Virus record (IMG/VR): IMGVR_UViG_3300046171_000138
Direction: 5' to 3' (one strand)
From: a virus
Length of the DNA: 64,000 bases
Shown: positions 1-64,000 of the stretch, piece by piece
Position numbering within the stretch: position 1 is the first letter of the stretch
How the letters are laid out: every line of letters begins with the position of its first letter
Notes under the pieces: model-generated
What the model was told of the DNA's origin: nothing
What the model saw: the letters and a program-made list of their open reading frames with translations, nothing else
Database searches by the model: none
Translations under genes and position numbers: made by a program

Positions 1-783
1 GATAAATGTGTTCGTGAAGAAAATAAATTCATGTTCCATAAACGATTCTCTCTCCTGAATTTGTTGTCATCTCGTACAAACAGTAAGAATTTTGATCGCC
101 AGTGTCGTAATATTTTTCGCATTGGTTTCTTTATGAACTCTTATGGCGTTATTACACCCCCTGGTCTGGATTTGAGTGGCACTCCGCTTAATGAATCTAT
201 CATTGCGATGCATGAAATCATTCCAATGTTCAAGAAAATGACTGGTGTTCAGAAAATTAACACTGTAATTCTCACTGATGGTGAGTCAAATAATATCAGC
301 TACAATGTTTGTATTGGTAAAGGTAGTGAGTATACTTACTGGGGTCAACGTGCTGTTGATGGTGATGTTCATCTTCGTGATCGCAAGACTGGTCATGTCT
401 ACAGACGACGTGGATCCAATTTTAACGACTGCATCACTACCATTTTGCTTGAGAACTTAAGTCATAATTTTCCTGAAGTGAACTTTCTTGGTTTCCGAAT
501 TCTAACTGGGGGTGATTTTTCATACCTGTATAGAAATACATATAATGAAAGTTCTGATAACGTTCTTAAGAAGTGGAGGAAAGATAAATCTTTTGTGTTT
601 AAGAAACAACTTGGGTATAATTCTCTGTACTTAATTGCATCTACTTCAATGAATAAATCAACAGATTTTGAGGTTTCTAATGATGCTACCAAAGCACAGA
701 TTGCTAAAGCATTTAAGTCCATGCTGAAAGCAAAGACCACGAACAAGAAAATCTTGTCCTCCTTTGTCGATATGGTCGCCTGA
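1..783 (+). CDS. CobT-like/vWA-domain protein, 5'-truncated by window
   Basis: Frame open from base 1; motifs LSGTPLNE and VILTDGE are MIDAS-type vWA elements; directly upstream of the CobS-like ATPase as in cyanomyoviruses. Confidence 0.7.
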   Translation, partial: DKCVREENKFMFHKRFSLLNLLSSRTNSKNFDRQCRNIFRIGFFMNSYGVITPPGLDLSGTPLNESIIAMHEIIPMFKKMTGVQKINTVILTDGESNNISYNVCIGKGSEYTYWGQRAVDGDVHLRDRKTGHVYRRRGSNFNDCITTILLENLSHNFPEVNFLGFRILTGGDFSYLYRNTYNESSDNVLKKWRKDKSFVFKKQLGYNSLYLIASTSMNKSTDFEVSNDATKAQIAKAFKSMLKAKTTNKKILSSFVDMVA

Positions 784-852
784 CAAACCGTCCATCGCCC
801 CTGGTTTCAGGGGCACCATGCTCTATAATAAGTTCATCAACACAAGAGACCA

Positions 853-1908
853 ATGCCTCGTTCCGCTAACATCGATCCCGCTGCTCTCACACAGTATCTC
901 TCTGATAATTATGGCAATGAGTTTGGTAGTCAAGCAGTTCTGAAAGCTGCTGATGAGTTTGGAGTATCCTACCCCACCATTTGCAAACGTCTTGAGAAGT
1001 ATAAAGTTAGTTACGGTAAATGGAGTCTCACTGCCGAGCAACTTGAGCAACAATACCAAGCACCTACCGCACAACCCGCTGTCGAACTGAACCTTATTCC
1101 TGAAAAAGATGATTCCTTCATCCAGTTTGGTGACTTCTCTGATATTAAAAAAATTATTAAGTCCCGTCTCTTCTACCCTACGTTTATCACGGGTCTTTCG
1201 GGCAACGGTAAAACGTTTGGTGTCGAACAAGCGTGTGCTCAACTTGGACGAGAACTCATTCGAGTCAACATCACAGTAGAAACAGATGAAGATGATCTTA
1301 TTGGCGGTTTCCGTTTGGTTGACGGTAATACTGTCTGGCACAATGGTCCTGTCATTGAAGCTCTTGAGCGGGGTGCTGTTCTCCTTCTGGATGAAATTGA
1401 TCTGGCATCCAACAAAATCCTTTGTCTCCAATCTATCCTTGAGGGTAAAGGTATCTTCTTGAAAAAGATTGGTAAGTTTGTGCAACCTACAGAAGGATTT
1501 ACTGTTCTTGCTACTGCTAATACCAAAGGTAAAGGTAGTGATGATGGTCGTTTCATCGGTACTAACGTATTGAACGAAGCATTCCTTGAGCGTTTCTGTG
1601 TCACCTTTGAGCAAGAGTATCCTACTCCTGCTGTGGAGGCAAAGATTCTTTTGAAACTCTGTGATGATGGACAGTTCGTTGAAAAACTAGTAGACTGGGC
1701 AGACATCATTCGCAAGACTTTTAAAGACGGTGGTATTGATGAGGTCATCAGCACCCGTCGCCTGGTCCACATCGTCCAAGCTTTCAAGATCTTCGGTAAG
1801 CGTATGAAGTCTATCGAAGTCTGCACCAATCGTTTCGACGAAGAAACTAAAACATCATTCATTGAACTCTATGACAAAATTGATGAAAATGCCGAACAAG
1901 ATTCATAA
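853..1908 (+). CDS. cobS: CobS-like MoxR-family AAA+ ATPase
   Basis: Walker A GLSGNGKT, Walker B LLLDEID, ATANTKG, NEAFLERF. Confidence 0.9.
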   Translation: MPRSANIDPAALTQYLSDNYGNEFGSQAVLKAADEFGVSYPTICKRLEKYKVSYGKWSLTAEQLEQQYQAPTAQPAVELNLIPEKDDSFIQFGDFSDIKKIIKSRLFYPTFITGLSGNGKTFGVEQACAQLGRELIRVNITVETDEDDLIGGFRLVDGNTVWHNGPVIEALERGAVLLLDEIDLASNKILCLQSILEGKGIFLKKIGKFVQPTEGFTVLATANTKGKGSDDGRFIGTNVLNEAFLERFCVTFEQEYPTPAVEAKILLKLCDDGQFVEKLVDWADIIRKTFKDGGIDEVISTRRLVHIVQAFKIFGKRMKSIEVCTNRFDEETKTSFIELYDKIDENAEQDS

Positions 1909-2053
1909 TTACATCGGCAGTATTGCAATGCTGGATACTGGTAATTCAGTCAAAATCCTCGGTGGTACGGGTCGTGAACTCTATGTTCAGACCCTTGACG
2001 GATCCATTCAGAGGTGCTATCATAGTCAATTGAGGTACATCTACAAAGCATGA
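1889..2053 (+). CDS. small hypothetical protein
   Basis: ATG at 1889 (MPNKIH); ATGA overlap with next gene. Confidence 0.55.
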   Translation: MPNKIHNYIGSIAMLDTGNSVKILGGTGRELYVQTLDGSIQRCYHSQLRYIYKA

Positions 2054-2337
2054 CTTTGAAATATAATGAAGAAGCTCTTCTCAAAGAGCTACGTGACTAC
2101 ATTACTGGAACCTATGGACAACACTATTCAGCAGGTAATGACGCAATTCAGACGTTAGATCTAATTGAAGCTTGTGGTGATGCAGAAGCATTCTGCCGCT
2201 CTAACATTCTGAAGTATGCTTCACGGTATGATAAGAAAGGAACTGCCCGTCGTGACATCATTAAGATCCTTCACTACGGTCTTCTCCTCCTTCACTTCTC
2301 CGACAAATCTCAAATTACTGAAACATATTCTCAATGA
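2050..2337 (+). CDS. DUF3310-like conserved phage protein
   Basis: HY...IQTLDLI...FCRSNILKYASRYDKKG...DIIKILHY pattern. Confidence 0.7.
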   Translation: MTLKYNEEALLKELRDYITGTYGQHYSAGNDAIQTLDLIEACGDAEAFCRSNILKYASRYDKKGTARRDIIKILHYGLLLLHFSDKSQITETYSQ

Positions 2338-2999
2338 GCAAACTCATTTTATCTAATGACACTCACGCAATCCTGAAGAACTTTGCTACAATCAATAGTT
2401 CTATCATGATTCGTCAAGGAAATACTCTGAAGACTATTAGCGTGGGTGAGAACTCTATTGCAGAGTTCAATTGTGAAGAGACTTTTCCACAGAGCTTTGG
2501 TATCTATGATCTGTCAGAATTTCTGACTGGCATGAGCTTGTTTGATTCTCCTGTTCTGGAGTTTGCCGAGCAGCATGTCAATATCATTGGTAATGGTCGT
2601 AAGGCACGTTACTATTTTTCTAACCCAGAGATTACTCTCAAGGCAGCTCCAGAAAAGAATGTCCAATTCCCTGGTGCTGATATTGAGTTCAACATTTCTG
2701 CTGAAGATATCAAGGCATTGAAGACTGCCAGCATGGTATACAGTCTCCCAGATTTGTCTTTCACTTCTGATGAAAGTGGAAGCATTGCAATCAAACTCTT
2801 CAACAAAGAAGATGAGACTAGCAATGTATACGAGCAAACTGTCACTGGAAACTCCACAGGCATTCATAATCTTTGTATGAAGATGGATAACCTCCGACTT
2901 CACAACGGTGATTATCATGTAGAAGTCTCCGATAAACTAGTGAGCATGTGGAAGCATCAACGTCTTGACTTGAAGTATTTTATTGCACTTGAACCTTGA
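2334..2999 (+). CDS. g45: DNA polymerase sliding clamp
   Basis: LKNFATINSSI, FGIYDLSEFL, C-terminal YFIALE; position before gp44. Confidence 0.93.
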   Translation: MSKLILSNDTHAILKNFATINSSIMIRQGNTLKTISVGENSIAEFNCEETFPQSFGIYDLSEFLTGMSLFDSPVLEFAEQHVNIIGNGRKARYYFSNPEITLKAAPEKNVQFPGADIEFNISAEDIKALKTASMVYSLPDLSFTSDESGSIAIKLFNKEDETSNVYEQTVTGNSTGIHNLCMKMDNLRLHNGDYHVEVSDKLVSMWKHQRLDLKYFIALEP

Positions 3000-3943
3000 T
3001 GAACAAGAAATTTTTATGGGTGGAAGAGTATCGTCCTCGTACAATTGATGATTGTATTCTTCCTGCGAGCATTCTCAACGTGTTCAAAGGTTTTGTTGAA
3101 CAGGGTGAACTCCCTAACCTGCTGCTACCTGGTACTGCAGGCATCGGCAAGACCACTGTTGCGAAAGCATTGTGTGAAGAAATTGGAGCTTCATACATTG
3201 TAGTTAATGGTAGTGACGAGGGTCGCTTCCTAGACACCATTCGACAGAAGGTGCGTACATTTGCTAGCACTGTCTCTCTGTCCTCTAGCAGCGCCCACAA
3301 GGTCGTTATTATCGATGAGGCAGACAACACCACTAGTGATGTTCAACTGTCCTTGAGGACCGCTATCGAAGAGTTCCACAGTAACTGTCGGTTCATCTTC
3401 ACCTGCAACTTCCCGAACAAGATCATTGAACCACTGCATTCTCGATGCACTGTGGTTGATTTCAGGATCAAGAACGAGGATAAGATGCAGATGCAAGGCA
3501 GGTTCTTCCATCGTCTTAAGTATATCCTTGATCAAAATGAGGTAAAGTATGACGATAAAGTTCTTGTCAAGCTTATTCAGAGATACTATCCTGACTGGCG
3601 TCGTCTGATCAATGAGTGTCAGCGTCATGCTGCTGGTGGTAAGATTGATGTAGATATCCTATGTGATATTGCAGATATCAAACTGGATGACCTCGTTAAG
3701 GCGATGAAGAAGAAAGAGTTTACTACTATCAAAAGGTGGGTAGTAGAAAATACTGACAATGATCCAAACATTGTCATGCGTAAAATTTATGATATCCTTT
3801 ATGATAATCTTAAAGGAACATCTATACCTGAAGCAGTTCTGGTCCTTGCCAAGTACCAGTATCAAATTGCTTTTGTTGCCGACCAGGAGATCAACCTGTT
3901 GGCATGTTTAACAGAAATTATGCTAGGATGCGAATTTAAATGA
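2996..3943 (+). CDS. g44: clamp loader large subunit
   Basis: LWVEEYRP, GTAGIGKT, IIDEAD, PLHSRC. Confidence 0.95.
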   Translation: MMNKKFLWVEEYRPRTIDDCILPASILNVFKGFVEQGELPNLLLPGTAGIGKTTVAKALCEEIGASYIVVNGSDEGRFLDTIRQKVRTFASTVSLSSSSAHKVVIIDEADNTTSDVQLSLRTAIEEFHSNCRFIFTCNFPNKIIEPLHSRCTVVDFRIKNEDKMQMQGRFFHRLKYILDQNEVKYDDKVLVKLIQRYYPDWRRLINECQRHAAGGKIDVDILCDIADIKLDDLVKAMKKKEFTTIKRWVVENTDNDPNIVMRKIYDILYDNLKGTSIPEAVLVLAKYQYQIAFVADQEINLLACLTEIMLGCEFK

Positions 3944-4221
3944 CTGTACTAATGCGACTCTACTCTGGTGAAGATATTATCTGCCAGATCAAAGAAGAAA
4001 ATGACGAACGCTACATCGTAGAAAATGTTGTAGTTGCTGTTCCTATGGAACGTGGACAACTGTCTTTTGCTCCATGGTCTCCTCTCGCCAAAGAAGGTAT
4101 TCCTCTGACTATCACCAAGAATTATGTGGTGTATCAGACAGAGCTGAATGAAGACCTGGTGGTGCAATATGAAGGACTCTTTTCTAAAGTAATTACTCCT
4201 CAAAAGAAACTGATTGTCTGA
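3940..4221 (+). CDS. hypothetical protein
   Basis: 93-aa ORF coupled by overlaps to both neighbours. Confidence 0.7.
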   Translation: MTVLMRLYSGEDIICQIKEENDERYIVENVVVAVPMERGQLSFAPWSPLAKEGIPLTITKNYVVYQTELNEDLVVQYEGLFSKVITPQKKLIV

Positions 4222-4439
4222 TGCAAGTACCAAGCAAAGAAGAGCTCACACATTTTAAGATTCAAGCAGCAATGCGAGAAAACTTATTCCCTGAAGATCA
4301 AATCAAATATCTTGGTGAACGCGCAGGTCATCATTGGTATTTGATTGCTGGTGAGCATGAAGTATCTGCAAATCAAATAGAGGATTTTGAAAATGTCCAT
4401 GAAGAAGACAACCCCACAGAACGTTCAGGAAGCAAATGA
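4221..4439 (+). CDS. hypothetical protein
   Basis: 72-aa ORF, TGATG overlap. Confidence 0.65.
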   Translation: MQVPSKEELTHFKIQAAMRENLFPEDQIKYLGERAGHHWYLIAGEHEVSANQIEDFENVHEEDNPTERSGSK

Positions 4440-4659
4440 AGCATTGTTTCATGCTACAATGAACCTACCCCATGCTGCTGCTCATTGTGGAATGACAGAG
4501 CGTGAAATGAAAATGATCTTTCGTGAGTACCTTAAATATCATGCCCCAGACATTGAAGTCGTTAAAGACACCGTTGAGGTATCCAGGAGGAAAGAGCAGA
4601 GCGTTAAGCAAACTGTTCCAGTACCTCCCAGACCTTTCCCAGGCAAAAGAGTATCGTGA
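4399..4659 (+). CDS. hypothetical protein (3' part overlaps dam)
   Basis: ATG 4399 MKKTTPQNVQEANEALF; last ~119 nt overlap dam in another frame. Confidence 0.6.
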   Translation: MKKTTPQNVQEANEALFHATMNLPHAAAHCGMTEREMKMIFREYLKYHAPDIEVVKDTVEVSRRKEQSVKQTVPVPPRPFPGKRVS

Positions 4660-5380
4660 ACCATTCATTGGTGGTGGTTCTGTTGCCATTGAAATTGGTA
4701 AACGATATCCAAACCTAGACATCTGGGTCAATGATCTGTACGAACCACTCTATAACTTTTGGAGAGAACTCCAGGAGAATGGTAGAGAGATGCGGGATCA
4801 GTTGGTACAACTGAAGCAACGTTATTGTGAACCAGTATCAGCTAAAGTATTATTTCAGCAAGCTAAAGGAAAAGTAAACGATGATCAGACATCCAATTTA
4901 TCTCGTGCTGTTGCTTTTTACGTTGTTAACAAGTGCTCTTTTTCTGGTCTCACTGAATCCAGTTCCTTCTCAAAGCAGGCTTCAGAGAGCAATTTCTCAA
5001 TGCGAGGCATTGATAAACTCCCAGACTATTCGTTGATGATCAAGAAGTGGAAAATTACTAACTTATCTTATGAAGAGCTCTTCACCGACAATCGAGATAC
5101 CTTCATCTATCTCGACCCCCCATATGATATTAGAGATAACCTCTATGGACGGCGGGGGAATATGCACAAGTCCTTCTGTCATGATACCTTTGCTAGTGAC
5201 TGTGATCGTTTCATCTGTCCTCAACTTGTATCTTACAATTCGTCTCAACTGGTCAAAGATCGGTTCCAAGGGTGGACAGTAGGAGAATTTGCACACACTT
5301 ACACCATGAGGAGCGTGGGGAGTTATAATACAGATCAAGCAGCTCGCAAGGAACTCGTCCTAACCAACTATGAAATGTGA
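4541..5380 (+). CDS. dam: DNA adenine methyltransferase (D12 class)
   Basis: LRYPGGKS, EPFIGGGSV, WVNDL, catalytic DPPY. Confidence 0.92.
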   Translation: MPQTLKSLKTPLRYPGGKSRALSKLFQYLPDLSQAKEYREPFIGGGSVAIEIGKRYPNLDIWVNDLYEPLYNFWRELQENGREMRDQLVQLKQRYCEPVSAKVLFQQAKGKVNDDQTSNLSRAVAFYVVNKCSFSGLTESSSFSKQASESNFSMRGIDKLPDYSLMIKKWKITNLSYEELFTDNRDTFIYLDPPYDIRDNLYGRRGNMHKSFCHDTFASDCDRFICPQLVSYNSSQLVKDRFQGWTVGEFAHTYTMRSVGSYNTDQAARKELVLTNYEM

Positions 5381-5510
5381 AGTCACCCTATTCATCGCAG
5401 GCACCATCTTCAAAGAAGAGGTGATTGCACGTAACTATGAAGACGCACGTCGGACTGCGCTTGCCAGAAATCCTACCGCTAAAGTGATGAGTGTTAATGT
5501 TAAATTATGA
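5370..5510 (+). CDS. small hypothetical protein, 46 aa (not in ORF track)
   Basis: Manual translation MKCEVTLFIAGTIFKEEVIARNYEDARRTALARNPTAKVMSVNVKL; ATGA overlap with g62. Confidence 0.7.
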   Translation: MKCEVTLFIAGTIFKEEVIARNYEDARRTALARNPTAKVMSVNVKL

Positions 5511-5893
5511 GTTATAAACTTACTGATTATTTGTATTCAATTAATCAGTCTAAAAAGAATATAATGCGTGAAGATAAGGATGCTGTGAAAGGTTATCCTC
5601 CCTTCATCATTAACAAGTGCATGTCGCATCATATCGATTCGATACTGTACGCCAATGAAATGAATATGCATCCTGAATTAGACAAAGAGATGCAATATGA
5701 TTTTTTTATAAATAGTTTGAAACCTAGGAAGCGTTTCGCTCCTTGGGCGAAGAAGGAAACTCTTGAGCATCTTGACTTGGTGAAGCAATATTATGGATAT
5801 AACCATAACAAAGCACTTGCCGCTTTAAGAATTCTCACGAATTCTGATCTTGAAAAAATAGCAAAACTATTAGATACAGGCGGAACAAGATGA
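5507..5893 (+). CDS. g62: clamp loader small subunit
   Basis: YPPFIINKCMS, QYDFF, VKQYYGYN; position before regA. Confidence 0.9.
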   Translation: MSYKLTDYLYSINQSKKNIMREDKDAVKGYPPFIINKCMSHHIDSILYANEMNMHPELDKEMQYDFFINSLKPRKRFAPWAKKETLEHLDLVKQYYGYNHNKALAALRILTNSDLEKIAKLLDTGGTR

Positions 5894-6312
5894 GCACTGA
5901 AATTGAAGTACAATGGCAACCTTCTGATATGGTGGAAGTGAGTCTGTCTGAACCAGACGATTTTCTGAAGGTTCGTGAGACACTAACCCGTATTGGTGTT
6001 GCTTCAAGAAAAGAACGCAAGCTATATCAATCATGTCATATTCTGCACAAGCAGGGTAGATATTACATCGTTCATTTTAAAGAGTTGTTTGCATTGGATG
6101 GCAAAAAAACAAACTTTACTGTTAATGATGTTCAACGAAGGAATCGTATTACCCAACTGTTGTCAGACTGGGGTCTCGTATCTGTAGTCGAAGCAGAACG
6201 CATTGAAGACATTGCACCCTTGAATCAAATTAAGGTGCTATCATTTAAAGATAAAGACGATTGGATCCTAGAATCCAAATACAATATCGGTCGCAAGAAA
6301 ACCGAGGTGTAG
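5890..6312 (+). CDS. regA: translational repressor RegA
   Basis: DDFLKVRETLTRIGVAS, LYQSCHILHKQG, YYIVHFKELF. Confidence 0.95.
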   Translation: MSTEIEVQWQPSDMVEVSLSEPDDFLKVRETLTRIGVASRKERKLYQSCHILHKQGRYYIVHFKELFALDGKKTNFTVNDVQRRNRITQLLSDWGLVSVVEAERIEDIAPLNQIKVLSFKDKDDWILESKYNIGRKKTEV

Positions 6313-6324
6313 TAAACTAATCTT

Positions 6325-6356
6325 AAAAGTGTGGTAAATACTACCACACTTTTTTT
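6325..6356 (+). terminator. intrinsic terminator after regA (TAAATA at stem/loop)
   Basis: AAAAGTGTGGTA-AATAC-TACCACACTTTT followed by a T run. Confidence 0.8.
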
Positions 6357-6365
6357 ATGTGCTTT

Positions 6366-6467
6366 TATAATTAATATTGTAGAAGGAGAGGGACCTAGGT
6401 CCCCCTTTTACGCCAACGGATGCCTTCGGGGTCCACACAAAAACACTCGCTAATATAGGAGTTACTA
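6366..6467 (+). promoter_or_regulatory. hsp20 leader: TATAATTA promoter, palindrome, UUCG hairpin, SD
   Basis: TATAATTA 6366-6373; palindrome GGGACCTAGGTCCC 6390-6403; GGATGCC-TTCG-GGGTCC 6418-6434; AGGAG 6457-6461. Confidence 0.6.
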
Positions 6468-6902
6468 ATGGATAAGTTTGCATGGGATTTATATTCCCCA
6501 CACTTTGTAGGGCTCGATGATATCTTTCATCGTCTAGATAGTATGTCAAATCATAATACAAACTACCCCCCTTACAATTTAATCAAGCATGACAACAGTA
6601 AGTATACTATTGAAATCGCTTTGGCAGGATTTAAACCAGAGGAGATTGAAGTATCTACAGAATCAAACATTCTCAAAGTTGCCACGAAAAATACAAGAAG
6701 AGATCCTGATGTCCAGTATCTCCACCGTGGAGTATCAAAGCGTTCCTTTATTAATACGTGGCAACTCGCGGACGATGTTAAAATTGGAGAGGTTACGTTC
6801 CTAGATGGTCTATTAATTGTTCACTTGAACAAATATATTCCAGAGCATCAAAGAAAAATTGTTTATGATATTGCTGGTACTAAAGAATTATTGTTAGAAT
6901 GA
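6468..6902 (+). CDS. hsp20: small heat shock protein
   Basis: NYPPYNL, IEIALAGF, YLHRGVSKRSF, DGLL alpha-crystallin pattern. Confidence 0.93.
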   Translation: MDKFAWDLYSPHFVGLDDIFHRLDSMSNHNTNYPPYNLIKHDNSKYTIEIALAGFKPEEIEVSTESNILKVATKNTRRDPDVQYLHRGVSKRSFINTWQLADDVKIGEVTFLDGLLIVHLNKYIPEHQRKIVYDIAGTKELLLE

Positions 6903-7090
6903 AATCATTAATTATCCACTTGGTAGCCTTCTGGAATGTTGCGGTAGTTAACTGCGTCCAACCACCCAATTGGCAGTATTGTTATCGAGTGGATCAATGG
7001 TTGATACCTGAAATGATTGAAGGATATAAACTTTGGTCTGGTCAAACTAAAATATATGAGAACGAAAAAGAATATCTCATTACTAAATAA
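6899..7090 (+). CDS. hypothetical protein
   Basis: 63-aa ORF with ATGA overlap. Confidence 0.6.
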   Translation: MKSLIIHLVAFWNVAVVNCVQPPNWQYCYRVDQWLIPEMIEGYKLWSGQTKIYENEKEYLITK

Positions 7091-7131
7091 AGACATATCG
7101 TCGCCGCACGGGGGTAACTGGCAAAATCCAG

Positions 7132-7160
7132 TTGACACCCCCATTTTTTTGTGGTAAAAT
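7132..7160 (+). promoter_or_regulatory. sigma70-type promoter overlapping a terminator-like hairpin
   Basis: TTGACA 7132-7137, 17 nt, TAAAAT 7155-7160 with extended TG. Confidence 0.75.
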
Positions 7161-7184
7161 AAAGCAGTTCAATACTTTTCTATT

Positions 7185-7592
7185 ATGGCAAACGCAATCG
7201 TAGTCCTGTCTGGTTCACACGAACGTCTCATTTGTGACCTTCAGGAAGTACGTGAAGGAGATGACAAAGAGGGTAAGCCCATTTGTCTCATCATGATTCG
7301 ACCATACACTTTGAACCTAGAACCAGGAAATGGGACAGGTAATCAAGAAGTGCAAGTTCGATTCAATAAGTGGCTTCCATTCTCTATTGATACACAATTT
7401 AAAATTCCATTCTCTTCAGTAACATGTGTTGGAGCAGTGGATCCTGGTTTGGAAGAAGCTTATACAAGAACTGTAGAGCAAGCAGTAGCACAAGAACAAG
7501 CACAGATGGAAGCGATGGCAGCAGCTGCTGCTGACACTGGATTTGTTCCAGCAGTTGAGGAGGTAACTAATGCTGAAGCTCCTGCGGTTTGA
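7185..7592 (+). CDS. hypothetical protein upstream of g43
   Basis: 135-aa ORF behind early promoter. Confidence 0.75.
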   Translation: MANAIVVLSGSHERLICDLQEVREGDDKEGKPICLIMIRPYTLNLEPGNGTGNQEVQVRFNKWLPFSIDTQFKIPFSSVTCVGAVDPGLEEAYTRTVEQAVAQEQAQMEAMAAAAADTGFVPAVEEVTNAEAPAV

Positions 7593-7815
7593 GAGTCGCT
7601 GGTTAGTCAGCGAAGTTGAAGAGATTCCTGGAGTTGAGTTCGGGGATCCCGATTGTGTGCTAAAATACCCCTGTGAGGTGACGGAAGATGGTCTTACTAC
7701 CTTCCCACCTTTCTCCGATGACCGTGAGTTGGCGGTCAGGTCTTCAGACATCACCTTGATTGCTGAACCTGACAGCAAAACCGCATCGCTTTTTTACGAA
7801 ATCAAATCTGAATGA
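7570..7815 (+). CDS. hypothetical protein
   Basis: 81-aa ORF, ATGA overlap with g43. Confidence 0.7.
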   Translation: MLKLLRFESRWLVSEVEEIPGVEFGDPDCVLKYPCEVTEDGLTTFPPFSDDRELAVRSSDITLIAEPDSKTASLFYEIKSE

Positions 7816-10304
7816 AGTTTTACACCAGTGTTGAGCAAACAGGCAATACGATCCTAGTCCGTGGGTATGACCACGGTCTGCCTTTTGAGGATCGTGTCAA
7901 GTTTAATCCTACACTGTTTCTTCCTTCTAGAGTGAAGGAAGAATGGAAAACACTTGACGGTCGAAGTGTGCGCCCCGTAAAGCAGGGCAGCATTGTAGAT
8001 GCAAAGTCCTTTATGGAAGCACACCGAGACCTGGAAGACTATGAAATCTGTGGTCAGACTCGTTTCCTTAATCAGTACATCTTTGAGACGTACCCTGATG
8101 AGGACATGAAGTTTGATATGAATCAGATTCGTATCTTCACTCTTGATATTGAGACGGGTGCCGAGAATGGTTTCCCTGACATCGAGTCTGCAGACCAGGA
8201 GATCCTTCTGATTAGCATTAAAGACTCTACAACGGGCAAGATCACAGTGTATGGTTCACGTCCCTTCATGAACACAGAGAAGGACGTGCAATACCTACAG
8301 TTCCAGACCGAGGAAGGTCTGCTGAAAGCATTCATTCACGACTGGCAGGCAAACTGCCCTGACGTGATCACTGGATGGAACGTACAACTGTTCGATATGC
8401 CGTATATTATTCGTCGCATAGAGCGTATCCTTGGTGAGAAAGAAGCAAAGCTTCTCTCGCCTTGGAAGAACATCTATCCACGTAGGATCTTTATCAAGGG
8501 TCGTGAGCAACTTGCTTATGATATCACTGGTGTGGCAACACTAGACTATCTTGAGTTGTATCGTAAGTTCACTTACACCAACCAAGAGTCTTATCGTCTA
8601 GATCATATTGCATTCGTAGAACTAGGTCAGAAGAAACTAGACCACAGTGAGTATGACACCTTCAAAGAGTTCTATACAAATGACTGGCAGAAGTTTGTAG
8701 AGTACAACATCATTGACGTTCGCCTGGTTGACAGGTTGGATGACAAGATGAAACTACTAGAACTAGCTGTCACCATGGCATATGATGCCAAAGTAAACTT
8801 TGAGGATGTGTATTCACAGGTCCGTATGTGGGATAACATCATCTATGTGTATCTTGCACGTCAGAAGATTGCTATTCCACCTAAACGTAAATCACAAAAG
8901 GATGCAAAGTATGCTGGAGCGTATGTTAAGGAACCTATTCCAGGGATCTATGACTGGGTGGTCAGTTTTGACCTCAACTCCCTATACCCTCACCTCATTA
9001 TGCAGTACAACCTCTCGCCAGAGACGCTGCTACCGACTCGTCACCCCAGTGCAAACGTCGAGAAACTACTTGCCAAGGAAATAGACACAAGCTCCCTGGA
9101 GGGCGTCACAGTGTGCCCTAACGGCACCTATTACAACACCAATAAGCAGGGGTTCCTTCCCAAGTTGATGGAGAAGATCTATCAGGAACGAACTATCTAC
9201 AAAAAGAAGATGCTCGCTGCCAAGCAGCAGTATGAGAAGACACCTACCGTTGCATTACAGAAAGAAATTTCTCGCTGTAATAACATTCAGATGGCAAGGA
9301 AGATCCAACTCAACTCTGCTTATGGTGCTATTGGCAATGAACACTTTCGATACTTTCGTTTGGAGATTGCTGAAGCAATCACACTATCAGGTCAGTTGTC
9401 TATCCGTTGGATTAGTGACAAGACCAATGCATACTTGAACAATATTCTGAAGACAAATGACATTGATTACGTTATTGCTTGCGACACCGATTCTATGTAT
9501 CTTAACCTCGGTCCTTTGGTGCAGAAGGTATTCGCGGGACGAGAGGCAGATGATGAAGTCATTGTTGGGTTCCTTAACAAGGTGTGTGAGGTGGAATTTG
9601 AGAAGTTTATTGAAAGTTCTTACCAAGAACTCGCCACTTATGTTCGGGCATACGCGCAGAAGATGAAGATGAAGCGGGAGAACATCGCTTCCAAGGGCAT
9701 CTGGACCGCCAAGAAACGATATATCCTCAACGTCTGGGACAGTGAGGGTGTTCGTTACTCTGAACCCAAGATGAAGATCTGTGGTATGGAGACGGCACGT
9801 TCATCTACTCCTGCGTTCTTCCGAGACAAGCTTCTGAAGGCATACACTATCATTATCAACGGTAGTAACGATGATGTTATTAAATTCATCGATGACGTGC
9901 GAGAAGAAACCAAGAAACAAGACTATCAGAACATTGCATTCCCTCGTGGTGTAAACAATCTGTCCAAGTACAAGTCAAGAACTGACATCTATTCCAAAGG
10001 TACACCTATTCACGTTAGGGGTGCTCTTTTGTACAATTTTTACGTGAGAAAACATAAGATCGAGAACAAACATGCGTTGATACAAGAGGGTGAGAAGATT
10101 AAGTTCTTATATTTGAGAACTCCTAATCCTATCATGGAGAATACTATCTCCTTTATGGGTAGAATACCCACAGAGTTTAATATCGAGAAGTACATCGATC
10201 ACAAGATGCAATTTGAGAAATCATTCTATGAACCTCTCAAAAATGTGCTAAACTGTATCGGTTGGGACTCGGAAAAAACTATTTCACTACTATCATTTCT
10301 TTAA
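7812..10304 (+). CDS. g43: family B DNA polymerase
   Basis: Exo DIET, WNVQLFD; pol [24 protein letters not shown]. Confidence 0.97.
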
Positions 10305-10306
10305 TT

Positions 10307-11338
10307 ATGGACTTCTTATCCTCTATTCTCAAGGACACCAAGAATGAGTTTGCTTCTCGTGCATCTGACGGCATTGCTGCTGGTGACGTTGAAGATTTTG
10401 TTGATACTGGCAGTTATATCTTTAATGCCCTGGTTAGTGGCAGCATTTTTGGAGGTATTCCTTCCAATAAAATTACAGCCCTGGCAGGAGAATCGGGGAC
10501 TGGAAAGACTTTCTTTTGCCTTTCTGTCGTTCGTAATTTCCTTGATATTGATCCTGATGCTGGCGTCCTTTATTTTGAAACCGAGTCTGCCATTAGTAAG
10601 CAGATGATTGAGAGTCGTGGCATCGACTCTAAACGTATGATCATCTTCCCTGTCAATACAGTGGAGGAGTTCAGGACACAGGCAGTCAGGATCATCGACA
10701 AATATATGGAAACGCCTAAACAGGATCGCAAACCCCTGATGTTTGTGCTAGACTCTCTTGGTATGCTAGCCACCAACAAAGAAGTGCAGGACGCTACGGA
10801 CGATAAACAAGTTCGTGACATGACAAAATCTCAATTGATTAAGTCTTGTTTCAGAGTGCTCACCCTGAAGTTGGGAATGGCTAACATACCTATGTTAGTT
10901 ACTAATCATACCTATGATGTCATCGGTTCTTACGTTCCTGCAAAAGAAATGGGAGGAGGAAGTGGTCTCAAATATTCCGCCTCTACAATCGTTTATCTCG
11001 GAAAGAAAAAGGAGAAAGATGGAACGGTACTCGTCGGAAACATTATCAAATGCGAGGCTAAAAAGTCTCGTTTGACACGAGAAGGTTCCAAGATTGAAAC
11101 AAGACTCTTCTTTGATGAACGTGGTCTAGAAAAATACTATGGATTGCTTGAGCTCGGTGAGACAGCAGGTCTGTGGAAGAATGTTGCTGGTCGATATGAA
11201 ATTGACGGCAAGAAAGTCTATGCCAAACAGATCTTGAAAGACCCCGAGCACTATTTTACACCCGAAGTTCTTGCCCAACTAGATAAACAGGCACAGAAGA
11301 CATTCTTGTACGGAGCAGATAATGACGGAGAAGCTTGA
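10307..11338 (+). CDS. uvsX: RecA-like recombinase
   Basis: [26 protein letters not shown]; ATG at 10307. Confidence 0.95.
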
Positions 11339-12719
11339 ACACTCTGTATTGAGAAATCTGCTTTGCAATGAGGAGTATTTTCGTAAGGTAGTTCCCTTTA
11401 TTAAAGGTGAATACTTTCAGGAACCATCGGAGCGAGTTCTCTTTGAAGAGATTCAAGAATTCTCTAACAAGTATGATAAGTATCCGACTAAAGAAGTCCT
11501 AATCATTAATTTAACTCAACGTAATGATCTTACTGAAGAAACTTATACGCAAACTGTATCGTATGTTAACTCGCTTGGTACAGAGTTTATTGAGACGAAG
11601 TGGCTTGTCGATGCGACGGAGAAATGGTGCCAGGAGAGGGCAGTCTACAACGCCCTCCTTGAATCTATCAAAATCGCAGAGGGATCAGGTGAACAGGAAG
11701 TATCAAAGGGGGCGATCCCAGGTATCCTACAAGAGGCTCTCGCAGTATCGTTTGATGAACACATCGGACACGACTACATACAGAATGTAGACGAAAGATA
11801 CGACTATTATCACCTTGAAGAGCACAAGATTCCCTTTGATATTGATAAGTTGAATCTGGTAACCAAGGGTGGTATTCCTAACAAGACACTCAACGTTGCT
11901 CTTGCTGGTACAGGTGTTGGTAAGTCACTATTCATGTGTCATATGGCAGCAGCATGTCTTTCTATTGGATATAATGTCCTCTACATCACACTAGAGATGG
12001 CAGAAGAAAAGATTGCTGAACGTATTGATGCTAATCTTTTGAATGTCAACATCCAAGAGATTGGTGAGATGCCCGAAGCAATCTTTAAAAGCAGAGTCAA
12101 TGAGATTGGTAGGAAGTCTCAAGGTAAATTGATTATCAAAGAGTATCCTACTGCTGCTGCACACTCTGGACATTTCAAGTCATTGTTGAGTGATCTCTCA
12201 CTTAAGAAAGACTTCAGACCTAATATAATCTTCGTTGATTATCTGAACATCTGTGCTTCATCGCGATACAAAGGACATATTGTTAACTCTTACACCTATG
12301 TTAAAGCGATTGCAGAAGAGTTACGTGGTCTTGCAGTCGAGCATGATCTCCCTGTTGTCACTGCTACTCAAACTACTAGGAGTGGTTTTGGCAATAGTGA
12401 TGTTGACCTCACAGATACTAGTGAATCTTTTGGTCTTCCCGCTACTGCCGATCTTATGCTTGCTCTTATATCTACTGAAGAACTAGAGCAGTCAGGTCGT
12501 ATCATGATCAAGCAGCTCAAGAACAGATACAACGATGCTGCCTATTACAGACGCTTCACTGTAGGCATTGACAGATCAAAAATGAAGCTGTATAATGTCG
12601 ATGACTCCGAAGGTGATATCTTATCTTCTGACTCTCCTGAAGAGGAGACCATGGACCGCCTAGATGATATCTCTGACAGGCAATCTAGACTAGACAAATT
12701 TTCCCAATTCGTAATTTAA
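11322..12719 (+). CDS. g41: replicative DNA helicase
   Basis: [41 protein letters not shown]. Confidence 0.96.
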
Positions 12720-12721
12720 AC

Positions 12722-13126
12722 ATGACCGTTCAATTTGACCGCTATGAAGAATTTGTGGCAGCAGTTACTTCAGAGTGCTCTACAAACTTTGTTGACTTTG
12801 CTGATCGTATTGGTGCTCTTGATAGACAAGGTGCCAATATTGAGAGACTTCTTACTGCTGGTGTTGGAATTAATGCTGAAGGGGGTGAGTTCCTTGAGAT
12901 CATTAAGAAGATGGTCTTCCAAGGAAAACCGTGGAACGAAGATAATCGTGAGCATCTCATTATTGAGTTGGGTGACGTTATGTGGTATGTTGCTCAAGCT
13001 ACAATGGCACTTGATATTTCCTTCGATGAGGTAATCGAAACCAATGTCAACAAACTGAAGAAGCGTTACCCTGGTGGTGAGTTTAACGTTCATAATTCAG
13101 AAGTTCGTGCAGCAGGTGATCGTTAA
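12722..13126 (+). CDS. mazG: MazG-like NTP pyrophosphohydrolase
   Basis: EGGEFLE, ELGDVMWY, NVNKLKKRYP. Confidence 0.9.
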   Translation: MTVQFDRYEEFVAAVTSECSTNFVDFADRIGALDRQGANIERLLTAGVGINAEGGEFLEIIKKMVFQGKPWNEDNREHLIIELGDVMWYVAQATMALDISFDEVIETNVNKLKKRYPGGEFNVHNSEVRAAGDR

Positions 13127-13195
13127 AATATTATGAAGAACCCTCCATTTGTGAGGGTTTCATGATAATATAGATATGTCAGCAACAAACTGCTC

Positions 13196-13393
13196 ATGAT
13201 CAATCTACATGAAAAATTTAATCATTACCTCCACACTGATAAGACACCCGATTGTGGAAATATTGATGATGGTTTGATCGGGTATGGGTGGCGTGACGAT
13301 GGTAAACAAATCGTAGGATACTATCTCTTGACCAAACGACATAGGCATCATTACACCTTGACTCACGAGTATGTTGGTAAAGAATCTAACTAA
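13196..13393 (+). CDS. hypothetical protein
   Basis: 65-aa ORF. Confidence 0.6.
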   Translation: MINLHEKFNHYLHTDKTPDCGNIDDGLIGYGWRDDGKQIVGYYLLTKRHRHHYTLTHEYVGKESN

Positions 13394-13400
13394 CTTTTAT

Positions 13401-13430
13401 ACCTCCTCTAAATACTAGGGGAGGTTTTTT
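13401..13430 (+). promoter_or_regulatory. hairpin containing late promoter CTAAATA and sequestering SD GGAGGT; also terminator-like
   Basis: ACCTCCTCTA-AATAC-TAGGGGAGGT then T run; CTAAATA 13408-13414; SD 13420-13425, ATG 13434. Confidence 0.7.
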
Positions 13431-13433
13431 CGT

Positions 13434-14657
13434 ATGAAGTTAGCAGATCTCTGCCGCAATGGCAAAGAGTATGACATGCGTATCACCAAGATGATCAGGA
13501 AGATCGCTTCGGGTGGTAGATTTTTGCTTGCCGATAGCATGGGTGACATTAACATCTATGAAATTACAGTCACTTTCAAGGACGGCACCCAGTCTGGATA
13601 CGACGTTGACCACCTACAAGATGCTGCAATACAGAGGTATCTGCGCCAGGACATTTTGTCGCTAGCAAACAATGGTGGTTTTCGTGGCAAGGGAAACATT
13701 GAGGTGTTTGGTGGCATCAGCGACACACATCTCACCGCTACCTTTGACTTCCAAGATCTAGTAAAGACAGCAGAATTTGGTGGTCAAGGTAAGAAGGGTG
13801 GTAAAACAAATAAAGGTAATGACTACGAGAAAGATCTCTTCGAGAGTTGCGAGCACTATTTTGAGGGGGGTGGTCCTTACCCAGAGCATGCGAAACAGAT
13901 CATTGACAAGATAAGTAAGGCAACGAAGCTCACATTTAAGGGTGCTAAACATGCTGGTGGTGACAACAGTTCTAGACCATTGAGGATGAGAGGTGCTAAC
14001 GACATCTACATCTCTGCTGGTGGTTCTACTACCCTAGATATGGGTAAAACACTGACAGATATTACACTTCTTTTTGGACCAGCGGGAGGTAAACCAACAA
14101 AGGAAATCTACCTGTCAGTTAAGATGGGAGACACACTGTCTTTCTTTAACTGTGGTGTCCGAGGTGGTGGTAAAGATAACCTATCACTGTTCCCCACTAC
14201 TTCTTTCAAGACAGGAGATATTCCACCTGCTGGTCTAGTATACCTGAACATGTTTGGTATTGATTCTGAAGATTTTCAGACAGTATTCAAAGAATATGTT
14301 GGTAAGGATGCTGGTAAAACGACAGTAAATAACCACCGAAGGAAAGTAACTTTAAAACCTTCTGGTGTCAGAGGATTGAAGAGACTCATTGCATCTGGTG
14401 TAGGTTATGGATATTGGATGGTCCATTACACGGGCACCGATGTACATTGCTATGAAGTTGACAGAAGATACATGGCAAATTCTTCTGCTCTGATTGGTAA
14501 TGAGATTGAGATTCACTATGGTGGTGTCAACGGCAAAGGAAAGCGAGTTGACATCCTATTTGAAACAAAGAACTATGAGTTCAAATTTAATATCAGATCA
14601 AAGAGTGGAGGAGAGACATTCCCAACACACACCAACGGGGATTACTATAAGAAGTAA
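13434..14657 (+). CDS. putative PD-(D/E)xK-fold endonuclease-like protein
   Basis: NKGNDYEKDL ... KTLTDITL ... EIYLSVK pattern (E..D..SxK variant). Confidence 0.5.
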   Translation: MKLADLCRNGKEYDMRITKMIRKIASGGRFLLADSMGDINIYEITVTFKDGTQSGYDVDHLQDAAIQRYLRQDILSLANNGGFRGKGNIEVFGGISDTHLTATFDFQDLVKTAEFGGQGKKGGKTNKGNDYEKDLFESCEHYFEGGGPYPEHAKQIIDKISKATKLTFKGAKHAGGDNSSRPLRMRGANDIYISAGGSTTLDMGKTLTDITLLFGPAGGKPTKEIYLSVKMGDTLSFFNCGVRGGGKDNLSLFPTTSFKTGDIPPAGLVYLNMFGIDSEDFQTVFKEYVGKDAGKTTVNNHRRKVTLKPSGVRGLKRLIASGVGYGYWMVHYTGTDVHCYEVDRRYMANSSALIGNEIEIHYGGVNGKGKRVDILFETKNYEFKFNIRSKSGGETFPTHTNGDYYKK

Positions 14658-15853
14658 TGGCAAACATTAAGCAATTAAAACATCTAGAACACATAGAAGA
14701 TGAAATGCTAAACTATGGTACAGAAGGATGTACTGCAGCAGTTGCTTTCCTGAAGGAACTTCGTAAGATGCTGGGTCACCAGGAGTCTCAAGGTTTCATG
14801 CAAACCAAGTGGGATGGTGCTCCATCAGTCATCTGTGGTGTGCATCCATACACGAAAAGATTCTTTGTTGGCACTAAATCTGTGTTCAACAAAACAGAAC
14901 CAAAACTATGCTTCTTACCTGGTGATGTAGACGCATACTATTCAGGTGATTTGGCAGAGAAACTTAAGTTCTCTCTAGAATATTTTAGTAAACTAGGTAT
15001 CGATGGAGTCGTGCAAGGCGACCTCATGTTTACTAACAGCACATTGAAAACAGAGACGGTTAATGGTGAGAGACTGTACACATTCAGACCTAACACTATT
15101 ACCTATGGCATTCCAGTAGATCATCCTATCGGCAAATCAGCAGGTAGAGCAAAGATTGGTGTAGTATTCCACACTCATTACACTGGTGATGACCTTGCAG
15201 ACATGCAAGCTCGTGCAGGTGCTGATGTTACTGGTTCACAAGATGCATTGGTGATCAAAAATGACACACCAATGGATCAAGTTGGTTTTAGTAAGCAAGA
15301 ATTACAACGCTTTGACAACCATGTACAAAAGATCGAACGTATGTGTGCCATTACTGGTCCTTTTCTTGACGATCTGGTTTCCAATATGGGCAGCACTGGT
15401 GATAAGAAATTTCATATCTCAACCTTCGTCAAACAGTTCTTCAACAGCGAGGTTAAAGCTGGAGTACAGATTACAAACGTGGACGAAACGATCCATGCCC
15501 TGGTAAATTTCTACGATGCCAAGATGCAGAAGGAGTTAGCAAAGATCAAGACAGTTGCTAACAGAACAAAGAAGTGTGCGCTGGTATATGAGAGTGAGAA
15601 CTATCTCCTAGATAATGTCTACAAGTTTAAGATGATGATTGCTCTGTACAAAGAGTTGCAAAATCTTAAGCAAATGGTTATAGATAAACTGGACCACCTT
15701 GAGGAGTTCAGAACCTATGTCCAGACAGAGAATGGATATAAGGTGACGACACCTGAAGGATATGTTATGCACAAAGATGGCAGCATGATTAAGTTTGTCA
15801 ATCGCTTTGAGTTTGCGTTCAACAACTTTACTCTACAAAAGCAATGGCGTTAA
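14657..15853 (+). CDS. DUF6267-like protein with ligase-type nucleotidyltransferase motifs
   Basis: KHLEHIED; TKWDGAP (KxDG), VVQGDLMF, TPEGYV, IKFVNR. Confidence 0.65.
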   Translation: MANIKQLKHLEHIEDEMLNYGTEGCTAAVAFLKELRKMLGHQESQGFMQTKWDGAPSVICGVHPYTKRFFVGTKSVFNKTEPKLCFLPGDVDAYYSGDLAEKLKFSLEYFSKLGIDGVVQGDLMFTNSTLKTETVNGERLYTFRPNTITYGIPVDHPIGKSAGRAKIGVVFHTHYTGDDLADMQARAGADVTGSQDALVIKNDTPMDQVGFSKQELQRFDNHVQKIERMCAITGPFLDDLVSNMGSTGDKKFHISTFVKQFFNSEVKAGVQITNVDETIHALVNFYDAKMQKELAKIKTVANRTKKCALVYESENYLLDNVYKFKMMIALYKELQNLKQMVIDKLDHLEEFRTYVQTENGYKVTTPEGYVMHKDGSMIKFVNRFEFAFNNFTLQKQWR

Positions 15854-16407
15854 ATTGTAAGACCTGCTACTTTACGTTTGGCAGATTCCAACCACCTACT
15901 ACTGGTCACAAAGAAAACTTTGACGGAGTGAAACGTGCATCAGGACGACACGATTATCGCATTTATATTTCTCAATCCCACGACACTAAAGGAAAGAATC
16001 CCCTCGCACCTCATCGTAAACTATTCTACATGGAGAAGATGTTCCCAGAGCATAAGGGTAAAATCTTTTCGGGTCCTAAACAACCCGTGGAGATCTTACA
16101 GGAGCTTATGATGGATGGGTATAATGAAGCAGTGTTTCTTGTAGGATCTGATAGGGTATCAGCCATGTCATTCCTCCATAAATATAACGGCACGGAGTTT
16201 TCTTTTAGAAAACTAGAAATTCAATCTTCAGGCAGCAGAGATGCTGATGGAGATACCTTTGCTATTTCTGGAACAAAGATGAGACGTGCTGCTTTTGCTG
16301 CCGACTTCAAAACATTTAGGTCTGGTATACCCAGAGCACTGAATGATAAAGATTGTATGGCAATGATGATGGAAATTAAAGGAGCACTCCCCGCTAATTT
16401 TAAATGA
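15844..16407 (+). CDS. cytidylyltransferase-like (HxGH) nucleotidyltransferase
   Basis: FGRFQPPTTGH, KNPL, VGSDR, ISGTKMR. Confidence 0.85.
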   Translation: MALNCKTCYFTFGRFQPPTTGHKENFDGVKRASGRHDYRIYISQSHDTKGKNPLAPHRKLFYMEKMFPEHKGKIFSGPKQPVEILQELMMDGYNEAVFLVGSDRVSAMSFLHKYNGTEFSFRKLEIQSSGSRDADGDTFAISGTKMRRAAFAADFKTFRSGIPRALNDKDCMAMMMEIKGALPANFK

Positions 16408-16679
16408 AAGACTTCAAAAAATTGAGAGAGCAAGCAGTTCGTCAGCAGCATAGACAAACTGATACATTTGCTGAAGGTGATATTATTATGAATGCATTGA
16501 CTGGACAGAAAGGTAGTATACATAGGTCTGGAGTCAACTATGTTATTGCAATTACCGAGTCTGGTGAGATGTTTAGAGCGTGGGTAAAAGACATCCGCGC
16601 CGTACAAGTAATTGATACCATAAATAAAGACAGGAAAAGTAGTATTTTCAATAATGGAAAGACAGAAACCAGTCAATAG
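16404..16679 (+). CDS. hypothetical protein
   Basis: 91-aa ORF, ATGA overlap. Confidence 0.7.
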   Translation: MKDFKKLREQAVRQQHRQTDTFAEGDIIMNALTGQKGSIHRSGVNYVIAITESGEMFRAWVKDIRAVQVIDTINKDRKSSIFNNGKTETSQ

Positions 16680-17382
16680 TGTGCAGCATAATGATGCCTA
16701 TTCCCAGGCACTTATTAATTCGTATTCAAAGTGGATGGGTGGAGATGGATTCCAACAGTCTACTATCAGTGAAGAGTCTGCTACCATCCCAGCACCAGAG
16801 AAGAAAGAACTAGGAGCTCCTGGTCCTGCTGGTGGTACTGATGCATCCACTTCTATCCCTGACCTTTCTGGTAAGGAAAAGAAAGAGGATGACTTCTCGA
16901 CTAAAGATCCTAAAACAAACGCTGCTCCCCCTGATCCTGCTGCTAACCTGCGTACAGGTCAAGGTATGAAGTATTCTGTTGGAGCACAGATCAAAGATAC
17001 TACTAAAGTTGCTACAGAGACACTTTCTTTTGAACTTGATGGTGCAACATACATCTTTGAAGTCAAGATGGATGGCAAAGATGACAATGGTAACACCTCT
17101 TGCTGGAAAGGATATAAGAAGCAAGGCACCAAGAAGAAAGGTGGTAAGGAAGTCAACAACTGTGTCAAGGCAGGATTTGAGCCTACTGGCGAAGAGATCA
17201 AAGAGAAGAAACTTGATCCCGTAGGCAAGGAAGATAAGGACATCGACAACGATGGTGACCACGATAAGTCTGATAAGTATCTGCTTGCTCGCCGCAAGAA
17301 GGTCTCCAAGATTGTCAACACCAGCAAGAAGATGAAAGAGCAGGCAGAACTTCGCAAGGAGATCGAAGAAGAAAAAAAGTGA
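16654..17382 (+). CDS. charged hypothetical protein, possibly internal virion protein
   Basis: K/E/D-rich; CWKGY...NNCVK and DKDIDNDGDHD motifs; ends at slippery A AAA AAG TGA. Confidence 0.7.
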   Translation: MERQKPVNSVQHNDAYSQALINSYSKWMGGDGFQQSTISEESATIPAPEKKELGAPGPAGGTDASTSIPDLSGKEKKEDDFSTKDPKTNAAPPDPAANLRTGQGMKYSVGAQIKDTTKVATETLSFELDGATYIFEVKMDGKDDNGNTSCWKGYKKQGTKKKGGKEVNNCVKAGFEPTGEEIKEKKLDPVGKEDKDIDNDGDHDKSDKYLLARRKKVSKIVNTSKKMKEQAELRKEIEEEKK

Positions 17383-17504
17383 AAGCGGCACACGTCGAAG
17401 TGATGCCTGACATCAAAGACGGTGCTGCCGAGGATAAAGAGAATAATAAAAAGAATAAAAAGTATATTCTCAAGGCAATGAAGAGTCAGAAAAAGGCAGA
17501 CTAA
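17379..17504 (+). CDS. 41-codon ORF in the -1 frame; GTG-start ORF or frameshift extension of the previous gene
   Basis: GTG AAA GCG GCA CAC ... GAC TAA (VKAAHVEVMPDIKDGAAEDKENNKKNKKYILKAMKSQKKAD). Confidence 0.55.
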   Translation: MKAAHVEVMPDIKDGAAEDKENNKKNKKYILKAMKSQKKAD

Positions 17505-17533
17505 ATAAGGGCGTATACTATGCCCCTAAAATC

Positions 17534-17734
17534 ATGCTAGCATTTCTACTTCCCCTGGCGTCAAAAATTATTACCGATGCCATTAACAAAATCCCAGAGA
17601 ATGAAGAACTCGGTGAGAAGATGGTTGAGATCTGTCTTGTTATTCTTGCTAAAGCGGTTAAGCTGACCAAGACTGACATGGATGATCAACTACTTGAAGT
17701 TGTCACCAAAGCGATTAAGAATAGAGAAGAGTGA
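17534..17734 (+). CDS. small hypothetical protein
   Basis: 66-aa ORF after CTAAATA (17501-17507). Confidence 0.7.
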   Translation: MLAFLLPLASKIITDAINKIPENEELGEKMVEICLVILAKAVKLTKTDMDDQLLEVVTKAIKNREE

Positions 17735-17741
17735 TAATATA

Positions 17742-17770
17742 GGGAGGGGATAGTGCCTCTCCCTTTTTTT
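17742..17770 (+). terminator. intrinsic terminator
   Basis: GGGAGGGG/CCTCTCCC stem followed by T run. Confidence 0.7.
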
Positions 17771-17778
17771 TATAAATA
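17771..17778 (+). promoter_or_regulatory. T4-type late promoter
   Basis: Perfect TATAAATA upstream of the Ig-domain gene. Confidence 0.8.
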
Positions 17779-17811
17779 CATATTAGGTAAATATAAACGC
17801 GCTGAAAACTC

Positions 17812-18396
17812 ATGTCCCTATACGGAAAGGATGACAGCAATGCTAACAAAGCCAAAGCAGGCATTGGCATTGCTGCATCATCGCAAGCAAAACAAACAAT
17901 TTTTATTGACGACACCGAAGCAGCACTTGCCGAGAATAAGGCTCGTGGTCTGAATGCTCCTGGTTGGTGGTCTTACTACACCTTCACTGATTGTGATGGT
18001 CACACTCGCCATAAGGCAGAGATGCTAGTAACAATCGCTGGTCCTGAAGCTAACTCTAACGAGACACAATCGGATGATGCACAGGCAGCAGACGTAAGCG
18101 TAGCAATCACCATCAGCACACAACCTGCAAATACTGCAGTTGCTGTTGATGCTGCTCTGACACTTACTCTTGCCTCTATTGCAACTCCTCCTGGAGATGC
18201 TTCCGTCCTCACGTATCAGTGGCAGAAATTGTCTGATGCAAATCGTTGGGCAAACATTTCTGGAGCGACTGCAACAACCTTTGAGGTTGCAGAATATGCA
18301 ACAACTGACGCTGGTTCCTACCGTGTCAAGATTAACTCCACTAATGGTGCTACTGAAGTTATCTCCGCTACCGCAGTAGTTACTACCGCCGAATAA
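17812..18396 (+). CDS. virion structural protein with C-terminal Ig-like domain
   Basis: ISTQP...LTYQWQK...ISGATATTF...DAGSYRVKI Ig pattern; late promoter. Confidence 0.75.
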   Translation: MSLYGKDDSNANKAKAGIGIAASSQAKQTIFIDDTEAALAENKARGLNAPGWWSYYTFTDCDGHTRHKAEMLVTIAGPEANSNETQSDDAQAADVSVAITISTQPANTAVAVDAALTLTLASIATPPGDASVLTYQWQKLSDANRWANISGATATTFEVAEYATTDAGSYRVKINSTNGATEVISATAVVTTAE

Positions 18397-18399
18397 TAA

Positions 18400-18756
18400 A
18401 TGAAGTTCGATGAGTTGAACCAGGACAACTGGTTGATGTTTGCTATACGTAATTATAATAACCCGAACTCCGCCACGTATGATGACTTTAAAAAAGATCT
18501 AAATAAGATTAAGTGCGTCAAACGTTTATTTCGTCGTTATGAAATGCACGGTGAGTTGAAAGTTCATCTCATTTTAAATCATATCATCGTCATGTATAAT
18601 GTATTTGATGATGCTGCAACGCCTCTATTATTTTATAAAATAGAGGCGAAACACTGGTCAAAATTAAAAGCTTTTATGCTGACCCTTAACCGCTTACCAG
18701 AAAGTCTAAACCTCGACGTTGATCAAGAATGTCTGAAGAATCTAAATCTACTGTGA
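18400..18756 (+). CDS. conserved hypothetical protein
   Basis: MFAIRNYNNP, LILNHIIVMYNVF. Confidence 0.75.
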   Translation: MKFDELNQDNWLMFAIRNYNNPNSATYDDFKKDLNKIKCVKRLFRRYEMHGELKVHLILNHIIVMYNVFDDAATPLLFYKIEAKHWSKLKAFMLTLNRLPESLNLDVDQECLKNLNLL

Positions 18757-19448
18757 ATGAAATGATGGCTGGCGATGGCGCTGCTTTGTCAATGCCACCT
18801 GCTTTCGTATTTGTTAACCCAAAGTCTCAACGTAGATATAAGAAAGCCAATCAAGACAAGGTAGATGGTCGCACCAAGGGTGCAAAAACAATGCTCTCTC
18901 GTATACAGTCCCGCAAGAAAATGAAAGAAGAATTAGAAACACAAATTGTTGAAGCAGCTCCTTCTGAAACAGAGAGAGCACAGAAACAAATCGGTCAGAT
19001 GAAAAAACTTGGCCGTTCTAAAGATCTGCAGAAGAAGCGTGACGAAGCGAAGAAGAAAATGCAGTCCAAGACGAAAGAAATGGACGTGCTAATGAAGGCT
19101 CGTATGTCTGACTTTAAAAAGAAGGCATCTGACCAAACAAAAAAACTTAAGAAAGAAGAAACTGAAGTGACTAAAGAAATTATGACTGAATCCACTGCAC
19201 AACAAGATGCCCTGGACGTTGCACTCCAAGTTGCAACCTCCGAACTCAATCCTTCTGGTGAGTCTTCCTTTGCGAAGATTACATTTGGTGATGGATCTCA
19301 ACAGAACCTTGATAACTTTTCTGCAAAGAGAATTGCTGCATGTTATGCACAACTCCCTAATGAGCACCAGACACAGTTTCGTTATATGCTCAACAAAGAT
19401 GCTGCTACGTATCAGTCGGCTCTTGATTTCGCTGTAAGGAACGTATAG
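18729..19448 (+). CDS. hypothetical protein (coiled-coil, K/E-rich)
   Basis: 239-aa ORF; VDGRTK motif. Confidence 0.7.
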   Translation: MSEESKSTVNEMMAGDGAALSMPPAFVFVNPKSQRRYKKANQDKVDGRTKGAKTMLSRIQSRKKMKEELETQIVEAAPSETERAQKQIGQMKKLGRSKDLQKKRDEAKKKMQSKTKEMDVLMKARMSDFKKKASDQTKKLKKEETEVTKEIMTESTAQQDALDVALQVATSELNPSGESSFAKITFGDGSQQNLDNFSAKRIAACYAQLPNEHQTQFRYMLNKDAATYQSALDFAVRNV

Positions 19449-19450
19449 GT

Positions 19451-19909
19451 ATGGCATTCGGTCTTGGTAGATTAGCAGTATTAGAATCAAAACTGGATAT
19501 TTATGAAGACCTCTCGAAAGAGATGCTTGACAAGCTCGAAAGAGCAGTAGGAACAATCTCTGATAACAGTAATAAGATTGCTGTTATCTTGGAGCGTCAT
19601 GAGAACAGACTGGATGAGAGCGAACGCGCTGACAAGTTGATCCTCAAGATGCTTGAGGAGATGAAAGAGAAGCAGAGTAAAGATAATGAAGTCTTGCACG
19701 AAAGAGTCTCTCTAGTTCAGAAGAAAGTTGACGCCAACGCAAAGTTTGTTGTCGGTGCAGGAGCAGTTCTTGTAACCCTTGCGACAATATTACAAGTGGT
19801 CCCACCTTTCATGAAAGCATTGACACCCATCAAAGCATCTGGTATCATGGGTACAATGATGAATTCAGTCGATGAGCTATCTGGACAGCAAATACGTAAG
19901 TTTAGTTAG
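19451..19909 (+). CDS. coiled-coil protein with C-terminal TM helix
   Basis: Heptad-rich N-terminus; hydrophobic FVVGAGAVLVTLATILQVV. Confidence 0.7.
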   Translation: MAFGLGRLAVLESKLDIYEDLSKEMLDKLERAVGTISDNSNKIAVILERHENRLDESERADKLILKMLEEMKEKQSKDNEVLHERVSLVQKKVDANAKFVVGAGAVLVTLATILQVVPPFMKALTPIKASGIMGTMMNSVDELSGQQIRKFS

Positions 19910-20858
19910 CCCTCAACTACAACGATTTGCCAAGAAGAAAGAGCACCTGTATAACTTCAGGTGTCCTTACTGTGGTGATAGTAAAAAGAAGAAGAACCTA
20001 GCGCGTGGGTATATCTTTCGTGTAAAAAATGACTATGTTTATAAATGCCACAACTGTGGTGTTGGTAGAACCTTCACTAATTTTTTAAAGGATCAAAACC
20101 CTGGTCTTTATAATGATTATGTCATGGAGAGATACCGTGATGGTCTGACTGGGAAGGGAAGTAATACACCTGAACCAAAGTTTAATTTCAAAAAACCAGT
20201 CTTCAAATCATCTCATAATTTACAGAAGATTTCGGAGCTAAATAACTCTCACCCAGCGAGGCAATATCTAGAGCAACGAAAAATTAAAGATCTCGATTAC
20301 TTCTTATACGCTCCTAAATTTAAAGAGTGGACCAACACACAAACGCCTACATTCGATGACATGAGAGGCGATGGTCCACGTATTATTCTGCCATTATACA
20401 CAGCAGACAAAGTAATGTTTGGTTTTCAAGGGAGGTCACTCTCACCTAGAACCAAGTTGCGATACATTACTATCATACTAGACGAATCGCAACCTAAAAT
20501 ATTTGGTCTTGATAAAATAAATGCTAATGAAAGAGTATACATCACAGAAGGTCCCTTCGACAGCACGTTCCTTCGCAATTCGATTGCTATGTGTGGAAGC
20601 GACGTTTATGTCCCTAGTGGGACTGCTGACGATTGCTGCTATGTTTACGATAATGAACCCCGTAACACAGAAATCGTCAAGCGAATTAGTAAAACAATCG
20701 ATAGTGGCGACTCCGTAGTTATCTGGCCATCATCTGTTAAGGAAAAGGACATAAACGACATGTACCTTGCTGGACATGCCGTGCAAAATATGGTAGAATC
20801 AAACACCTACCGTGGGCTAGAAGCTAAACTTAAACTGAACACATGGAAGAAAGTATGA
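19872..20858 (+). CDS. g61: DNA primase
   Basis: Zn finger CPYCGDS...CHNC; TEGPFDS; DNEPRN; KDINDM. Confidence 0.95.
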   Translation: MSYLDSKYVSLVSPQLQRFAKKKEHLYNFRCPYCGDSKKKKNLARGYIFRVKNDYVYKCHNCGVGRTFTNFLKDQNPGLYNDYVMERYRDGLTGKGSNTPEPKFNFKKPVFKSSHNLQKISELNNSHPARQYLEQRKIKDLDYFLYAPKFKEWTNTQTPTFDDMRGDGPRIILPLYTADKVMFGFQGRSLSPRTKLRYITIILDESQPKIFGLDKINANERVYITEGPFDSTFLRNSIAMCGSDVYVPSGTADDCCYVYDNEPRNTEIVKRISKTIDSGDSVVIWPSSVKEKDINDMYLAGHAVQNMVESNTYRGLEAKLKLNTWKKV

Positions 20859-23164
20859 GCATCAATGTACAAAAGAGAGATGGAACGGTTGAGTCTCTCA
20901 ACCTAGAAAAGATTCATAAGATGGTTGAAGAGGCATGTCAAGGTCTCGGTGGAGTTTCTTCTAGTCAAGTGGAGATGAACTCTGGTATTCAATTCTTTGA
21001 TGGCATCACTACAATCCAGATCCAGGAGATCCTGATTCGCTCTGCAAGCGATTTGATTGACCTGGACCACCCCAACTATCAGTTTGTTGCTGCTCGCCTG
21101 CTCCTGTCCTGCCTACGCAAGGAAGCATTCCATAAGAACATCTGGAAGGAGGGTATGCCTTCGGTGTTTGACGTGACTGCATATAATGCTACGGTCAATA
21201 GAGTCTATGATGAAGAAATTCTAGACAAGTATACTGATGAAGACTGGATGAAGATTAATTCTTGGATTGATCATGATCGCGACTACCTATTCACTTATGC
21301 TGGTCTACGTCAGGTTACGGATAAATACCTAGTACAAGATAGAAGTGCTGGAGAAGTCTACGAGACTCCACAGTACATGTACATGCTTATTGCATTAACT
21401 CTCTTTGCAGAATACCCACTTGCTACAAGACTCGATTATGTCCGAAGATACTACGACGCAATCAGCAAGCACAAAATCAACATTCCCACACCTATCATGG
21501 CAGGGGTGCGAACTCCACTTCGACAATTTGCTAGCTGTGTTCTTGTTGATAGCGATGACACCCTCGATAGTATCTTTTCTAGTGACATGGCGATTGGCCG
21601 CTACGTTGCTCAACGTGCAGGAATCGGTATCAACGCAGGCAGAATCCGTGGAGTCAACAGTAAGATCCGAGGTGGAGAAGTTGCACACACAGGTGTTATC
21701 CCATTCCTCAAAAAGTTTGAAGCAACTGTCAGATGCTGTACTCAAAATGGCATCCGTGGTGGATCAGCAACTGTCCACTTCCCAATCTGGCACCAAGAAA
21801 TAGAAGACATTATTGTTCTCAAGAACAATAAAGGTTCAGAAGACAATCGAGTGAGGAAACTTGACTACTCAATCCAAATTTCAAAACTTTTCTACGAACG
21901 TTTCATGCAGGCTGGAGAGATTAGCCTATTCTCACCGCATGACGTACCAGGTTTGTATGATGCTTTTGGTACTGATTCATTTGACGATTGCTATGTGGGC
22001 TATGAATCAGACGAGTCTATTCCGAGAAAGACTGTCGCTGCACAGGAACTGATTCTCAATCTCCTGAAGAATCGTGCAGAAACTGGTCGTGTGTATCTGA
22101 TGAACATCGACCACTGCAATTCACATTCATCCTTCCTGGATAAGGTGAACATGAGTAACCTATGTCAGGAGATTACTCTTCCTACAGATCCTATTCAACA
22201 TATTGATGGGTCAGGTGAGATTGCTTTGTGCATTCTATCTGCTATCAACGTAGGTAAGCTGAAGCAATTTGATGACCTTGAGGATCTATGTGACCTTGCT
22301 GTTCGTGGTCTAGAAGAACTCATTGATTACCAGGAGTACCCCGTCAAGGCGGCGAGAGAGTCCACAATTAATCGTAGGTCACTTGGTGTCGGATACATTG
22401 GTCTAGCACACTTCCTGGCGAAGCAGGGGCACAATTATGATTCTCCTGAAGCAGTTAAGTCTGTTCATGATCTGACTGAAGCATTCCAATACTACTTGCT
22501 TAAGTCATCTAATCAGATCGCTAAAGAAAAAGGTGCTTGTGGATACTTTAATCGCACAAAATATTCACAGGGTATTCTTCCGATTGATACATATAAAAAG
22601 GACGTTGACGAACTAGTACCAAATGACCTATCGCTTGATTGGGGAACTCTACGGGAAACAATTCAGGAATTCGGACTACGACATAGCACGTTGTCCGCTC
22701 AAATGCCAAGCGAGAGTAGTTCCGTTGTGTCAAACGCAACAAATGGAATCGAACCACCTAGAGGGTATCTGTCCGTTAAGAAGAGCAAGAAGGGACCACT
22801 TAAACAGATTGTCCCGCAATACACGTCTCTTAAAAACAATTATACCCTTCTGTGGGATATGCCTAGCAACGCTGGCTATATTAATATTGTTGCTGTGATG
22901 CAGAAGTTCTTCGACCAGGCAATCTCTGGTAACTGGAGCTACAATCCATTGAACTATCCTGATAATGAGATCCCTGTGTCTGTTATGGCAACTGATTTCT
23001 TAACTACATACAAGTACGGTTGGAAGACTTCTTACTATCAAAACACCTATGATGTAAAGGAAGATCCTGAAGACGATGATAAGAAACAAAGCATAGAAGA
23101 CCTATTAACTCAAATTCTAGAAACACAAACCGAGGAAGAAGACTGTGACAGTTGCAAAATTTAG
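20855..23164 (+). CDS. nrdA: class Ia ribonucleotide reductase alpha subunit
   Basis: ATP-cone VQKRDG; PTPIMAG, SCVL, SNLCQEI, MPSESSS, C-terminal CDSCKI. Confidence 0.97.
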   Translation: MSINVQKRDGTVESLNLEKIHKMVEEACQGLGGVSSSQVEMNSGIQFFDGITTIQIQEILIRSASDLIDLDHPNYQFVAARLLLSCLRKEAFHKNIWKEGMPSVFDVTAYNATVNRVYDEEILDKYTDEDWMKINSWIDHDRDYLFTYAGLRQVTDKYLVQDRSAGEVYETPQYMYMLIALTLFAEYPLATRLDYVRRYYDAISKHKINIPTPIMAGVRTPLRQFASCVLVDSDDTLDSIFSSDMAIGRYVAQRAGIGINAGRIRGVNSKIRGGEVAHTGVIPFLKKFEATVRCCTQNGIRGGSATVHFPIWHQEIEDIIVLKNNKGSEDNRVRKLDYSIQISKLFYERFMQAGEISLFSPHDVPGLYDAFGTDSFDDCYVGYESDESIPRKTVAAQELILNLLKNRAETGRVYLMNIDHCNSHSSFLDKVNMSNLCQEITLPTDPIQHIDGSGEIALCILSAINVGKLKQFDDLEDLCDLAVRGLEELIDYQEYPVKAARESTINRRSLGVGYIGLAHFLAKQGHNYDSPEAVKSVHDLTEAFQYYLLKSSNQIAKEKGACGYFNRTKYSQGILPIDTYKKDVDELVPNDLSLDWGTLRETIQEFGLRHSTLSAQMPSESSSVVSNATNGIEPPRGYLSVKKSKKGPLKQIVPQYTSLKNNYTLLWDMPSNAGYINIVAVMQKFFDQAISGNWSYNPLNYPDNEIPVSVMATDFLTTYKYGWKTSYYQNTYDVKEDPEDDDKKQSIEDLLTQILETQTEEEDCDSCKI

Positions 23165-24332
23165 AGTAAGCGAAGATATGCCAAAGAAATCTGTTGAAGG
23201 CATGACTGTCTTTAATACAAATAAAGTGAATGCCATGAAACAACCTATGTTCTTTGGTGCTCCTCTGGGAGTGCAACGTTATGATCAATACAAATATCCC
23301 GTCTTTGAGAAACTCACACAGCAACAACTGGGTTATTTCTGGAGACCAGAAGAGGTATCCCTCCAGAAAGATCGTGCCGACTATCAGACACTTCGTCCAG
23401 AACAGAAACACATCTTCACTAGTAACCTTAAGTACCAAATCCTCTTGGATTCTGTACAAGGGCGTGGTCCTGGGATGGCTTTTAGTCCTTACTGCTCACT
23501 ACCCGAGCTTGAGGCTGCAATGAATATCTGGCAGACTATGGAGATGATTCATAGTCGCTCGTACACATACATCATTAAGAATGTGTACCCAGATCCTACC
23601 GAAGTTCTTGACACAATCATTGATGATGAGAAGATCATTGAACGTGCTCAAAGTGTCACCAAGGCATACGATGACTTCATCAATGCTGCACAGGAGTATG
23701 GCACTGGTAACTGGTGGAAGGAAGACTGGAGAGATTCTCCTAGTGCTGAATGGACACTGCGTGATCTGAAGCGTAAACTCTATCGTGCAGTCATGAACGT
23801 TTATATCCTAGAAGGTATTCGTTTCTATGTTTCTTTCGCATGTTCGTTTGCTTTTGGTGAACTCAAGATGATGGAAGGCAATGCAAAGATCATCGGTCTG
23901 ATTGCTCGTGATGAGTCACAGCACATGACTATCACCATGAACATGATCAAGAACTGGCAGAAGGGTGATGACCCTGACATGCTGAAGATCATTGAGGAAG
24001 AAGAGCAGAATGTCGTTCAGATGTTCCGTGACTGTGTGGAAGAAGAGAAGAACTGGGCAGAGTATTTGTTCAGAGATGGTAGCATGATTGGATTGAATGA
24101 CAAACTACTCAAGAACTATGTTGAGTGGGTTGCTAACCGTCGCATGAAATCTATCAACATGAAACCTGTATTCGATCAACCTATCTCTAACAATCCTCTC
24201 CCCTGGACAGAGCACTGGTTGAACTCCAAGTCTATGCAGGTGGCACCACAAGAGACAGAGGTTGAGTCTTATGTTATTGGTGGTATCAAACAAGATGTTG
24301 GTGAAAAAACATTCTCTGGATTTAAACTATGA
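23145..24332 (+). CDS. nrdB: ribonucleotide reductase beta subunit
   Basis: FWRPEEV, LDSVQGR, EMIHSRSY, LEGIRFYVSFA, RDESQH. Confidence 0.96.
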   Translation: MTVAKFRVSEDMPKKSVEGMTVFNTNKVNAMKQPMFFGAPLGVQRYDQYKYPVFEKLTQQQLGYFWRPEEVSLQKDRADYQTLRPEQKHIFTSNLKYQILLDSVQGRGPGMAFSPYCSLPELEAAMNIWQTMEMIHSRSYTYIIKNVYPDPTEVLDTIIDDEKIIERAQSVTKAYDDFINAAQEYGTGNWWKEDWRDSPSAEWTLRDLKRKLYRAVMNVYILEGIRFYVSFACSFAFGELKMMEGNAKIIGLIARDESQHMTITMNMIKNWQKGDDPDMLKIIEEEEQNVVQMFRDCVEEEKNWAEYLFRDGSMIGLNDKLLKNYVEWVANRRMKSINMKPVFDQPISNNPLPWTEHWLNSKSMQVAPQETEVESYVIGGIKQDVGEKTFSGFKL

Positions 24333-24997
24333 CAAATGAGTGGAGTGCGGTTCACCATAAGAGTGACCCACCCCAGTCTCCTTTTGCTCCCACTTGGGAC
24401 TATACTATTGGTGAAAAGCAAATTGATATTGACTGCGGTGAACTAACTAAAATTATTCTACAGAAAGAACAAGAGATCAAAGACCAATTCCCTGCTAGTA
24501 GTGACGGGAACACTGGTCTAGGTCCTAATAGTCTTACCTCTAGGTTCAGGCATTTTAATGTCTTGACCTGGGGGTTTCCTGCTACAGATCAGTTGCATAA
24601 AGAGATTAAAAAATTTCATGGGCAATACTCTAATAGTATTTTTGGTCTTCTTTCTCCCGTACCTAAAGTACAAATTAGATGTTGGGCTAATGTATTGAGG
24701 AAAGGTGAGAGGATCAAAAAACATTGGCACTCTGTTCACCCACATACATACTTGGGAGGACATCTAACTGTTGCTGCTGTAGACACCAAGACTATCTACG
24801 AACATCCGTATGATGATATTGGTAGAAATTATGAGGCAGAGAATGTGCCAGGTAAACTGACACTATTCCCTAACTATCTTCCTCACTATACTACAGTTAA
24901 TCAACAGGATAGTCCTAGAATTACTATTGCTTTTGATCTTACTAGTTTAGATAAGATCTTTACGGATGATGATGACCACACGCTTATAAGATTATGA
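24329..24997 (+). CDS. 2OG-Fe(II) oxygenase-like protein (TIGR02466-like)
   Basis: WANV, H-x-H (WHSVHPH), LFPNYLPH, RITIAFDL. Confidence 0.7.
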   Translation: MTNEWSAVHHKSDPPQSPFAPTWDYTIGEKQIDIDCGELTKIILQKEQEIKDQFPASSDGNTGLGPNSLTSRFRHFNVLTWGFPATDQLHKEIKKFHGQYSNSIFGLLSPVPKVQIRCWANVLRKGERIKKHWHSVHPHTYLGGHLTVAAVDTKTIYEHPYDDIGRNYEAENVPGKLTLFPNYLPHYTTVNQQDSPRITIAFDLTSLDKIFTDDDDHTLIRL

Positions 24998-25260
24998 ATC
25001 CTGATAATCAATTACCTGTGCCCATGAGGGCAGATCCTAATCAACCCAGGGCAGTCCAGAAATATCTGGAGGTAATGAAACAAGTTGATCGCAATGAACA
25101 GTATACGATATACTGGTGGACTAGGATGAATGAAGAAGAACTGATGCAGGTAATGCAAAAGTTCTGTTGGGATAACAGTATTGATTATAATACTGTCAAC
25201 TGGGGTAAGTTTCTACGTGGTGAAAACATCCCAGGTTTCTGGGAGAATGCTGCACAATGA
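24994..25260 (+). CDS. hypothetical protein
   Basis: 88-aa ORF, ATGA overlap. Confidence 0.6.
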   Translation: MNPDNQLPVPMRADPNQPRAVQKYLEVMKQVDRNEQYTIYWWTRMNEEELMQVMQKFCWDNSIDYNTVNWGKFLRGENIPGFWENAAQ

Positions 25261-25281
25261 ATATATTTTATAGGTGGTTAC

Positions 25282-25452
25282 ATGGCATTAAATTGGAGAG
25301 AGCAGCTGCTCGCAACAAACCTACCCAGTCAGGAGGAGAGAGACCTTCTGTCAAGAGGACCGAGCAGTCTGGCACAAGCGTGGAAACTCGGAGCAATGAA
25401 GTACAGATACAGATACCTGATCCGTGGGACCGATGAAGACACAAAGTGCTAA
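25282..25452 (+). CDS. small hypothetical protein, 56 aa (not in ORF track)
   Basis: AGGTGG SD, then MALNWREQLLATNLPSQEERDLLSRGPSSLAQAW... Confidence 0.6.
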   Translation: MALNWREQLLATNLPSQEERDLLSRGPSSLAQAWKLGAMKYRYRYLIRGTDEDTKC

Positions 25453-25765
25453 AGCGAAAGGTCGTAACTTACAAAAGTGGGTGAGACAAATGTTGATCGA
25501 GATGCTAGATGTTCATCCAGAGGACATCGAGTCTCGGTCTATGGGTGCAGGTGGGGAAGACCTGATAATGGCAAGAGCAGCTAGACAAAAGTTCCCACAC
25601 TCTGTAGAATGTAAGAACGTTGAACGACTCAATGTCTGGGATGCATACGAACAGGCAGCATCAAACTGTGGTGACTATGAACCTATCGTAGTCATGAAAA
25701 AGAATAGAAAGAAACCTTTGGTTGTTGTTGATGCAGAATATTTCATCGGACTCTTTAATAAATAA
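25433..25765 (+). CDS. Holliday-junction-resolvase-like PD-(D/E)xK endonuclease
   Basis: SAKAKGR, GAGGEDL, SVECKN, PLVVVDAEYF. Confidence 0.7.
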   Translation: MKTQSAKAKGRNLQKWVRQMLIEMLDVHPEDIESRSMGAGGEDLIMARAARQKFPHSVECKNVERLNVWDAYEQAASNCGDYEPIVVMKKNRKKPLVVVDAEYFIGLFNK

Positions 25766-25784
25766 TAGAATACAGGATTACATT

Positions 25785-25949
25785 ATGCCGAGATCACAAT
25801 TGACCAAGAATGATATCCTGGCAAAAGTTTATCAAATGAAAACAGAATTGTATTCTGACGGTCATAAAGATAAGACAGGTCAATGGCATGATGGTGCTCA
25901 TCATTTTCTAAACAAAGTATTAGATGCCCTCAATGAATATAGATGTTGA
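25785..25949 (+). CDS. small hypothetical protein
   Basis: MPRSQLTKND...; ATAAATA upstream at 25759. Confidence 0.6.
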   Translation: MPRSQLTKNDILAKVYQMKTELYSDGHKDKTGQWHDGAHHFLNKVLDALNEYRC

Positions 25950-26073
25950 GATTAAAAAACTATTAGAACGAGTTAGACGTATGAAAAACGATACGCTCTT
26001 TGAAGAACCATGTCCCATTTATGAAGCAGACGTTGACGATTGGGAAGATTTCTGGTACAATGAGGACAAATAA
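25933..26073 (+). CDS. small acidic hypothetical protein, 46 aa
   Basis: Manual translation MNIDVEIKKLLERVRRMKNDTLFEEPCPIYEADVDDWEDFWYNEDK. Confidence 0.5.
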   Translation: MNIDVEIKKLLERVRRMKNDTLFEEPCPIYEADVDDWEDFWYNEDK

Positions 26074-26084
26074 GTAATCACTTC

Positions 26085-26753
26085 ATGATCAAAACATTAT
26101 TTGCTGCACTTGCTGCAGCTGCGATTGTTATTCCTGCACAAGCAGAACCGATTAGAGAAACTGACTACAATACACCACATGCGATGGGGTGTATGCTGCT
26201 AGGTGAATGCACCGATGATGTGGTAAAGGTAACTTCTATGCTTGACATCTCATCCAATTACAATGATATGGAAGACTTTACTAGTGTGACTGGTGAGTTC
26301 CATAACATCCTACACTCACTCAATCAAGTTGGCGTGAATGTATTCCTTGCTGATGAGAAGTATTTTCCTGCAGGGCATCGTGGTGTATACCATACTGTCT
26401 CCAATAACTTCTTCCTCAATAAGGATCACATGGGTAGTCCTGGAGTCCTGATGATGGTAATGCGTCATGAAGGATGGCATGCAGCACAAGATTGTATGGC
26501 AGGAACGATTGACAATAGTCTGATTGCTATCATCAAACCAGAGGATGAAGTTCCTATGATCTGGCGTGTTTTAGCAGAACGTACCTATCCTGATTCTGCT
26601 GTACCTTGGGAAGCAGAAGCACAGTGGGCAGGTAGAACAGAGAACATGACTATGGATGCTCTTGCTGCTTGTGCTGGTGGCAAGATGTGGGAAGTCTATG
26701 AACCAACACCTTTGACTAGAGAATACCTAGAGAAAGAAGGTTATATCAAATAA
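26085..26753 (+). CDS. exported protein with HExxH zincin-like motif
   Basis: Signal peptide ending AQA; MRHEGWHAAQDC; downstream WEAEA. Confidence 0.7.
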   Translation: MIKTLFAALAAAAIVIPAQAEPIRETDYNTPHAMGCMLLGECTDDVVKVTSMLDISSNYNDMEDFTSVTGEFHNILHSLNQVGVNVFLADEKYFPAGHRGVYHTVSNNFFLNKDHMGSPGVLMMVMRHEGWHAAQDCMAGTIDNSLIAIIKPEDEVPMIWRVLAERTYPDSAVPWEAEAQWAGRTENMTMDALAACAGGKMWEVYEPTPLTREYLEKEGYIK

Positions 26754-26777
26754 ATAGTTTTGCCTAACTCTTTACTC

Positions 26778-27065
26778 ATGGACTCAAATCCAAAGAAAGA
26801 GGAAGCCAAAAAGGAAAGCAAATTTGAGTGGGCGGATGAGGGTGTATCAACTCTTGTCCGAGTTATTATACTTGGTTGGTCAGCAACAATTCTGACCCTT
26901 AATTATGTAACTGTTCCTGGTATTCCTCAAAAAAACATCGATCCAACTTTCATAGCCAGCGTCTTCACGGGGACGCTTGCGACGTTCGGTGTCGTTCCTG
27001 CTAAAAAGAAAGACGATTCAAAACAAGAACCTCCAAAGGAAAATAAACATGCAAAAGATTATTAA
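26778..27065 (+). CDS. small two-TM membrane protein
   Basis: Two hydrophobic segments and a charged C-tail; ATAAATA at 26750. Confidence 0.7.
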   Translation: MDSNPKKEEAKKESKFEWADEGVSTLVRVIILGWSATILTLNYVTVPGIPQKNIDPTFIASVFTGTLATFGVVPAKKKDDSKQEPPKENKHAKDY

Positions 27066-27282
27066 TGGTGTCGCATTATTGTCAGGTCTAGTTTCTCTAT
27101 CTGTTCTCGGGGGTGGTGCTTATCTTTACGTTCAAAAGGATACATTGATTGAAGGTGCTAGGGAGAAAGCAACTGCTGCTATCACCGAAGCAATCACAGA
27201 AGCACTTCCTGCTATGATAGACTCTGCTATGCCAGAGATACCTTCTGTGCCTTCTACCACAGGTGCTGCACTGCCATTCTAA
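27049..27282 (+). CDS. N-terminally anchored membrane protein
   Basis: IINGVALLSGLVSLSVLGGGAYLY followed by helical domain and Pro-rich tail. Confidence 0.7.
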   Translation: MQKIINGVALLSGLVSLSVLGGGAYLYVQKDTLIEGAREKATAAITEAITEALPAMIDSAMPEIPSVPSTTGAALPF

Positions 27283-27283
27283 T

Positions 27284-28108
27284 ATGGATATCCCAGACAT
27301 TAGTACAGAGGGTATTAATATTCGTGAACTCGATATCGGTCCAATTAATATATGGACTGCTCCCGAGGTACGAACTCCTAGTGTCCCTCCAATCTACCCA
27401 GTCACTAATATGATTGGGGTCCCTATCGTGGACATGCCTGGATGTGTAGAAGCACACGAACAAAACGAAAAAAATAACTTTGATGTCAACGAATTAGATC
27501 CGAAAGGTGTCAAAGTATACTGTGATGCAGGTACACCATCATTTAATCCTATGGATTATGATAAAGGTCAGCTGAAGTTTACAAATGAATCTCCTGTACC
27601 TGCATACAAAGGATCGAAAACTAATCCACCTTCAGATACAAAAACAGATACACCACCAGCACCAAAGACACCAGTAGCATCAGCAGACATTGAATGTCCT
27701 ACTCAAGAACAGTTAGATAAAGAACCTGTGGGGTTCCTGTTTGATAGTGGACGCAAAGAAGTATTAGGATACAAGTTGGTAGGAGACCAATGTATCCGAG
27801 AGGTAGGTGATGTACCTATCGTTACACAAGTATTAAATGGATTACCCCCAACTGGTGTTGTGGTCACCACTGGGGGTATTGCTGTAGTTGCTACTACATC
27901 TGCACTGCTTGCTAAACCATTCGCTGACATTCTTCTGAAGGTAATCAAACCTACAGTGAAGAAAGTTCTGAAAAAGGTTGCTGCTATTCGGGGTAAGAAA
28001 CCAAAGGTTGAATCTGTAACGGAGCGCCGAGCAGAGCAGCGTCTTCGGAATGAAGCGATTGCAAAGCTTCGGTCTGTTGCGGCGAAGAGTCAGAAGAAGA
28101 AGAAATAG
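27284..28108 (+). CDS. hypothetical protein with C-terminal TM and basic tail
   Basis: Two Cys pairs, Pro/Thr linker, VVVTTGGIAVVATTSALL, K/R-rich end. Confidence 0.7.
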   Translation: MDIPDISTEGINIRELDIGPINIWTAPEVRTPSVPPIYPVTNMIGVPIVDMPGCVEAHEQNEKNNFDVNELDPKGVKVYCDAGTPSFNPMDYDKGQLKFTNESPVPAYKGSKTNPPSDTKTDTPPAPKTPVASADIECPTQEQLDKEPVGFLFDSGRKEVLGYKLVGDQCIREVGDVPIVTQVLNGLPPTGVVVTTGGIAVVATTSALLAKPFADILLKVIKPTVKKVLKKVAAIRGKKPKVESVTERRAEQRLRNEAIAKLRSVAAKSQKKKK

Positions 28109-28772
28109 AATGTCTATGCTGCTTGACGGTATTAACATTGTTAACTACCACATCAGCACACACTTTATAGTAAGGACTTCTAGGATGAAAAGAAATTCCT
28201 TGCTGCATTAAAGTTCCACAATTCTTAAGTCTCGCAATCTCAAAGTCCAATCTTTTATTGGCAGTTATTTGTTGCATCATTGCAATGTTAGAAGCAGCTG
28301 CTTCTTTACATAACTCCTGCAGTTTCTTATCGGTAGGTGTACTCCAGGTCATAGAGAAACCTACACCTAGACTGTAGTTATCTTTCTGTCCAGTACGTGT
28401 TCTCTTATGGAAGAGGATGTCCCCAGGGTTATCAATTATGCCATCCCCAATATCATTACCATTATCATCGAAGGCACCGAAGTTATCACTGATATCGTAT
28501 ACTGGATCGTTATAATAATCTTCGTATGGTCTGGAAGCAGACGCACTTCCTGTTACATATGGCGTGAAGTTACGAGTGGGACCTTGACATTGAATCCCAC
28601 CGCCATATGTGTTAGTAATATACGGTCCTTGTAAAACCTGAATAGCTTGGTTCGTAACCGAGCCAGAGCTATTTGCGATTGGGGATGCTGTTGCACTTAC
28701 ACCCCCCACAGTCTCGGCATTTACAGGGGCAGTTACACTTACAGCTAGCGCAGATAGACATAATGCTTTTAT
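27984..28772 (-). CDS. exported hypothetical protein (start uncertain, possibly ATA)
   Basis: Signal-peptide-like KALCLSALAVSVTAPVNA-ETV; open to 27984. Confidence 0.65.
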   Translation of the reverse strand: MKALCLSALAVSVTAPVNAETVGGVSATASPIANSSGSVTNQAIQVLQGPYITNTYGGGIQCQGPTRNFTPYVTGSASASRPYEDYYNDPVYDISDNFGAFDDNGNDIGDGIIDNPGDILFHKRTRTGQKDNYSLGVGFSMTWSTPTDKKLQELCKEAAASNIAMMQQITANKRLDFEIARLKNCGTLMQQGISFHPRSPYYKVCADVVVNNVNTVKQHRHSISSSSDSSPQQTEALQSLHSEDAALLGAPLQIQPLVSYPE

Positions 28773-29215
28773 TGTGAGAAGATACTTGTTGTGTCGGTTA
28801 TGCTTGTAACCTCTGTTACTCTTTCTATGATCGTATGATTTTGTAGTCCTGGTCCGTTGTAAGTTTCTGTAAACTGGAACGCTTGTCCTGGTGTTGTCTG
28901 TGTGAAGCTTGGTTTTGATCCCACTCCTGTCCATGTTGAATTCACTCCATCTATTGTTACGTTGGTATTAGAAGTACCAGGGGAGAGATTCCCACTAGCA
29001 CTAACACCTGAACCTGTGGCAGAATATTGATATCCTGTCGAGTAGTCCATGCTATTGATTGTTTCAGTTATCGTCTGCGAGGTTTCTGTATGACTCGTCA
29101 TACTTCCCTGTGTGAAGTTTGGAACCACGGGGACCGCCAGAGCAGCGGCAGGAATAAGACTTACTCCCACCGCAGACATCGCAATATATATGATTGTCTT
29201 TCCAAAATGGGTCAT
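28769..29215 (-). CDS. exported Ser/Thr-rich hypothetical protein
   Basis: Signal peptide ending ALA-VPVVPNFTQGSM. Confidence 0.7.
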   Translation of the reverse strand: MTHFGKTIIYIAMSAVGVSLIPAAALAVPVVPNFTQGSMTSHTETSQTITETINSMDYSTGYQYSATGSGVSASGNLSPGTSNTNVTIDGVNSTWTGVGSKPSFTQTTPGQAFQFTETYNGPGLQNHTIIERVTEVTSITDTTSIFSQ

Positions 29216-29227
29216 TGCGAATCTCCA

Positions 29228-29725
29228 TCAGTCGATAACAGTGATCTCACTTACGAATTGTCCTGTAGCTGTAGTACCAGCTCCACCAGCCGTCACGGTG
29301 AGAATACCTGCACTGGTTACAGTACCTGCTAGTGTGTCTTTTGTGCCAGCAGTGTAAGAAGTTACATTACTGAAGTTAGGTACTAGACCAGTAGTGGGAG
29401 CACTTTGAGGCACAGCATCAGCCTGTGTATAAGACTGACTGAAACTAAATGCTGTTCCAGCAGTGTCTTGGGTAGCAGCAATAGTTCCTGGGTTATATAC
29501 ACCAGAGGTGATAGTACCAACAGAAACTGTACCTGCAGTATTACCGTCCGTAGTATCGATATTACTACCTGAAATACTGAACGAGGATCCAATTCTTGTT
29601 GCTTGGGATCTGGCAGCGTCAACGGTAAGTTGAACACTTGAAGCATGTTTTGATACAAGTCCGCCTGCATTTGCTGCAGAAGCGGTCATCAGTAGCATTC
29701 CAAAAGTCAAAAAGACTTTTTTCAT
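29228..29725 (-). CDS. exported Thr/Gly/Ala-rich hypothetical protein
   Basis: MKKVFLTFGMLLMTASAANA signal peptide; minus-strand CTAAATA at 29750-29756. Confidence 0.75.
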   Translation of the reverse strand: MKKVFLTFGMLLMTASAANAGGLVSKHASSVQLTVDAARSQATRIGSSFSISGSNIDTTDGNTAGTVSVGTITSGVYNPGTIAATQDTAGTAFSFSQSYTQADAVPQSAPTTGLVPNFSNVTSYTAGTKDTLAGTVTSAGILTVTAGGAGTTATGQFVSEITVID

Positions 29726-29757
29726 TTGATCTAAATTTTACCACACAGTTATTTAGC

Positions 29758-29786
29758 TTGACATGTCATGTTATCCGTGATACAAT
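29758..29786 (+). promoter_or_regulatory. sigma70-type promoter back-to-back with a minus-strand late promoter
   Basis: TTGACA-17-TACAAT. Confidence 0.75.
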
Positions 29787-29807
29787 AACCCCAGTTGCTA
29801 CCCAACT

Positions 29808-30041
29808 ATGGTAGATGATTGGCGCTACAGTGACGACCGCATGGACACTCGCTCTAAAGTCTATGCTGTTCTCCTCAAAAGATTTGGCAGTGAGATCAAA
29901 CCAGATGGCACTCCTGTACACAGTCAAAAAAGTATTGTGGAATGCTGTCATGACTGGGTATCTCAAGGTAACAACAGGACAGATGGTATAGTGGCATACT
30001 ACCAGGCATATTATGCACCCAAACGTATTGACGCTACCTAG
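29808..30041 (+). CDS. hypothetical protein
   Basis: 77-aa ORF after promoter. Confidence 0.7.
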   Translation: MVDDWRYSDDRMDTRSKVYAVLLKRFGSEIKPDGTPVHSQKSIVECCHDWVSQGNNRTDGIVAYYQAYYAPKRIDAT

Positions 30042-30069
30042 ATAGTATGCTACCATAGGCACTGTCGCA

Positions 30070-30642
30070 ATGAAAAAAATGATCTCACAAGCAATCGCTG
30101 TTGCTGGTCTCTCATTTATGATCCCAGCGTCACTTCCTCCAGTAGAAGGACCAGTGTCTATTCCTGTAATACAATACGAACCTACGTGGAAGTGTGAAGA
30201 CTGCACTCCAGAGGAACAGTATGTATTGGCACAACTTCAGGAAAAAACAAAAATTACTGATAAGAATGCTCTTGCTACACTGATGGGCAACATCAAGCAG
30301 GAGAGTAAGTTCATCTCCAACATCTGTGAAGGTGGTGCTCGTGTCTCGTATGAGAACTGCCTGACTGGTGGGTATGGTTTGATCCAGTGGACTTCTCCTC
30401 ACAGATACAGAGGTCTTGGCAATTTCTGTGCTAAATATGAATGTGATCCGAGCAGTGTATCTGGTCAGACTCGATGGATGATTAACGAACCTATCTTCCA
30501 AAGGTATCTTCCAGAGTTTGAAGGACGTGGATATTCTATCTCGCAATACATGGTTCCTGCTTACTACTGGTTAGGGTGGGGCATTAAAGGCAACCGTGAA
30601 ATCTATGCCTATGACTACGAAGCTAAACTAAAACTAGTATGA
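30070..30642 (+). CDS. phage-tail-lysozyme-like (Phage_lysozyme2) cell wall hydrolase with signal sequence
   Basis: ALATLMGNIKQES, GYGLIQWT; N-terminal hydrophobic segment. Confidence 0.7.
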   Translation: MKKMISQAIAVAGLSFMIPASLPPVEGPVSIPVIQYEPTWKCEDCTPEEQYVLAQLQEKTKITDKNALATLMGNIKQESKFISNICEGGARVSYENCLTGGYGLIQWTSPHRYRGLGNFCAKYECDPSSVSGQTRWMINEPIFQRYLPEFEGRGYSISQYMVPAYYWLGWGIKGNREIYAYDYEAKLKLV

Positions 30643-30887
30643 CATTCCCTGCACCAAAATATCTTAAAGACGATCCTTGGTTCGGACCTGCAACATTAAG
30701 CGAGACCCAAGAGATTTTAAAAGCAAGAATTGATCTTTGTGTTGCAGAACAACTCTTGTTGGTAGAAGAAGAGACTGGTATTCCAACTAACATCCACGAA
30801 GTCATGTATCAAATTGCCACTAAAACTGGTAAGACTACTACACAACTGGATCCACAAACTTGGATGTCTGGTTCTGGTATCAACTAA
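30639..30887 (+). CDS. hypothetical protein
   Basis: 82-aa ORF, ATGA overlap. Confidence 0.65.
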   Translation: MTFPAPKYLKDDPWFGPATLSETQEILKARIDLCVAEQLLLVEEETGIPTNIHEVMYQIATKTGKTTTQLDPQTWMSGSGIN

Positions 30888-30892
30888 TTTGC

Positions 30893-30921
30893 TTGACAGC
30901 ACCTAGTCACTGTGCTAATAT
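30893..30921 (+). promoter_or_regulatory. sigma70-type promoter for the tmRNA/tRNA cluster
   Basis: TTGACA-17-TAATAT with extended TG. Confidence 0.75.
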
Positions 30922-30928
30922 ATACAGT

Positions 30929-31180
30929 GTTCAAGAGGTTGCAAAGTCTGTTGTTCTGGACAGGGGTTCGATTCCCCTCACTTCCATTGATGGGGGTGCC
31001 ATGGTTTCGACAGGGCAAAAAGGTTGTAATTGTTGACGGGACAAAACCCTAGATGCAAACACATCTGATTCCGCTGCGAATAATATCGTAGCATTCTCCC
31101 GCAGCACCGTTGCTGCCTGAATGGGAGATGGGGGATAGGTTATCCTTCTAATCCAATAACTCTTGGGGGTGTGATGCCCC
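30929..31180 (+). ncRNA. ssrA: two-piece (circularly permuted) tmRNA
   Basis: T-arm AGGGG-TTCGATT-CCCCT (30962-30978) and acceptor 3' strand CACTTCC-A precede the 5' strand GGGGGTG (30992-30998), giving G3:U70; tag ORF ANNIVAFSRSTVAA-TGA at 31076-31120; cross-piece helix CAGGGCAA/TTGTTCTG; ends approximate. Confidence 0.9.
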
Positions 31181-31188
31181 TTCTTTAT

Positions 31189-31265
31189 GGGCAAGTAGCT
31201 CAGCTGGATAGAGCCACGCACTTCTAATGCGTTGGTCGGGGGTTCGAGTCCCTCCTTGCCTGCCA
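31189..31265 (+). tRNA. trnR: tRNA-Arg(TCT), CCA encoded
   Basis: GGGCAAG/CTTGCCT acceptor, ACGCA-CTTCTAA-TGCGT anticodon arm, GGTTCGAGTCC. Confidence 0.93.
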
Positions 31266-31337
31266 GGGCGATTAGCGCAGCGGTAGCGCACCTCCTTTAC
31301 ACGGAGAGGGTCGGGGGTTCGATTCCCTCATCGCCCA
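31266..31337 (+). tRNA. trnV: tRNA-Val(TAC), CCA not encoded
   Basis: GGGCGAT/ATCGCCC acceptor, anticodon loop TTTACAC, GGTTCGATTCC. Confidence 0.9.
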
Positions 31338-31353
31338 TAGTATACCTATACTA

Positions 31354-31665
31354 ATGAACAAAGAAAAAGTTAAAGACCAGCTACACGAGTTGCACATAGA
31401 GCTGGCATACATCAGAGGTATGTTGGAAAATGTTAGTAATCAAATGCAAGAACTGCGGGAAAGTGTTAGAGAGCCACCCAAGCAAAACCAGATGTTGCGG
31501 GTGTCCGAACCTTACGAGCATCCGTGGCACCAGCATATCAGGCAAGGATCTATCTCTGATAGAACTTGTATCGAGTCCCCAGAAACAAAAGAATACTACG
31601 AAGCTGTCACCGCAAGACTTGGTTTTTCAGGAGGAACGGCGACAACGCAAGGTCCGACGCATTGA
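31354..31665 (+). CDS. hypothetical coiled-coil protein (overlaps next ORF)
   Basis: Heptad N-terminus; 236-nt overlap with 31430-31681. Confidence 0.45.
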   Translation: MNKEKVKDQLHELHIELAYIRGMLENVSNQMQELRESVREPPKQNQMLRVSEPYEHPWHQHIRQGSISDRTCIESPETKEYYEAVTARLGFSGGTATTQGPTH

Positions 31666-31681
31666 CTTTGAAGAACGATAA
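31430..31681 (+). CDS. small zinc-finger-like protein
   Basis: CKNC...CCGC; C-terminal RRQRKVRRIDFEER. Confidence 0.7.
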   Translation: MLVIKCKNCGKVLESHPSKTRCCGCPNLTSIRGTSISGKDLSLIELVSSPQKQKNTTKLSPQDLVFQEERRQRKVRRIDFEER

Positions 31682-31699
31682 AATTATTTAACATCAATC

Positions 31700-32356
31700 A
31701 TGAAAATTTTTCTAGACACAGCAGACTTCGGTGCTATCATCGAACGTTCTCGCACTGGCATCATTTCTGGCATAACAACAAACCCAACACTAGTACGTAA
31801 GCAAGGTGTAGACTACCGAGATCTTATTGCACAGTTGTGTGATGAGTCTTTTGCATTTGAATCTGTATCAGCAGAAGTCAATGGACAGACAGCAGAAGAA
31901 CTACTAGAAGATGCAGAGAACTACATTGGTCTAGGTGAAGCAGTTACTATCAAGTTGCCTCTCCACATGGAGGGTCTGATTGCATGTAGAGATCTAGCTT
32001 CTCGTGGTATCAAGACTAACGTGACCCTGTGTTTCTCTGCTGCTCAAGCAGCTGTAACTGCTTTGTCTGGTGCCACATATATCTCCCCATTCGTGGGACG
32101 GTTGAATGATAATAGTGTCAGTGGTGTTGAGTTGATCCGTGCTATCTCTGGTCTGTACTGCTCACAGGGACAGCGTACCAAGATCCTTGCTGCCAGTTTG
32201 AGAGATGTCCACCATGTCTCCCGTTGTCTTCTGTATGGTGCTAGTGTAGTCACTCTTCCAGTTGGGGTATTTGATAAGATGTATAAGCACGTCCTTACTG
32301 ATGTAGGACTGGATATCTTTGAACAAGATTTTAGGGAAATCAATGAAAGAAATTGA
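31700..32356 (+). CDS. talC: transaldolase
   Basis: MKIFLDTA, GITTNPTL, TIKLP, TNVTLCFS, YISPFVGR, ILAASLR. Confidence 0.95.
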   Translation: MKIFLDTADFGAIIERSRTGIISGITTNPTLVRKQGVDYRDLIAQLCDESFAFESVSAEVNGQTAEELLEDAENYIGLGEAVTIKLPLHMEGLIACRDLASRGIKTNVTLCFSAAQAAVTALSGATYISPFVGRLNDNSVSGVELIRAISGLYCSQGQRTKILAASLRDVHHVSRCLLYGASVVTLPVGVFDKMYKHVLTDVGLDIFEQDFREINERN

Positions 32357-32567
32357 AGAAATGCGTGAGATTAGTGAGGAGGAGTTCCAAGCGAACTTCG
32401 ATGCTTACATGGATCTCATTGAGAGTAAAGGTGAGCACTTCCTAGTCCGTCGCTCGGACGGTAGTGCAGTCATCGCAGCACCGATCACAGAAGAGATGGA
32501 ACCGTTGCTTGACATTATGCCTACATTGGACTATAATGACGGAGTTGCTGGAGACCCTTCCTTCTGA
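32343..32567 (+). CDS. Phd/YefM-antitoxin-like small protein
   Basis: ISEEEFQANFDAYMDLIESKGEHFLVRRSDGSAVIAAP resembles the Phd N-terminal fold pattern. Confidence 0.5.
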   Translation: MKEIEEMREISEEEFQANFDAYMDLIESKGEHFLVRRSDGSAVIAAPITEEMEPLLDIMPTLDYNDGVAGDPSF

Positions 32568-32806
32568 TGAAAATCCTTCTTGAGCGTTTCCCATACCGCT
32601 ACGTCGAGTGTGGTGTGTTGGAGACTAATGGAATGCCTGACTTTCGTATCCAGAAAGCAGACGAGTACACCAAGCGGTATCGTGACATGTATCTTCTAGA
32701 TAATCAGATGCAACTTCTGACTGCTATGGAAGACTTTGAATATACCAAGTGGTTGGATCCAGAAAACGTTCCCTGTTATGTAAAAGAAAATGTCAAAGCT
32801 ATCTGA
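32567..32806 (+). CDS. conserved hypothetical protein
   Basis: MKILLERFPYRYVE...WLDPENVPCY. Confidence 0.7.
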   Translation: MKILLERFPYRYVECGVLETNGMPDFRIQKADEYTKRYRDMYLLDNQMQLLTAMEDFEYTKWLDPENVPCYVKENVKAI

Positions 32807-33104
32807 AGCAAAAGAACTAGTGCGCCAGGAACTTCTGGAAGCACTGCAAAATAAGAACGGTGGATCCGTTCGTGATCTCTTTGAGGTCTATGATAAACTT
32901 CGTGAACTATCACCTTGTGATGTCATTGAGTTTACTAATACTGACTCTGCTTACAACTTCCAGTTGGGATCTGACTATCTCTCTTCTACCAATGCAGAAA
33001 CATTTGGTGTTGCAGCTGCAGGTCCAGTAGATTATATTCCAGGTGGTCTGGGTGCTGATGTTATCTCCTTTGGTGGTGATAACGACACAATTAGTCTTGG
33101 ATAG
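32790..33104 (+). CDS. hypothetical protein
   Basis: 104-aa ORF; low-complexity C-terminus. Confidence 0.65.
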   Translation: MSKLSEAKELVRQELLEALQNKNGGSVRDLFEVYDKLRELSPCDVIEFTNTDSAYNFQLGSDYLSSTNAETFGVAAAGPVDYIPGGLGADVISFGGDNDTISLG

Positions 33105-33245
33105 ACTCTAAACTTATCCTGGTGGAGCTGGGTAGACTTATCTGCTGGTCCAGTCTCGGTAAGACTATAAACTAGCCCTGGTGCGGGTGTTGCTGCCGCC
33201 TGGTTTCCAATTTCCAGTTAAAGAATTGGTGGCGAGCCTGTGCAT
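33103..33245 (+). ncRNA. manA-like structured RNA motif
   Basis: GC-rich intergenic block ending CCGCCTGGTTTCC...CCAGTTAAAGAATTGGTGGCGAGCCTG, matching my recollection of the cyanophage manA motif; not verified by CM search. Confidence 0.55.
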
Positions 33246-33286
33246 TGGACTGACCTCCTACTGTGGACACTACACAAACTGTCCAC

Positions 33287-33320
33287 TTGACAGATTTAAC
33301 AAAGTCTGTTATCATAAATA
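33287..33320 (+). promoter_or_regulatory. overlapping early (TTGACA-17-TATCAT) and late (ATAAATA) promoters
   Basis: TTGACA 33287-33292, TATCAT 33310-33315, ATAAATA 33314-33320. Confidence 0.7.
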
Positions 33321-33445
33321 AATGTTACAACTGTCACACTCACATAAGTATTAATACTTGTGCCAGTTGTAACAAAACGAGACACGTCGAGTCTCTATTC
33401 ATCTGTGGGTAATCACTCCACAAGTAAACAAAGGTATTAACAAAC

Positions 33446-33817
33446 ATGATCAAATCTGTATTCGCAGCAACCGCTGCTCTTTCTGTCTCTGCTGGTGCTG
33501 CTTTCGCAGGACCCTACGTCAACGTGGAAACCAACGCTGGTTGGACTGGATCCGAGTACAATGGTGCTGGAACAGACCTTCACCTGGGTTACGAAGGTTC
33601 CTTCAGTGACACTGGTTCATACTACGTTCAGGGTGGCGCTACTGTGCTGACTCCTGACGGTGGTGACGCTGATACCGTTCCTTCTGGTAAGGCAGGCGTT
33701 GGTTTGAGTCTTACTGAAGCACTTGGTGCATATGGTGAAGTATCCTTCGTAGGTTCAGGCGACGAAGATCTTGACCGTGGTTACGGAGCTAAATTGGGTT
33801 TGAAGTATAACTTCTGA
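33446..33817 (+). CDS. outer-membrane-protein-like beta-barrel protein
   Basis: Signal peptide ending AFA, alternating beta-strands, C-terminal GLKYNF (terminal Phe). Confidence 0.75.
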   Translation: MIKSVFAATAALSVSAGAAFAGPYVNVETNAGWTGSEYNGAGTDLHLGYEGSFSDTGSYYVQGGATVLTPDGGDADTVPSGKAGVGLSLTEALGAYGEVSFVGSGDEDLDRGYGAKLGLKYNF

Positions 33818-33822
33818 TCTTG

Positions 33823-33878
33823 TAGACACATAGACATCTAGATGTTATACTGGGGGTGCGACGGCATCCCCTTTTTTT
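33823..33878 (+). promoter_or_regulatory. promoter TAGACA-17-TATACT immediately followed by a terminator hairpin
   Basis: TAGACA 33823-33828, TATACT 33846-33851, GGGGGTGC-GACG-GCATCCCC-T run. Confidence 0.6.
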
Positions 33879-34082
33879 ATGAAATTTGTTCTCAAATTCT
33901 TAACGAATCCAGGAACGTTGACTTCCTTTCTGTTGTTAGGAATAATAGCACTGATAGGGGCACTGCATAACCATGCTCACTACAGCATGGAAATGGATGC
34001 AGATAGTTACGTGAGACAGTGGTGTAGATCATCAGCAGAAAACAAAAAAATCTGTATCAGTTATGGTAGTTCGTATGATTAA
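33879..34082 (+). CDS. small membrane protein
   Basis: One TM segment, HNHAH, two Cys. Confidence 0.65.
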   Translation: MKFVLKFLTNPGTLTSFLLLGIIALIGALHNHAHYSMEMDADSYVRQWCRSSAENKKICISYGSSYD

Positions 34083-34401
34083 AAAGTATTTGGGATTACT
34101 TAAAAAGATTCCAGAGAGACACTACTGGCCTATCTTTGTTATTGTATCTCTCTACTTCATCGTTCCGATGAGTGAGATTACAGTAACTCTAGGCGCTATT
34201 CTCTACTTCAAGTATGAGAATAAAGTTAGACCTGTGATTGGTAGACTTACCAAGAGACTACCTGACTGGTTGACATATGGTGGTAGTGTCCTATTCTTCC
34301 TGGTAATGATTGACGACACCCTCTTTTATGTGGTGCTCTTCATTCTGGCAATCTGGGGAGCGAGTAAAGCAAGTAAACCTGATCCGACTGATCAGGAATA
34401 A
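34063..34401 (+). CDS. hypothetical membrane protein
   Basis: Multiple hydrophobic segments. Confidence 0.65.
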   Translation: MVVRMIKKYLGLLKKIPERHYWPIFVIVSLYFIVPMSEITVTLGAILYFKYENKVRPVIGRLTKRLPDWLTYGGSVLFFLVMIDDTLFYVVLFILAIWGASKASKPDPTDQE

Positions 34402-34407
34402 TTATCA

Positions 34408-34445
34408 AAGGAGGGCTTGACACCCTCCTTTTTTTGCTATATACT
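34408..34445 (+). terminator. terminator with -35 TTGACA in its loop; promoter for hli
   Basis: AAAGGAGGG-CTTGACA-CCCTCCTTTTTTT; TATACT at 34440-34445 (17-nt spacer). Confidence 0.75.
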
Positions 34446-34471
34446 ATGTAAAGTTTCATTACAGAAGGTAA

Positions 34472-34690
34472 ATGACTGTAACAACAGAAGACGGCGGACG
34501 CACAAATTTGTTCGCTAGAGAGCCTCAAATGTACGTCTCTAAAACTGACGCCGAACGTTATGGCTACGAGTCATATGCTGAAAGAGCCGAGAAGTTGAAT
34601 GGACGCACTGCTATGGTTGGATTTGTTGCTGCTGTTGTCTCTTATACTTTCAGTGGCAGTGTATTTTTCTTTGGTGTCTTCGGATTCTGA
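34472..34690 (+). CDS. hli: high-light inducible protein
   Basis: AEKLNGRTAMVGF chlorophyll-binding motif. Confidence 0.9.
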   Translation: MTVTTEDGGRTNLFAREPQMYVSKTDAERYGYESYAERAEKLNGRTAMVGFVAAVVSYTFSGSVFFFGVFGF

Positions 34691-34746
34691 CAACTGAAAT
34701 ACGTCTGCTATAATGGTGGATAGATACTTCAGATATCGAAAACCAA

Positions 34747-34908
34747 ATGACAAATCCTAATGCTCTCTATGAGGACATGCAAAAACTGGATGACATGTAT
34801 GAAGAACTTCTCTGGCATCCAGAAGACGAGTTGCAATTCTCTCATGATGGAGAGAAAATTATTATCACCAACAAAACTTTGGAACTGAATGGAAAACTCT
34901 CTACTTGA
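34747..34908 (+). CDS. small hypothetical protein, 53 aa
   Basis: Manual translation MTNPNALYEDMQKLDDMYEELLWHPEDEL... Confidence 0.6.
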   Translation: MTNPNALYEDMQKLDDMYEELLWHPEDELQFSHDGEKIIITNKTLELNGKLST

Positions 34909-35116
34909 AATCCTCACGTACTATGTGATTGGAGGTGCCCTTATCATTGGACCACCTGCAATCTTCCTAATCATTGCTATGATGGGAGCGATCCAAAATA
35001 CGAAAGGTCGTATGGTTGGATACAAAGACCACAAAGAATATGGTGACAGTTCTATCTACGAGAACTCACCTTCGGATCAAACTAAATTCTATCTTACACT
35101 AGGAGAAAACTCATGA
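34889..35116 (+). CDS. small membrane protein
   Basis: TM segment YYVIGGALIIGPPAIFLIIAMMG. Confidence 0.65.
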   Translation: MENSLLEILTYYVIGGALIIGPPAIFLIIAMMGAIQNTKGRMVGYKDHKEYGDSSIYENSPSDQTKFYLTLGENS

Positions 35117-35220
35117 ACGAAAACGCAGAACGCATCAACGGATGGGCAGCAATGCTCGGAGTCATCGCTGCTATGGGTAGCTATGCAACAACAGGACAAC
35201 TCATCCCAGGTATTTGGTGA
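35113..35220 (+). CDS. hli: high-light inducible protein, 35 aa (not in ORF track)
   Basis: MNENAERINGWAAMLGVIAAMGSYATTGQLIPGIW. Confidence 0.9.
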   Translation: MNENAERINGWAAMLGVIAAMGSYATTGQLIPGIW

Positions 35221-35348
35221 TGTTATTTCTAGCAGCATCCATGTTAGTAGGTTTTATCTTTGCAGCTGTTCTTACAGGTGGTGATGTAGATGACGATGAC
35301 GACATGGGTGGTGGCATGATGATCCCCGCTACCTACCCTGCAAGTTGA
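35220..35348 (+). CDS. small TM protein with acidic tail, 42 aa
   Basis: MLFLAASMLVGFIFAAVLTGGDVDDDDDMGGGMMIP... Confidence 0.6.
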   Translation: MLFLAASMLVGFIFAAVLTGGDVDDDDDMGGGMMIPATYPAS

Positions 35349-35372
35349 GTACAAATGCTCATCTTTTAGGGG

Positions 35373-35406
35373 TTGACGGAAAACCGCCCGCCTGTTATAA
35401 TAAATA
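35373..35406 (+). promoter_or_regulatory. overlapping early and late promoters of psbA
   Basis: TTGACG-17-TATAAT (35396-35401) overlapping ATAAATA. Confidence 0.75.
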
Positions 35407-35454
35407 CATCGTTAAGTTAAGAAACCAAAACATTTCTTAACGGTTCGTAACACC

Positions 35455-35560
35455 CCTAAAACCGAGACCTATAGGGTGTATAAACAACGTCTCTAATACC
35501 TCTGCCTAGGGCGCAGAGGAAATAGTAACTCCACCATTCCCTGATGGTCTTACTTTCTTT
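35455..35560 (+). ncRNA. PhotoRC-II-like cis-regulatory RNA in the psbA leader
   Basis: CCGAGAC...GTCTCT, CCTCTGC/GCAGAGG hairpin, ACCAT-TCCCTG-ATGGT; directly 5' of psbA. Confidence 0.7.
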
Positions 35561-35568
35561 TCAAAACA

Positions 35569-36648
35569 ATGGCTTCAACTCTTTCAAGGCAACAATCACA
35601 ATCCTCGTGGGATTCTTTCTGCGAGTGGGTAACCTCCACCAACAATCGTTTGTACGTTGGTTGGTTCGGCGTACTGATGATTCCTACGTTGCTTGCTGCA
35701 ACTATCTGTTTCATCGTCGCCTTCGTCGCTGCTCCCCCTGTGGACATTGACGGTATCCGTGAACCCGTCGCTGGTTCACTCATGTATGGTAACAACATCA
35801 TCTCTGGTGCAGTTGTTCCTTCTTCTAACGCAATCGGTCTTCACTTCTACCCCATCTGGGAAGCAGCATCACTTGATGAATGGCTTTACAACGGTGGTCC
35901 TTTCCAACTGGTAGTCTTTCACTTCCTCATCGGCATCTATGCATACATGGGTCGTGAATGGGAACTTTCTTACCGTCTAGGTATGCGTCCATGGATCTGT
36001 GTTGCATACTCTGCACCAGTCGCTGCTGCGAGTGCAGTATTCCTCGTCTATCCTTTCGGTCAAGGTTCTTTCTCCGATGCTATGCCTCTTGGTATCTCTG
36101 GTACTTTTAACTATATGCTCGTCTTCCAGGCAGAGCACAATATTCTTATGCATCCGTTCCACATGCTCGGCGTTGCTGGGGTATTCGGTGGATCTTTGTT
36201 CTCTGCTATGCACGGAAGTCTCGTTACTTCCTCGCTTGTTCGTGAAACAACTGAAACAGAGTCACAGAACTATGGTTACAAGTTCGGTCAAGAAGAAGAG
36301 ACCTACAACATCGTCGCAGCCCATGGTTACTTCGGTCGTTTGATCTTCCAATACGCTTCATTCAACAACTCCCGTTCCTTGCACTTCTTCCTTGCTGCAT
36401 GGCCTGTTGTCGGCATCTGGTTCACCGCCCTTGGCGTCTCCACGATGGCATTCAACCTGAACGGTTTCAACTTCAACCAGTCCATCCTTGATGGTCAGGG
36501 TCGTGTGTTGAACACCTGGGCAGACGTTCTGAACCGTGCTGGTCTTGGTATGGAAGTTATGCATGAGCGTAACGCACACAACTTCCCCCTTGATCTTGCT
36601 GCTGCAGAATCAACACCCGTTGCACTCACCGCACCTGTTGTCGGTTGA
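35569..36648 (+). CDS. psbA: photosystem II D1 protein
   Basis: Unmistakable D1 sequence, C-terminal [10 protein letters not shown]; no intron. Confidence 0.99.
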
Positions 36649-36668
36649 TAAATAACGTGGTATAATAT

Positions 36669-36692
36669 GAGGGTCTTCGGACCCTCTTTTTT
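36669..36692 (+). terminator. UUCG-capped terminator after psbA
   Basis: GAGGGTC-TTCG-GACCCTC-TTTTTT. Confidence 0.85.
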
Positions 36693-36708
36693 AATCTCAA
36701 AATTTACT

Positions 36709-37002
36709 ATGGCAACATTCAACGTCACTCTTAAAACTTCGGAGGGTGAACACACAATCACCTGCGAAGATGATCAATACATTCTAGACGCTACTGACGA
36801 AGCTGGTATTGACTTGCCTTACTCCTGTCGTGCTGGTGCCTGTTCTACATGTGCTGGTAAGATTGAATCTGGTACTGTAGATCAAGGTGATCAATCGTTC
36901 TTGGATGATGATCAACTAGAAGCAGGATTTGTTCTCACTTGTGTAGCATATCCTACATCAGATCTAACTATTCTTACTGAACAAGAGGAGTCTCTATACT
37001 AA
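36709..37002 (+). CDS. petF: plant-type [2Fe-2S] ferredoxin
   Basis: [13 protein letters not shown]...FVLTC. Confidence 0.96.
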
Positions 37003-37223
37003 TGTCTTGTAATCTTCGTCTACAAATTTTGGAATCACTTCGTGCTCAAGCAGAAGGAAACATTTCAAAAGCAAAAACAAACATTGAAGTTTACCTACAC
37101 AATCCTGTAGGTATTGGTGAGCACCCTGACGTACTCGCTGCCATCCAAGAACAAGTAGATATTATTGCTCATGAAGAAGAGCGTATCGAAGTTCTTGACA
37201 AACATTTTACCGAGCATAATTAA
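37002..37223 (+). CDS. conserved hypothetical protein
   Basis: [13 protein letters not shown] motif. Confidence 0.75.
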
Positions 37224-37234
37224 AGGAACAAACA

Positions 37235-38290
37235 ATGGTTGCTTCAACACTACAACAACAACGGAGGGGATGGTTTGATATCCTTGATGACTGGCTTAAA
37301 CGGGATCGCTTTGTCTTTGTGGGTTGGTCTGGACTACTTCTTCTTCCCACTGCTTATCTTGCAATTGGTGGCTGGCTTACGGGCACAACATTTGCTACGA
37401 GTTGGTACACCCACGGACTTGCAAGTTCGTACCTTGAGGGTGCTAATTTCCTTACAGCGGCTGTCTCAACGCCTGCTGATGCTATGGGTCATTCTCTTCT
37501 TCTACTTTGGGGTCCTGAAGCTCAAGGCAGTTTCGTCCGTTGGATCCAACTTGGGGGACTCTGGAATTTTGTGGCACTCCACGGAGCCTTTGCTCTCATT
37601 GGTTTCATGCTTCGACAGTTTGAACTTGCTCGCCTGATTGGTATCAGACCCTACAATGCGATTGCTTTTTCTGGTCCTATTGCTGTATTCGTGTCTGTAT
37701 TCCTCATCTATCCTTTGGGACAGTCATCTTGGTTCTTTGCGCCGAGTTTCGGTGTCGCGGCGATTTTCAGGTTCCTTCTCTTCCTCCAGGGCTTTCATAA
37801 TTGGACGCTCAACCCCTTCCATATGATGGGAGTTGCAGGTATCTTGGGGGGAGCATTGCTGTCAGCAATCCATGGTGTCACCGTAGAGAATACATTGTAT
37901 GAAGATGGAGACCAAGCAAACACATTCAAGGCATTTGATTCCACTCAAGAAGAGGAAACTTACTCTATGGTTACGGCGAACCGCTTCTGGTCGCAGATCT
38001 TCGGGATTGCGTTTAGCAATAAGCGTTGGTTGCACTTCTTTATGTTGTTTGTTCCTGTCATGGGTCTTTGGACATCTTCTATTGGCATCATTGGGCTTGC
38101 TCTTAATCTTCGTGCTTATGATTTTGTGAGTCAAGAGATCAGAGCAGCAGAAGATCCAGAATTCGAGACGTTCTATACAAAGAACATCCTATTGAATGAA
38201 GGACTACGTGCATGGTTGGCACCAGTTGATCAACCACATGAGCAGTTCATTTTTCCAGAGGAAGTATTACCTCGTGGTAATGCCCTTTAA
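37235..38290 (+). CDS. psbD: photosystem II D2 protein
   Basis: D2 sequence, C-terminal [10 protein letters not shown]. Confidence 0.99.
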
Positions 38291-38336
38291 TAATGATTCT
38301 TGTTATTAAAACTTTCGCCCCAACCGTTAATAAGAC

Positions 38337-38582
38337 ATGATTAAATCACTCTTCAGTTTTATATTTGCTGCAGTGATGTGGGTGCAAGTCCCACAGTGGC
38401 AGGATGATTGGAGTAAGTGCGCTGTAGATGTACCTGATGTTCAATGTCATTGGTACATCACAGCACCCGATAGCACTATGGGTGAAGGATTTAGTTGGGC
38501 GAATGCCCCATGGTTCAGTGCAGAAGGTCTCCTAGATATTGGAGAACTTCACAACACAGTTCAATCTCTTCAAGGAGCATGA
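38337..38582 (+). CDS. hypothetical protein with signal-like N-terminus
   Basis: 81-aa ORF, Trp/Cys-rich. Confidence 0.65.
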   Translation: MIKSLFSFIFAAVMWVQVPQWQDDWSKCAVDVPDVQCHWYITAPDSTMGEGFSWANAPWFSAEGLLDIGELHNTVQSLQGA

Positions 38583-38797
38583 TGAATAGTTTCGAGTTCG
38601 CACTTTACTTTGTATGCTTCGCTCTCATTGCAGGTGGTGCCTTCGCTATGATGTGGAGTAACATTCGATCTATTAACATAGAGATGAGTGCTCCTCCCAA
38701 ACCAAAGCATCCAGAGGCACCTGAAGCAGGTGAAGAACTGATGTATGTAGATTTCTCTAGAGAAAAACTAGAAGAGCTTTACAAGAAAAACAAATAG
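38579..38797 (+). CDS. DUF2973-like membrane protein
   Basis: TM segment then KHPEAP...ELMYVDF. Confidence 0.6.
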   Translation: MMNSFEFALYFVCFALIAGGAFAMMWSNIRSINIEMSAPPKPKHPEAPEAGEELMYVDFSREKLEELYKKNK

Positions 38798-38830
38798 TGG
38801 TATACTAGGGGTCTTCGGACCCCTTTTTTA
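38778..38830 (+). terminator. promoter TTTACA-17-TATACT abutting a UUCG terminator
   Basis: AGGGGTC-TTCG-GACCCCT-TTTTT. Confidence 0.75.
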
Positions 38831-39058
38831 ATGTCTTACGAATTGATCCCGCCTAATGATCCCAGGTATTTTACCGAGACTTGTCCCAAACCATATGTAA
38901 GACACAACTATAGGATAGTCTTTTCCAATGGTCAGTCTGAATGGTATGAACACTGGGATGTGGTACAAGCTAGGTGGTTCCAAACACCAAACCAATTCTT
39001 ATCTCACATTGAGGTTGTTGATCCGAAGAAGAAAGAAAAATCAGGAGGATTTGCGTGA
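38831..39058 (+). CDS. hypothetical protein
   Basis: 75-aa ORF. Confidence 0.65.
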   Translation: MSYELIPPNDPRYFTETCPKPYVRHNYRIVFSNGQSEWYEHWDVVQARWFQTPNQFLSHIEVVDPKKKEKSGGFA

Positions 39059-39636
39059 GTGAGCACAACATGATGGACTTGTTTCCACTTGTAATACATT
39101 CTGTTTATGATGAAGACTTTGTAAGTGACGAGTACATCGAATACTTTCATCAATACAGAGACACGTTTCCGACAGAAGTTGTGAGTAATATGGGTGGTTA
39201 TCAATCAGTATCTGATATCCATCAAGACGTTGACTTTATTCCTCTTGCTACTAGAATATGGGAGATGATAGAACCATGTTGTCATGAGATTACTGAACAG
39301 TTTTCTGCTAACGGATATCGTGGAACTCAATTACAACTAGATAATATGTGGTTCAACATTAATGGACCAGGGAATTGGAACGTAGCTCATACACATCCAC
39401 ACTCATTTTATTCTGGTGTGCTGTGGATTTGTGCTCCTGAAGATTCTGGTGATCTAGTATTCAGATCTCCCCATGAACATCAACTCTATGGATATAGAGA
39501 CAGTATGCATACTATCCCACCTGAAACTGGTAGGGTAATTATGTTTCCTTCCCATCTTCTACACCAGGTTACTCCAAATAAAAGTGTAGAAGATCGCTAT
39601 TCAATTTCTTTTAATCTCAATCTTAAAGTCGCATGA
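39055..39636 (+). CDS. 2OG-Fe(II) oxygenase-like protein (TIGR02466-like)
   Basis: MWFNIN, AHTHP, MFPSHLLH, RYSISFNL. Confidence 0.8.
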   Translation: MSEHNMMDLFPLVIHSVYDEDFVSDEYIEYFHQYRDTFPTEVVSNMGGYQSVSDIHQDVDFIPLATRIWEMIEPCCHEITEQFSANGYRGTQLQLDNMWFNINGPGNWNVAHTHPHSFYSGVLWICAPEDSGDLVFRSPHEHQLYGYRDSMHTIPPETGRVIMFPSHLLHQVTPNKSVEDRYSISFNLNLKVA

Positions 39637-39890
39637 AAATTACTATCTACACCATTCCTGGATGTACCTACTGTACAAAAGTAAAAGAGCTTATGGTACG
39701 TGCTGACTTGGAGTACGAGCATTTCCTAGTGGGCACAGACCTGACTAGAGAAGAACTTGTTCGGTCTTACCCCTTGGCAAAAGGGTTCCCGTATGTTATT
39801 ATAGACGGAGAACCAGTCGGAGGTCTGACCCAGACAGCAAAGTATCTAATGGATAAAGGATTGGTGCAATCCCGTAAGAAAAATGGATGA
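39633..39890 (+). CDS. nrdC: glutaredoxin
   Basis: CTYC, cis-Pro FPYV, IGG-like VGG. Confidence 0.85.
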   Translation: MKITIYTIPGCTYCTKVKELMVRADLEYEHFLVGTDLTREELVRSYPLAKGFPYVIIDGEPVGGLTQTAKYLMDKGLVQSRKKNG

Positions 39891-40050
39891 TCTTGAGATA
39901 AATAAAGGTGTGGAATTAATGCTTCGCAGGAGGGCGAAACAACCTCCTCCACAAGAGAGGGGGTTCAAGATCAATCACAGTTTATCTCTCCTCAAAAAAG
40001 TATTTCAATGCAAAATTGAATTTACATGGAGGGAGGAGAGCACTACCTAA
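39883..40050 (+). CDS. small hypothetical protein, 55 aa
   Basis: Manual translation MDDLEINKGVELMLRRR...IEFTWREESTT. Confidence 0.6.
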   Translation: MDDLEINKGVELMLRRRAKQPPPQERGFKINHSLSLLKKVFQCKIEFTWREESTT

Positions 40051-40063
40051 CAGGAAAGATGCT

Positions 40064-40297
40064 ATGACTACTGCAGTAATTCTTACATTCTCAACGATTT
40101 TAATGGTTTTATTTGGAATTGTTGGTGGATTAGTTGGATGGACAGCAAATGATTTCCTTTATGCATACATGAATACACGAGCAAACCTTCCCCAGCATCC
40201 AGAAATGTATGATGATGAAGGTATGGTTGTCAACGAAGAACTCTTATCAGTACGTTTTGTAGACGAGGAGGACCCTGAAGAGGATGGTTATTATTGA
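40064..40297 (+). CDS. small membrane protein
   Basis: N-terminal TM, HPEMYD motif. Confidence 0.65.
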   Translation: MTTAVILTFSTILMVLFGIVGGLVGWTANDFLYAYMNTRANLPQHPEMYDDEGMVVNEELLSVRFVDEEDPEEDGYY

Positions 40298-41147
40298 TAT
40301 GAATCAGGTTATGATTAGTAACCTGATGGCACAGATCAAACAAAGTGAACTGAACGAAAAACTGGTAAGACATATGGTGCTTACCAGTCTTCGTTCTTAT
40401 GAGAAACAATACACCAAAGAATATGGTGAAGTTGTTCTAGCCTACGATAGCAGACACTACTGGAGGAAAGATCTGTTTCCTTTTTACAAAGCAAGTAGAA
40501 AGAAAGCAAGAGCAGAATCATCTCATAACTGGTCAGCAATCTTTGAAGTGCTGAACAAAATCAGAGATGAGATCAAAGAATTTTTTCCTTACAAAGTAGT
40601 AGAAGTCCACGGTGCTGAAGCAGATGATGTAATCTCTACACTCTGCAAGAACAAGGGACCAAAGGACAGGATTCTTATTCTATCTGGGGATAAGGATTTC
40701 ATTCAATTGCAGAAATACCCAGGCATTAAACAGTACAATCCAATTACAAAAAGACCTGTTGCTAATGATGATCCCTGGCATTATGCCAAGGAACATGTCA
40801 TGCGGGGTGACAAGTCAGATGGTATTCCTAATTTTCTATCTGATGATGATACTTTTGTGACTGGCGTTAGACAGAAACCAATCAGTCAAAAGAAAGTTGC
40901 TAAATGGATTGAGCAAAAACCAGAAGAGTTTTGTGCTACAACTCAACAACTGGCTAACTATCATCGCAATCGTAATTTGATTGACTTTGATTGTGTACCA
41001 GAAGAGATCGAGGAAAAAATCCTTGATGAATATAACTCGATAAATATCAGTGGAAAGAAAGTTCCTTTAGAATACTTTAAGGAACATCAACTGAACGATC
41101 TGTTGCAAGAATTCTTTTTTCGTAGTTCATCACCTTTTGATAAATGA
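40284..41147 (+). CDS. rnh: T4-type RNase H / 5'-3' exonuclease
   Basis: IIDMNQ, EADDVI, SGDKDFIQL, GDKSDGIPN. Confidence 0.93.
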   Translation: MVIIDMNQVMISNLMAQIKQSELNEKLVRHMVLTSLRSYEKQYTKEYGEVVLAYDSRHYWRKDLFPFYKASRKKARAESSHNWSAIFEVLNKIRDEIKEFFPYKVVEVHGAEADDVISTLCKNKGPKDRILILSGDKDFIQLQKYPGIKQYNPITKRPVANDDPWHYAKEHVMRGDKSDGIPNFLSDDDTFVTGVRQKPISQKKVAKWIEQKPEEFCATTQQLANYHRNRNLIDFDCVPEEIEEKILDEYNSINISGKKVPLEYFKEHQLNDLLQEFFFRSSSPFDK

Positions 41148-41578
41148 AATTGTTAATTAATGAAGTGCTCCAGAAAGTGAGCAATGCAAAGACCAAACCG
41201 CAGAAGATTAAACTACTTCAGCAGTACAACACACCTGCTCTTCGTTCTATTCTAATTGCGAACTTCGACGAGAGCATCATCAGTCTGTTGCCCCCAGGAG
41301 AAGTCCCCTACATACCCAACGATGCCCCTGAAGGGACGGAACACACTGTCCTGGAGAAAGAGTACCGCAAACTCTATCTCTTCTTCAAGGGCGGCAGCAG
41401 CACCCTTAAGCAGTCCCGTCGTGAGGAACTGTTCATCCAGATGCTAGAGGGTCTCACAGAGGGTGAGGCAGAGGTGCTTGCTCTTGCCAAGGATAAGAAA
41501 CTAGGCAAGCGTTGGAAGGTCACCAAAGCATGTGTCGAAGCAGCATTCCCATCTATCAATTGGGGTAATCGATCTTAA
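41144..41578 (+). CDS. conserved hypothetical protein
   Basis: LPPGEVPY, REELFIQMLEGL. Confidence 0.75.
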   Translation: MKLLINEVLQKVSNAKTKPQKIKLLQQYNTPALRSILIANFDESIISLLPPGEVPYIPNDAPEGTEHTVLEKEYRKLYLFFKGGSSTLKQSRREELFIQMLEGLTEGEAEVLALAKDKKLGKRWKVTKACVEAAFPSINWGNRS

Positions 41579-41841
41579 TGGCTGATAAAGTTATAGTATA
41601 TAAGAAAGGTTGTGATCCTTCTGAAGCAGAGGATAAATCTCTCCCATATATTGCGTACCTAGTTGAATACTCACAAGATGGCATGACAAAATTTGACATC
41701 TGTATTGCTAGTAAGAGAGTAGATCTTTTTGATCACTATTATGACATGTATAAACAAGATTTTATCAGGTTCACACAGACTGAAGGTAGGATCAACCCAA
41801 GACTCTGGACTGATCCCAACAAAGTGACTGATAAAAAATAG
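41578..41841 (+). CDS. conserved hypothetical protein
   Basis: 87-aa ORF, GRINPRLW. Confidence 0.7.
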   Translation: MADKVIVYKKGCDPSEAEDKSLPYIAYLVEYSQDGMTKFDICIASKRVDLFDHYYDMYKQDFIRFTQTEGRINPRLWTDPNKVTDKK

Positions 41842-41849
41842 TAAACTGA

Positions 41850-41910
41850 AATTGAGCTTTTGATTACCAGGATTCCTAAAAAAATTCCCCGTAAAAAATT
41901 GCCTCAATAG
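41850..41910 (+). repeat. dispersed ~65-nt A-tract element, copy 1
   Basis: Aligns with 50994-51060 and 63110-63179. Confidence 0.7.
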
Positions 41911-41927
41911 GTGTCACACAATACAAG

Positions 41928-41956
41928 TTGACACGCCTAAATACATATGGTATAAT
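41928..41956 (+). promoter_or_regulatory. consensus sigma70 promoter with embedded late promoter
   Basis: TTGACA-17-TATAAT; CTAAATA 41937-41943. Confidence 0.85.
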
Positions 41957-41962
41957 AATACC

Positions 41963-42005
41963 ATCGTTCATCCGAGAGATCGGACGCAAGTAAGTCGCGG
42001 AACGG
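41963..42005 (+). ncRNA. glutamine-II (Downstream-peptide)-like riboswitch aptamer 1
   Basis: CGTTCA-TCCGA-GAGA-TCGGA-CGCAAGTAAGTCGCG-GAACGG. Confidence 0.7.
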
Positions 42006-42007
42006 AG

Positions 42008-42194
42008 CCGTTCATCCCATGCTAGAAATATTATTCTATAGCACACTAACTTGTTCTCAAACTGATGCTATCATGCTGAAGATTCAGAACAATGACAATC
42101 TTCACCACCAAGTTAAGATTGAGTTGGTTGATACCCTGAAGGATTCAGCACCTGAATGTCAATGGTATTGGGACGCAAACGACTAAAGGAACGG
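42008..42194 (+). ncRNA. second glutamine-II-like aptamer with an ORF inserted in its P2 loop
   Basis: 5' half CCGTTCATCCC 42008-42018; 3' half GGGACGCAAACGACTAAAGGAACGG 42170-42194. Confidence 0.55.
42019..42186 (+). CDS. 55-aa ORF nested in aptamer 2 (not in ORF track)
   Basis: MLEILFYSTLTCSQTDAIMLKIQNNDNLHHQVKIELVDTLKDSAPECQWYWDAND. Confidence 0.65.
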   Translation: MLEILFYSTLTCSQTDAIMLKIQNNDNLHHQVKIELVDTLKDSAPECQWYWDAND

Positions 42195-42226
42195 ATTAAA
42201 ATCCAACTACTTTAGGAGTACCTACA

Positions 42227-42394
42227 ATGAACACCCTAACTATCATCAAGAAGCAGATCCAGAAAGCAGCTGCACTTCACGACGCACAGATCAGTCACGC
42301 CGCATATCGTGGTGTTGAGTATGATACACGTTGTGTGGAAAGCACAGAGTCCCATGGGACTTTCTGCTACCGTGGACGTACCTATACCAAATAA
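42227..42394 (+). CDS. DUF4278-family small protein, 55 aa (not in ORF track)
   Basis: SD AGGAG; two YRG-x-x-Y motifs (YRGVEY, YRGRTY). Confidence 0.8.
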   Translation: MNTLTIIKKQIQKAAALHDAQISHAAYRGVEYDTRCVESTESHGTFCYRGRTYTK

Positions 42395-42444
42395 GGTATA
42401 GATCTTCTGAAGATCAGACCATAAAAGTTAATACTTTTGTGTTA

Positions 42445-42474
42445 AAAGAGAGGTATTTATACCTCTCTTTTTTT
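42445..42474 (+). terminator. terminator after the DUF4278 gene; stem/loop reads TATAAATA on the minus strand
   Basis: AAAGAGAGGTAT-TT-ATACCTCTCTTT plus T run. Confidence 0.8.
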
Positions 42475-42587
42475 ATTTGTAACCAATGTTACCGTTTAAA
42501 GACATATATACAGTAGCGAAAATAGGTGAAAAAAGTGAACCCAGAACCCTCTTACATTATGAGCCCAAACGAACACGAGGTGGAAAC

Positions 42588-42761
42588 ATGCATGCACTAT
42601 TATCACGCAATCAGTTAGGTGAATGGAAACATTTTCAACACACAATTGATGATCTCGAATCTGAAAATGAAAAACTAGATGACTACTATGAATGCCTAAT
42701 AGAATGTGATGCTCTCGATCAATCACAATGTAAACGAATCTGTAAACAAATTTTGACTTAA
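42588..42761 (+). CDS. small Cys-containing hypothetical protein
   Basis: GAGGTG SD; MHALLSRNQL...YYECLIEC...CKRICKQIL. Confidence 0.7.
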   Translation: MHALLSRNQLGEWKHFQHTIDDLESENEKLDDYYECLIECDALDQSQCKRICKQILT

Positions 42762-42768
42762 TTTTTTC

Positions 42769-42803
42769 GAGGGGTTGCGACCCCTCTTTTTTTATGCTAT
42801 AAT
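42769..42803 (+). terminator. terminator with -35 TTGCGA in its loop and TATAAT 17 nt later
   Basis: GAGGGG-TTGCGA-CCCCTC-T run; TATAAT 42798-42803. Confidence 0.75.
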
Positions 42804-42824
42804 GTATAGGTCTTTAACATACGT

Positions 42825-43100
42825 ATGAAGAAGCTACCGAGGGTGCGAGCACTCAAGAAAGCAATGAAAGAACAACTCAATACAATGACTAACGAAGAAG
42901 TTCAGCGGTCAGTGAGTGATCTTTATGATGCCATGCTTGAAAGAGAACTAATTAAACAAGAACAAAAGAGGAAAGGATTTGGGTATGACATCAGTAAATC
43001 TGATAAGCGTAACTCCAGAAGCAGAGAAGATGATGGGGTACGTAGCGAGGGTGAGCAATCCAGCGAACCAGGAGAACCCGAAGGTAGCGGGACTCCTTAA
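42825..43100 (+). CDS. hypothetical protein (3' part overlaps thyX)
   Basis: Behind early promoter; last ~116 nt in an alternative frame of thyX. Confidence 0.55.
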   Translation: MKKLPRVRALKKAMKEQLNTMTNEEVQRSVSDLYDAMLERELIKQEQKRKGFGYDISKSDKRNSRSREDDGVRSEGEQSSEPGEPEGSGTP

Positions 43101-43623
43101 GTATTGCGTCAAACACCAGCACTGGTCTGTGTTTGAGCAGGCATACATGACTCTTGAGATAAATACAACACGAGGTGTGGCAGCTCAAGTGCTACGGCAT
43201 AGATCATTTACATATCAAGAGTTTTCTCAACGGTATGCAGATTCATCTCTACTAGCTGAAACAATTCCTCTTCCTGAACTACGCCGTCAGGACTCAAAGA
43301 ATCGACAGAACTCTATCGATGACATTGACCCTTTTGTTAAGCAAGAATTCCAGATCAAAATGCAACAGCACTTTGATGCAGGAATGAAACTCTATCAAGA
43401 AATGCTTGATAGAAATATTGCAAAGGAGTGTGCTCGTTTCGTGCTTCCTCTTGCCGTACCAACAAAGATCTACATGACAGGCTCATGTCGTTCGTGGATT
43501 CATTATATTCAACTGCGTTCTGCACATGGAACACAGAAAGAACACATGGATATTGCGGAAGGCGCACGTAGCATCTTTATTAAACAATTCCCTACAGTAT
43601 CCGAAGCACTAGATTGGTTATGA
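42985..43623 (+). CDS. thyX: flavin-dependent thymidylate synthase
   Basis: HWSVFEQ, QVLRHRSFTYQEFSQRY signature, ARFVLP. Confidence 0.95.
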   Translation: MTSVNLISVTPEAEKMMGYVARVSNPANQENPKVAGLLKYCVKHQHWSVFEQAYMTLEINTTRGVAAQVLRHRSFTYQEFSQRYADSSLLAETIPLPELRRQDSKNRQNSIDDIDPFVKQEFQIKMQQHFDAGMKLYQEMLDRNIAKECARFVLPLAVPTKIYMTGSCRSWIHYIQLRSAHGTQKEHMDIAEGARSIFIKQFPTVSEALDWL

Positions 43624-43850
43624 AATTACTTACACTAGATGATTATCAAAGAGCAGGAGAAACATTCTGGCCAAAGTATTGGTACGTTGCCAAAGAACTT
43701 GGTGAAGGTGCCAGGACAGAAGATGTTCTTAAATGTATGGAAGCAATCGGTGGTGTTGCATTGAAGCTAGCACTAGAAGAACAGGCAGCAGGTCCATTTG
43801 GTTTTAATAAAAAGGAGAAAGAAAATGCCGACGTACCCAGTGATTCATAA
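43620..43850 (+). CDS. conserved hypothetical protein
   Basis: ETFWPKYWYVAKELG. Confidence 0.7.
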   Translation: MKLLTLDDYQRAGETFWPKYWYVAKELGEGARTEDVLKCMEAIGGVALKLALEEQAAGPFGFNKKEKENADVPSDS

Positions 43851-44064
43851 GGAGACTGGAGAGAAGAAAGAACTCTCCATGACAATGAAAGAGTATTGTG
43901 AATGGAAAGACGCCAACCCCGAATGGGATAAAGATTGGCAAGCAGGTGTCGCTGGCGTAGGCGAAGCAGGCGACTGGAAAAACAAGATGAGTAAGACTCA
44001 TCCAGGATGGAACGATATCATGACTCGTGCATCTAAAATTAGGAATTCAACTATTGAGTGGTAA
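43825..44064 (+). CDS. conserved hypothetical protein
   Basis: AAGGAG SD; MPTYPV...GWNDIM. Confidence 0.7.
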   Translation: MPTYPVIHKETGEKKELSMTMKEYCEWKDANPEWDKDWQAGVAGVGEAGDWKNKMSKTHPGWNDIMTRASKIRNSTIEW

Positions 44065-44066
44065 CT

Positions 44067-44819
44067 ATGCCTAGATCTAGAAAGCGCAACCAACCTGACA
44101 TTAATGGTATGTCAAACAAACAGATGAAGAGGAAGAAACCTATTGATTCTTCTTATCTGTTGCCTGTAGAACCTCTGACAGATAATCAAAAGATTATGTT
44201 TGAGGAGTATGGTAAGGGGCAAAACATCTATGCTTATGGATGCGCTGGTACAGGTAAAACGTTTGTTGCTTTGTACCTGGCTCTCCGTGATGTATTAGAT
44301 GAATACACACCATATGATAAGGTATACATTGTACGTTCTCTAGTTGCTACGAGGGAAATTGGTTTCCTTCCTGGTACACATGAGGATAAAGCATCTCTTT
44401 ATCAGATTCCATACAAGAACATGGTAAAATACATGTTCGAGATGCCTGATGACAACAGCTTTGAGATGCTGTATGAGAACCTGAAGGCACAGGAAACGGT
44501 ATCATTCTGGTCCACATCATTCCTACGTGGTACTACACTAGATAATTCTATTGTTCTTATCGATGAGTGCCAGAACTTAAACTTCCACGAACTCGATTCA
44601 ATCATGACACGTTGTGGTCAAGATACAAAGATCATGTTCTGTGGTGATGCCCGTCAGTCTGACTTGCAGAAGAGCAATGAACGCACAGGCATCGTTGATT
44701 TCCAAAGAATCCTAGAAGACATGAAAGAGTTCTCTTTAGTTGAATACAACATTGAGGACATCGTTCGATCTGGTCTAGTCAAATCGTATCTAATTAGCAA
44801 AATTAACTTGGGTCTTTAA
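44067..44819 (+). CDS. phoH: PhoH-like ATPase
   Basis: GCAGTGKT, IGFLPG, SFLRGTT, IDECQN, CGDARQSD. Confidence 0.95.
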   Translation: MPRSRKRNQPDINGMSNKQMKRKKPIDSSYLLPVEPLTDNQKIMFEEYGKGQNIYAYGCAGTGKTFVALYLALRDVLDEYTPYDKVYIVRSLVATREIGFLPGTHEDKASLYQIPYKNMVKYMFEMPDDNSFEMLYENLKAQETVSFWSTSFLRGTTLDNSIVLIDECQNLNFHELDSIMTRCGQDTKIMFCGDARQSDLQKSNERTGIVDFQRILEDMKEFSLVEYNIEDIVRSGLVKSYLISKINLGL

Positions 44820-45511
44820 TGCATATTTTTAATCATGTAGATGGCATCCTGCCAATTGAAATGAAAGCAGAGATGATTGATGGGAAGAGATACTATGTCA
44901 CTCCTACTGGTGGTAAGTATCCTTCTATCACCACCGTGATTAGTAACAATGCAAGGAAGCAAGCAGGTCTTGCTAAATGGAGAGCACGAGTAGGTAAAGA
45001 AAAAGCGCAAGCAAAAACTACTCGTGGAGCTACCCGTGGTACTAGGTATCACAAACTTGTTGAGGATTATATCAACAACGAGTTAGACACAAAAAAGTAC
45101 AAGGACATGCCACTACCGTGGACAATGTTCCACTCTTCTCGTGAAGTGCTCGATCGTATAAATAGGGTATACCTACAAGAGGCGGCGTTATACTCTGACT
45201 ATTTACAAATTGCAGGACGAGTGGACTGCATTGCAGAGTATGAAGGGGAACTGTCTATCATTGATTTCAAGACAGCAGAAGCACCAAAACGAGAGCAATA
45301 TCTTTACGACTATTTTGTACAAGAATGTGGATACGCATGTATGCTACAGGAAGTGTATGGAGTAACAGTAAAGAAGTTGGTGACGATTGTTGCTTGTGAA
45401 AATGGCGACACTCAAGTCAAAGTTATGCCACCCAAGAAAGAATACTTTGTTAGGTTACAAGAGTACATCCGAGAATACCAGGACAAACATGCTAGACAAA
45501 CTGGAGGATAA
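44819..45511 (+). CDS. PD-(D/E)xK exonuclease (Cas4-like)
   Basis: YPSITTV, RGTRYH, AGRVDCI, IIDFKT. Confidence 0.85.
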   Translation: MHIFNHVDGILPIEMKAEMIDGKRYYVTPTGGKYPSITTVISNNARKQAGLAKWRARVGKEKAQAKTTRGATRGTRYHKLVEDYINNELDTKKYKDMPLPWTMFHSSREVLDRINRVYLQEAALYSDYLQIAGRVDCIAEYEGELSIIDFKTAEAPKREQYLYDYFVQECGYACMLQEVYGVTVKKLVTIVACENGDTQVKVMPPKKEYFVRLQEYIREYQDKHARQTGG

Positions 45512-45734
45512 ATTTATGACAGCTGCGAAATTTTCGCAGGAAGTTGAGAAGATTGCCTTTGATAATGCAATGAACTACATTGATGCAATCGTTTTTTACT
45601 GTGAAACAAATGAGATCGAGATCGAATCGGTCCCCAAATTGATTAGCAAACCACTTAAGGAAAAACTTAAGTATGATGCACAGAAACTAAATTACATTAA
45701 GAAAACTAGTAGAGCTAAACTATTGTTGGTATGA
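45489..45734 (+). CDS. g33: late promoter transcription co-activator
   Basis: FSQEVEK, NYIDAIVFYCE, ISKPLKEKL. Confidence 0.85.
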   Translation: MLDKLEDKFMTAAKFSQEVEKIAFDNAMNYIDAIVFYCETNEIEIESVPKLISKPLKEKLKYDAQKLNYIKKTSRAKLLLV

Positions 45735-46072
45735 GTGATTTCTTTCAGTCGGAAATGGTCCGAGGAGACCTGCAAGAACTTGCCAAGATGCAAGAGTATT
45801 GCATGAAAGCAGCACATGTTTTCCCCGCATTGGCACCTGTAAAAAAACTAGAGTATTTCGATATCTTACAAGAGATGATCGAGAAACAGAAAGTCTTTTA
45901 TACTAGACTGAAGTTGTCAGATGATCCAGAGGCAACTGAAATGGCAGACAGCATTAAACAAGCTGCTGTCATGTTCGGTGCATCCGACAGTGAGGACGCC
46001 AATGTTGTGTTCGATGAACTGATCGGAAAGATCGAAGAGATGCGTCAGCATCTCAAGGCAGAAGGGTATTGA
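45731..46072 (+). CDS. DUF1825-like conserved protein
   Basis: FFQSEMV, IEKQKVFYTRLKLSDDPEA. Confidence 0.7.
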   Translation: MSDFFQSEMVRGDLQELAKMQEYCMKAAHVFPALAPVKKLEYFDILQEMIEKQKVFYTRLKLSDDPEATEMADSIKQAAVMFGASDSEDANVVFDELIGKIEEMRQHLKAEGY

Positions 46073-46097
46073 CCCCGCCTTCTGCCTGTGTTATAAT
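46056..46097 (+). promoter_or_regulatory. hairpin with TTGACC in loop; sigma70 promoter
   Basis: AGGCAGAAGG/CCTTCTGCCT stem; TTGACC-17-TATAAT. Confidence 0.7.
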
Positions 46098-46137
46098 GTC
46101 AGAGTGACGAGGGTCACTTAAACAGAAAAGAAACATC

Positions 46138-46359
46138 ATGAAAACATTTGATCTGTCCAGTCTTTCCATGGACGAAGCAGGAGAACTTTATACCTTGGTA
46201 CGTAAGTTTCAAGTTACCGAAGCTACTGTAACCGAACGTGGTTACTGTGCTAGTGTTCTTGATAAGCTCATGGAGATGATGGGTACGGGATCAATTATGT
46301 TCCCTATCTGTAAGAAAGACTACACATCCGTGATCGAGAAAGCATACGCTCTCTCCTGA
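46138..46359 (+). CDS. hypothetical protein
   Basis: 73-aa ORF behind early promoter. Confidence 0.65.
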   Translation: MKTFDLSSLSMDEAGELYTLVRKFQVTEATVTERGYCASVLDKLMEMMGTGSIMFPICKKDYTSVIEKAYALS

Positions 46360-46392
46360 TCATACAAGCCAAATCCTAACACCCAAACATCC

Positions 46393-47289
46393 ATGTCTAA
46401 TTTCGCAGAACTAAAGCGCAAGTCCCAGAGCAACTTTGATTTCCTGCAGAAGGAACTTCAGAAGTCCACCAATGCAAACAGCAGTGGCGACGATCGTCTC
46501 TGGAAGCCCGCACTTGACGCTACTGGTAATGGTTACGCAGTCGTCCGTTTCCTACCAGCACCAGAGGGAGAGTCTCTTCCTTGGGCAAAGCTCTACAACC
46601 ATGCCTTCCAAGGTCCTGGTGGTTGGTTGATTGACAACTGCCCCACCACTAAAGGTGAGCAGTGCCCTGTCTGTGCCGCCAACAACAAACTCTGGAACAG
46701 TGGAGTAGAAAGCGATAAAGAGATCGCACGTAATCGCAAACGTAAACTCTCTTACTACAGCAACATCTATGTCGTCAAGGATTCTGCTAATCCTGACAAC
46801 GAAGGCAAGGTATTCCTGTACAAGTATGGCAAGAAGATCCACGATAAGGTTCTTGCTGCAATGCAACCCGAGTTCGATGATGAAACCCCTATCAATCCTT
46901 TTGACTTGTGGGAAGGTGCTAACTTCAAACTGAAGATCCGTACCATCGGTGGTTACTGGAACTATGATGCTTCCGAGTTCGCAGCACCTACAGCATTGAG
47001 TGCTGATGATGACGAGATGGAATCATTGTGGAAGCAAGCACACAGTCTGGAAGCATTCACTACTAACGATCAATTCAAATCATATGATGAGATTGAGACT
47101 CGTATGAACACAGTGCTTGGTGTCTCACGTCCTGTCCAACAGGCACAGTACGAAGAGGAAGCAGATCCTATCCCTACCACTGGTGGGTTTAACGATCCTG
47201 ACATCACTCAATCAGCACCCAGCGTCCCTGCTACTGATACTGCAGATGATGATGCACTATCATACTTCCAACGTCTGGCAGAGGAGTGA
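46393..47289 (+). CDS. g32: single-stranded DNA binding protein
   Basis: DDRLWKP, GYAVVRFLP, CPTT..CPVC, YKYGKKI, WNYDASEF, acidic tail. Confidence 0.96.
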   Translation: MSNFAELKRKSQSNFDFLQKELQKSTNANSSGDDRLWKPALDATGNGYAVVRFLPAPEGESLPWAKLYNHAFQGPGGWLIDNCPTTKGEQCPVCAANNKLWNSGVESDKEIARNRKRKLSYYSNIYVVKDSANPDNEGKVFLYKYGKKIHDKVLAAMQPEFDDETPINPFDLWEGANFKLKIRTIGGYWNYDASEFAAPTALSADDDEMESLWKQAHSLEAFTTNDQFKSYDEIETRMNTVLGVSRPVQQAQYEEEADPIPTTGGFNDPDITQSAPSVPATDTADDDALSYFQRLAEE

Positions 47290-47405
47290 TGGGAGAAGCA
47301 GTACACGCTTGGAACTCCATGTCCTACGGGGAGGGGTTCCTCTTCTCCGTATGGGTCATCGGAATGTATTACATTAAACTTCGTATGGACAAGTTCATAC
47401 GATGA
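47289..47405 (+). CDS. small TM protein, 38 aa
   Basis: TGATG overlap; MGEAVHAWNSMSYGEGFLFSVWVIGMYYIKLRMDKFIR. Confidence 0.55.
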   Translation: MGEAVHAWNSMSYGEGFLFSVWVIGMYYIKLRMDKFIR

Positions 47406-47413
47406 ATAAATTT

Positions 47414-47438
47414 CGGGGGGTCACACCCCCGTTTTTTT
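47414..47438. terminator. terminator between convergent units
   Basis: CGGGGGG-TCAC-ACCCCCG followed by T run. Confidence 0.7.
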
Positions 47439-48110
47439 AAGCCTTGAATTAATAAAGTCTGTGGACTTTGCACTGTAGAGATTCTTCTTCTTAAACTCTT
47501 TGATGAATCCAGATACAAATCCACCATTCAATAAGTAGATTTCTCTTTTCTTTTCGTTTACTGCTAACTCATGGTCAATAGCAGTGACCCCTTTGGATAC
47601 ACTAGAACCAAGAACAGTGACGTTATTTGTGCCATCATAATAAGTGAATGGACTATCATAGAACTTCTTCGATACTTTTAGTCCACCTTCCAATGCTATT
47701 ACAGGAAGTTTTTTACTGGATAGATCACCAACCAGGTTGGAACCAGTCTTCACCTCTTCTGTTTCATAGTATAAAATCTCCGAGTAAGGATCATTATACT
47801 TCTGCTCGGCAAACTTTCTCACTGCATTGTCTGACATAGGCCAGTCAGTTAATGGGTTGATAATATTATTTGTGATGACAATGATCCAATCGTAAGATGA
47901 TCTGCCGTAGAATTTTTTGGCAACGTTATCGATACGTTCCCCATCTAGGACTGCATACTTGGTGTAGTACAATGCATAGTTATATACGTCAGGATTGAGT
48001 TCAAATCTCCTGAAGAAATTCTTTGCTGTAACAAAATCCGATTGAGTGAAAGGATATTGTACTGGTTTGACATCATACTTGACATCAGGAATGTAATTAA
48101 ACATTGGCAT
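47421..48110 (-). CDS. g53: baseplate wedge subunit
   Basis: AKNFFRR, GERIDNVA..YG..YDWII..NNIINP..DWP. Confidence 0.85.
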   Translation of the reverse strand: MPMFNYIPDVKYDVKPVQYPFTQSDFVTAKNFFRRFELNPDVYNYALYYTKYAVLDGERIDNVAKKFYGRSSYDWIIVITNNIINPLTDWPMSDNAVRKFAEQKYNDPYSEILYYETEEVKTGSNLVGDLSSKKLPVIALEGGLKVSKKFYDSPFTYYDGTNNVTVLGSSVSKGVTAIDHELAVNEKKREIYLLNGGFVSGFIKEFKKKNLYSAKSTDFINSRLKKTGV

Positions 48111-49090
48111 CAGTAAGAAGCTCCCATGGTGATTTCTTGTGAGTAGATGAGCTTGGTTTCTTTGAATGTTACTGCTAACTCTGTAGCAACTGGCGCACCA
48201 TCAGTTAGAGATGCCCATGCACCATCAGGAGTGTAGTTAATATCTACTTGAGTAATAGCACATGGTTTGTATTGTGGTACATATTGATTCAAACTTGTAC
48301 CAGTCATGAATGATACCTGACAGAGTTTAGGTACGGTAATGAATCCACTTGTTTCTGCAAGACCACCAAAAGTTTGACCACCGTAACTAGCATGTAATGC
48401 TTTCTTGAATTGATAGCAAAGTGTTTTGATTGCTGTCGCTTCCAGAGCACTCCTTGCTTGCATCTTGAATCTTAATTGAAACCCTCTCATCTCTGGGGAT
48501 TCATACATCATTTCTACGTTTGGGTTGACGATGGTGCCACTGACACCACTCATCAATTGTGATAAACTTACACTACTTCCAAGACCTTTGTTTAAGTTAT
48601 CGACTGCCATTTTAAATCCAGCAACTTTTGGTCCAGTTAAAACACCCTGAACGGTTCGGTTAAATGAACCAAGATCTGGTATGCCACCACTACCAATCAT
48701 CCTTGCTAGATTTGTGAAAGTAACACCGAAGGATGCACCACCCCAGTTTGCACCGTACTGTCCCTGAATATCTTGGGGCATGTACATGAAGATGGGTTGG
48801 TATCCTTCTGCTTCCTTTAAATTTTCTTTCTGGATACCAGCGTTGTAATCATTATATGCACGTCCAACACCTTCACCACCTTTCTTATTTTTAACCTGGA
48901 ATGGTGGTTGATAATCGTAGAATTTAAATGCTACGTAGTCTGAATCCACTCCAATATCATATTTTTCTGGATAACGTATTGATGTTTTATTAAATGCAGT
49001 TCCTCTAGCTGATATAATATTTACTTTACCTTTTTTTGCACTATCTGTTACCGATTGGTGATCTTTTTGTTCTGCTTCACTATATGCCAT
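48110..49090 (-). CDS. g48: baseplate tail-tube cap
   Basis: RYP, MYMPQDI, NPNVEMMY, R.FQLRFKM, CAITQVDINYTPDG. Confidence 0.85.
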   Translation of the reverse strand: MAYSEAEQKDHQSVTDSAKKGKVNIISARGTAFNKTSIRYPEKYDIGVDSDYVAFKFYDYQPPFQVKNKKGGEGVGRAYNDYNAGIQKENLKEAEGYQPIFMYMPQDIQGQYGANWGGASFGVTFTNLARMIGSGGIPDLGSFNRTVQGVLTGPKVAGFKMAVDNLNKGLGSSVSLSQLMSGVSGTIVNPNVEMMYESPEMRGFQLRFKMQARSALEATAIKTLCYQFKKALHASYGGQTFGGLAETSGFITVPKLCQVSFMTGTSLNQYVPQYKPCAITQVDINYTPDGAWASLTDGAPVATELAVTFKETKLIYSQEITMGASY

Positions 49091-49761
49091 TACGTTACCA
49101 TCTCCTTATCTGATTGTTTACCATAACCTTTGATGATTCGTGTTGCTTTGATACGATCATTGTATTTTGTTTCAGTTTCTTCCCACACATATTCTTTATC
49201 GTATGGTAGTTTACCTGAACCTTTAGTCATGATGAAGTCTTCAACTGGTAAGAAGATGGAAGTTTCCCACTCATCAATAGCAAGATCTAGGAACTTACTT
49301 TCGCAGTGATTATAAAGATATTTATGCACCAATGTTCGAGGCATGTCAATCAATCCTCTCTCTAACTTCTGTATGATCTTGACTCTTCTCTTTGGTCTGA
49401 TGTAATGTAGGTTGGCACCATAGAATCCTTCTCCGTCTTGCTTGATAACATAGACGAGTGGAAACCTATCGTAGTATGGCAACCACTTTGATTTTGCCTT
49501 GTATTCAAAGAAGTATAGGTGACCCTCTCTTACTTTCATGCGTAGTAGATTCTCATCCTGCACCTGATCATTAGCATCTCTCTTCTCTTGACGCAACAGT
49601 TTAGTTGGTGTTGCTTCGTATGTTGATGCTAGTTGTTTTACTTTACCTTTGTACCAACCAAGAGACTTCTTGTCTCCTCCTGTAGCATCACTAACCTTCT
49701 CAAAGATGGTAGTGTACTTGTTACTAGTGTTTCCAAATCCTTTAGCGTTTCTTCTTGCCAT
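49090..49761 (-). CDS. g2: DNA end protector protein
   Basis: YFFEYKAK..LPYYDRFPLV, GANLHY, KYLYNH. Confidence 0.88.
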   Translation of the reverse strand: MARRNAKGFGNTSNKYTTIFEKVSDATGGDKKSLGWYKGKVKQLASTYEATPTKLLRQEKRDANDQVQDENLLRMKVREGHLYFFEYKAKSKWLPYYDRFPLVYVIKQDGEGFYGANLHYIRPKRRVKIIQKLERGLIDMPRTLVHKYLYNHCESKFLDLAIDEWETSIFLPVEDFIMTKGSGKLPYDKEYVWEETETKYNDRIKATRIIKGYGKQSDKEMVT

Positions 49762-50203
49762 TGTTCTTTATCCCTAGGTGATCTTCGTTGAGGATTACAA
49801 ATGACATTTGCCTGTCCTCACAGAAGTCCTCCGCCGCGTCCCATTTAGCGCGATTCTTTATGTAAGTTAGAACTTCTCTTTTCCAGGCAGCTGTTCTGCG
49901 TTTCGGTTTCTCATTAGGTTTTTGTGTTTGTTTCTTTGGTTTCACTTCAATGATGTACTTCTTTGCCTGCCCAGTGCGTGACTTGACTTTGATGTAGAAG
50001 TCTGGATAGTATCTATGAACTCTCCCATCAGTAGGGCAACGGTAAGGAATAATTATTTCCTCACTACCCCACTCAATGATACTGTTATTATGATCACAGA
50101 AGTCCATGAACTTACGCTCCCACAAACTACGATAAATAATATTAGTGGGATTGCCCTTATACTTCCGTGGGTAGGCTGGTTTATATTTTCCAGAGTAAGG
50201 CAT
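49742..50203 (-). CDS. g4: head completion nuclease
   Basis: KYKGNP..IIYRSLWE, WGSEE, RYYPDF, IEVKP; minus-strand CTAAATA at 50229-50235. Confidence 0.92.
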   Translation of the reverse strand: MPYSGKYKPAYPRKYKGNPTNIIYRSLWERKFMDFCDHNNSIIEWGSEEIIIPYRCPTDGRVHRYYPDFYIKVKSRTGQAKKYIIEVKPKKQTQKPNEKPKRRTAAWKREVLTYIKNRAKWDAAEDFCEDRQMSFVILNEDHLGIKNNGKKKR

Positions 50204-50235
50204 AATGTTTCCGCACACCTTCCGTAACTATTTAG

Positions 50236-51000
50236 ATGTCTAAATCTATTTCATCATTTGTTAATGCTATGAGTGCCAATGGTGGCATGTCATTAACGAC
50301 TGGTTATAACATTAGTTGGTCGTTGCCATCACTACTGACCACTGATCTAGGAATCCAATTCCCTGGATGGGAGCAACCTGACAGTATAATTAGTATGATG
50401 GTTGAGGAAGCACAGCTACCTAACGTTCAGTCTGCTACGGGACAAATACAAGGCAGATACCTTGGTGAAAATCAGATTCAATATCCCTATGCAAAATTGT
50501 ATAGTGATGTTTCTTTTACGTGGATGTGTGATGCTAACATGACACCATTCAAGTTCTTTCATTACTGGTATAACTATATCTATAGTGGTAATATAACTCA
50601 ACCAGAATTCGGGTTTGACGGAGAGACGGGTGAGCGACTTACTGGTAGAAGTTTCAATGATCTGAAGAGAAAAGCTGTTGAAACTAATAGTATAAATCGT
50701 CAAGTAAGATTGAAGTACCCAGATAGATATCTTGGTAAATGTATTGTTATTAAGACTGAACCTGGTGCTGCTACTGTAGATGATAGAGCATCGGTAGCAT
50801 TTGTTCTGGAAGATATCTATCCATACTCTATTGACACTGTACCAATGTCATATGGAACATCACAACTCACCAAGGTCAGTGTTAACTTCCACTATGCTAA
50901 ACATACTATCATAACTAATGACATCTCAAATTATGGTACTGGAGGAGACTTCAAGAAAATAATTGATGACTTGAAGAAAGCATTTGGCATAGGAAATTGA
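50236..51000 (+). CDS. tail tube initiator (gp54/gp19-like)
   Basis: EAQLP, YPYAK, IYPYSI..V.MSY, VSVNFHY; position between g4 and g26. Confidence 0.65.
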   Translation: MSKSISSFVNAMSANGGMSLTTGYNISWSLPSLLTTDLGIQFPGWEQPDSIISMMVEEAQLPNVQSATGQIQGRYLGENQIQYPYAKLYSDVSFTWMCDANMTPFKFFHYWYNYIYSGNITQPEFGFDGETGERLTGRSFNDLKRKAVETNSINRQVRLKYPDRYLGKCIVIKTEPGAATVDDRASVAFVLEDIYPYSIDTVPMSYGTSQLTKVSVNFHYAKHTIITNDISNYGTGGDFKKIIDDLKKAFGIGN

Positions 51001-51060
51001 CTTTTTGGTTACAGGAATTCCGAAAAAAAATCCCCACCAAAAATTGACTCAAAAAGTCGA
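50994..51060 (+). repeat. dispersed ~65-nt A-tract element, copy 2
   Basis: Terminal IR TTGACTTTTT/AAAAAGTCGA; followed by CTAAATA 51062. Confidence 0.75.
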
Positions 51061-51094
51061 GCTAAATAAATATACGAATTGAATTTACATATCA

Positions 51095-51808
51095 ATGGCA
51101 TTACCAAAACTTGGCGTACCGCAGTATGAACTGTCGCTGCCTTCTACTGGAAAAACGGTAAAGTATAGACCATTTCTGGTAAAAGAAGAAAAGGTTTTGC
51201 TATTGGCAATGGAATCGCAAGACGAAAAGCAAGTTATTGATGCTGTTAAAAATGTATTGAAGTCTTGTGTTATTTCTAGAATTAAGGTAGATCAACTACC
51301 ATCATTTGATCTAGAATATTTGTTCCTTAAGATTCGTGCCGCTGCTATCGGTGAAGTCATTGAAATGACGGTAACCTGTACGGATGATGGTGAGACCAAT
51401 GCCACTGCTTCTATCAATATTGATGAGGTAGAAGTTACCAAAGAAGAGGGGCATGATAGAAAGATTATGTTGACTGATACCACTGGTATCCTGATGAAGT
51501 ATCCTAGTATGGATAGATTTATTGAGTCTCAATTCTTGAACAAAGGTATTGATGCTGATCATATCTTTAGCTTCATTGCAGAACATATCGAACAGATCTT
51601 TGATGAAGAAGAGGTATACGATTCTTCTACTACTAGTAAGAAAGAGTTTCGTGAGTTTGTGGAGTCATTGACTACCAAACAATTTGAATCAATCCAAAAA
51701 TTTTATGAGACTATGCCTAGACTTTCTCATACGTTTACGGTAGTCAACCCAAACACAGGTAATGAGTGTGAGTATACTATTGAGGGATTGCAAAGTTTTT
51801 TCGCATAG
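51095..51808 (+). CDS. g26: baseplate hub assembly chaperone
   Basis: MALPK, YRPFLVKEEK, FDLEYLFLKIRA, GLQSFF. Confidence 0.9.
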   Translation: MALPKLGVPQYELSLPSTGKTVKYRPFLVKEEKVLLLAMESQDEKQVIDAVKNVLKSCVISRIKVDQLPSFDLEYLFLKIRAAAIGEVIEMTVTCTDDGETNATASINIDEVEVTKEEGHDRKIMLTDTTGILMKYPSMDRFIESQFLNKGIDADHIFSFIAEHIEQIFDEEEVYDSSTTSKKEFREFVESLTTKQFESIQKFYETMPRLSHTFTVVNPNTGNECEYTIEGLQSFFA

Positions 51809-51825
51809 CACTCTTCCAAAACAAT

Positions 51826-51990
51826 TTGGAAGGGTACTATAAAACTAACTTTGCCTTAATGCAGTACCATAAATACAGCTTGACAGAGATTGAAAACATG
51901 ATGCCTTGGGAACGTGAAGTATACACGTCCCTCTTGATTCAGCACATCGAACAAGAGAAAAAGAAACAGGAAGCATCTAGATCCGCCTAA
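51826..51990 (+). CDS. g51: baseplate hub assembly catalyst (possibly a frameshift extension of gp26)
   Basis: YYKTNFALMQYHKYSLTEIENMMPWEREVY; frame open back to 51796. Confidence 0.8.
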   Translation: MEGYYKTNFALMQYHKYSLTEIENMMPWEREVYTSLLIQHIEQEKKKQEASRSA

Positions 51991-54981
51991 TGATTTTCAA
52001 CACCCCAGCACCAGAAGATATCGTAAGATGGTATAGGAAAGGTGTGCCTGGTGGTGGACAGAAGGATCGCATCTTTAATAGATTAAAAGCAAAGTTAACT
52101 GGCGGCACGGATGATAGTGGCACCAGTTACTTTTCTATGTTGGAGAAGAAAATCTCCACGCAAGATGCTGATATAATTATCAAGAACATGAAGACGGATA
52201 TCGATGGATATCCTATGTTTGAGACTGGTAGTACCAGTGGTCGGGATGAGAGAAGATATCAAGAATGGATTGTAGAAAGGTATCTAAAAACATCTTTTAC
52301 AGAAGGATTTACTGACACAACTGTTGCTGAAGAAAAGAAAGAAGAGGTAGCAGAAGAAGAAGCAGAAGAGATTGTAGAGAAAGCAGAAGAAGAAGTAAAA
52401 GAAAACATTGATGAAGCAGTTAAGGCAGTAGATGAAGTAGTAGTAGACAAACCTGTTGTTGAAGAAACTGCACCAGATCTATCAGATATTATAGACTTAT
52501 TGCCACCAGGTATGCTTGACGCTGTTAATCAGCAGACTGGTCAGAATTACGAGAAGACACCAAAAGAAAAGAAGCAGAAAGTAGAAGCAATATCTAATGT
52601 AAAGATACTTAAGACTCTGACTTCATCTTTAGAGAAGATTCAGGGGCAGTTGTCTTCAATTGATAATGAATTGAAGAAACAGAATGAATTGTTTGGTGCT
52701 GCTGTTGGTACTACAGTTAGTAATCTCAATCAGATTGAAACGACATATGATTCATTGAACGATAGGTTTGATGATATCTTAAATGCGATGCAATCGCAAA
52801 ATGAGACTGAAGAAGAGGCGATAGATGATGCGGAGACTGCTGCAGCTGAAGCTAACCTGGAAAACAAGGAAGATGTAGCAGATACTTTTGGATATGAAGA
52901 TACTACTGATGAAATAGAGAAGGAGAATAAAAAAGGTGGTGGTGGACCTAATTTTCTTAAATTTCTACGTTTTTTAAGATTTCTTCGTACTGGTGGCATT
53001 GGTAAGATGCTCCGAAGAATGAGGAACCCTCTTAAGACTGCAAGAGCACTGGCAAGAAAGGGTAGGATGGGTCTTGGTAATAAATTGCGTAAGATTCCTG
53101 GTGGTAGAACAATCTCTGCTGGAATTGAGAGAGGAACACAGTTTTTACGTGGTGGTGCTGGAAAGAAAACTACACAAGCAGTGGCGGGAGCAGTTGGTAA
53201 AAAAGCAGCAACTAGAGCAGCTGCTAAAGGAGCTTCTAGATTTATACCAGGCGTTGGTACTGCACTTGGTGTTGGATTTGCTATAGAAAGATTTGCCAAA
53301 GGAGATATTGTGGGTGGTCTTCTTGCTAGTGGTGGTGCTATCCCTGGTCCTGTTGGGTGGGCTTTCCTTGCTGCTGAATTAGGATTGATTCCTCTTGCAG
53401 AAGCAAGGATGTCTCATCTTGAAAAAGATAAAGAGAAAAAATATGCAACAATGAAACTTGAAACTGGGGGAGATCTAACTCCAGAAGAACAAGAGGCAGT
53501 CATGTATGGAGAACAAAGATCTACTCCAGAGGAACTTGAAGCAAAAGCAGAATACACAAGACAAATTGCTGCTCGTGAAATCGAACCCCTCACCCCACAA
53601 ATTAAACAGTACACCCCTAGTTTTATAGAAAAGATCACTCCAGGCGGTACATTCTTTGGTAAGTTTGAGCAGGGCGGTAGTGGAACTGGTGTTCCAGAAT
53701 TACATGGTACAGAGGCTTTAATTGAACCTGGATTCTACAAAGATCTAATGCGTCCTATTGGTGGTACAATCTTGGCTGCTAGTAGTAAAGTATTGTCTGA
53801 TGTTGGACCACTAGCAGCGACAGTAGCACCTAGCTTCCAGCAAGAGGCATCAAAAATAGCAACCGCATTTGATGTTCCTAAATCACTTGCATCAACAAAT
53901 GTTGGTGGATCAATTGACGGTGTTGCTAATAGTCTTAATAAGATTTCTAGAAAAACGGAAGAAGAAAATCCTTTATTTAGAGAAGAAACGGTGCAGTTAA
54001 ATGAAAAGGAAAAGAAGGATTTAGAAGAAGCAGATGAAGGTAGTGGTAATTTCTTTTCAAATCTAGCTAGATTTTTTGGTATCAGACCAATGGGTCCTGA
54101 TGGAAAACCAGTTCCACCTTCTCCAGCAGTAGATTCTAAATTAGAATCAACAGGTTCAATTAATGATAGACCATGGAACACTGGTATTAAACTAACTAAT
54201 TTGACTACAAAAGATGGTCATACATACAAGGTAGCTAGTGTTGTTGCTAATCAATTTAAAGGATTCGTTGCTGAATTAGAAGAGACTGGATATAAAATTA
54301 GAACTATTGGTGGGTTCAGAAATGCAGGCACTGGTGGTGGCGCTGGTCCTGATGATCCTGATTATGATCAAAATAGATATTCTCATCCATATGGAGCATC
54401 AATTGATATAAACGCAAACGAAAATCCATATGATCCTACTGGCAATAATTTAGTTACTGATATGCCATCCAACATCGGTGAAATTGCTGCAAAGCATGGA
54501 CTAGGATGGGGTGGTGCATGGAGAAGTGTTAAAGATGCGATGCACTTCTCTGCTATGAAGAAAGAGGGCGGCAATAGAGATTTTGATTTATTTGATAAAG
54601 GTGGTCCTGCATATGCCGACAGGTGGTGTTGCTGGTATGTCAGGTCAAGAACAGATCACTGTTGGTGAAGAAGGACCAGAGATTGTTATGAAGAACTTGG
54701 TGTATGGTACACCACCAGTTCTTGATCACCTGCTGGCAATGAATGCGTCTAGTACACCATCTGAATTAATTCAAACTTATCGTACCTTTGTACCTGAAGT
54801 GTTGGAGTATGATGAAGAGGCAGAATCAATGGCACAGACTATCATTGTCATGACTCCACCGCAAGCACCACCAGAACCAACTGTAGATGTACCTCGTGAT
54901 AAATCTGTAACTAGACCTCAGATGGGTGTTGCGCCAGGAAAAGCAGCAATGCACATCGCTCTCTTTCAACTAAATATCTAG
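51990..54981 (+). CDS. tape-measure-like tail protein with M15 peptidase domain; one apparent +1 frameshift near 54614
   Basis: Coiled-coil/Gly-Ala-rich body; HPYGASIDIN...WGG.W..DAMHFS; motif GG...VGEEGPE continues in the 54583-54981 frame. Confidence 0.7.
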
Positions 54982-54995
54982 GGGGAATCTAATAA

Positions 54996-57572
54996 ATGGC
55001 AGCATTTACCGAAGGGTTTACAGATACAACAAAACCAGGTAAGGATCATATTGGTAGTATGATCTCGAAGGTTCTTGCTGCAAGAAAATTTGCTAGACAA
55101 GAGAGAGAAGCAGCAGAAGAAAAGGCAAAGAAAGCAGGATATGATAGCCTAGAAGAAGCAGGTGTAGAGAAAGGTTTCTTCTTTAAGGCAGCACTAAAGA
55201 ATAAGTTTGGTGGATCATATATCAGTGGTAAGAAGCAAGACATTGAAAAGGCAGTTGATCGTGTCAAACTGCTAAAGAATCCAAAGGCACAGTTCTGGAA
55301 CTTTGTAGACAATAGAGACGCTGACGGTAAAGACATAAAGAAACTGTCTGACGTTGAGAGATTCCGTAACCAATTTGATAACTATAATTTTCAGAGTGCA
55401 AAGAGACCACCTGAAGGTGTAAAAGCAGAGACACCTGCAATCCCTAAAAAGATATCTCCCTTTGAGCTTGAGCAGAAGAGACAGTCTCTTTCTCAAGAGA
55501 AGATGCTTGCTGAAACTGAAAAGAAAGTAGCGGCAGCAGCATCTGGTAACAAGCAGAGAGCAACTAGAGAAGACCTTCTCCAGGCAATCAATGCTATTGC
55601 CCAGTCATTAGACAAGACAGCACAGTCTATTAACAACAGCATCGGTGACTCTAAACAGGTTGCTTCTGATGTTCATGCAATGAAGACTGATATTGTTAAT
55701 CAGTTGAGTGAAAGAACAGATAGTATTGAGGACAAGTTAACCAAGATCGCTGAAGCAATCAATGCACAGACTGCATTGAAGAAAAAACAAACTGATGATG
55801 CAGAAGGAACGGTCAAAGAATCCAATCTAGAAAAACAAGCCAAAGTTGTCACCACTGATATCGCAGTGGACACCACTGATGATACAATCGATCTAAAGGA
55901 CGCAGGCATCTAATATAAAACTAGATTATGATCCAGATCAGATGATGAATCGCCATCGAATGATGTCAAAGAAGGTCCACAAGCAGAGCGAGGTGCTATC
56001 TTATCTGGACCTGATAGTGGGTATAAAGTACCTGGTTTGACACTACATGGTGATGAGGCAATCGTACCATTAGACAACAACTACACGCAAGGAGAACCAA
56101 GTGCGGTTGATGGTAAGGTAAGACCAACACCATCAGAACCTATGGTTCCTCCTATGAATGTTAATGTCAATAACAGTTATGAGATGGGTAAATCATTTTC
56201 TAATGTCAATAACAGTTATGAAGAGGGAACTCCTATGGGTAAATCATCTCCCATTGAGATACCTAACCTGATGGCAGATAGTAGTCTGGAACAACCATTA
56301 GTAGATGCTATGGCACTACCAACAAAGATTGCTGGTGGTATGGCGTTGGCTGCTAGTAGTGAGTTAGTCAAACGACTATCTGGAGACAGTCCCGAGGTTG
56401 CTAGTGAGATGGCAAAAGTTATCACTCCACTCGCCAGTGTATTTGACCTTACCTAAATCACTGGTAGGTAAAGCAAAGGCTGGTGAAGGTTTGAAGAAAG
56501 AACCTTCTATCTTGACTGGTGGTGGTGATGAAGAGAAAAAGAAAAGAAAAATGTATTCCAGAAAGTATTTGATGGTCTAAAAAACCTGTTCAATCCAGAT
56601 AACGATCCTGCACCACCAAAAGACACACATAATCCTTCTACTACAGGATCAGGAGAGGCTGGTGAGATGATTAGCACTGGTGCCAAGACAACTTACTATG
56701 ATCCATCACTTGGTGGTATTAACGCTAGCGGACATAAGACTGCTGAAGGATTGCCTGCTACATCTACTGGTGAAGGATATAAGGAAGATGTTTTTTCTGC
56801 GGCAGCATTTCCACCATTGCTAGCAACTCTTCCCAAAAATATGACAGTTCCTGCAGCGAGATTTCCTGGTGGTAGAACTCTCAAGAGACCTTTTAATGTA
56901 GTTGTAACTAATACCAAGACAGGAAAGTCTGCTGTTGTTAGGGTTAATGATGTTGGACCTGGAGTAGAAGGGCACTCAAGTAATCATATGCTTGACTTAA
57001 GTGTCGCAGCTAAAAATTATCTTGGTACTGGTGAGGGATATAGTATTGCCTATGCAAAACCAGGATCAAAACCAGGACCGTTAGTAGAACCAAAACCAGA
57101 ACCAAAAACAACAGGAGATACTTCAGATCTAGAAGCACAATCAAAATCTTCACAAGGAATTACAGAAACCTTTGGTGCAAGAACAGGGGAAAGAATATAT
57201 TTCGAGCATGATGGTAAACAATACAATGCATTCAAACTAGGTGGTGGCGGGTTTGACTTATATCGTGGTAGTATGAAGATAGATACCACTGGTGGTAAAA
57301 ATGCTGCTATACTTAAGTCATTCATAGAGTATGGTCAGGAGAGAGTTAAACCACCAGCAACTAAACCACCAGCAACTAAAGTAGATCCAACACAGGCGAT
57401 GCGAGGTTCTACAGCAGCAGAAAAAGCACAAGTAGCAATGATAAATATGGGCGGTGAGCAAACACAATCTGCTGCTACTGGTGCGGTTCCTACATCACAG
57501 GGAACTACAGTAGCTCCTTCTGTTTCTTCTCTATCCAAATCAGTATTTACAGTTGATGGTGTGACCACATGA
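54996..57572 (+). CDS. second tape-measure-like tail protein with RlpA/DPBB-like domain; interrupted by four apparent indels
   Basis: Segments 54996-55913, 55932-56456 and 56550-57572 share one frame, bridged by short +1-frame stretches; TYY...AAA...VTNTKTGKSAVVRVNDVGP...LDLS. Confidence 0.6.
56162..56247 (+). repeat. short tandem duplication in coding sequence
   Basis: TAATGTCAATAACAGTTATGA at 56162 and 56201; ATGGGTAAATCAT at 56184 and 56235. Confidence 0.85.
57351..57380 (+). repeat. 15-nt tandem repeat (PPATK x2)
   Basis: CCACCAGCAACTAAA twice. Confidence 0.85.
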
Positions 57573-58948
57573 GTGATAATAACCAAGAGTTTCCGTATGC
57601 CTCTAGTTTAAAACTAGAAGAGGCAACTATTACTGGTCTAGATGGAACTGAAGTGCCACTAACAGGGTTGATCAAAAGTTTTCAATACTTTGAAGACATT
57701 GACATGCCAAGTATTTCTGTCAACCTAGACATCGTTGACAACGCAGCAAATATTATTTCTTCTCTTCCTATTTCTGGATACGAGAATGTTGAACTGGTAT
57801 TTGGTGCTGCTGATGAAGAACTATTGACACTGAACATGAAGGTGTCAAAGATATACAATCGCTTTTCTGCAGATAGGTATCAAGAGTATTCTCTTGGGTT
57901 GGTTTCTAATGAACTGTTAGTCAATGAAACTACTAGATTAGGAGAAAGGCTATCAGGTAAAGCAGAAGGCATTGTATCTCAACTAGTAACAGAAAAGTTA
58001 GGAACTGCAAAGAGACTTCTCAATGATCCTTCTATGTTTAAGGTAACTTTCTTGCCAGGTAAGAAGACACCTTTCTCTATTATCAGCTCGTTGAAAGAGA
58101 GAACTGTACCTGAAGATAAGAAGACATTTCCTTCAGGTTCTAGTACAACATCAGAATTACAAATATCAAAGGGTAGTGCAGGGTATTACTTCTACGAAAA
58201 CTATGATGGATATCATTTTAGATCAATTGACTCACTAAACTCTATCGAAACTAATCCACCTGTGGAGACATTCTTTCAAGAGAATGATCAACTCAATCAA
58301 CAGAATGCTCGCCGTAAAATCCTTGACATTGACTTCCAACAGGAGATTGACATCTTATCCAAGTTGAGAATGGGTACGTTCTCTAATGTTATTTGTTTCT
58401 ATAACTATAGCACTGGTACTTACGAAGAGTATGTTTATAATTTAGGTGATCGCTTTGATGACATGGAGCATCTAGGATCCCAGTCTGGTCTTGCTAAAGG
58501 TCAGGCTGATCTTGCAGCAACTCCTAGTAGAATCATGTCTGTGTTGATGGATCATGAGACTTGGTTTGATGGTGTGGAAGTAGCATCACCAGAGAAACCA
58601 GATGGTGGTAAGAAGAACACAGCAGAGTTTCCTGATTGGCAGAAGTATGTCGTAGCGCAGTCGATTGCTAGAAAACAATCACAGAACAACCAGCAAGTCT
58701 TTATTCAAATACCTTTCCGACCAGATCTACGTGCGGGACAGACAGTTGAGATTATGATTCCTAATAACATTCCTTCATCAGAAAGAGAAGAGAATGACAT
58801 TTATGACAAGGAACATAGCGGTGCTTATTTGATTGCAAAACTACAGCACTCCGCTGATGTTTTGAATGCAAAAGCAAATACATATCTTACTTTAGTAAGG
58901 GATTCTTATGGCATGCCAGACGAACCCTCTGATGTAGAGACTAAATAA
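57569..58948 (+). CDS. baseplate hub protein (gp27-like)
   Basis: FQYFEDI, YYFYENYDGYHFRSIDSL, LRAGQTV, SGAYLI..L.H. Confidence 0.7.
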   Translation: MSDNNQEFPYASSLKLEEATITGLDGTEVPLTGLIKSFQYFEDIDMPSISVNLDIVDNAANIISSLPISGYENVELVFGAADEELLTLNMKVSKIYNRFSADRYQEYSLGLVSNELLVNETTRLGERLSGKAEGIVSQLVTEKLGTAKRLLNDPSMFKVTFLPGKKTPFSIISSLKERTVPEDKKTFPSGSSTTSELQISKGSAGYYFYENYDGYHFRSIDSLNSIETNPPVETFFQENDQLNQQNARRKILDIDFQQEIDILSKLRMGTFSNVICFYNYSTGTYEEYVYNLGDRFDDMEHLGSQSGLAKGQADLAATPSRIMSVLMDHETWFDGVEVASPEKPDGGKKNTAEFPDWQKYVVAQSIARKQSQNNQQVFIQIPFRPDLRAGQTVEIMIPNNIPSSEREENDIYDKEHSGAYLIAKLQHSADVLNAKANTYLTLVRDSYGMPDEPSDVETK

Positions 58949-58964
58949 AAATAAAAGTATTGGT

Positions 58965-61900
58965 ATGGATCCAGTTCTATCGTCATTTATATCGACTAAT
59001 CAGATAGGCGCTGATGGTTTCAACTGGTGGATCGGACAGGTTGAGACAGGGAGAGAAAGCGACCCTAAAAAGTCTGGTAGATATCGTGTGCGTATTGTTG
59101 GCGTACATTTAAGAGAAGGTCAGAAGACACCGACAGAGCAACTACCATGGGCAAACGTAGTTATGCCTGTGACCACGCCATTCAGTGATGGTGGTGTGAC
59201 TGGCGCTACAGCAGAGCTGCGAGCAGGTAACTGGGTCATTGGTTTCTTCCTTGACAATGATAAGCAGAGACCTATCATCATGGGGTCTGTTGGGCACACT
59301 GCTGGTGCTACTGTCATCGACAATGATGACCCAGTTGCTGGTGGCGACGGATCTAGAAATCTTAAAACTGTTACTAGTAGTCAAGCCAAAGCAGTAGCAC
59401 ATTACCCTCAAAATGCTCAAGATGGAAAGGATCCAGAGACTGGTGCTAACATTAAAGGTGGTGAAGTAGCGGCAGCGGATCGTATAAACCCTCCTGCTAT
59501 TATTATGGCACTACGTGGCAAGCATAGTGAAACCAATCCTACTGGATCCCAGAACTGTGTTACTATTGCTAACCCCAAGTGCGGTACGGAGAGTAACTTC
59601 GGTAAGCAGGTACAGAATATCATTGGTGATATGCTTGCTGCTAACCAAGCATCTGGTGGACAGTTAGGTGACTTCTATGTCAGTAAAATCAATGGATTCT
59701 TGTATGATAAAGTATCTATTGCAAGACATCATATTGGTAGGGTTACTAAACTTGTCCGTAGTCTGATGGGTCGTGCCCAGTCAGAGATTATTAGGAATCT
59801 ACGTGAGGGTATCAAAAACCTAGTTAATGGTCTCCTAGGCATTCAAGGAGCACTTCAACTGAAGGAGCAAGTACCTGCAGATCCAAAAGTAACAAAGAAG
59901 AGTATTGGTAAGAAAGGTCGTCTATTAGACGGTGTGCAGAAAGTTCTTGATCAAATTCTTAAGGCACTTGGATGTTCTATTGAGAATATCACTGACATGT
60001 TGGCAAGATTCTTAACAAATCTGCTGTTCGACTTCATCATGGATGTGTTCTCTCCTGCTGCTTGTGCTGTCATCAACCTAGTTGAGGGTATCGTCAACAA
60101 AATTCTAGAACTTCTGGAAGGTTTAATCAGTAGTATATTAGGACCACTGCAAAGTATATTAGGAATATTAGCATCACCTCTAAACATGATTGGTGGTGCT
60201 ATCGGAAAGGTAATGTCATTCCTAGGTATCTCATGTAGTGGTCCTAGTAGTAGCTGTCCAAAGTCAACTGTTGTATGTACTGACTGCAGTAAAGATGATG
60301 AGGATGATTGGTTAGACAATCTTCTAGACAATCTTGCCGATGGTGATACTGGAGAAAGATTCTATTGCGAAGAGTCAGCTGATTACTTGGATCCCAAACC
60401 AACCAGGATTATTTTTGTTGGTGGTATTCCTAACGAACCTATTCCTATTCCCAACCAAGATCCAGTACCTCCTGGTCCTGGTAGAGAGGACACACCGCCA
60501 TTCAATCCAGATCTTGTACCAATTAATGACGACGATGATGATGGACCTGAATTGCCTGATGAAGACGATGATGATTTCCCAAATATCTTTCCAGATGACG
60601 ACGATGACGGTGATGATGATGTGGTGTTGCCTATCACATTTGATGGTAGTAGAGTATACTCTGTCATTGTAGATCCAACTATTGTAGCTGGCGGTGGGAC
60701 AGTAACATATACTATCAATACTTCCAACGTACCTAGTGGTAGTGTATTGACATATGCATTGACTGGTGATATAGTAGAAGAATATATTAATGCTACTAAC
60801 CCATCTTTGATAGGAACTCTTAAGGTTACTGAATTTGAGACTCTTACTCAAGAGTTTCTTGACGAAAATGGAGATTTACAAACTATTGACATTCCACGTT
60901 GTAGTGCTACGGTATCTCTTCCTATGAATGAGGATATCGAATTGAATGATTCTCAAACATTCAGATTTACTCTGTTTGACCCAGGAAATTCAAGTCTGTC
61001 TGATGATAACTTTGATACTGGATCGTTTGCTGATGTAGACATTGCAGCAGACTATGAGTCAACTATATTCCCTGATAGACCAGAGAATGCTGTTGAAGAT
61101 CCTACTATCTCTGTTACCAGCGACAAACTTGCATATATTGAGGGAGAAGACATCATCTTTACTGTTACCAGTACAAATATCCCTGATCGTACAGAATTTA
61201 ACTGGATTATTATTGGTGATGTTGACTCCAATGATTTTGTTGGTGGTACTACTGCAGGATCGTTTAAGATTGTTGACAACACAGCACAAGTTGTTGTTGG
61301 TATCTTGGATGATGAAAGAAAAGAACCTGCGGAACAATTAACATTCCAGATTCTAGGAACTGAAGCATCAACTAATGCAACAATCTTCTCTAGTGGTGGA
61401 TTTGAAGATCTTACTGGCGATGGTATTGATGATGCTGATAATGCGAACACACCTGATCCATATGTTCCGAACAAGCCAAGGGCAGGCAATCCTATTACTG
61501 GTGGCGATGGATCTATTGTTAGTATTCCCATCACAGACACGGGTGAGTCATATGCTGAAGCACCTCAAGTCATCGTTTCTGGTGAAGGATTTGGTGCTAC
61601 TGCTATTGCTCTTCTAGATACCAAAGGATTTGTTTCTGAAGTTAGAGTTACTAGATCTGGTTTAGGATACAAGCGTAATCTTGCAACTACAAATGACGTA
61701 CAATGTATCATTGATTCGTTTACTCTCATTTCTCCAGGTATTAGATATACGTCTGCTCCAAAGGTATACATAGATGGTAAGGAAGGCAGAGCAACTGCTA
61801 TCATTGACGATAGAGGTTATGTTACCTCTGTTCAAATTAAAGATAGAACAACAACATATGAAAAATCACCAATTATTAAATTAATTGGTGGCGGAGGATC

Positions 61901-62003
61901 TGGTGCTATTGTGTTACCAAACATGATCTGTCTCTCCTCCGAAGATCTTAACAGCAGAGGACTTGTTAAGATCGGAACTGGTCTCTATATTGATTGCCCA
62001 TAA
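58965..62003 (+). CDS. g5: baseplate spike/hub protein (gp5 N-terminal OB fold) with long beta-rich extension
   Basis: WWIGQVE..DP..SGRYRVRIVG.H, LPWA, WVIGFFLD..QRPIIMGS. Confidence 0.8.
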   Translation: MDPVLSSFISTNQIGADGFNWWIGQVETGRESDPKKSGRYRVRIVGVHLREGQKTPTEQLPWANVVMPVTTPFSDGGVTGATAELRAGNWVIGFFLDNDKQRPIIMGSVGHTAGATVIDNDDPVAGGDGSRNLKTVTSSQAKAVAHYPQNAQDGKDPETGANIKGGEVAAADRINPPAIIMALRGKHSETNPTGSQNCVTIANPKCGTESNFGKQVQNIIGDMLAANQASGGQLGDFYVSKINGFLYDKVSIARHHIGRVTKLVRSLMGRAQSEIIRNLREGIKNLVNGLLGIQGALQLKEQVPADPKVTKKSIGKKGRLLDGVQKVLDQILKALGCSIENITDMLARFLTNLLFDFIMDVFSPAACAVINLVEGIVNKILELLEGLISSILGPLQSILGILASPLNMIGGAIGKVMSFLGISCSGPSSSCPKSTVVCTDCSKDDEDDWLDNLLDNLADGDTGERFYCEESADYLDPKPTRIIFVGGIPNEPIPIPNQDPVPPGPGREDTPPFNPDLVPINDDDDDGPELPDEDDDDFPNIFPDDDDDGDDDVVLPITFDGSRVYSVIVDPTIVAGGGTVTYTINTSNVPSGSVLTYALTGDIVEEYINATNPSLIGTLKVTEFETLTQEFLDENGDLQTIDIPRCSATVSLPMNEDIELNDSQTFRFTLFDPGNSSLSDDNFDTGSFADVDIAADYESTIFPDRPENAVEDPTISVTSDKLAYIEGEDIIFTVTSTNIPDRTEFNWIIIGDVDSNDFVGGTTAGSFKIVDNTAQVVVGILDDERKEPAEQLTFQILGTEASTNATIFSSGGFEDLTGDGIDDADNANTPDPYVPNKPRAGNPITGGDGSIVSIPITDTGESYAEAPQVIVSGEGFGATAIALLDTKGFVSEVRVTRSGLGYKRNLATTNDVQCIIDSFTLISPGIRYTSAPKVYIDGKEGRATAIIDDRGYVTSVQIKDRTTTYEKSPIIKLIGGGGSGAIVLPNMICLSSEDLNSRGLVKIGTGLYIDCP

Positions 62004-63112
62004 TGCCATCACATCCATCAAATCATACTGATAATCAACACCAAGGTGCTAGTTCAGGGCAACCTGTTAAAGAACCTGCTGGTGGTAGAACATCTGCAGT
62101 ATCAGAAGATGAATTTTGTTCAGCAAAACCAACAGTTCACTGGGTGTCTGATGGTTGGACATGCATGAGTTGGGAGGGTGCTGACGGGCAACCAGGAGGT
62201 TATACCGTTACTAATGGGCAAAGTGCCATGTTCTTTGATGAGAACGGCAACATGACCTTCTCTACTGGCGTTCCAGGTCAGGCAGGTTGTGGTGGTAAAT
62301 TAATTCTCAATACTGGTGATCAATTACACAAAGCTAGTGGATCAATTGCAATTCAAGCAACTGGTGGAACATCGGAACGCACAGGATCTGGTAGAACAGG
62401 AACAGGTTCTGCCTCAAAATCAGATCCTGCATACTCTGTCTTTGCCGAAGGAGGGGTTGCTATTGAAGCACAGGGAGATGAGTGTGGTATTAAGGGGGAT
62501 AACGTTATCATCCATGCTATTAAGACATTAACTCTTAAAGCAGGTGAAGTTGTTAACATTGAGGTTGGTGATGGTAGCGGTAAGTTCAATGTATTTGCAG
62601 GTGATATCACCTTTGATGCAGAATTTTTGAACGAAAATATTGATGGTCGTAAGATTACAAAAGGATCTGGTGAAGTTGTTGTTGATCAACAGACTAAACC
62701 TGGTGCTACCCATGTTATTAACTCTGTTGGTACTGTTACTCATAGAATTCAAGGTAATTATGAAGTCGATGCTAGGGGACGTTATCGTGTTAGAGCATTA
62801 GGTAACCTTAACTTCGAGTCTACAACTGGTGGAATGTATACCAAGCTGGCTGGAGCATCTTATAGCACAATTTTTGGTCCAAAAGAAGAGAAAATTGTCG
62901 GTCTTAAAGGACCAGCCGCTACAACTGATCCAACACAAACATATAAACTTGATCTGGGACCGAATGCGATGGGTATGGTGATGAAATCTGCTGGTGGTAT
63001 TGGTGTCACTGCTTCAATCGGTAATAGTTTCTTCATTAATAAAGTAGGTACATTGAATGTAACTGCAGGTGGTACGATGACTGTAAAAGCACTGTCAATT
63101 TTCCTCAACTGA
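62003..63112 (+). CDS. gp5-C-like beta-helix spike protein
   Basis: Gly/Ser-rich short beta repeats; follows g5 with TAATG overlap. Confidence 0.6.
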   Translation: MPSHPSNHTDNQHQGASSGQPVKEPAGGRTSAVSEDEFCSAKPTVHWVSDGWTCMSWEGADGQPGGYTVTNGQSAMFFDENGNMTFSTGVPGQAGCGGKLILNTGDQLHKASGSIAIQATGGTSERTGSGRTGTGSASKSDPAYSVFAEGGVAIEAQGDECGIKGDNVIIHAIKTLTLKAGEVVNIEVGDGSGKFNVFAGDITFDAEFLNENIDGRKITKGSGEVVVDQQTKPGATHVINSVGTVTHRIQGNYEVDARGRYRVRALGNLNFESTTGGMYTKLAGASYSTIFGPKEEKIVGLKGPAATTDPTQTYKLDLGPNAMGMVMKSAGGIGVTASIGNSFFINKVGTLNVTAGGTMTVKALSIFLN

Positions 63113-63179
63113 AAATCGACCTTCGGTTACAGAAATTGCGAAAAAAAATCGCCCCCAAAAAATCTCCAAAAAGGTTGAT
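63110..63179 (+). repeat. dispersed ~65-nt A-tract element, copy 3
   Basis: ATCGACCTT...AAGGTTGAT imperfect IR; followed by CTAAATA 63184. Confidence 0.7.
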
Positions 63180-63213
63180 GTAACTAAATACTAAAGGGAA
63201 ATTGAGTGAGAGT

Positions 63214-63528
63214 ATGCTATCTACACAATACCGACTACGACTGGAATTTATTTGTAAACGTATAGCAAATAATGACGATGTAAAACTAGATGACATGATT
63301 TGGGCACAAAAATTAGCAAAAGCAAACACATCTGCTAATGAGATGTTAAAAATGGCAAGACGCCAAGCTGCTCAAGATATTCAAGAAGGAAGCACTGATG
63401 ATTTTCTGAATAGGATGGGTTTAGGAGATCCCGATCCATCCAACCATAAGAAGGGATTCACTGATGCTGATGATATTAAGGATTGGTTTCAGCAAGATAA
63501 ACCCTCGGATTGGAGGCAACGTGACTGA
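63214..63528 (+). CDS. conserved hypothetical protein
   Basis: MLSTQYRLRLEFIC...LGDPDP...DWRQRD; late promoter upstream. Confidence 0.75.
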   Translation: MLSTQYRLRLEFICKRIANNDDVKLDDMIWAQKLAKANTSANEMLKMARRQAAQDIQEGSTDDFLNRMGLGDPDPSNHKKGFTDADDIKDWFQQDKPSDWRQRD

Positions 63529-63652
63529 TTATGTTTGTATCGCTACATGGGACCCTATTTTTGAGATGATGCGCTATCATTGGGTACATAAGTCTGAAAA
63601 GGATCCTGTGCAATTTGTGAAAAACCTCAACCCAGAGCAAGAAGTGCTATGA
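63521..63652 (+). CDS. small hypothetical protein
   Basis: GGAGG SD, GTG start. Confidence 0.6.
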   Translation: MTDYVCIATWDPIFEMMRYHWVHKSEKDPVQFVKNLNPEQEVL

Positions 63653-63855
63653 CAATTAAGATCACTCCTCAAACATATATTGATATGAATAAGGAATTTG
63701 AAGATGATAATATACCTTTTAGAATTGCTATTCCCACACAACAAGTAATTGATGAGTGGGCATCTACAACAGCGCCACATTATCAGGCACCACCAGCAGT
63801 AGATATGGTTCAAGAAATGTGGGATGCTATTGGAGGACGCCCTGATGAAAAATGA
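63649..63855 (+). CDS. hypothetical protein
   Basis: 68-aa ORF, ATGA overlap. Confidence 0.6.
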   Translation: MTIKITPQTYIDMNKEFEDDNIPFRIAIPTQQVIDEWASTTAPHYQAPPAVDMVQEMWDAIGGRPDEK

Positions 63856-64000
63856 GAATGATGAAAAGTTTGCACTTGAAATACAACTAGATAATATATG
63901 CAGAATATTAGGTGGTGAAGCAAAGTATTATTTCTGTTCTAGTAAAAACACAACTCATAGAAAACTGGTAATCGAATATGAACACAGCAGTAATCTACAG
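63845..64000 (+). CDS. hypothetical protein, runs off window end
   Basis: GGAGG SD; MKNENDEKFALEIQLDNICRILGG... Confidence 0.55.
   Translation, partial: MKNENDEKFALEIQLDNICRILGGEAKYYFCSSKNTTHRKLVIEYEHSSNLQ

Follow-up and report, generated by a model that had tools for sequence, protein, structure and literature searches.

A probable programmed -1 ribosomal frameshift at the 3' end of a putative late gene in T4-like cyanophages

Results

Gene neighbourhood and probable late expression

The window analysed here, a 64-kb stretch of DNA taken as a whole, belongs to a T4-like cyanomyovirus whose nearest match is the Synechococcus phage S-CAM1, at about 82% nucleotide identity. Within it, a 242-codon open reading frame (ORF) follows a DUF6267 (ligase-like) gene, a cytidylyltransferase-like gene and a 91-codon ORF, and precedes a 66-codon ORF, a strong terminator and a gene labelled head or virion structural protein in relatives (Table 1). 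At the 3' end of the 242-codon ORF the 0 frame reads GAA GAA GAA AAA AAG TGA. A preliminary description had listed a Shine-Dalgarno (SD) sequence AAGGAG, an 11-nt spacer, the heptamer A AAA AAG, an immediate TGA, a hairpin 5 nt further on and a 41-codon ORF in the -1 frame, and every one of these lies exactly where it had been placed.

Table 1. Features of the junction and its transcription unit, in window coordinates
Feature	Position	Strand	Basis or remark
T4-type late-promoter motif, (C)ATAAATA	16620..16626	+	sequence; 27 nt before ATG
0-frame ORF, 242 aa, ends EEEKK + TGA	16654..17382	+	phrog_4359; weak DUF7201 match
Internal Shine-Dalgarno-like AAGGAG, 11 nt 5' of heptamer	17356..17361	+	sequence, conservation
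Slippery heptamer A AAA AAG, 0 frame	17373..17379	+	X XXY YYZ register of ORF 16654-17382
0-frame stop TGA, directly 3' of heptamer	17380..17382	+	sequence
-1 frame extension, 41 codons, phrog_11250, VKAAHVEVMPDIKDG...KSQKKAD + TAA	17379..17504	+	ORF list; stop 17502-17504
Hairpin, 16 bp in three stacks, 5 nt 3' of heptamer	17385..17428	+	folding, covariation
Next gene, 66 aa, phrog_402, last of unit	17534..17734	+	ORF list, family match
Intrinsic terminator, 9-bp GC-rich stem plus T8, closes unit	17741..17764	+	sequence

A TAAATA motif, in the form (C/T)ATAAATA, stands 31-36 nt 5' of the ATG in 54/54 distinct relatives. The T4 late-promoter consensus is TATAAATA, and it is the likeness to this consensus that suggests a promoter role for the motif. 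Because the motif is conserved in all 54 relatives, the 242-codon ORF is very probably a late gene. At the other end of the junction region, a late-promoter-like CTAAATA (17501-17507) overlaps the TAA stop of the tail and is followed by a small hairpin, GGGC..GCCC (17509-17525), and then by the 66-codon ORF; S-CAM1 and S-CAM3 share this arrangement. Given that layout directly 5' of it, the 66-codon gene at the end of the unit may have a late promoter of its own.

Some further genes of the window deserve mention. The 91-codon ORF (16404-16679) overlaps the 242-codon ORF by 26 nt and begins MKDFKKLREQ, a start that we take to resemble the T4 capsid-targeting leader. RefSeq names its homologues 'ribonucleotide reductase alpha subunit', as does phrog_4808; on a 91-aa protein, the label looks like a propagated misannotation. 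Elsewhere the phage encodes a two-piece tmRNA next to tRNA-Arg(TCT) and tRNA-Val(TAC) (30897-31337), together with a psbA gene (35569-36648) whose protein is 92-95% identical to Synechococcus/Cyanobium D1. A tRNA-Lys gene is absent from the 64-kb window.

The 242-aa protein itself is poorly characterized. Its one Pfam match, to DUF7201, is sub-threshold, and neither its family nor that of the tail, phrog_11250, carries a functional annotation. Among 3454 relatives in the protein database, each of the top 120 ends in EKK, KKK, GKK or KSK. An AlphaFold2 model built with 43 homologues is mostly disordered (mean pLDDT 47), with predicted order confined to two small beta-hairpins and a C-terminal helix (residues 205-241) that runs into the slip site. 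A search of the ESM Atlas returned unnamed viral clusters and a weak dockerin lead only. At residues about 184-209 (window 17203-17280), an invariant KKLDPVGKEDKDIDNDGDHDKSDKYLL motif has the look of a calcium loop of the dockerin or EF-hand type. It recurs in other mosaic phage proteins (phrog_38880 and a 1021-aa ORF of S-RIM2) and, as a DNA match, in a Paraglaciecola phage. The preliminary description had called the product a putative virion protein; what the conserved T4-type promoter supports is late expression.

Conservation of the probable slip site

We compared the junction across four isolate loci, S-PM2 and 80 IMG/VR loci (drawn from roughly 400 IMG/VR relatives), whose proteins are 38-97% identical to the 242-aa protein. 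The upstream ORF ends in A AAA AAG with an immediate stop in 65 of 82 usable sequences, and in three more the heptamer is followed by a stop one codon later. Removal of duplicates left 48 distinct heptamer junctions, 38 of which were aligned; counts drawn from them refer to related sequences and not to independent events.

Conservation in relatives had been proposed at the outset as a check on the frameshift, and A AAA AAG proved invariant in 48/48 distinct junctions, among them those of S-CAM1, S-CAM3, Syn1, S-PM2 and Sf-CH11. The only long invariant block in the junction alignment is AAAAAAGT.A (38/38). The final two lysine codons are AAA in 47/47 and then AAG in 47/47; nearby conserved lysine columns mix AAA and AAG (24/23, 33/14 and 33/15). 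Ahead of the heptamer the residue may be E, G or S, always with A as the third base of its codon. Relatives with an A-run of six (GGA AAA AAG, TCA AAA AAG) retain the heptamer. The stop directly 3' of it is TGA in 24 and TAA in 22 of the distinct junctions, and comes one codon later in the remaining two; even L005 and L006, at 97% identity to the window, carry TAA in place of its TGA.

The window holds two in-frame copies of A AAA AAG in ORFs of at least 80 aa, and the copy in Table 1 is the only one that forms the last two codons of its ORF, an arrangement beyond what chance would give. The other (45091-45097) lies in a 230-aa ORF (44819-45511), 137 codons before the stop and with a -1 frame that is open for just 15 codons; it is probably incidental.

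A minority of loci are built differently. S-WAM2 (L174, 865-1404) and about ten IMG/VR contigs have no heptamer, and carry the tail module as a gene with an ATGA overlap. We considered whether this ATG-start clade might represent Prochlorococcus phages and rejected the idea, the nearest isolates being Synechococcus phages. In one contig (L064, about 2016-2600) the tail gene is absent and an unrelated 188-aa ORF takes its place. In S-RIM2 (L088, NC_020859.1, 1106-4171) the modules are fused in the 1021-aa ORF, which has neither a frameshift site nor a VEVMP tail. That ORF joins a CTS-like N-terminus, a cytidylyltransferase-like domain, the module of the 91-aa ORF and the DIDNDGD..YLL.RRK module of the 242-aa protein together with long low-complexity stretches, a polyprotein-like mosaic of modules that form separate genes in the window.

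The -1 frame tail

The -1 frame is open from GTG 17379, and it is open and homologous in all relatives that have the heptamer. Where the 0-frame stop is TAA, the -1 codon at the junction is necessarily GTA, which is not a start; this is the case in 22/48 distinct junctions. A start codon further upstream in the -1 frame is absent from every one of the 48. Two relatives (L052 and L082) have tails of 49-53 codons, homologous to that of the window, that contain no ATG, GTG or TTG anywhere, and in two others (L007 and L013) the first start comes 20-23 codons into the tail. The start-less stretch VNEACGCDDK... is 59% identical over 27 residues to an internal part of an ATG-started homologue, ..LREECGCKDK... 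(E = 1e-8, a single comparison). In S-PM2, a phage of the TAA type, the codons for VKKPVIE precede the first start.

Nucleotide diversity at codon positions 1, 2 and 3 is 0.33, 0.25 and 0.50 between the junction and the first internal start, and 0.34, 0.30 and 0.59 over the remainder of the tail. Since third-position diversity exceeds that of the first and second positions from the junction on, the tail appears to be translated in the -1 frame from there, and on this pattern it is coding from its first codon. Taken together, the invariance of the heptamer, the start-less tails and the coding pattern imply that many of these phages must reach the tail by recoding.

The tail had been described as basic, which holds for its last 20 residues, these being strongly so; the first 21 are acidic, and the net charge is about +4. 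No Pfam family matches the tail of the window. Relatives carry appended modules, either a KKYERMVKHIKK...AWKHKNKNK segment (annotated DUF6321 in Sf-CH11) or, in longer tails, DUF3008.

Downstream hairpin and internal Shine-Dalgarno motif

The hairpin is formed by GCGGCAC (17385-17391) with GTGCTGC (17422-17428), CGTC (17393-17396) with GACG (17418-17421), and TGATG (17401-17405) with CATCA (17411-17415). Its minimum free energy is -23.1 kcal/mol (z = -4.6), and 0/200 dinucleotide shuffles fold as well. Bacterial -1 cassettes of the dnaX/IS3 type have a stimulatory structure about 5-9 nt 3' of the heptamer, a range that includes the 5-nt spacer of the window. In relatives we counted a hairpin where the spacer was 3-9 nt, at least 8 bp were formed and the energy was -12 kcal/mol or lower. 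By this measure it is present in 26/33 distinct junctions of the window/S-CAM3-like clade (median dG -19.6 kcal/mol, median z -3.5) and in 6/6 of the S-CAM1-like clade with its longer tail (-13.9 kcal/mol, -2.05), where a different sequence, AGGCTTG..CAAGCCT, forms it at the same spacing. The Syn1/S-PM2-like clade keeps the heptamer and shows no convincing hairpin (1/9; -9.0 kcal/mol, -0.2), and the ATG-start clade, which has no heptamer, scores 0/9 (-6.8 kcal/mol, -1.0).

RNAalifold found no consensus structure for all clades together, because the Syn1-like clade has no hairpin and bulge registers differ; we therefore counted pairs on the structure of the window and folded each sequence separately. 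Pairing reaches 74% of cells on that structure, and shifting the 3' partners by one to three columns lowers it to 31-57%. Covariation at synonymous third positions is seen for two pairs: one joins an Ala GCN codon with a Gly GGN codon (AU 15, UA 8, GC 1), and the second is CG in 9, GC in 8 and GU in 7.

The SD-like motif is present in 45/48 distinct junctions; its distance from the heptamer is 11 nt in 33 of them, 7 nt in 11 and 13 nt in one. GGAG is retained while the preceding codon changes among AAG, GCG, GGG, AGG and CAG. The published range for SD stimulation of -1 shifts is 9-14 nt (PMC5009743); the 7-nt spacing, characteristic of the Syn1-like clade and its neighbours, falls outside it. 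In Synechococcus WH7803, the host of S-CAM1, the 3' end of the 16S rRNA reads ..GGATCACCTCCTAA with the anti-SD CACCUCC intact; the same end, also written ..CACCTCCTAA, is complementary to the internal SD. The heptamer A_AAA_AAG is especially shift-prone in E. coli, where tRNA-Lys(UUU) is present without a CUU species (PMC5009743). A tRNA-Lys(UUU) was found in WH7803, and a pattern search of this one genome for a CUU-anticodon tRNA, using the anticodon loop and T-arm, gave a single match that ARAGORN does not call a tRNA.

Discussion

Overall, we believe that the junction is best explained as a programmed -1 ribosomal frameshift of the dnaX/IS3 type, a reading to which we assign a probability of roughly 0.85. 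The gene very probably makes both a 242-residue protein and an extended form of 283 residues. These are the two isoforms that the preliminary description had proposed, and the heptamer, the pattern of stops and starts, the coding tail, the covarying hairpin and the GGAG at 11 nt all speak for them.

The slip itself, and the parts played in it by the SD, the hairpin and the stop, we infer from the arrangement of the sequence. Consider a ribosome that has reached the end of the late 242-codon ORF, with two tRNA-Lys occupying AAA AAG (17374-17379). The hairpin 5 nt downstream would resist unwinding, AAGGAG 11 nt upstream would pair with the anti-SD of the translating ribosome, and the next 0-frame codon would be a slowly decoded stop. 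In a fraction of ribosomes both tRNAs would then re-pair one base back, on AAA AAA, and translation would continue with GTG AAA GCG. Ribosomes that do not shift would terminate and release the 242-aa protein; those that do would produce the 283-aa protein, with the tail VKAAHVEVMPDIKDG...KSQKKAD and a junction-spanning peptide ..EEEKKVKAAHVE. At 'shifty stops', slippage occurs in the P site while the A site waits for release factor, and by analogy the stop next to the heptamer probably gives the ribosome another way to shift, through P-site slippage awaiting release factor.

The annotation of these phages favours a different view, one in which the locus consists of two ordinary genes and translation of the 41-codon ORF begins either at GTG 17379, through termination-reinitiation, or at the internal GTG/ATG of VEVMP. 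GenBank and RefSeq list two CDSs in S-CAM1, S-CAM3, Syn1, Sf-CH11 and S-PM2, the window has GTGA at the junction, and a related clade does use an ATG start with an ATGA overlap. Even the hairpin can be accommodated, since its inner stem contains the GTGATG of VEVMP and could mask that internal start until the upstream ribosome opens the stem. At the same time, about half of the distinct junctions are TAA/GTA and have no start there, two tails lack any canonical start, and the stretch from the junction to the first start, which matches the inner part of the ATG-started protein, evolves like coding sequence. The AAGGAG motif is 17 nt from GTG 17379, too far to serve it as a ribosome-binding site, as had been pointed out from the window itself, and no usable SD precedes the internal ATG. 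Two separate genes would also leave unexplained why A AAA AAG is invariant at three synonymous positions. We consider this view unlikely as an account of the conserved arrangement. Nonetheless, with GTG lying within GTGA, some independent or coupled initiation may take place at the junction of the window; it is not the conserved mechanism.

Less likely again is slippage at transcription, in which RNA polymerase would add one A to the A7 run and so yield the same protein product, with the same EEEKKVK junction. Efficient transcriptional slippage usually needs runs of about nine or more (reviewed in PMC5009743), against seven A's in the window and six in several relatives that keep the site; conservation attaches to the in-frame heptamer with its final G and not to an extended homopolymer, and a positioned hairpin, an SD and a stop have no role in RNA polymerase slippage. 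That a homopolymer error or a recent frameshift mutation has split a single 283-codon gene is scarcely credible. Homopolymer error had been raised at the outset as an objection, and the relatives answer it: the A-run followed by G recurs in 65/82 usable, independent assemblies and isolates, which excludes a sequencing error. A search for longer proteins with the tail returned only a GTG-started 84-aa tail and one protein, P0121, that reads through the junction. We rejected P0121 as a natural fusion, since its contig has two frame changes within 95 residues and is evidently error-ridden. Naturally fused, in-frame homologues number 0/120 among the top 120 of the 3454 family members. Further afield, phrog_3326 matches first a segment of the upstream type and then a tail segment with DUF3008, which hints at fusions in distant phages.

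One observation that tells against the frameshift comes from the S-WAM2-type clade, which makes the homologous module from its own ATG, within an ATGA overlap; the module is thus able to function as a protein in its own right. In T4, internal head proteins carry an N-terminal leader, MKT(Y/F)xEF..(I/L)xE, that is removed by the prohead protease. The ATG-started tail homologues, such as that of S-WAM2, begin MKSFKQLREE or MKTFKQLREE, a start that we take to resemble this capsid-targeting leader, and the frameshift tails begin exactly after it. One might imagine the frameshift standing in for the leader, with the slip rate setting the dose of a packaged, and possibly injected, cargo module. The S-WAM2-type clade would have a free-standing module with a leader, MK[ST]FKQLRE, like that of T4 internal proteins; the S-CAM1, S-CAM3, Syn1 and S-PM2 clades would have lost the leader and often any start codon; and these clades would supply the module solely as a sub-stoichiometric extension at the C-terminus of the late protein upstream. 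If true, this would account for the swapping of modules such as DUF3008 and DUF6321-like segments onto and off the tail. We regard it as a speculative proposal, doubtful on present evidence.

In the ocean, the T4-like cyanophages (Kyanoviridae) rank with the most abundant viruses, and S-PM2, Syn1 and the S-CAM phages serve as laboratory models. In all six isolate records that we examined the locus is entered as separate CDSs for two hypothetical genes, and none of the records flags a join or slippage. The literature searched, drawn largely from outside the subscription journals and including the PRFect paper and a 2016 recoding review, reports no cyanophage frameshift at this gene. The mechanism is a textbook one; its site in this cyanophage gene is unannotated in the isolate records examined. 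Should the frameshift prove real, thousands of database proteins would form a family with an unrecognised second isoform, the small 'gene' downstream would in many phages be a recoded extension and not a gene, and gene callers would systematically mis-start the tail ORF. The locus is also a natural variant series for the evolution of -1 frameshift stimulators, offering three designs of hairpin, clades that have one and clades that lack it, TGA and TAA stops, and an ATG-start sister clade.

Three known systems invite comparison. The lambda gpG/gpGT pair, in which a -1 slip close to the 3' end of a late gene yields a short major and a longer minor form with a common N-terminus, corresponds to what is proposed for the cyanophage gene. 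It differs in gene, in genome position and in heptamer, lambda using G GGA AAG. We rejected a G/GT-type tail assembly chaperone as the identity of the cyanophage protein: the locus lies between cytidylyltransferase-like and head-protein genes and not between those for tail tube and tape measure, and the AlphaFold2 model, largely disordered, does not show the chaperone fold. The tau/gamma site of E. coli dnaX is closer in its signals, with an identical heptamer, an internal SD upstream (here at 11 nt) and a stem-loop 5-6 nt downstream (PMC5009743; PMC4344849); a single tRNA-Lys(UUU) in the host may be a further likeness, going by the pattern search of one genome, WH7803. The gene families are unrelated, and the outcome is reversed: a ribosome that shifts on dnaX terminates almost immediately, which makes gamma, the frameshift product, the shorter form, whereas in the cyanophage gene it is the 0 frame that ends immediately, and the frameshift product would be the longer one, by 41 residues. 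In that respect the cyanophage site recalls OrfA/OrfAB of the IS3 family, IS911 for example, where A AAA AAG near the end of the upstream ORF, a 0-frame stop close by, and stimulation by an SD and a downstream structure fuse two overlapping ORFs into a frameshift product that is the longer one. The cyanophage gene, unlike these, encodes no transposase, its extension is a short tail and not a catalytic domain, and its stop immediately adjoins the heptamer.

Follow-up and report, generated by a model that had tools for sequence, protein, structure and literature searches.

Organization of the tmRNA locus

The window, i.e. the whole stretch of 64,000 nucleotides analysed here, contains at positions 30927-31181 (+) a circularly permuted tmRNA gene of cyanobacterial type, which is followed by two tRNA genes (Table 1). 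The original prediction, made from the letters alone, had placed a phage-encoded, permuted two-piece tmRNA at this site, and two independent detectors, Rfam and ARAGORN, agree with it. A cmscan search matched the model cyano_tmRNA (RF01851) over its full length (1-288) at 30912-31180 (+), scoring 122.4 bits (E 1.1e-32; gathering score 70), and the model tmRNA_permuted (RF04321) at 30937-31120 (+) with 88.8 bits (gathering score 47). ARAGORN, proposed as a check together with the Infernal search for cyano_tmRNA, likewise calls a permuted tmRNA (tmRNA*) with the tag ANTSDSAANNIVAFSRSTVAA.

The permuted order is evident from the arrangement of the acceptor strands: the T-arm and the 3' acceptor strand (30962-30986) come first, and the 5' acceptor strand (30992-30998) follows after the intervening segment TTGAT. 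The 5' leader hairpin of the Rfam model is missing from the window gene in the cmscan alignment, and the Rfam scan returned no riboswitch within the gene at the gathering threshold. The terminal hairpin and the TTCTTT behind it look like a terminator. A protein-coding reading of the locus, as in the annotated gene gp053 of phage S-CAM3 or in the window ORFs at 30860-31036 (+) and 30931-31221 (-), was dropped in favour of an RNA gene.

Table 1. Features at and downstream of the tmRNA gene (window coordinates).
Feature	Position	Strand	Basis
Sigma-70-type promoter, -35 TTGACA, 17-nt spacer, extended -10 TG-n-TAATAT	30893..30921	+	10/12 matches
Acceptor piece, first in gene	30927..30986	+	Rfam alignment; sequence
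P2, 5' strand (acceptor piece)	30937-30958	+	Rfam alignment
T-arm	30962-30978	+	Read from sequence
3' acceptor strand CACTTCC	30979-30985	+	Read from sequence
Discriminator A (A73)	30986	+	Read from sequence
Intervening segment TTGAT, predicted to be removed when the precursor is cut in two	30987..30991	+	Sequence
Coding piece with D-loop-like CCATGGTTTCGA, tag frame, 3' hairpins and terminal hairpin	30992..31181	+	Rfam alignment; folds
5' acceptor strand GGGGGTG	30992-30998	+	Read from sequence
P2, 3' strand (coding piece)	31011-31031	+	Rfam alignment
Hairpin 1, UAGAUG / CAUCUG, loop CAAACA, around upstream Ala codon	31050..31067	+	Fold
Tag reading frame ANTSDSAANNIVAFSRSTVAA with TGA (31118-31120)	31055..31120	+	ARAGORN
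Hairpin 2, GCUGCGA / UCGUAGC, loop AUAAUA	31073..31092	+	Fold
Hairpin enclosing tag end and stop codon	31093..31122	+	Fold; Rfam model
G+C-rich terminal hairpin, then TTCTTT; last helix of Rfam model	31165..31181	+	Rfam; sequence
tRNA-Arg (TCT)	31189..31265	+	ARAGORN, Rfam
tRNA-Val (TAC)	31266..31337	+	ARAGORN, Rfam
Transaldolase (PF00923)	31700-32356	+	E 1.4e-46
Small ORF, weak Phd/YefM antitoxin match	32319-32567	+	E 0.008, below cut-off
wcaG RNA motif	33149-33243	+	62.8 bits
PhotoRC-II RNA motif	35438-35533	+	78.4 bits
ORF of 359 aa	35569-36648		Size and position of psbA (D1)

Promoter and neighbouring genes

The strong sigma-70 promoter that had been claimed for the gene was found: TTGACA and TAATAT are 17 nt apart, a TG precedes the -10 element, and 10 of the 12 positions match, with transcription predicted to start at about 30927-30929. 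The alignment shows the promoter to be kept in S-CAM1, S-CAM3 and AG-345-P14. The tRNA-Arg gene begins 8 nt past the terminal hairpin of the tmRNA and is directly abutted by the tRNA-Val gene; as there is no space for a separate promoter, both tRNAs are most simply regarded as products of read-through from the tmRNA transcript.

Further downstream, a transaldolase gene precedes a small ORF that weakly matches Phd/YefM antitoxins, and the same neighbourhood of S-CAM1 carries an annotated 'Phd-like antitoxin'. The wcaG RNA motif of the window has a counterpart at the corresponding site of S-CAM1 (L001 5130-5226, 83.5 bits), situated just before a tRNA-Gly gene. A PhotoRC-II motif lies directly upstream of an ORF with the size and position of psbA, which is the usual cyanophage arrangement.

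Source phage and related loci

Over 24 kb around the tmRNA gene, the window is 83.7% identical to S-CAM1 (Kyanoviridae) across 68% of the length, and 80% identical to S-CAM3. Judged by this similarity, it derives from a T4-like cyanomyovirus, a marine Synechococcus phage related to S-CAM1 (~84% identical). The block formed by the tmRNA, tRNA-Arg and tRNA-Val genes is 90.6% identical to that of S-CAM1 and 90.0% to that of S-CAM3, and ~75% identical blocks are found in Sf-FS3, in S-SSM7/S-SSM6a and in the single-cell virus AG-345-P14. All five relative loci (S-CAM1, S-CAM3, Sf-FS3, S-SSM7, AG-345-P14) are matched by RF01851 with 109-143 bits and called as permuted tmRNA by ARAGORN, and in all five records the tmRNA is unannotated. 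In some of them, genes for a 'hypothetical protein' overlap the tmRNA (gp053 of S-CAM3, L002 1523-1663; SSSM7_025 of S-SSM7, L004 1486-1704; and L003 1731-1940), and these are probably annotation artefacts. A second, unpermuted 'tmRNA' called by ARAGORN in Sf-FS3 (L003 1113-1530) spans three tRNA genes, has an implausible tag and is a false positive. Only ~15 of ~440 cyanophage records match over the tmRNA part; the gene is rare in cultured cyanophages and hence dispensable for this phage type.

Further copies were gathered from IMG/VR and from host genomes with a pattern spanning the T-arm, the spacer and the D-loop-like region, which yielded at least 81 phage copies (at least 75 of them from IMG/VR) and at least 99 host copies of loci with a cyanobacterial-type tag. 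An earlier pattern, GGACAGNNGTTCGANTCNNCTC, had been too loose and returned mostly ordinary tRNA genes of unrelated bacteria. Other IMG/VR contigs, among them L016, L017, L045, L056, L245 and L250, possess permuted tmRNAs with spacers of 21-29 nt and non-cyanobacterial tags (GAYNAPLALAA, DNSYMSYANYSYALAA, ANDERFALAA); these contigs probably belong to phages of proteobacterial hosts.

Acceptor stem and helix P2

The two acceptor strands GGGGGUG and CACUUCC, the latter followed by the discriminator A, form seven pairs (G1-C72, G2-C71, G3.U70, G4.U69, G5-C68, U6-A67, G7-C66), so that the alanine acceptor stem with G3:U70 is present as predicted. Equally in line with the prediction, the sequence contains no CCA after the discriminator at 30986; among the matches listed, CCA is not encoded in 77 of the 81 phage and in all 99 host copies. 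G3.U70 is invariant among the matches listed (43/43 unique phage and 39/39 unique host sequences). The neighbouring G4.U69 is not the host state and occurs in 9 of the 43 unique phage sequences among the matches listed.

In these 43 unique phage sequences, again among the matches listed, every pair of the acceptor and T stems is formed, and several pairs exhibit compensatory changes: acceptor pair 5 is found as G-C, A-U, C-G or U-A, acceptor pair 6 as U-A or C-G, T pair 3 as G-C or C-G, and T pair 4 as G-C or A-U. Helix P2, in which UUGUUCUG pairs with CAGGGCAA and which has additional distal extensions in the Rfam alignment, joins the two pieces. Its six pairs adjoining the T-arm are formed in 40-43 of the 43 unique phage sequences among the matches listed, in U-A, C-G and A-U types. 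The distal pairs 3-7 and 10-11 score poorly when counted at fixed offsets; because of indels between clades in this part, the low counts are taken as an alignment artefact and not as evidence against the helix. Concerning the two pairings proposed between the pieces, CAGGGCAA/TTGTTCTG is present in the Rfam model as helix P2 and shows covariation among phages. The other, CAAGAGGTT/AACTCTTG, could not be supported: it lies outside the Rfam model, its sequence is near-invariant within the S-CAM1 clade, S-CAM3 has one pair fewer, and the other clades do not possess it. Taken as a whole, the pattern of substitutions indicates that the window tmRNA is kept by selection as an RNA structure in phages.

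Length of the intervening spacer

The 5-nt segment TTGAT is present as described, but it is not unusual, as had been supposed. Phage spacers measure 4-9 nt with a median of 5 nt, and exactly 5 nt are found in 46 of the 81 phage copies among the matches listed. Spacers of Prochlorococcus-type hosts comprise 5-9 nt (6 nt in 43/53 among the matches listed), and those of other picocyanobacteria 5-28 nt, with a median of 12 nt among the matches listed. A spacer of 5 nt is thus typical for phage tmRNAs of the cyanobacterial type.

Tag reading frame and resume codon

The tag frame contains three in-frame Ala codons, GCA at 31055 (ARAGORN), GCT at 31073 and GCG at 31076 (Rfam alignment, original prediction), and ends with a TGA stop codon at 31118, such that the encoded tag terminates in VAA. 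Starting from GCG 31076 the tag reads ANNIVAFSRSTVAA, whereas from GCA 31055 it reads ANTSDSAANNIVAFSRSTVAA and is extended upstream by seven codons (21 nt). The predicted frame and stop codon were confirmed, as was the cyanobacterial type of the tag, with its shared core ANNIV.FSR and its VAA end; the predicted start at GCG 31076 probably has to be given up for GCA 31055, which has an A at position -4.

In E. coli, A86, situated four bases before the resume codon, is the main determinant of the frame and almost universally conserved (PMC2481249). An A at -4 is found in 18/18 unique host and 9/9 insert-free phage sequences among the matches listed. In the phage sequences that bear an insert of 21 nt, it precedes GCA in 33/33, GCT in 9/33 and GCG in 1/33 among the matches listed. 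The upstream Ala codon furthermore varies at its third base only (GCA/GCT/GCC). Because of the invariant A at -4, this third-base-only variation and a frame that is open in every copy among the matches listed, the upstream start is favoured, and translation probably resumes at GCA 31055. Two observations count against it: the seven additional N-terminal residues are poorly conserved, and hairpin 1 pairs the -4 A of the upstream codon; tmRNA activity in E. coli was lost when a comparable helix was stabilised (PMC2481249). Hairpin 1 itself shows a compensatory change, from AGAUG/CAUCU to AUCUG/CAGAU in the AG-345-P14 group. If resumption occurred upstream, tagged peptides should contain ...AANTSDSAANNIV; with a downstream start, only ...A(A)ANNIV would be expected.

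Hairpin 1 is part of the in-frame insert of 21 nt, which exists in 64 of the 81 phage copies among the matches listed and is absent from host tmRNAs. The insert resembles a duplicate of the tag start (AGAU|GCA AAC A, compared with AGAU|GCA AAC AAA in insert-free phage copies). A reading of the insert as purely a structure upstream of the tag was considered, but the requirement for an A at -4 and the restriction of changes in codon 1 to its third position make it less likely. Conceivably, though we put this somewhat below even odds, the duplication caused resumption in a large clade of cyanophage tmRNAs, the window copy among them, to take place seven codons earlier than in any host, and thereby created a longer, phage-only tag (ANTSDSA followed by ANNIVAFSRSTVAA). 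Host proteases or adaptors might then treat the tagged proteins differently. No description of such a longer tag arising from a 21-nt duplication was found in the literature searched.

Several properties of the frame point to coding as well as structural constraint. It is open in all 81 phage copies among the matches listed, and the segment ANNIVAFSR, common to phage tags, varies at third codon positions only. The tag region folds far more stably than shuffled sequence (z = -4.46). All seven pairs of hairpin 2 are formed in 33/33 unique sequences among the matches listed, and synonymous swaps occur in paired fashion, namely GCU...GUA versus GCA...GUU (U-A to A-U; 24 versus 9 sequences) and also G-C to A-U. 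Hairpin 2 corresponds to a hairpin of the hosts that likewise covaries and lies where their tag begins. In picocyanobacterial host tmRNAs, the resume codon begins this hairpin of 6 bp, the third pair of which covaries (GCG...CGU in Synechococcus, GCU...AGU in Prochlorococcus), and by this covariation the third base of the resume codon is linked to the Arg/Ser difference at residue 6 of host tags.

Host tags are near-invariant (ANKIVSFSRQTAPVAA and ANNIVRFSRQ(A/T)APVAA), and 99/99 end in AA among the matches listed. Phage tags not ending in AA amount to 55 of the 81 copies among the matches listed; the window copy keeps the host-like end, and its terminal STVAA is shared with 18 other phage copies among the matches listed.

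Relationship of phage and host tmRNAs

In a maximum-likelihood tree of 148 unique sequences among the matches listed, calculated after removal of the spacer, 55 of the 57 phage rows are separated from all 91 host rows by a branch with 100/100 support and a length of 0.52, again among the matches listed. The window groups with S-CAM1, S-CAM3 and 10 IMG/VR rows. Sequence characters differ in the same manner: the 5' acceptor strand is GGGGCUG or GGGGUUG in hosts and mostly GGGGGUG or GGGGAUG in phages, and T pair 3 is C-G in hosts and mostly G-C in phages. By these comparisons, the phage tmRNAs constitute a lineage long separate from the host tmRNAs and are not recent captures from hosts. The tmRNAs of two IMG/VR contigs (L264, L291) are placed within the host group on a long branch and carry host-like tags (ANNIVSFSRQAAPVAA); they could stem from a later, independent capture or from host sequence binned as viral.

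Proposed function and alternative explanations

Concerning the partner protein, the original prediction that the window lacks smpB holds: tblastn with Synechococcus SmpB gave nothing better than E = 2. A search with the Pfam SmpB model likewise returned nothing at E <= 1 in the complete genomes of S-CAM1, S-CAM3, Sf-FS3 and S-SSM7, whereas a host Synechococcus genome encodes SmpB (177.6 bits). Hence the phage tmRNA must rely on the SmpB of the host, and must likewise depend on host AlaRS, RNase P, 3' trimming and CCA addition.

We consider the gene, with a probability of roughly 0.85, to encode a working tmRNA (ssrA) in two pieces, to be carried by a lytic T4-like cyanophage and to belong to a phage lineage of long separate standing; its anatomy, its conservation, the covariation and the lack of a phage SmpB were computed, and processing, charging, tagging and a benefit to the phage are inferred. 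The gene would be transcribed early by host RNA polymerase from the sigma-70-type promoter, probably as one precursor with tRNA-Arg and tRNA-Val. Cleavage by host RNase P would produce the 5' end at G1 (30992), and the 3' end after A73 (30986) would be made by a host endonuclease or by exonucleases, such that the 5-nt spacer is discarded and CCA can be added by the host CCA-adding enzyme. The resulting acceptor piece of 60 nt and coding piece of ~190 nt would be held together by the acceptor stem and helix P2, charged with alanine by host AlaRS via G3:U70, and delivered to stalled ribosomes by host SmpB and EF-Tu. With GCA 31055 as the most likely resume codon, translation would continue in the tag frame and add (A)ANTSDSAANNIVAFSRSTVAA, so that tagged peptides would end in ...NNIVAFSRSTVAA, and the host-like VAA end should direct them to host Clp-type proteases. 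The likely benefit is that ribosome rescue and amino-acid recycling persist while host mRNAs are degraded and host RNA synthesis falls. Against a working tmRNA stand the missing 5' leader hairpin, the wobble G4.U69 beside G3.U70, the pairing of the -4 A in hairpin 1 and the rarity of the gene among cultured cyanophages.

The dependence on host SmpB also agrees with a different role, in which the RNA is a decoy that soaks up SmpB or competes with the host tmRNA and so stops host trans-translation, with a tag that is not meant for translation: a phage RNA without its own SmpB must compete for that of the host, and a TLD-only form with an inhibitory effect has been described for DS6A (PMC4131195). 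Yet the window gene is not of this TLD-only type, as it retains the whole mRNA-like domain with a conserved tag frame, and a decoy would need neither a frame that is open in 81/81 copies among the matches listed, nor the third-position-only variation of ANNIVAFSR, nor the invariant A at -4. Coding selection on the tag frame makes a role as a pure SmpB decoy improbable. Still less credible is a mere passenger, i.e. a recently captured host gene or a remnant of an attachment site with no role in infection. Such remnants are known, as integration often takes place at tmRNA genes and prophages contain pieces of them (PMC9004378), but the gene found here is complete, it lies among the tRNA genes of a lytic T4-like genome, and at ~90% identity across S-CAM1, S-CAM3 and the window it is better conserved than the flanking DNA (~80-84%); moreover, the well-supported branch (100/100) that separates it from all host sequences and the compensatory changes in its pairings disagree with recent capture.

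More weight, although we still regard it as doubtful, can be given to the explanation that a changed tag is the main point of the phage gene, with the N-terminal extension or the non-AA ends altering the fate of tagged proteins, which may be spared, redirected or degraded at another rate. Across the family, the insert in 64/81 phage copies and the non-AA ends in 55/81 phage versus 0/99 host copies, all among the matches listed, are in favour of it. The window tag, however, keeps the host-like VAA end, and its extension, which may not be translated, consists of poorly conserved residues. The purposes suggested in the original prediction, protection against defences that cleave host tRNA or tmRNA and a retuned decay of tagged proteins, are speculative, and the VAA end counts against retuning by the window copy. 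A retuned tag is accordingly plausible for the family and weak for the window copy, for which ribosome rescue by a functional tmRNA remains the preferred reading.

Comparison with known systems

Phage tmRNAs were reported by Hudson et al. (2014; PMC4131195) in mycobacteriophages and Bacillus phage G only. A survey of 18,146 phage genomes by Buchholz et al. (2022; PMC9004378) yielded 53 two-piece tmRNAs, of which 50 were aquatic, and the authors proposed roles in rescue and amino-acid recycling. The tmRNA database of 2025 lists 79 bacteriophage sequences (PMC11915505). As S-CAM1, S-CAM3, S-SSM7 and S-CRM01 are marked 'Permuted' in Table S1 of PMC9004378, the permuted tmRNA of the nearest relatives was already known before the window. 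Our literature search found no paper analysing the tags or the expression of cyanophage tmRNAs.

The gain from the window itself is small: one more member of the S-CAM1 clade, a corrected claim on the spacer, and support for the upstream resume codon. For annotation, the gene has been missed in GenBank/RefSeq for S-CAM1, S-CAM3, S-SSM7 and Sf-FS3, and spurious 'hypothetical proteins' extend across the locus. In a wider sense, tmRNAs borne by phages suggest that ribosome rescue becomes limiting when streamlined, slow-growing marine hosts are infected, and the cyanophage tmRNAs, as an old lineage of their own with altered tags, offer a natural experiment on the purpose of the tag.

The window gene is most similar to those of S-CAM1 and S-CAM3, with which it shares the tag, the spacer length of 5 nt, the promoter and the neighbouring genes. 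Differences include the spacer sequence (TTGAT in the window, CTCAT and TTCTT in S-CAM1 and S-CAM3) and position 69, where the window and S-CAM3 have U instead of C.

With the two-piece tmRNA of picocyanobacteria (RF01851), the window gene has in common the gene order, the G3:U70 stem, the lack of an encoded CCA, a short spacer, helix P2, the D-loop-like AUGGUUUCGAC, the core ANNIV.FSR, the VAA end, and the hairpins at the tag start and at the terminus. Despite this general similarity, there are clear differences: the acceptor strand is GGGGGUG instead of GGGGCUG/GGGGUUG and T pair 3 is G-C instead of C-G, the 5' leader hairpin is missing, the tag start bears an in-frame insert of 21 nt, a shorter hairpin of another form lies between P2 and the tag, and the tag ends in STVAA, whereas the hosts possess Q(A/T)APVAA.

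Among other phages, Melnitz (OM43 host) and HTVC008M (SAR11 host) are marine T4-like myoviruses which likewise encode a permuted tmRNA behind an early promoter; as for the window, no phage SmpB is reported, and the same hypotheses on the purpose have been put forward (PMC9004378). Their tmRNAs are, however, of the alphaproteobacterial type, and the gene of Melnitz holds a glutamine riboswitch. The one-piece tmRNAs of mycobacteriophages (Bxz1 group) are also phage-encoded but have the standard, unpermuted order (PMC4131195), and the TLD-only RNA of DS6A lacks a tag frame (PMC4131195), whereas the window gene combines the permuted order with a complete mRNA-like domain in which the tag frame is conserved.

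Follow-up and report, generated by a model that had tools for sequence, protein, structure and literature searches.

Glutamine-I riboswitches (RF01739), among them the leader of Synechocystis gifB, which encodes IF17 (PMC6212724; structure of Ren et al. 2015 as given in PMC6698751), are built from a P1 helix CGUUC/GAACG, a P2 hairpin, a J2/3 strand ending in AAGUA, a P3 helix and a J3/1 strand GAAG. Glutamine-II (Downstream-peptide, RF01704, PMC6698751) folds as an H-type pseudoknot around the core segments CGUUCA, (A/G)CGCA and GGAACGG with a C:G long-range pair. The glutamine site is near-identical in both classes (C1:G40, G2:C39 + G18, C19:G41 and the G35 triple; Huang et al. 2019, PMC6698751), and the linking strand J2/3 lies in the major groove of P1 in the solved structures (PMC6698751). 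DUF4278 genes have been found experimentally to be activated through both riboswitch types, in cyanobacterial gifB and Prochlorococcus leaders, and in the ON-switch model for gifB the ribosome binding site is held in a helix with a segment from the aptamer's 3′ edge, which melts on glutamine binding (PMC6212724). Glutamine riboswitches also occur as "pseudo-cooperative" tandems, with 157 doublets and 4 triplets (Sherlock et al. 2022, PMC9481103; also Weinberg 2010, PMC2864571), and are already known in T4-like cyanophages from Rfam annotation (PMC9602691, PMC9964418).

The leader described here combines parts of these systems in a different arrangement. Like the gifB leader, it is the 5′ leader of a DUF4278 gene, has the P1, P2, J2/3, P3 and J3/1 elements of glutamine-I, and carries on the 3′ side of the aptamer a sequence able to pair with the ribosome binding site, so that an ON switch is expected; it differs in that P3 is capped not by a loop but by a complete second junction, which has a P1 hairpin and a P2 of its own, in that the inner P2 (and the outer P2 too in some relatives) holds a coding gene of ~165 nt, in that the predicted long-range pair is C...G, not G...C, and in that ORF-bearing copies score below the Rfam cut-off or are missed entirely. 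With glutamine-II it has in common the core segments and the C:G pair, and in marine picocyanobacteria, which these phages infect, glutamine-II is likewise found upstream of short YRG/DUF4278 peptides; the phage helices, however, are fully nested by covariation, whereas glutamine-II is a pseudoknot. Published tandems comprise two glutamine-type cores within ~100 nt, as do the ORF-less phage copies, but are treated in those papers as separate aptamers, whereas the phage units share P3, swap P1 strands, lie 2–4 nt apart and serve one expression platform. Two joined aptamers also control one gene in the tandem glycine riboswitch, where side-by-side aptamers with tertiary contacts act on one expression platform; in contrast, one phage core lies inside the other, and a Watson-Crick helix common to both joins them coaxially.

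We analysed a window of 64,000 nucleotides (IMG/VR record IMGVR_UViG_3300046171_000138), the source phage of which is a T4-like marine cyanomyovirus; RNAs found in the window with Rfam include PhotoRC-II, wcaG RNA, a cyanobacterial-type tmRNA and two tRNAs. A blastn search with the region of interest matched 415 cyanophage records, nearly all of them Synechococcus myoviruses, and the same arrangement recurs in those records far above chance; the annotation of S-MbCM7 lists both ORFs as hypothetical proteins, one "similar to T4-GC_430" and the other "similar to T4-GC_937". All features described below are on the + strand. A sigma-70-type promoter with an extended −10 box (41928–41956; TTGACA, 17 nt, TGnTATAAT; 12/12 consensus match) predicts a transcript start at ~41963, 1–2 nt upstream of the CGUUC at 41965, and the −10 box is kept in relatives ~7 nt upstream of CGTTC. 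An intrinsic terminator (42444–42471; 12-bp stem and T run) closes a transcript of ~510 nt. Promoter, leader, nested gene and DUF4278 gene are an early two-gene mini-operon of the cyanophage.

The transcript begins with CGUUC and an A, followed by a GAGA hairpin (41971–41984), CGCAAGUA, AGUCG (41993–41997), CG, GAACG (42000–42004), the loop GAGC, a second CGUUC (42009–42013), a further A, and UCCC-AUG, where the nested ORF starts. At the end of the ORF come UGGGA (42169–42173), CGCAAA, CGACU (42180–42184), the UAA stop (42184–42186), AAAG and a second GAACG (42189–42193), and 3′ of these lie a small hairpin GGAU/AUCC, CUUUAGGAG with the Shine-Dalgarno sequence (SD, 42214–42218), and the ATG at 42227. 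The repeated halves and the compact first unit with a GAGA-capped P2 (41971–41984) that had been picked out by the sequence-only reading are present: CGTTCATCC occurs twice (41965–41973 and 42009–42017), and the corresponding 3′ halves are GGACGCAAGTAAGTCGCGGAACGG (41982–42005) and GGGACGCAAACGACTAAAGGAACGG (42170–42194).

Numbered in order, the four P1 strands of the usual sequences fit a tandem (1–2, 3–4) and a nested (1–4, 2–3) pairing equally, and natural variants were therefore sought. Loci were taken from IMG/VR by protein together with IUPAC patterns in which the usual base was disallowed at selected positions; this gave 226 unique parsed elements, the sampling of relatives being pattern-driven, not random. 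Only three sets of P1 strands were observed among them, CGUUC/GAACG/CGUUC/GAACG (155 elements), CGUUC/CAACG/CGUUG/GAACG (65) and CGUUU/CAACG/CGUUG/AAACG (6), and both strand changes are compensatory for 2–3 and 1–4 pairing and mismatched in tandem pairing. The outer P1 (41965–41969 with 42189–42193) is CGUUC/GAACG in 220 elements and CGUUU/AAACG in the other 6, and the inner P1 hairpin (42000–42013; GAACG 42000–42004, loop GAGC 42005–42008, CGUUC 42009–42013), which is present in the MFE structure, is GAACG/CGUUC in 155 and CAACG/CGUUG in 71, neither helix showing an exception (n = 226). The inner hairpin loop, which is the linker between strands 2 and 3, is at least 3 nt long in all elements, at about 3–5 nt.

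We aligned 27 diverse ORF-bearing elements, the window included, with MAFFT. On these rows the nested structure is paired in 540 of 540 cells, three pairs being changed on both sides, and its covariation score of 0.116 compares with 0.061 for shuffles (0/500 shuffles reach 0.116), whereas slid controls were 26–50% paired. The tandem structure is paired in 94.8% of cells, as against 100% for the nested one, with 14 of 27 rows unpaired in each P1. Individual helices vary in step: the outer P1 is paired in all 27 rows (last pair CG in 25, UA in 2), the variable pair of the inner P1 is CG in 14 rows and GC in 13, and the outer P2 (41971–41984; UCCGA/UCGGA closed by GAGA) has a variable stem that is compensated among relatives, one of its pairs being GC 12, CG 10 and AU 3. 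The inner P2 (UCCCA 42015–42019 with UGGGA 42169–42173), which spans the ORF, is likewise paired in 27/27 rows; UCCCA/UGGGA is found in 93 ORF-bearing elements, UCCUA with xAGGA (C-G replaced by U-A) in 21 unique elements, and G.U variants and one mismatch also occur. Without an input structure, RNAalifold arrives at the outer P1, the inner hairpin and both P2 stems, including the one that spans the ORF; P3 is absent from its prediction, where the invariant CGC (41985–41987) is paired with GCG (41997–41999) instead.

P3, formed by AGUCG (41993–41997) and CGACU (42180–42184), covaries in the larger set. The two segments had been recognized earlier as complementary, and the covariation check proposed for them was passed: five pair sets were found among the 226 elements (AGUCG/CGACU, AAUCG/CGAUU, AUUCG/CGAAU, AAUCU/AGAUU and GGACGG/CCGCCC), the compensated variants spanning 165–191 nt, together with the G.U intermediates AGUCG/CGAUU and, in the GGACGG lineage, CCGCCU. 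On the alignment the second pair of P3 is GC in 21 rows, AU in 3 and GU in 3.

The junction strands are conserved as well. The outer J2/3, CGCAAGUA (41985–41992), fits the RF01739 consensus CGGAAGUA, with C41987 as the predicted long-range partner of G42194, and this strand would map onto the G18 triple and C19:G41 of PMC6698751. J3/1 is AAAG (42185–42188; consensus GAAG), aligned to the GAAG of RF01739 as the E-loop strand of the outer core, and is AAAG or GAAG in every element. The inner J2/3, CGCAAA (42174–42179), is conserved as CGCA(A/C/U)A in all elements, with or without an ORF, and C42176 is the predicted long-range partner of G42005, a presumed structural role.

Family models point to the same wiring. 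At gathering thresholds Rfam reported nothing at the leader in the window, and at relaxed thresholds positions 41963–42008 gave sub-threshold matches, to RF01739 (27.7 bits against a gathering cut-off of 35, in a mis-wired local alignment) and to RF01704 (Glutamine-II; 20.9 bits against 33). The shortfall against RF01739 is due to the insertion of ~190 nt in P3; other ORF-bearing copies behave similarly, S-MbCM7 scoring 30.4 bits and S-TIM4 giving no match. A compact relative, ACG-2014f, which has the same leader and no ORF, passes RF01739 with 37.9 bits (cut-off 35) in one alignment covering both units, so that the check by Infernal proposed with the sequence-only reading succeeded for the relative and fell short for the window itself. 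In this alignment P1 consists of the first CGUUC and the last GAACG, P2 is the first hairpin and the AGU../..ACU segments are P3, the loop of which carries a 41-nt insert; this insert keeps the strand order of an aptamer core (GAACG-loop-CGUUC hairpin, A, second P2, CGCAAA). In the window, as in glutamine-I, P1 CGUUC/GAACG closes the junction, the P2 hairpin directly follows CGUUC-A, and P3 lies between J2/3 (..AAGUA) and J3/1 (GAAG); GAACG does not lie in a 3′ hairpin loop paired with the 5′ CGUUC, as in the H-type pseudoknot of glutamine-II, and the two units do not each have a P1 from adjacent strands and an expression platform of their own, as independent tandem aptamers do.

These comparative data show that the outer core has the ordinary three-way junction of glutamine-I (P1 41965–41969/42189–42193, P2 41971–41984, P3 41993–41997/42180–42184) and carries the E-loop strands AAGUA and AAAG. 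They likewise show that the far end of P3 is a second three-way junction (P1 hairpin 42000–42013, P2 42015–42019/42169–42173 around a 55-codon gene), and that the structure is fully nested with no pseudoknot.

The nested gene (42019–42186, ATG to TAA, enclosed by the inner P2) has 55 codons and matches phrog_504 (E 5e-25), which has no function annotation. Homologues comprise 131 unique ORFs of 53–64 aa, and dN/dS, computed without the last six, RNA-constrained codons, is 0.19–0.20, compared with 0.82 and 2.7 in the shifted frames, with differences by codon position in the order 3>1>2. Judged by these substitution patterns, the nested ORF is a real gene under purifying selection, which bears out the proposal that a whole 55-codon ORF lies inside an aptamer stem-loop (dN/dS about 0.2). 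An AlphaFold model gives a two-helix hairpin (pLDDT 80) with Cys12 and Cys47, and searches of Pfam, NCBIfam, PDB Foldseek and the ESM Atlas returned no usable match for the protein.

Both ends of the nested gene are tied to the RNA structure. In 127 of 131 ORFs the ATG comes 4 nt after the junction A, and the stop is always within the aptamer core; the reading frame crosses the 3′ strand of P2, J2/3 and P3, so all nested ORFs end in ..DA(N/H/Y/K)(D/E)-stop, and in the window the last six codons, with the C-terminus WDAND, overlap GGGACGCAAACGACUAA. The start and stop codons had both been placed at the stem boundaries; this is correct for the ATG, whose A42019 forms the fifth (top) pair of the inner P2, and incorrect for the stop (42184–42186), which lies 11 nt past the 3′ strand of P2, in P3 and J3/1. 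In the pattern-driven census (n = 226), the outer/inner P2 loops were compact/ORF in 124 elements, compact/compact in 78, ORF/ORF in 19 and ORF/compact in 5. Depending on the phage, one family (..HWMEHTDPxCF) sits in either the outer or the inner P2. Profile comparison linked three of four nested-ORF families (96.8%, 91.8% and 79% probability) and gave no link from the PYGWHMSC family to the others; pairwise BLAST of the two nested proteins of S-TIM4 was not significant. As a separate observation, the inner hairpin loop starts with GAG in 87 of 143 elements with an inner ORF and in 1 of 83 compact ones, a distribution confounded by lineage; this start gives GGAG 11–12 nt upstream of the nested ATG.

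Other readings of the locus were weighed. The sequence-only reading had proposed a tandem heterodimer with complementary loops, that is, two side-by-side glutamine aptamers, each CGUUC pairing with its nearest GAACG, dimerised through AGUCG/CGACU as a kissing or pseudoknot helix in the manner of glutamine-II. Tandem occurrence of glutamine riboswitches is indeed reported (PMC2864571, PMC9481103), the first CGUUC/GAACG pair could arise first co-transcriptionally, and in the commonest sequences the four P1 strands are interchangeable, giving equal pair counts for the two folds and, without P3, a similar energy for the tandem fold (−61.1 versus −61.6). Natural variation nevertheless separates them: in 71 of 226 unique elements the changes are compensatory for the nested pairing only, tandem pairing giving C.C/G.G or U.C/G.A mismatches, the linker always has the 3 nt or more that a hairpin loop needs, and the Rfam model itself picks the nested alignment in ACG-2014f. 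The tandem or kissing fold is rejected by the P1 covariation, which leaves it highly improbable; the AGUCG/CGACU pairing is an ordinary glutamine-I P3, P1 pairs strand 1 with 4 and 2 with 3, and the analogy with the glutamine-II pseudoknot gives way to nested P1 wiring.

It is also unlikely, if somewhat less so, that the outer core alone senses glutamine and that the inner junction and ORF stem are a passive "gene slot" in a tolerant P3 loop, uncoupled from sensing. Such a reading would accommodate the compact ORF-less elements, which score as ordinary glutamine-I aptamers, an inner junction without an E-loop, and an ORF distribution (outer/inner/both/neither = 5/124/19/78 of 226) that suggests permissive sites; however, CGUUCA, ACGCA and GGAACGG are no less strictly conserved in the inner core than in the outer one, ORF-less elements included, the positions of the nested start and stop are fixed as described above, and related small-protein families fill P2 loops across lineages. 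That the 3′ "half aptamer" is kept only as coding sequence for the nested C-terminus WDAND, with an incidental likeness to an aptamer, has next to no probability in our estimate. The overlap of the last six nested codons with GGGACGCAAACGACUAA is what would favour it, but the same 3′ sequence is conserved without an ORF in ACG-2014f and in most of the 78 lineage-B elements, conservation of the 3′ half extends beyond the nested stop codon, and its bases covary with partners 165–225 nt upstream; the ORF-less relatives led us to reject this coding-only reading. The best explanation as a whole, to which we assign a probability of about 0.8, is a composite nested glutamine riboswitch with a shared P3, predicted to be a two-glutamine ON switch that excludes translation of the nested gene.

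We then compared the two cores with the solved ligand site. By sequence, both have the contact nucleotides (CGUUC, the A-CGC-A linking strand and G-GAACG-G), and where P1 varies in nature it does so at C5:G36, which of all its pairs lies farthest from the ligand. In the inner core the junctions are shortened (J2/3 CGCAAA, J3/1 CG) and there is no E-loop. Because both cores keep the glutamine-contact nucleotides, two binding sites are plausible, and two glutamines are probably bound per RNA; the inner junction may instead serve as a scaffold, leaving a single binding site.

The DUF4278/YRG-repeat peptide gene (42227–42394, 55 aa) matches phrog_545 (E 1e-34) and, weakly, PF14105 (E 7e-4; 20.4 bits, below the curated cut-off of 25.3). 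Of 30 diverse homologues that lie behind the same element, 26 match PF14105 (E up to 0.01, best 1.8e-13). These homologues, together with the RF01739 alignment of the compact relative, uphold the earlier assignment of a glutamine-riboswitch-type leader before a YRG-repeat DUF4278 gene. In the sequence-only reading the DUF4278 peptide was a possible glutamine synthetase inhibitor. The glutamine synthetase inactivating factor IF17 (GifB) is marked by a C-terminal, IF7-like region through which it contacts the enzyme; according to Klahn 2018 (PMC6212724) this region is missing from the short DUF4278 proteins of Prochlorococcus, and the short phage peptide (55 aa) appears to be without it too. When longer homologues of the DUF4278 peptide were sought, the matches were all long gene calls from very short contigs, which are likely artefacts, and gave no link to IF17.

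A candidate OFF-state hairpin (42183–42215) pairs CUAAAG (42183–42188) with CUUUAG (42210–42215), overlaps the SD AGGAG (42214–42218) and encloses the small helix GGAU/AUCC (42193–42204), which covaries among relatives. The MFE structure of 41963–42240 (−69.9 kcal/mol) contains both the inner hairpin and this CUAAAG/CUUUAG hairpin, and the enforced nested aptamer fold, at −61.6 kcal/mol, lies 8 kcal/mol above it; such a gap is expected for a switch and is no proof of one. Across relatives CUAAAG is always matched by CUUUAG, with no A.C pair, and CUGAAG by CUUCAG or, with a G.U pair, CUUUAG. On the alignment 88.6% of the anti-SD cells are paired, the variable pair being AU 8, GU 8 and GC 7, and the count of pairs changed on both sides was reached by 2 of 500 shuffles. 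The nested stop codon sits inside the anti-SD strand CUAAAG, and both lineage and the UAA/UGA stop codon confound the covariation of this short helix, since the variable base is the middle base of that stop. The TACT/AGTA mini-stem that had been proposed over the SD forms 4/4 pairs in 35 of 108 unique tails, with no compensation, and was set aside. By analogy, the design of the phage leader would fit the ON-switch model proposed for gifB, and the anti-SD helix probably makes glutamine an ON signal for the DUF4278 gene.

Under the composite nested riboswitch, CUAAAG (42183–42188) would pair with CUUUAG at the SD when glutamine is low, turning DUF4278 translation off, and glutamine would lock P3, the E-loop and the outer P1, freeing the SD as an ON switch. 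The nested start would form the top pair of the inner P2 and the nested stop would lie in P3/J3-1, within the anti-SD strand. With start and stop embedded in the sensor helices, translation of the nested gene and folding of the sensor would therefore be mutually exclusive: glutamine would reduce nested-gene translation, and this translation would in turn disturb sensing and may unmask the downstream SD. Nitrogen sensing and nested-gene translation thus probably compete on one RNA, and a terminating ribosome should likewise open the SD, blurring simple ON-switch logic. More tentatively, with odds somewhat below even, the P2 loops could be dedicated "gene slots" in a reciprocal ribosome-coupled switch: at low glutamine the small Cys-pair proteins would be made, and at high glutamine the two-site sensor would fold, probably cooperatively, burying the start codons and turning on the DUF4278 peptide, with a ribosome terminating in the anti-SD strand as a second input. 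If true, the reciprocal switch would be the first case in nature of a riboswitch that represses a gene within its own aptamer and activates the next one.

In the literature searched, neither nested wiring with a shared P3 nor genes inside P2 loops are described, and a scan of genome contigs for the strand-2/strand-3 junction, aimed at cyanobacterial chromosomes, gave chance matches only among the matches listed. Many published "tandems" from marine metagenomes may be the nested element. Because the ORF-bearing nested form escapes the Rfam thresholds, family scans under-count phage glutamine riboswitches.

Riboswitch aptamers are usually viewed as compact domains that do not code for protein; in hundreds of abundant ocean phages, however, a conserved aptamer helix encloses a gene that is probably translated, so that ligand sensing and translation would share the same nucleotides. 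The element is a natural two-site, helix-sharing aptamer, its second site being predicted, and is suited to tests of cooperativity. The arrangement suggests that cyanophages read the glutamine pool of the host, and with it nitrogen status, early in infection, probably in order to adjust how much is made of an IF17-like peptide and of small proteins of no assigned function.

Besides the composite glutamine riboswitch leader, the window carries several structured RNAs. The interval 30912-31337 holds a phage tmRNA, scored at 122 bits by the cyano_tmRNA model and also fitting the permuted tmRNA model (88.8 bits); behind it lie two tRNA genes (31189-31262 and 31266-31337). A wcaG RNA (33149-33243; 62.8 bits) and a PhotoRC-II RNA (35438-35533; 78.4 bits) both score above their Rfam cut-offs.

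Downstream of the DUF4278 gene, the next small ORF (42486-42761) matches the phrog_665 profile; this match begins only at residue 35, so the true start is probably an internal ATG near 42588. The ORF has its own terminator (42769-42786), and a promoter-like site follows it at 42775-42803.

In a subset of relatives, the stretch that separates the aptamer from the Shine-Dalgarno sequence of the DUF4278 gene contains an additional conserved insert, ACGGAUC-hairpin-GAGAAGGUU (about 975-1010 in locus L002; also in L026, L067, L214, L218 and L177); the window has no such insert. In Synechococcus phage S-8S53 (L083, 460-760), we observed what appears to be a single ORF-bearing core immediately after the promoter, which keeps the P3 strand CGACU without an upstream AGUCG partner; the record contains a run of Ns inside the ORF. 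In three further loci (L321, L341 and L397), CGUUU and CAACG strands are present and the element ends after strand 2, the second P1 strand (..CAACGGAGCGTAAGCAATTAG..); these look like deleted or degenerate copies without the inner core.

Within the element itself, RNAalifold predicted a small hairpin, GUUGAUACC..GGAUUCAGC, inside the nested ORF (42127-42149). One of its pairs appears as UA (11), AU (8) or CG (2) in the alignment; the hairpin could draw the two sides of the long P2 loop closer to each other at their ends, or it could be a coincidence at the codon level. We also found that the invariant CGC at 41985-41987 is complementary to the invariant GCG at 41997-41999, a pairing that RNAalifold favours over P3. 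This CGC/GCG helix (41985-41999) may be an alternative fold of the ligand-free RNA, one in which the linking strand is taken up.
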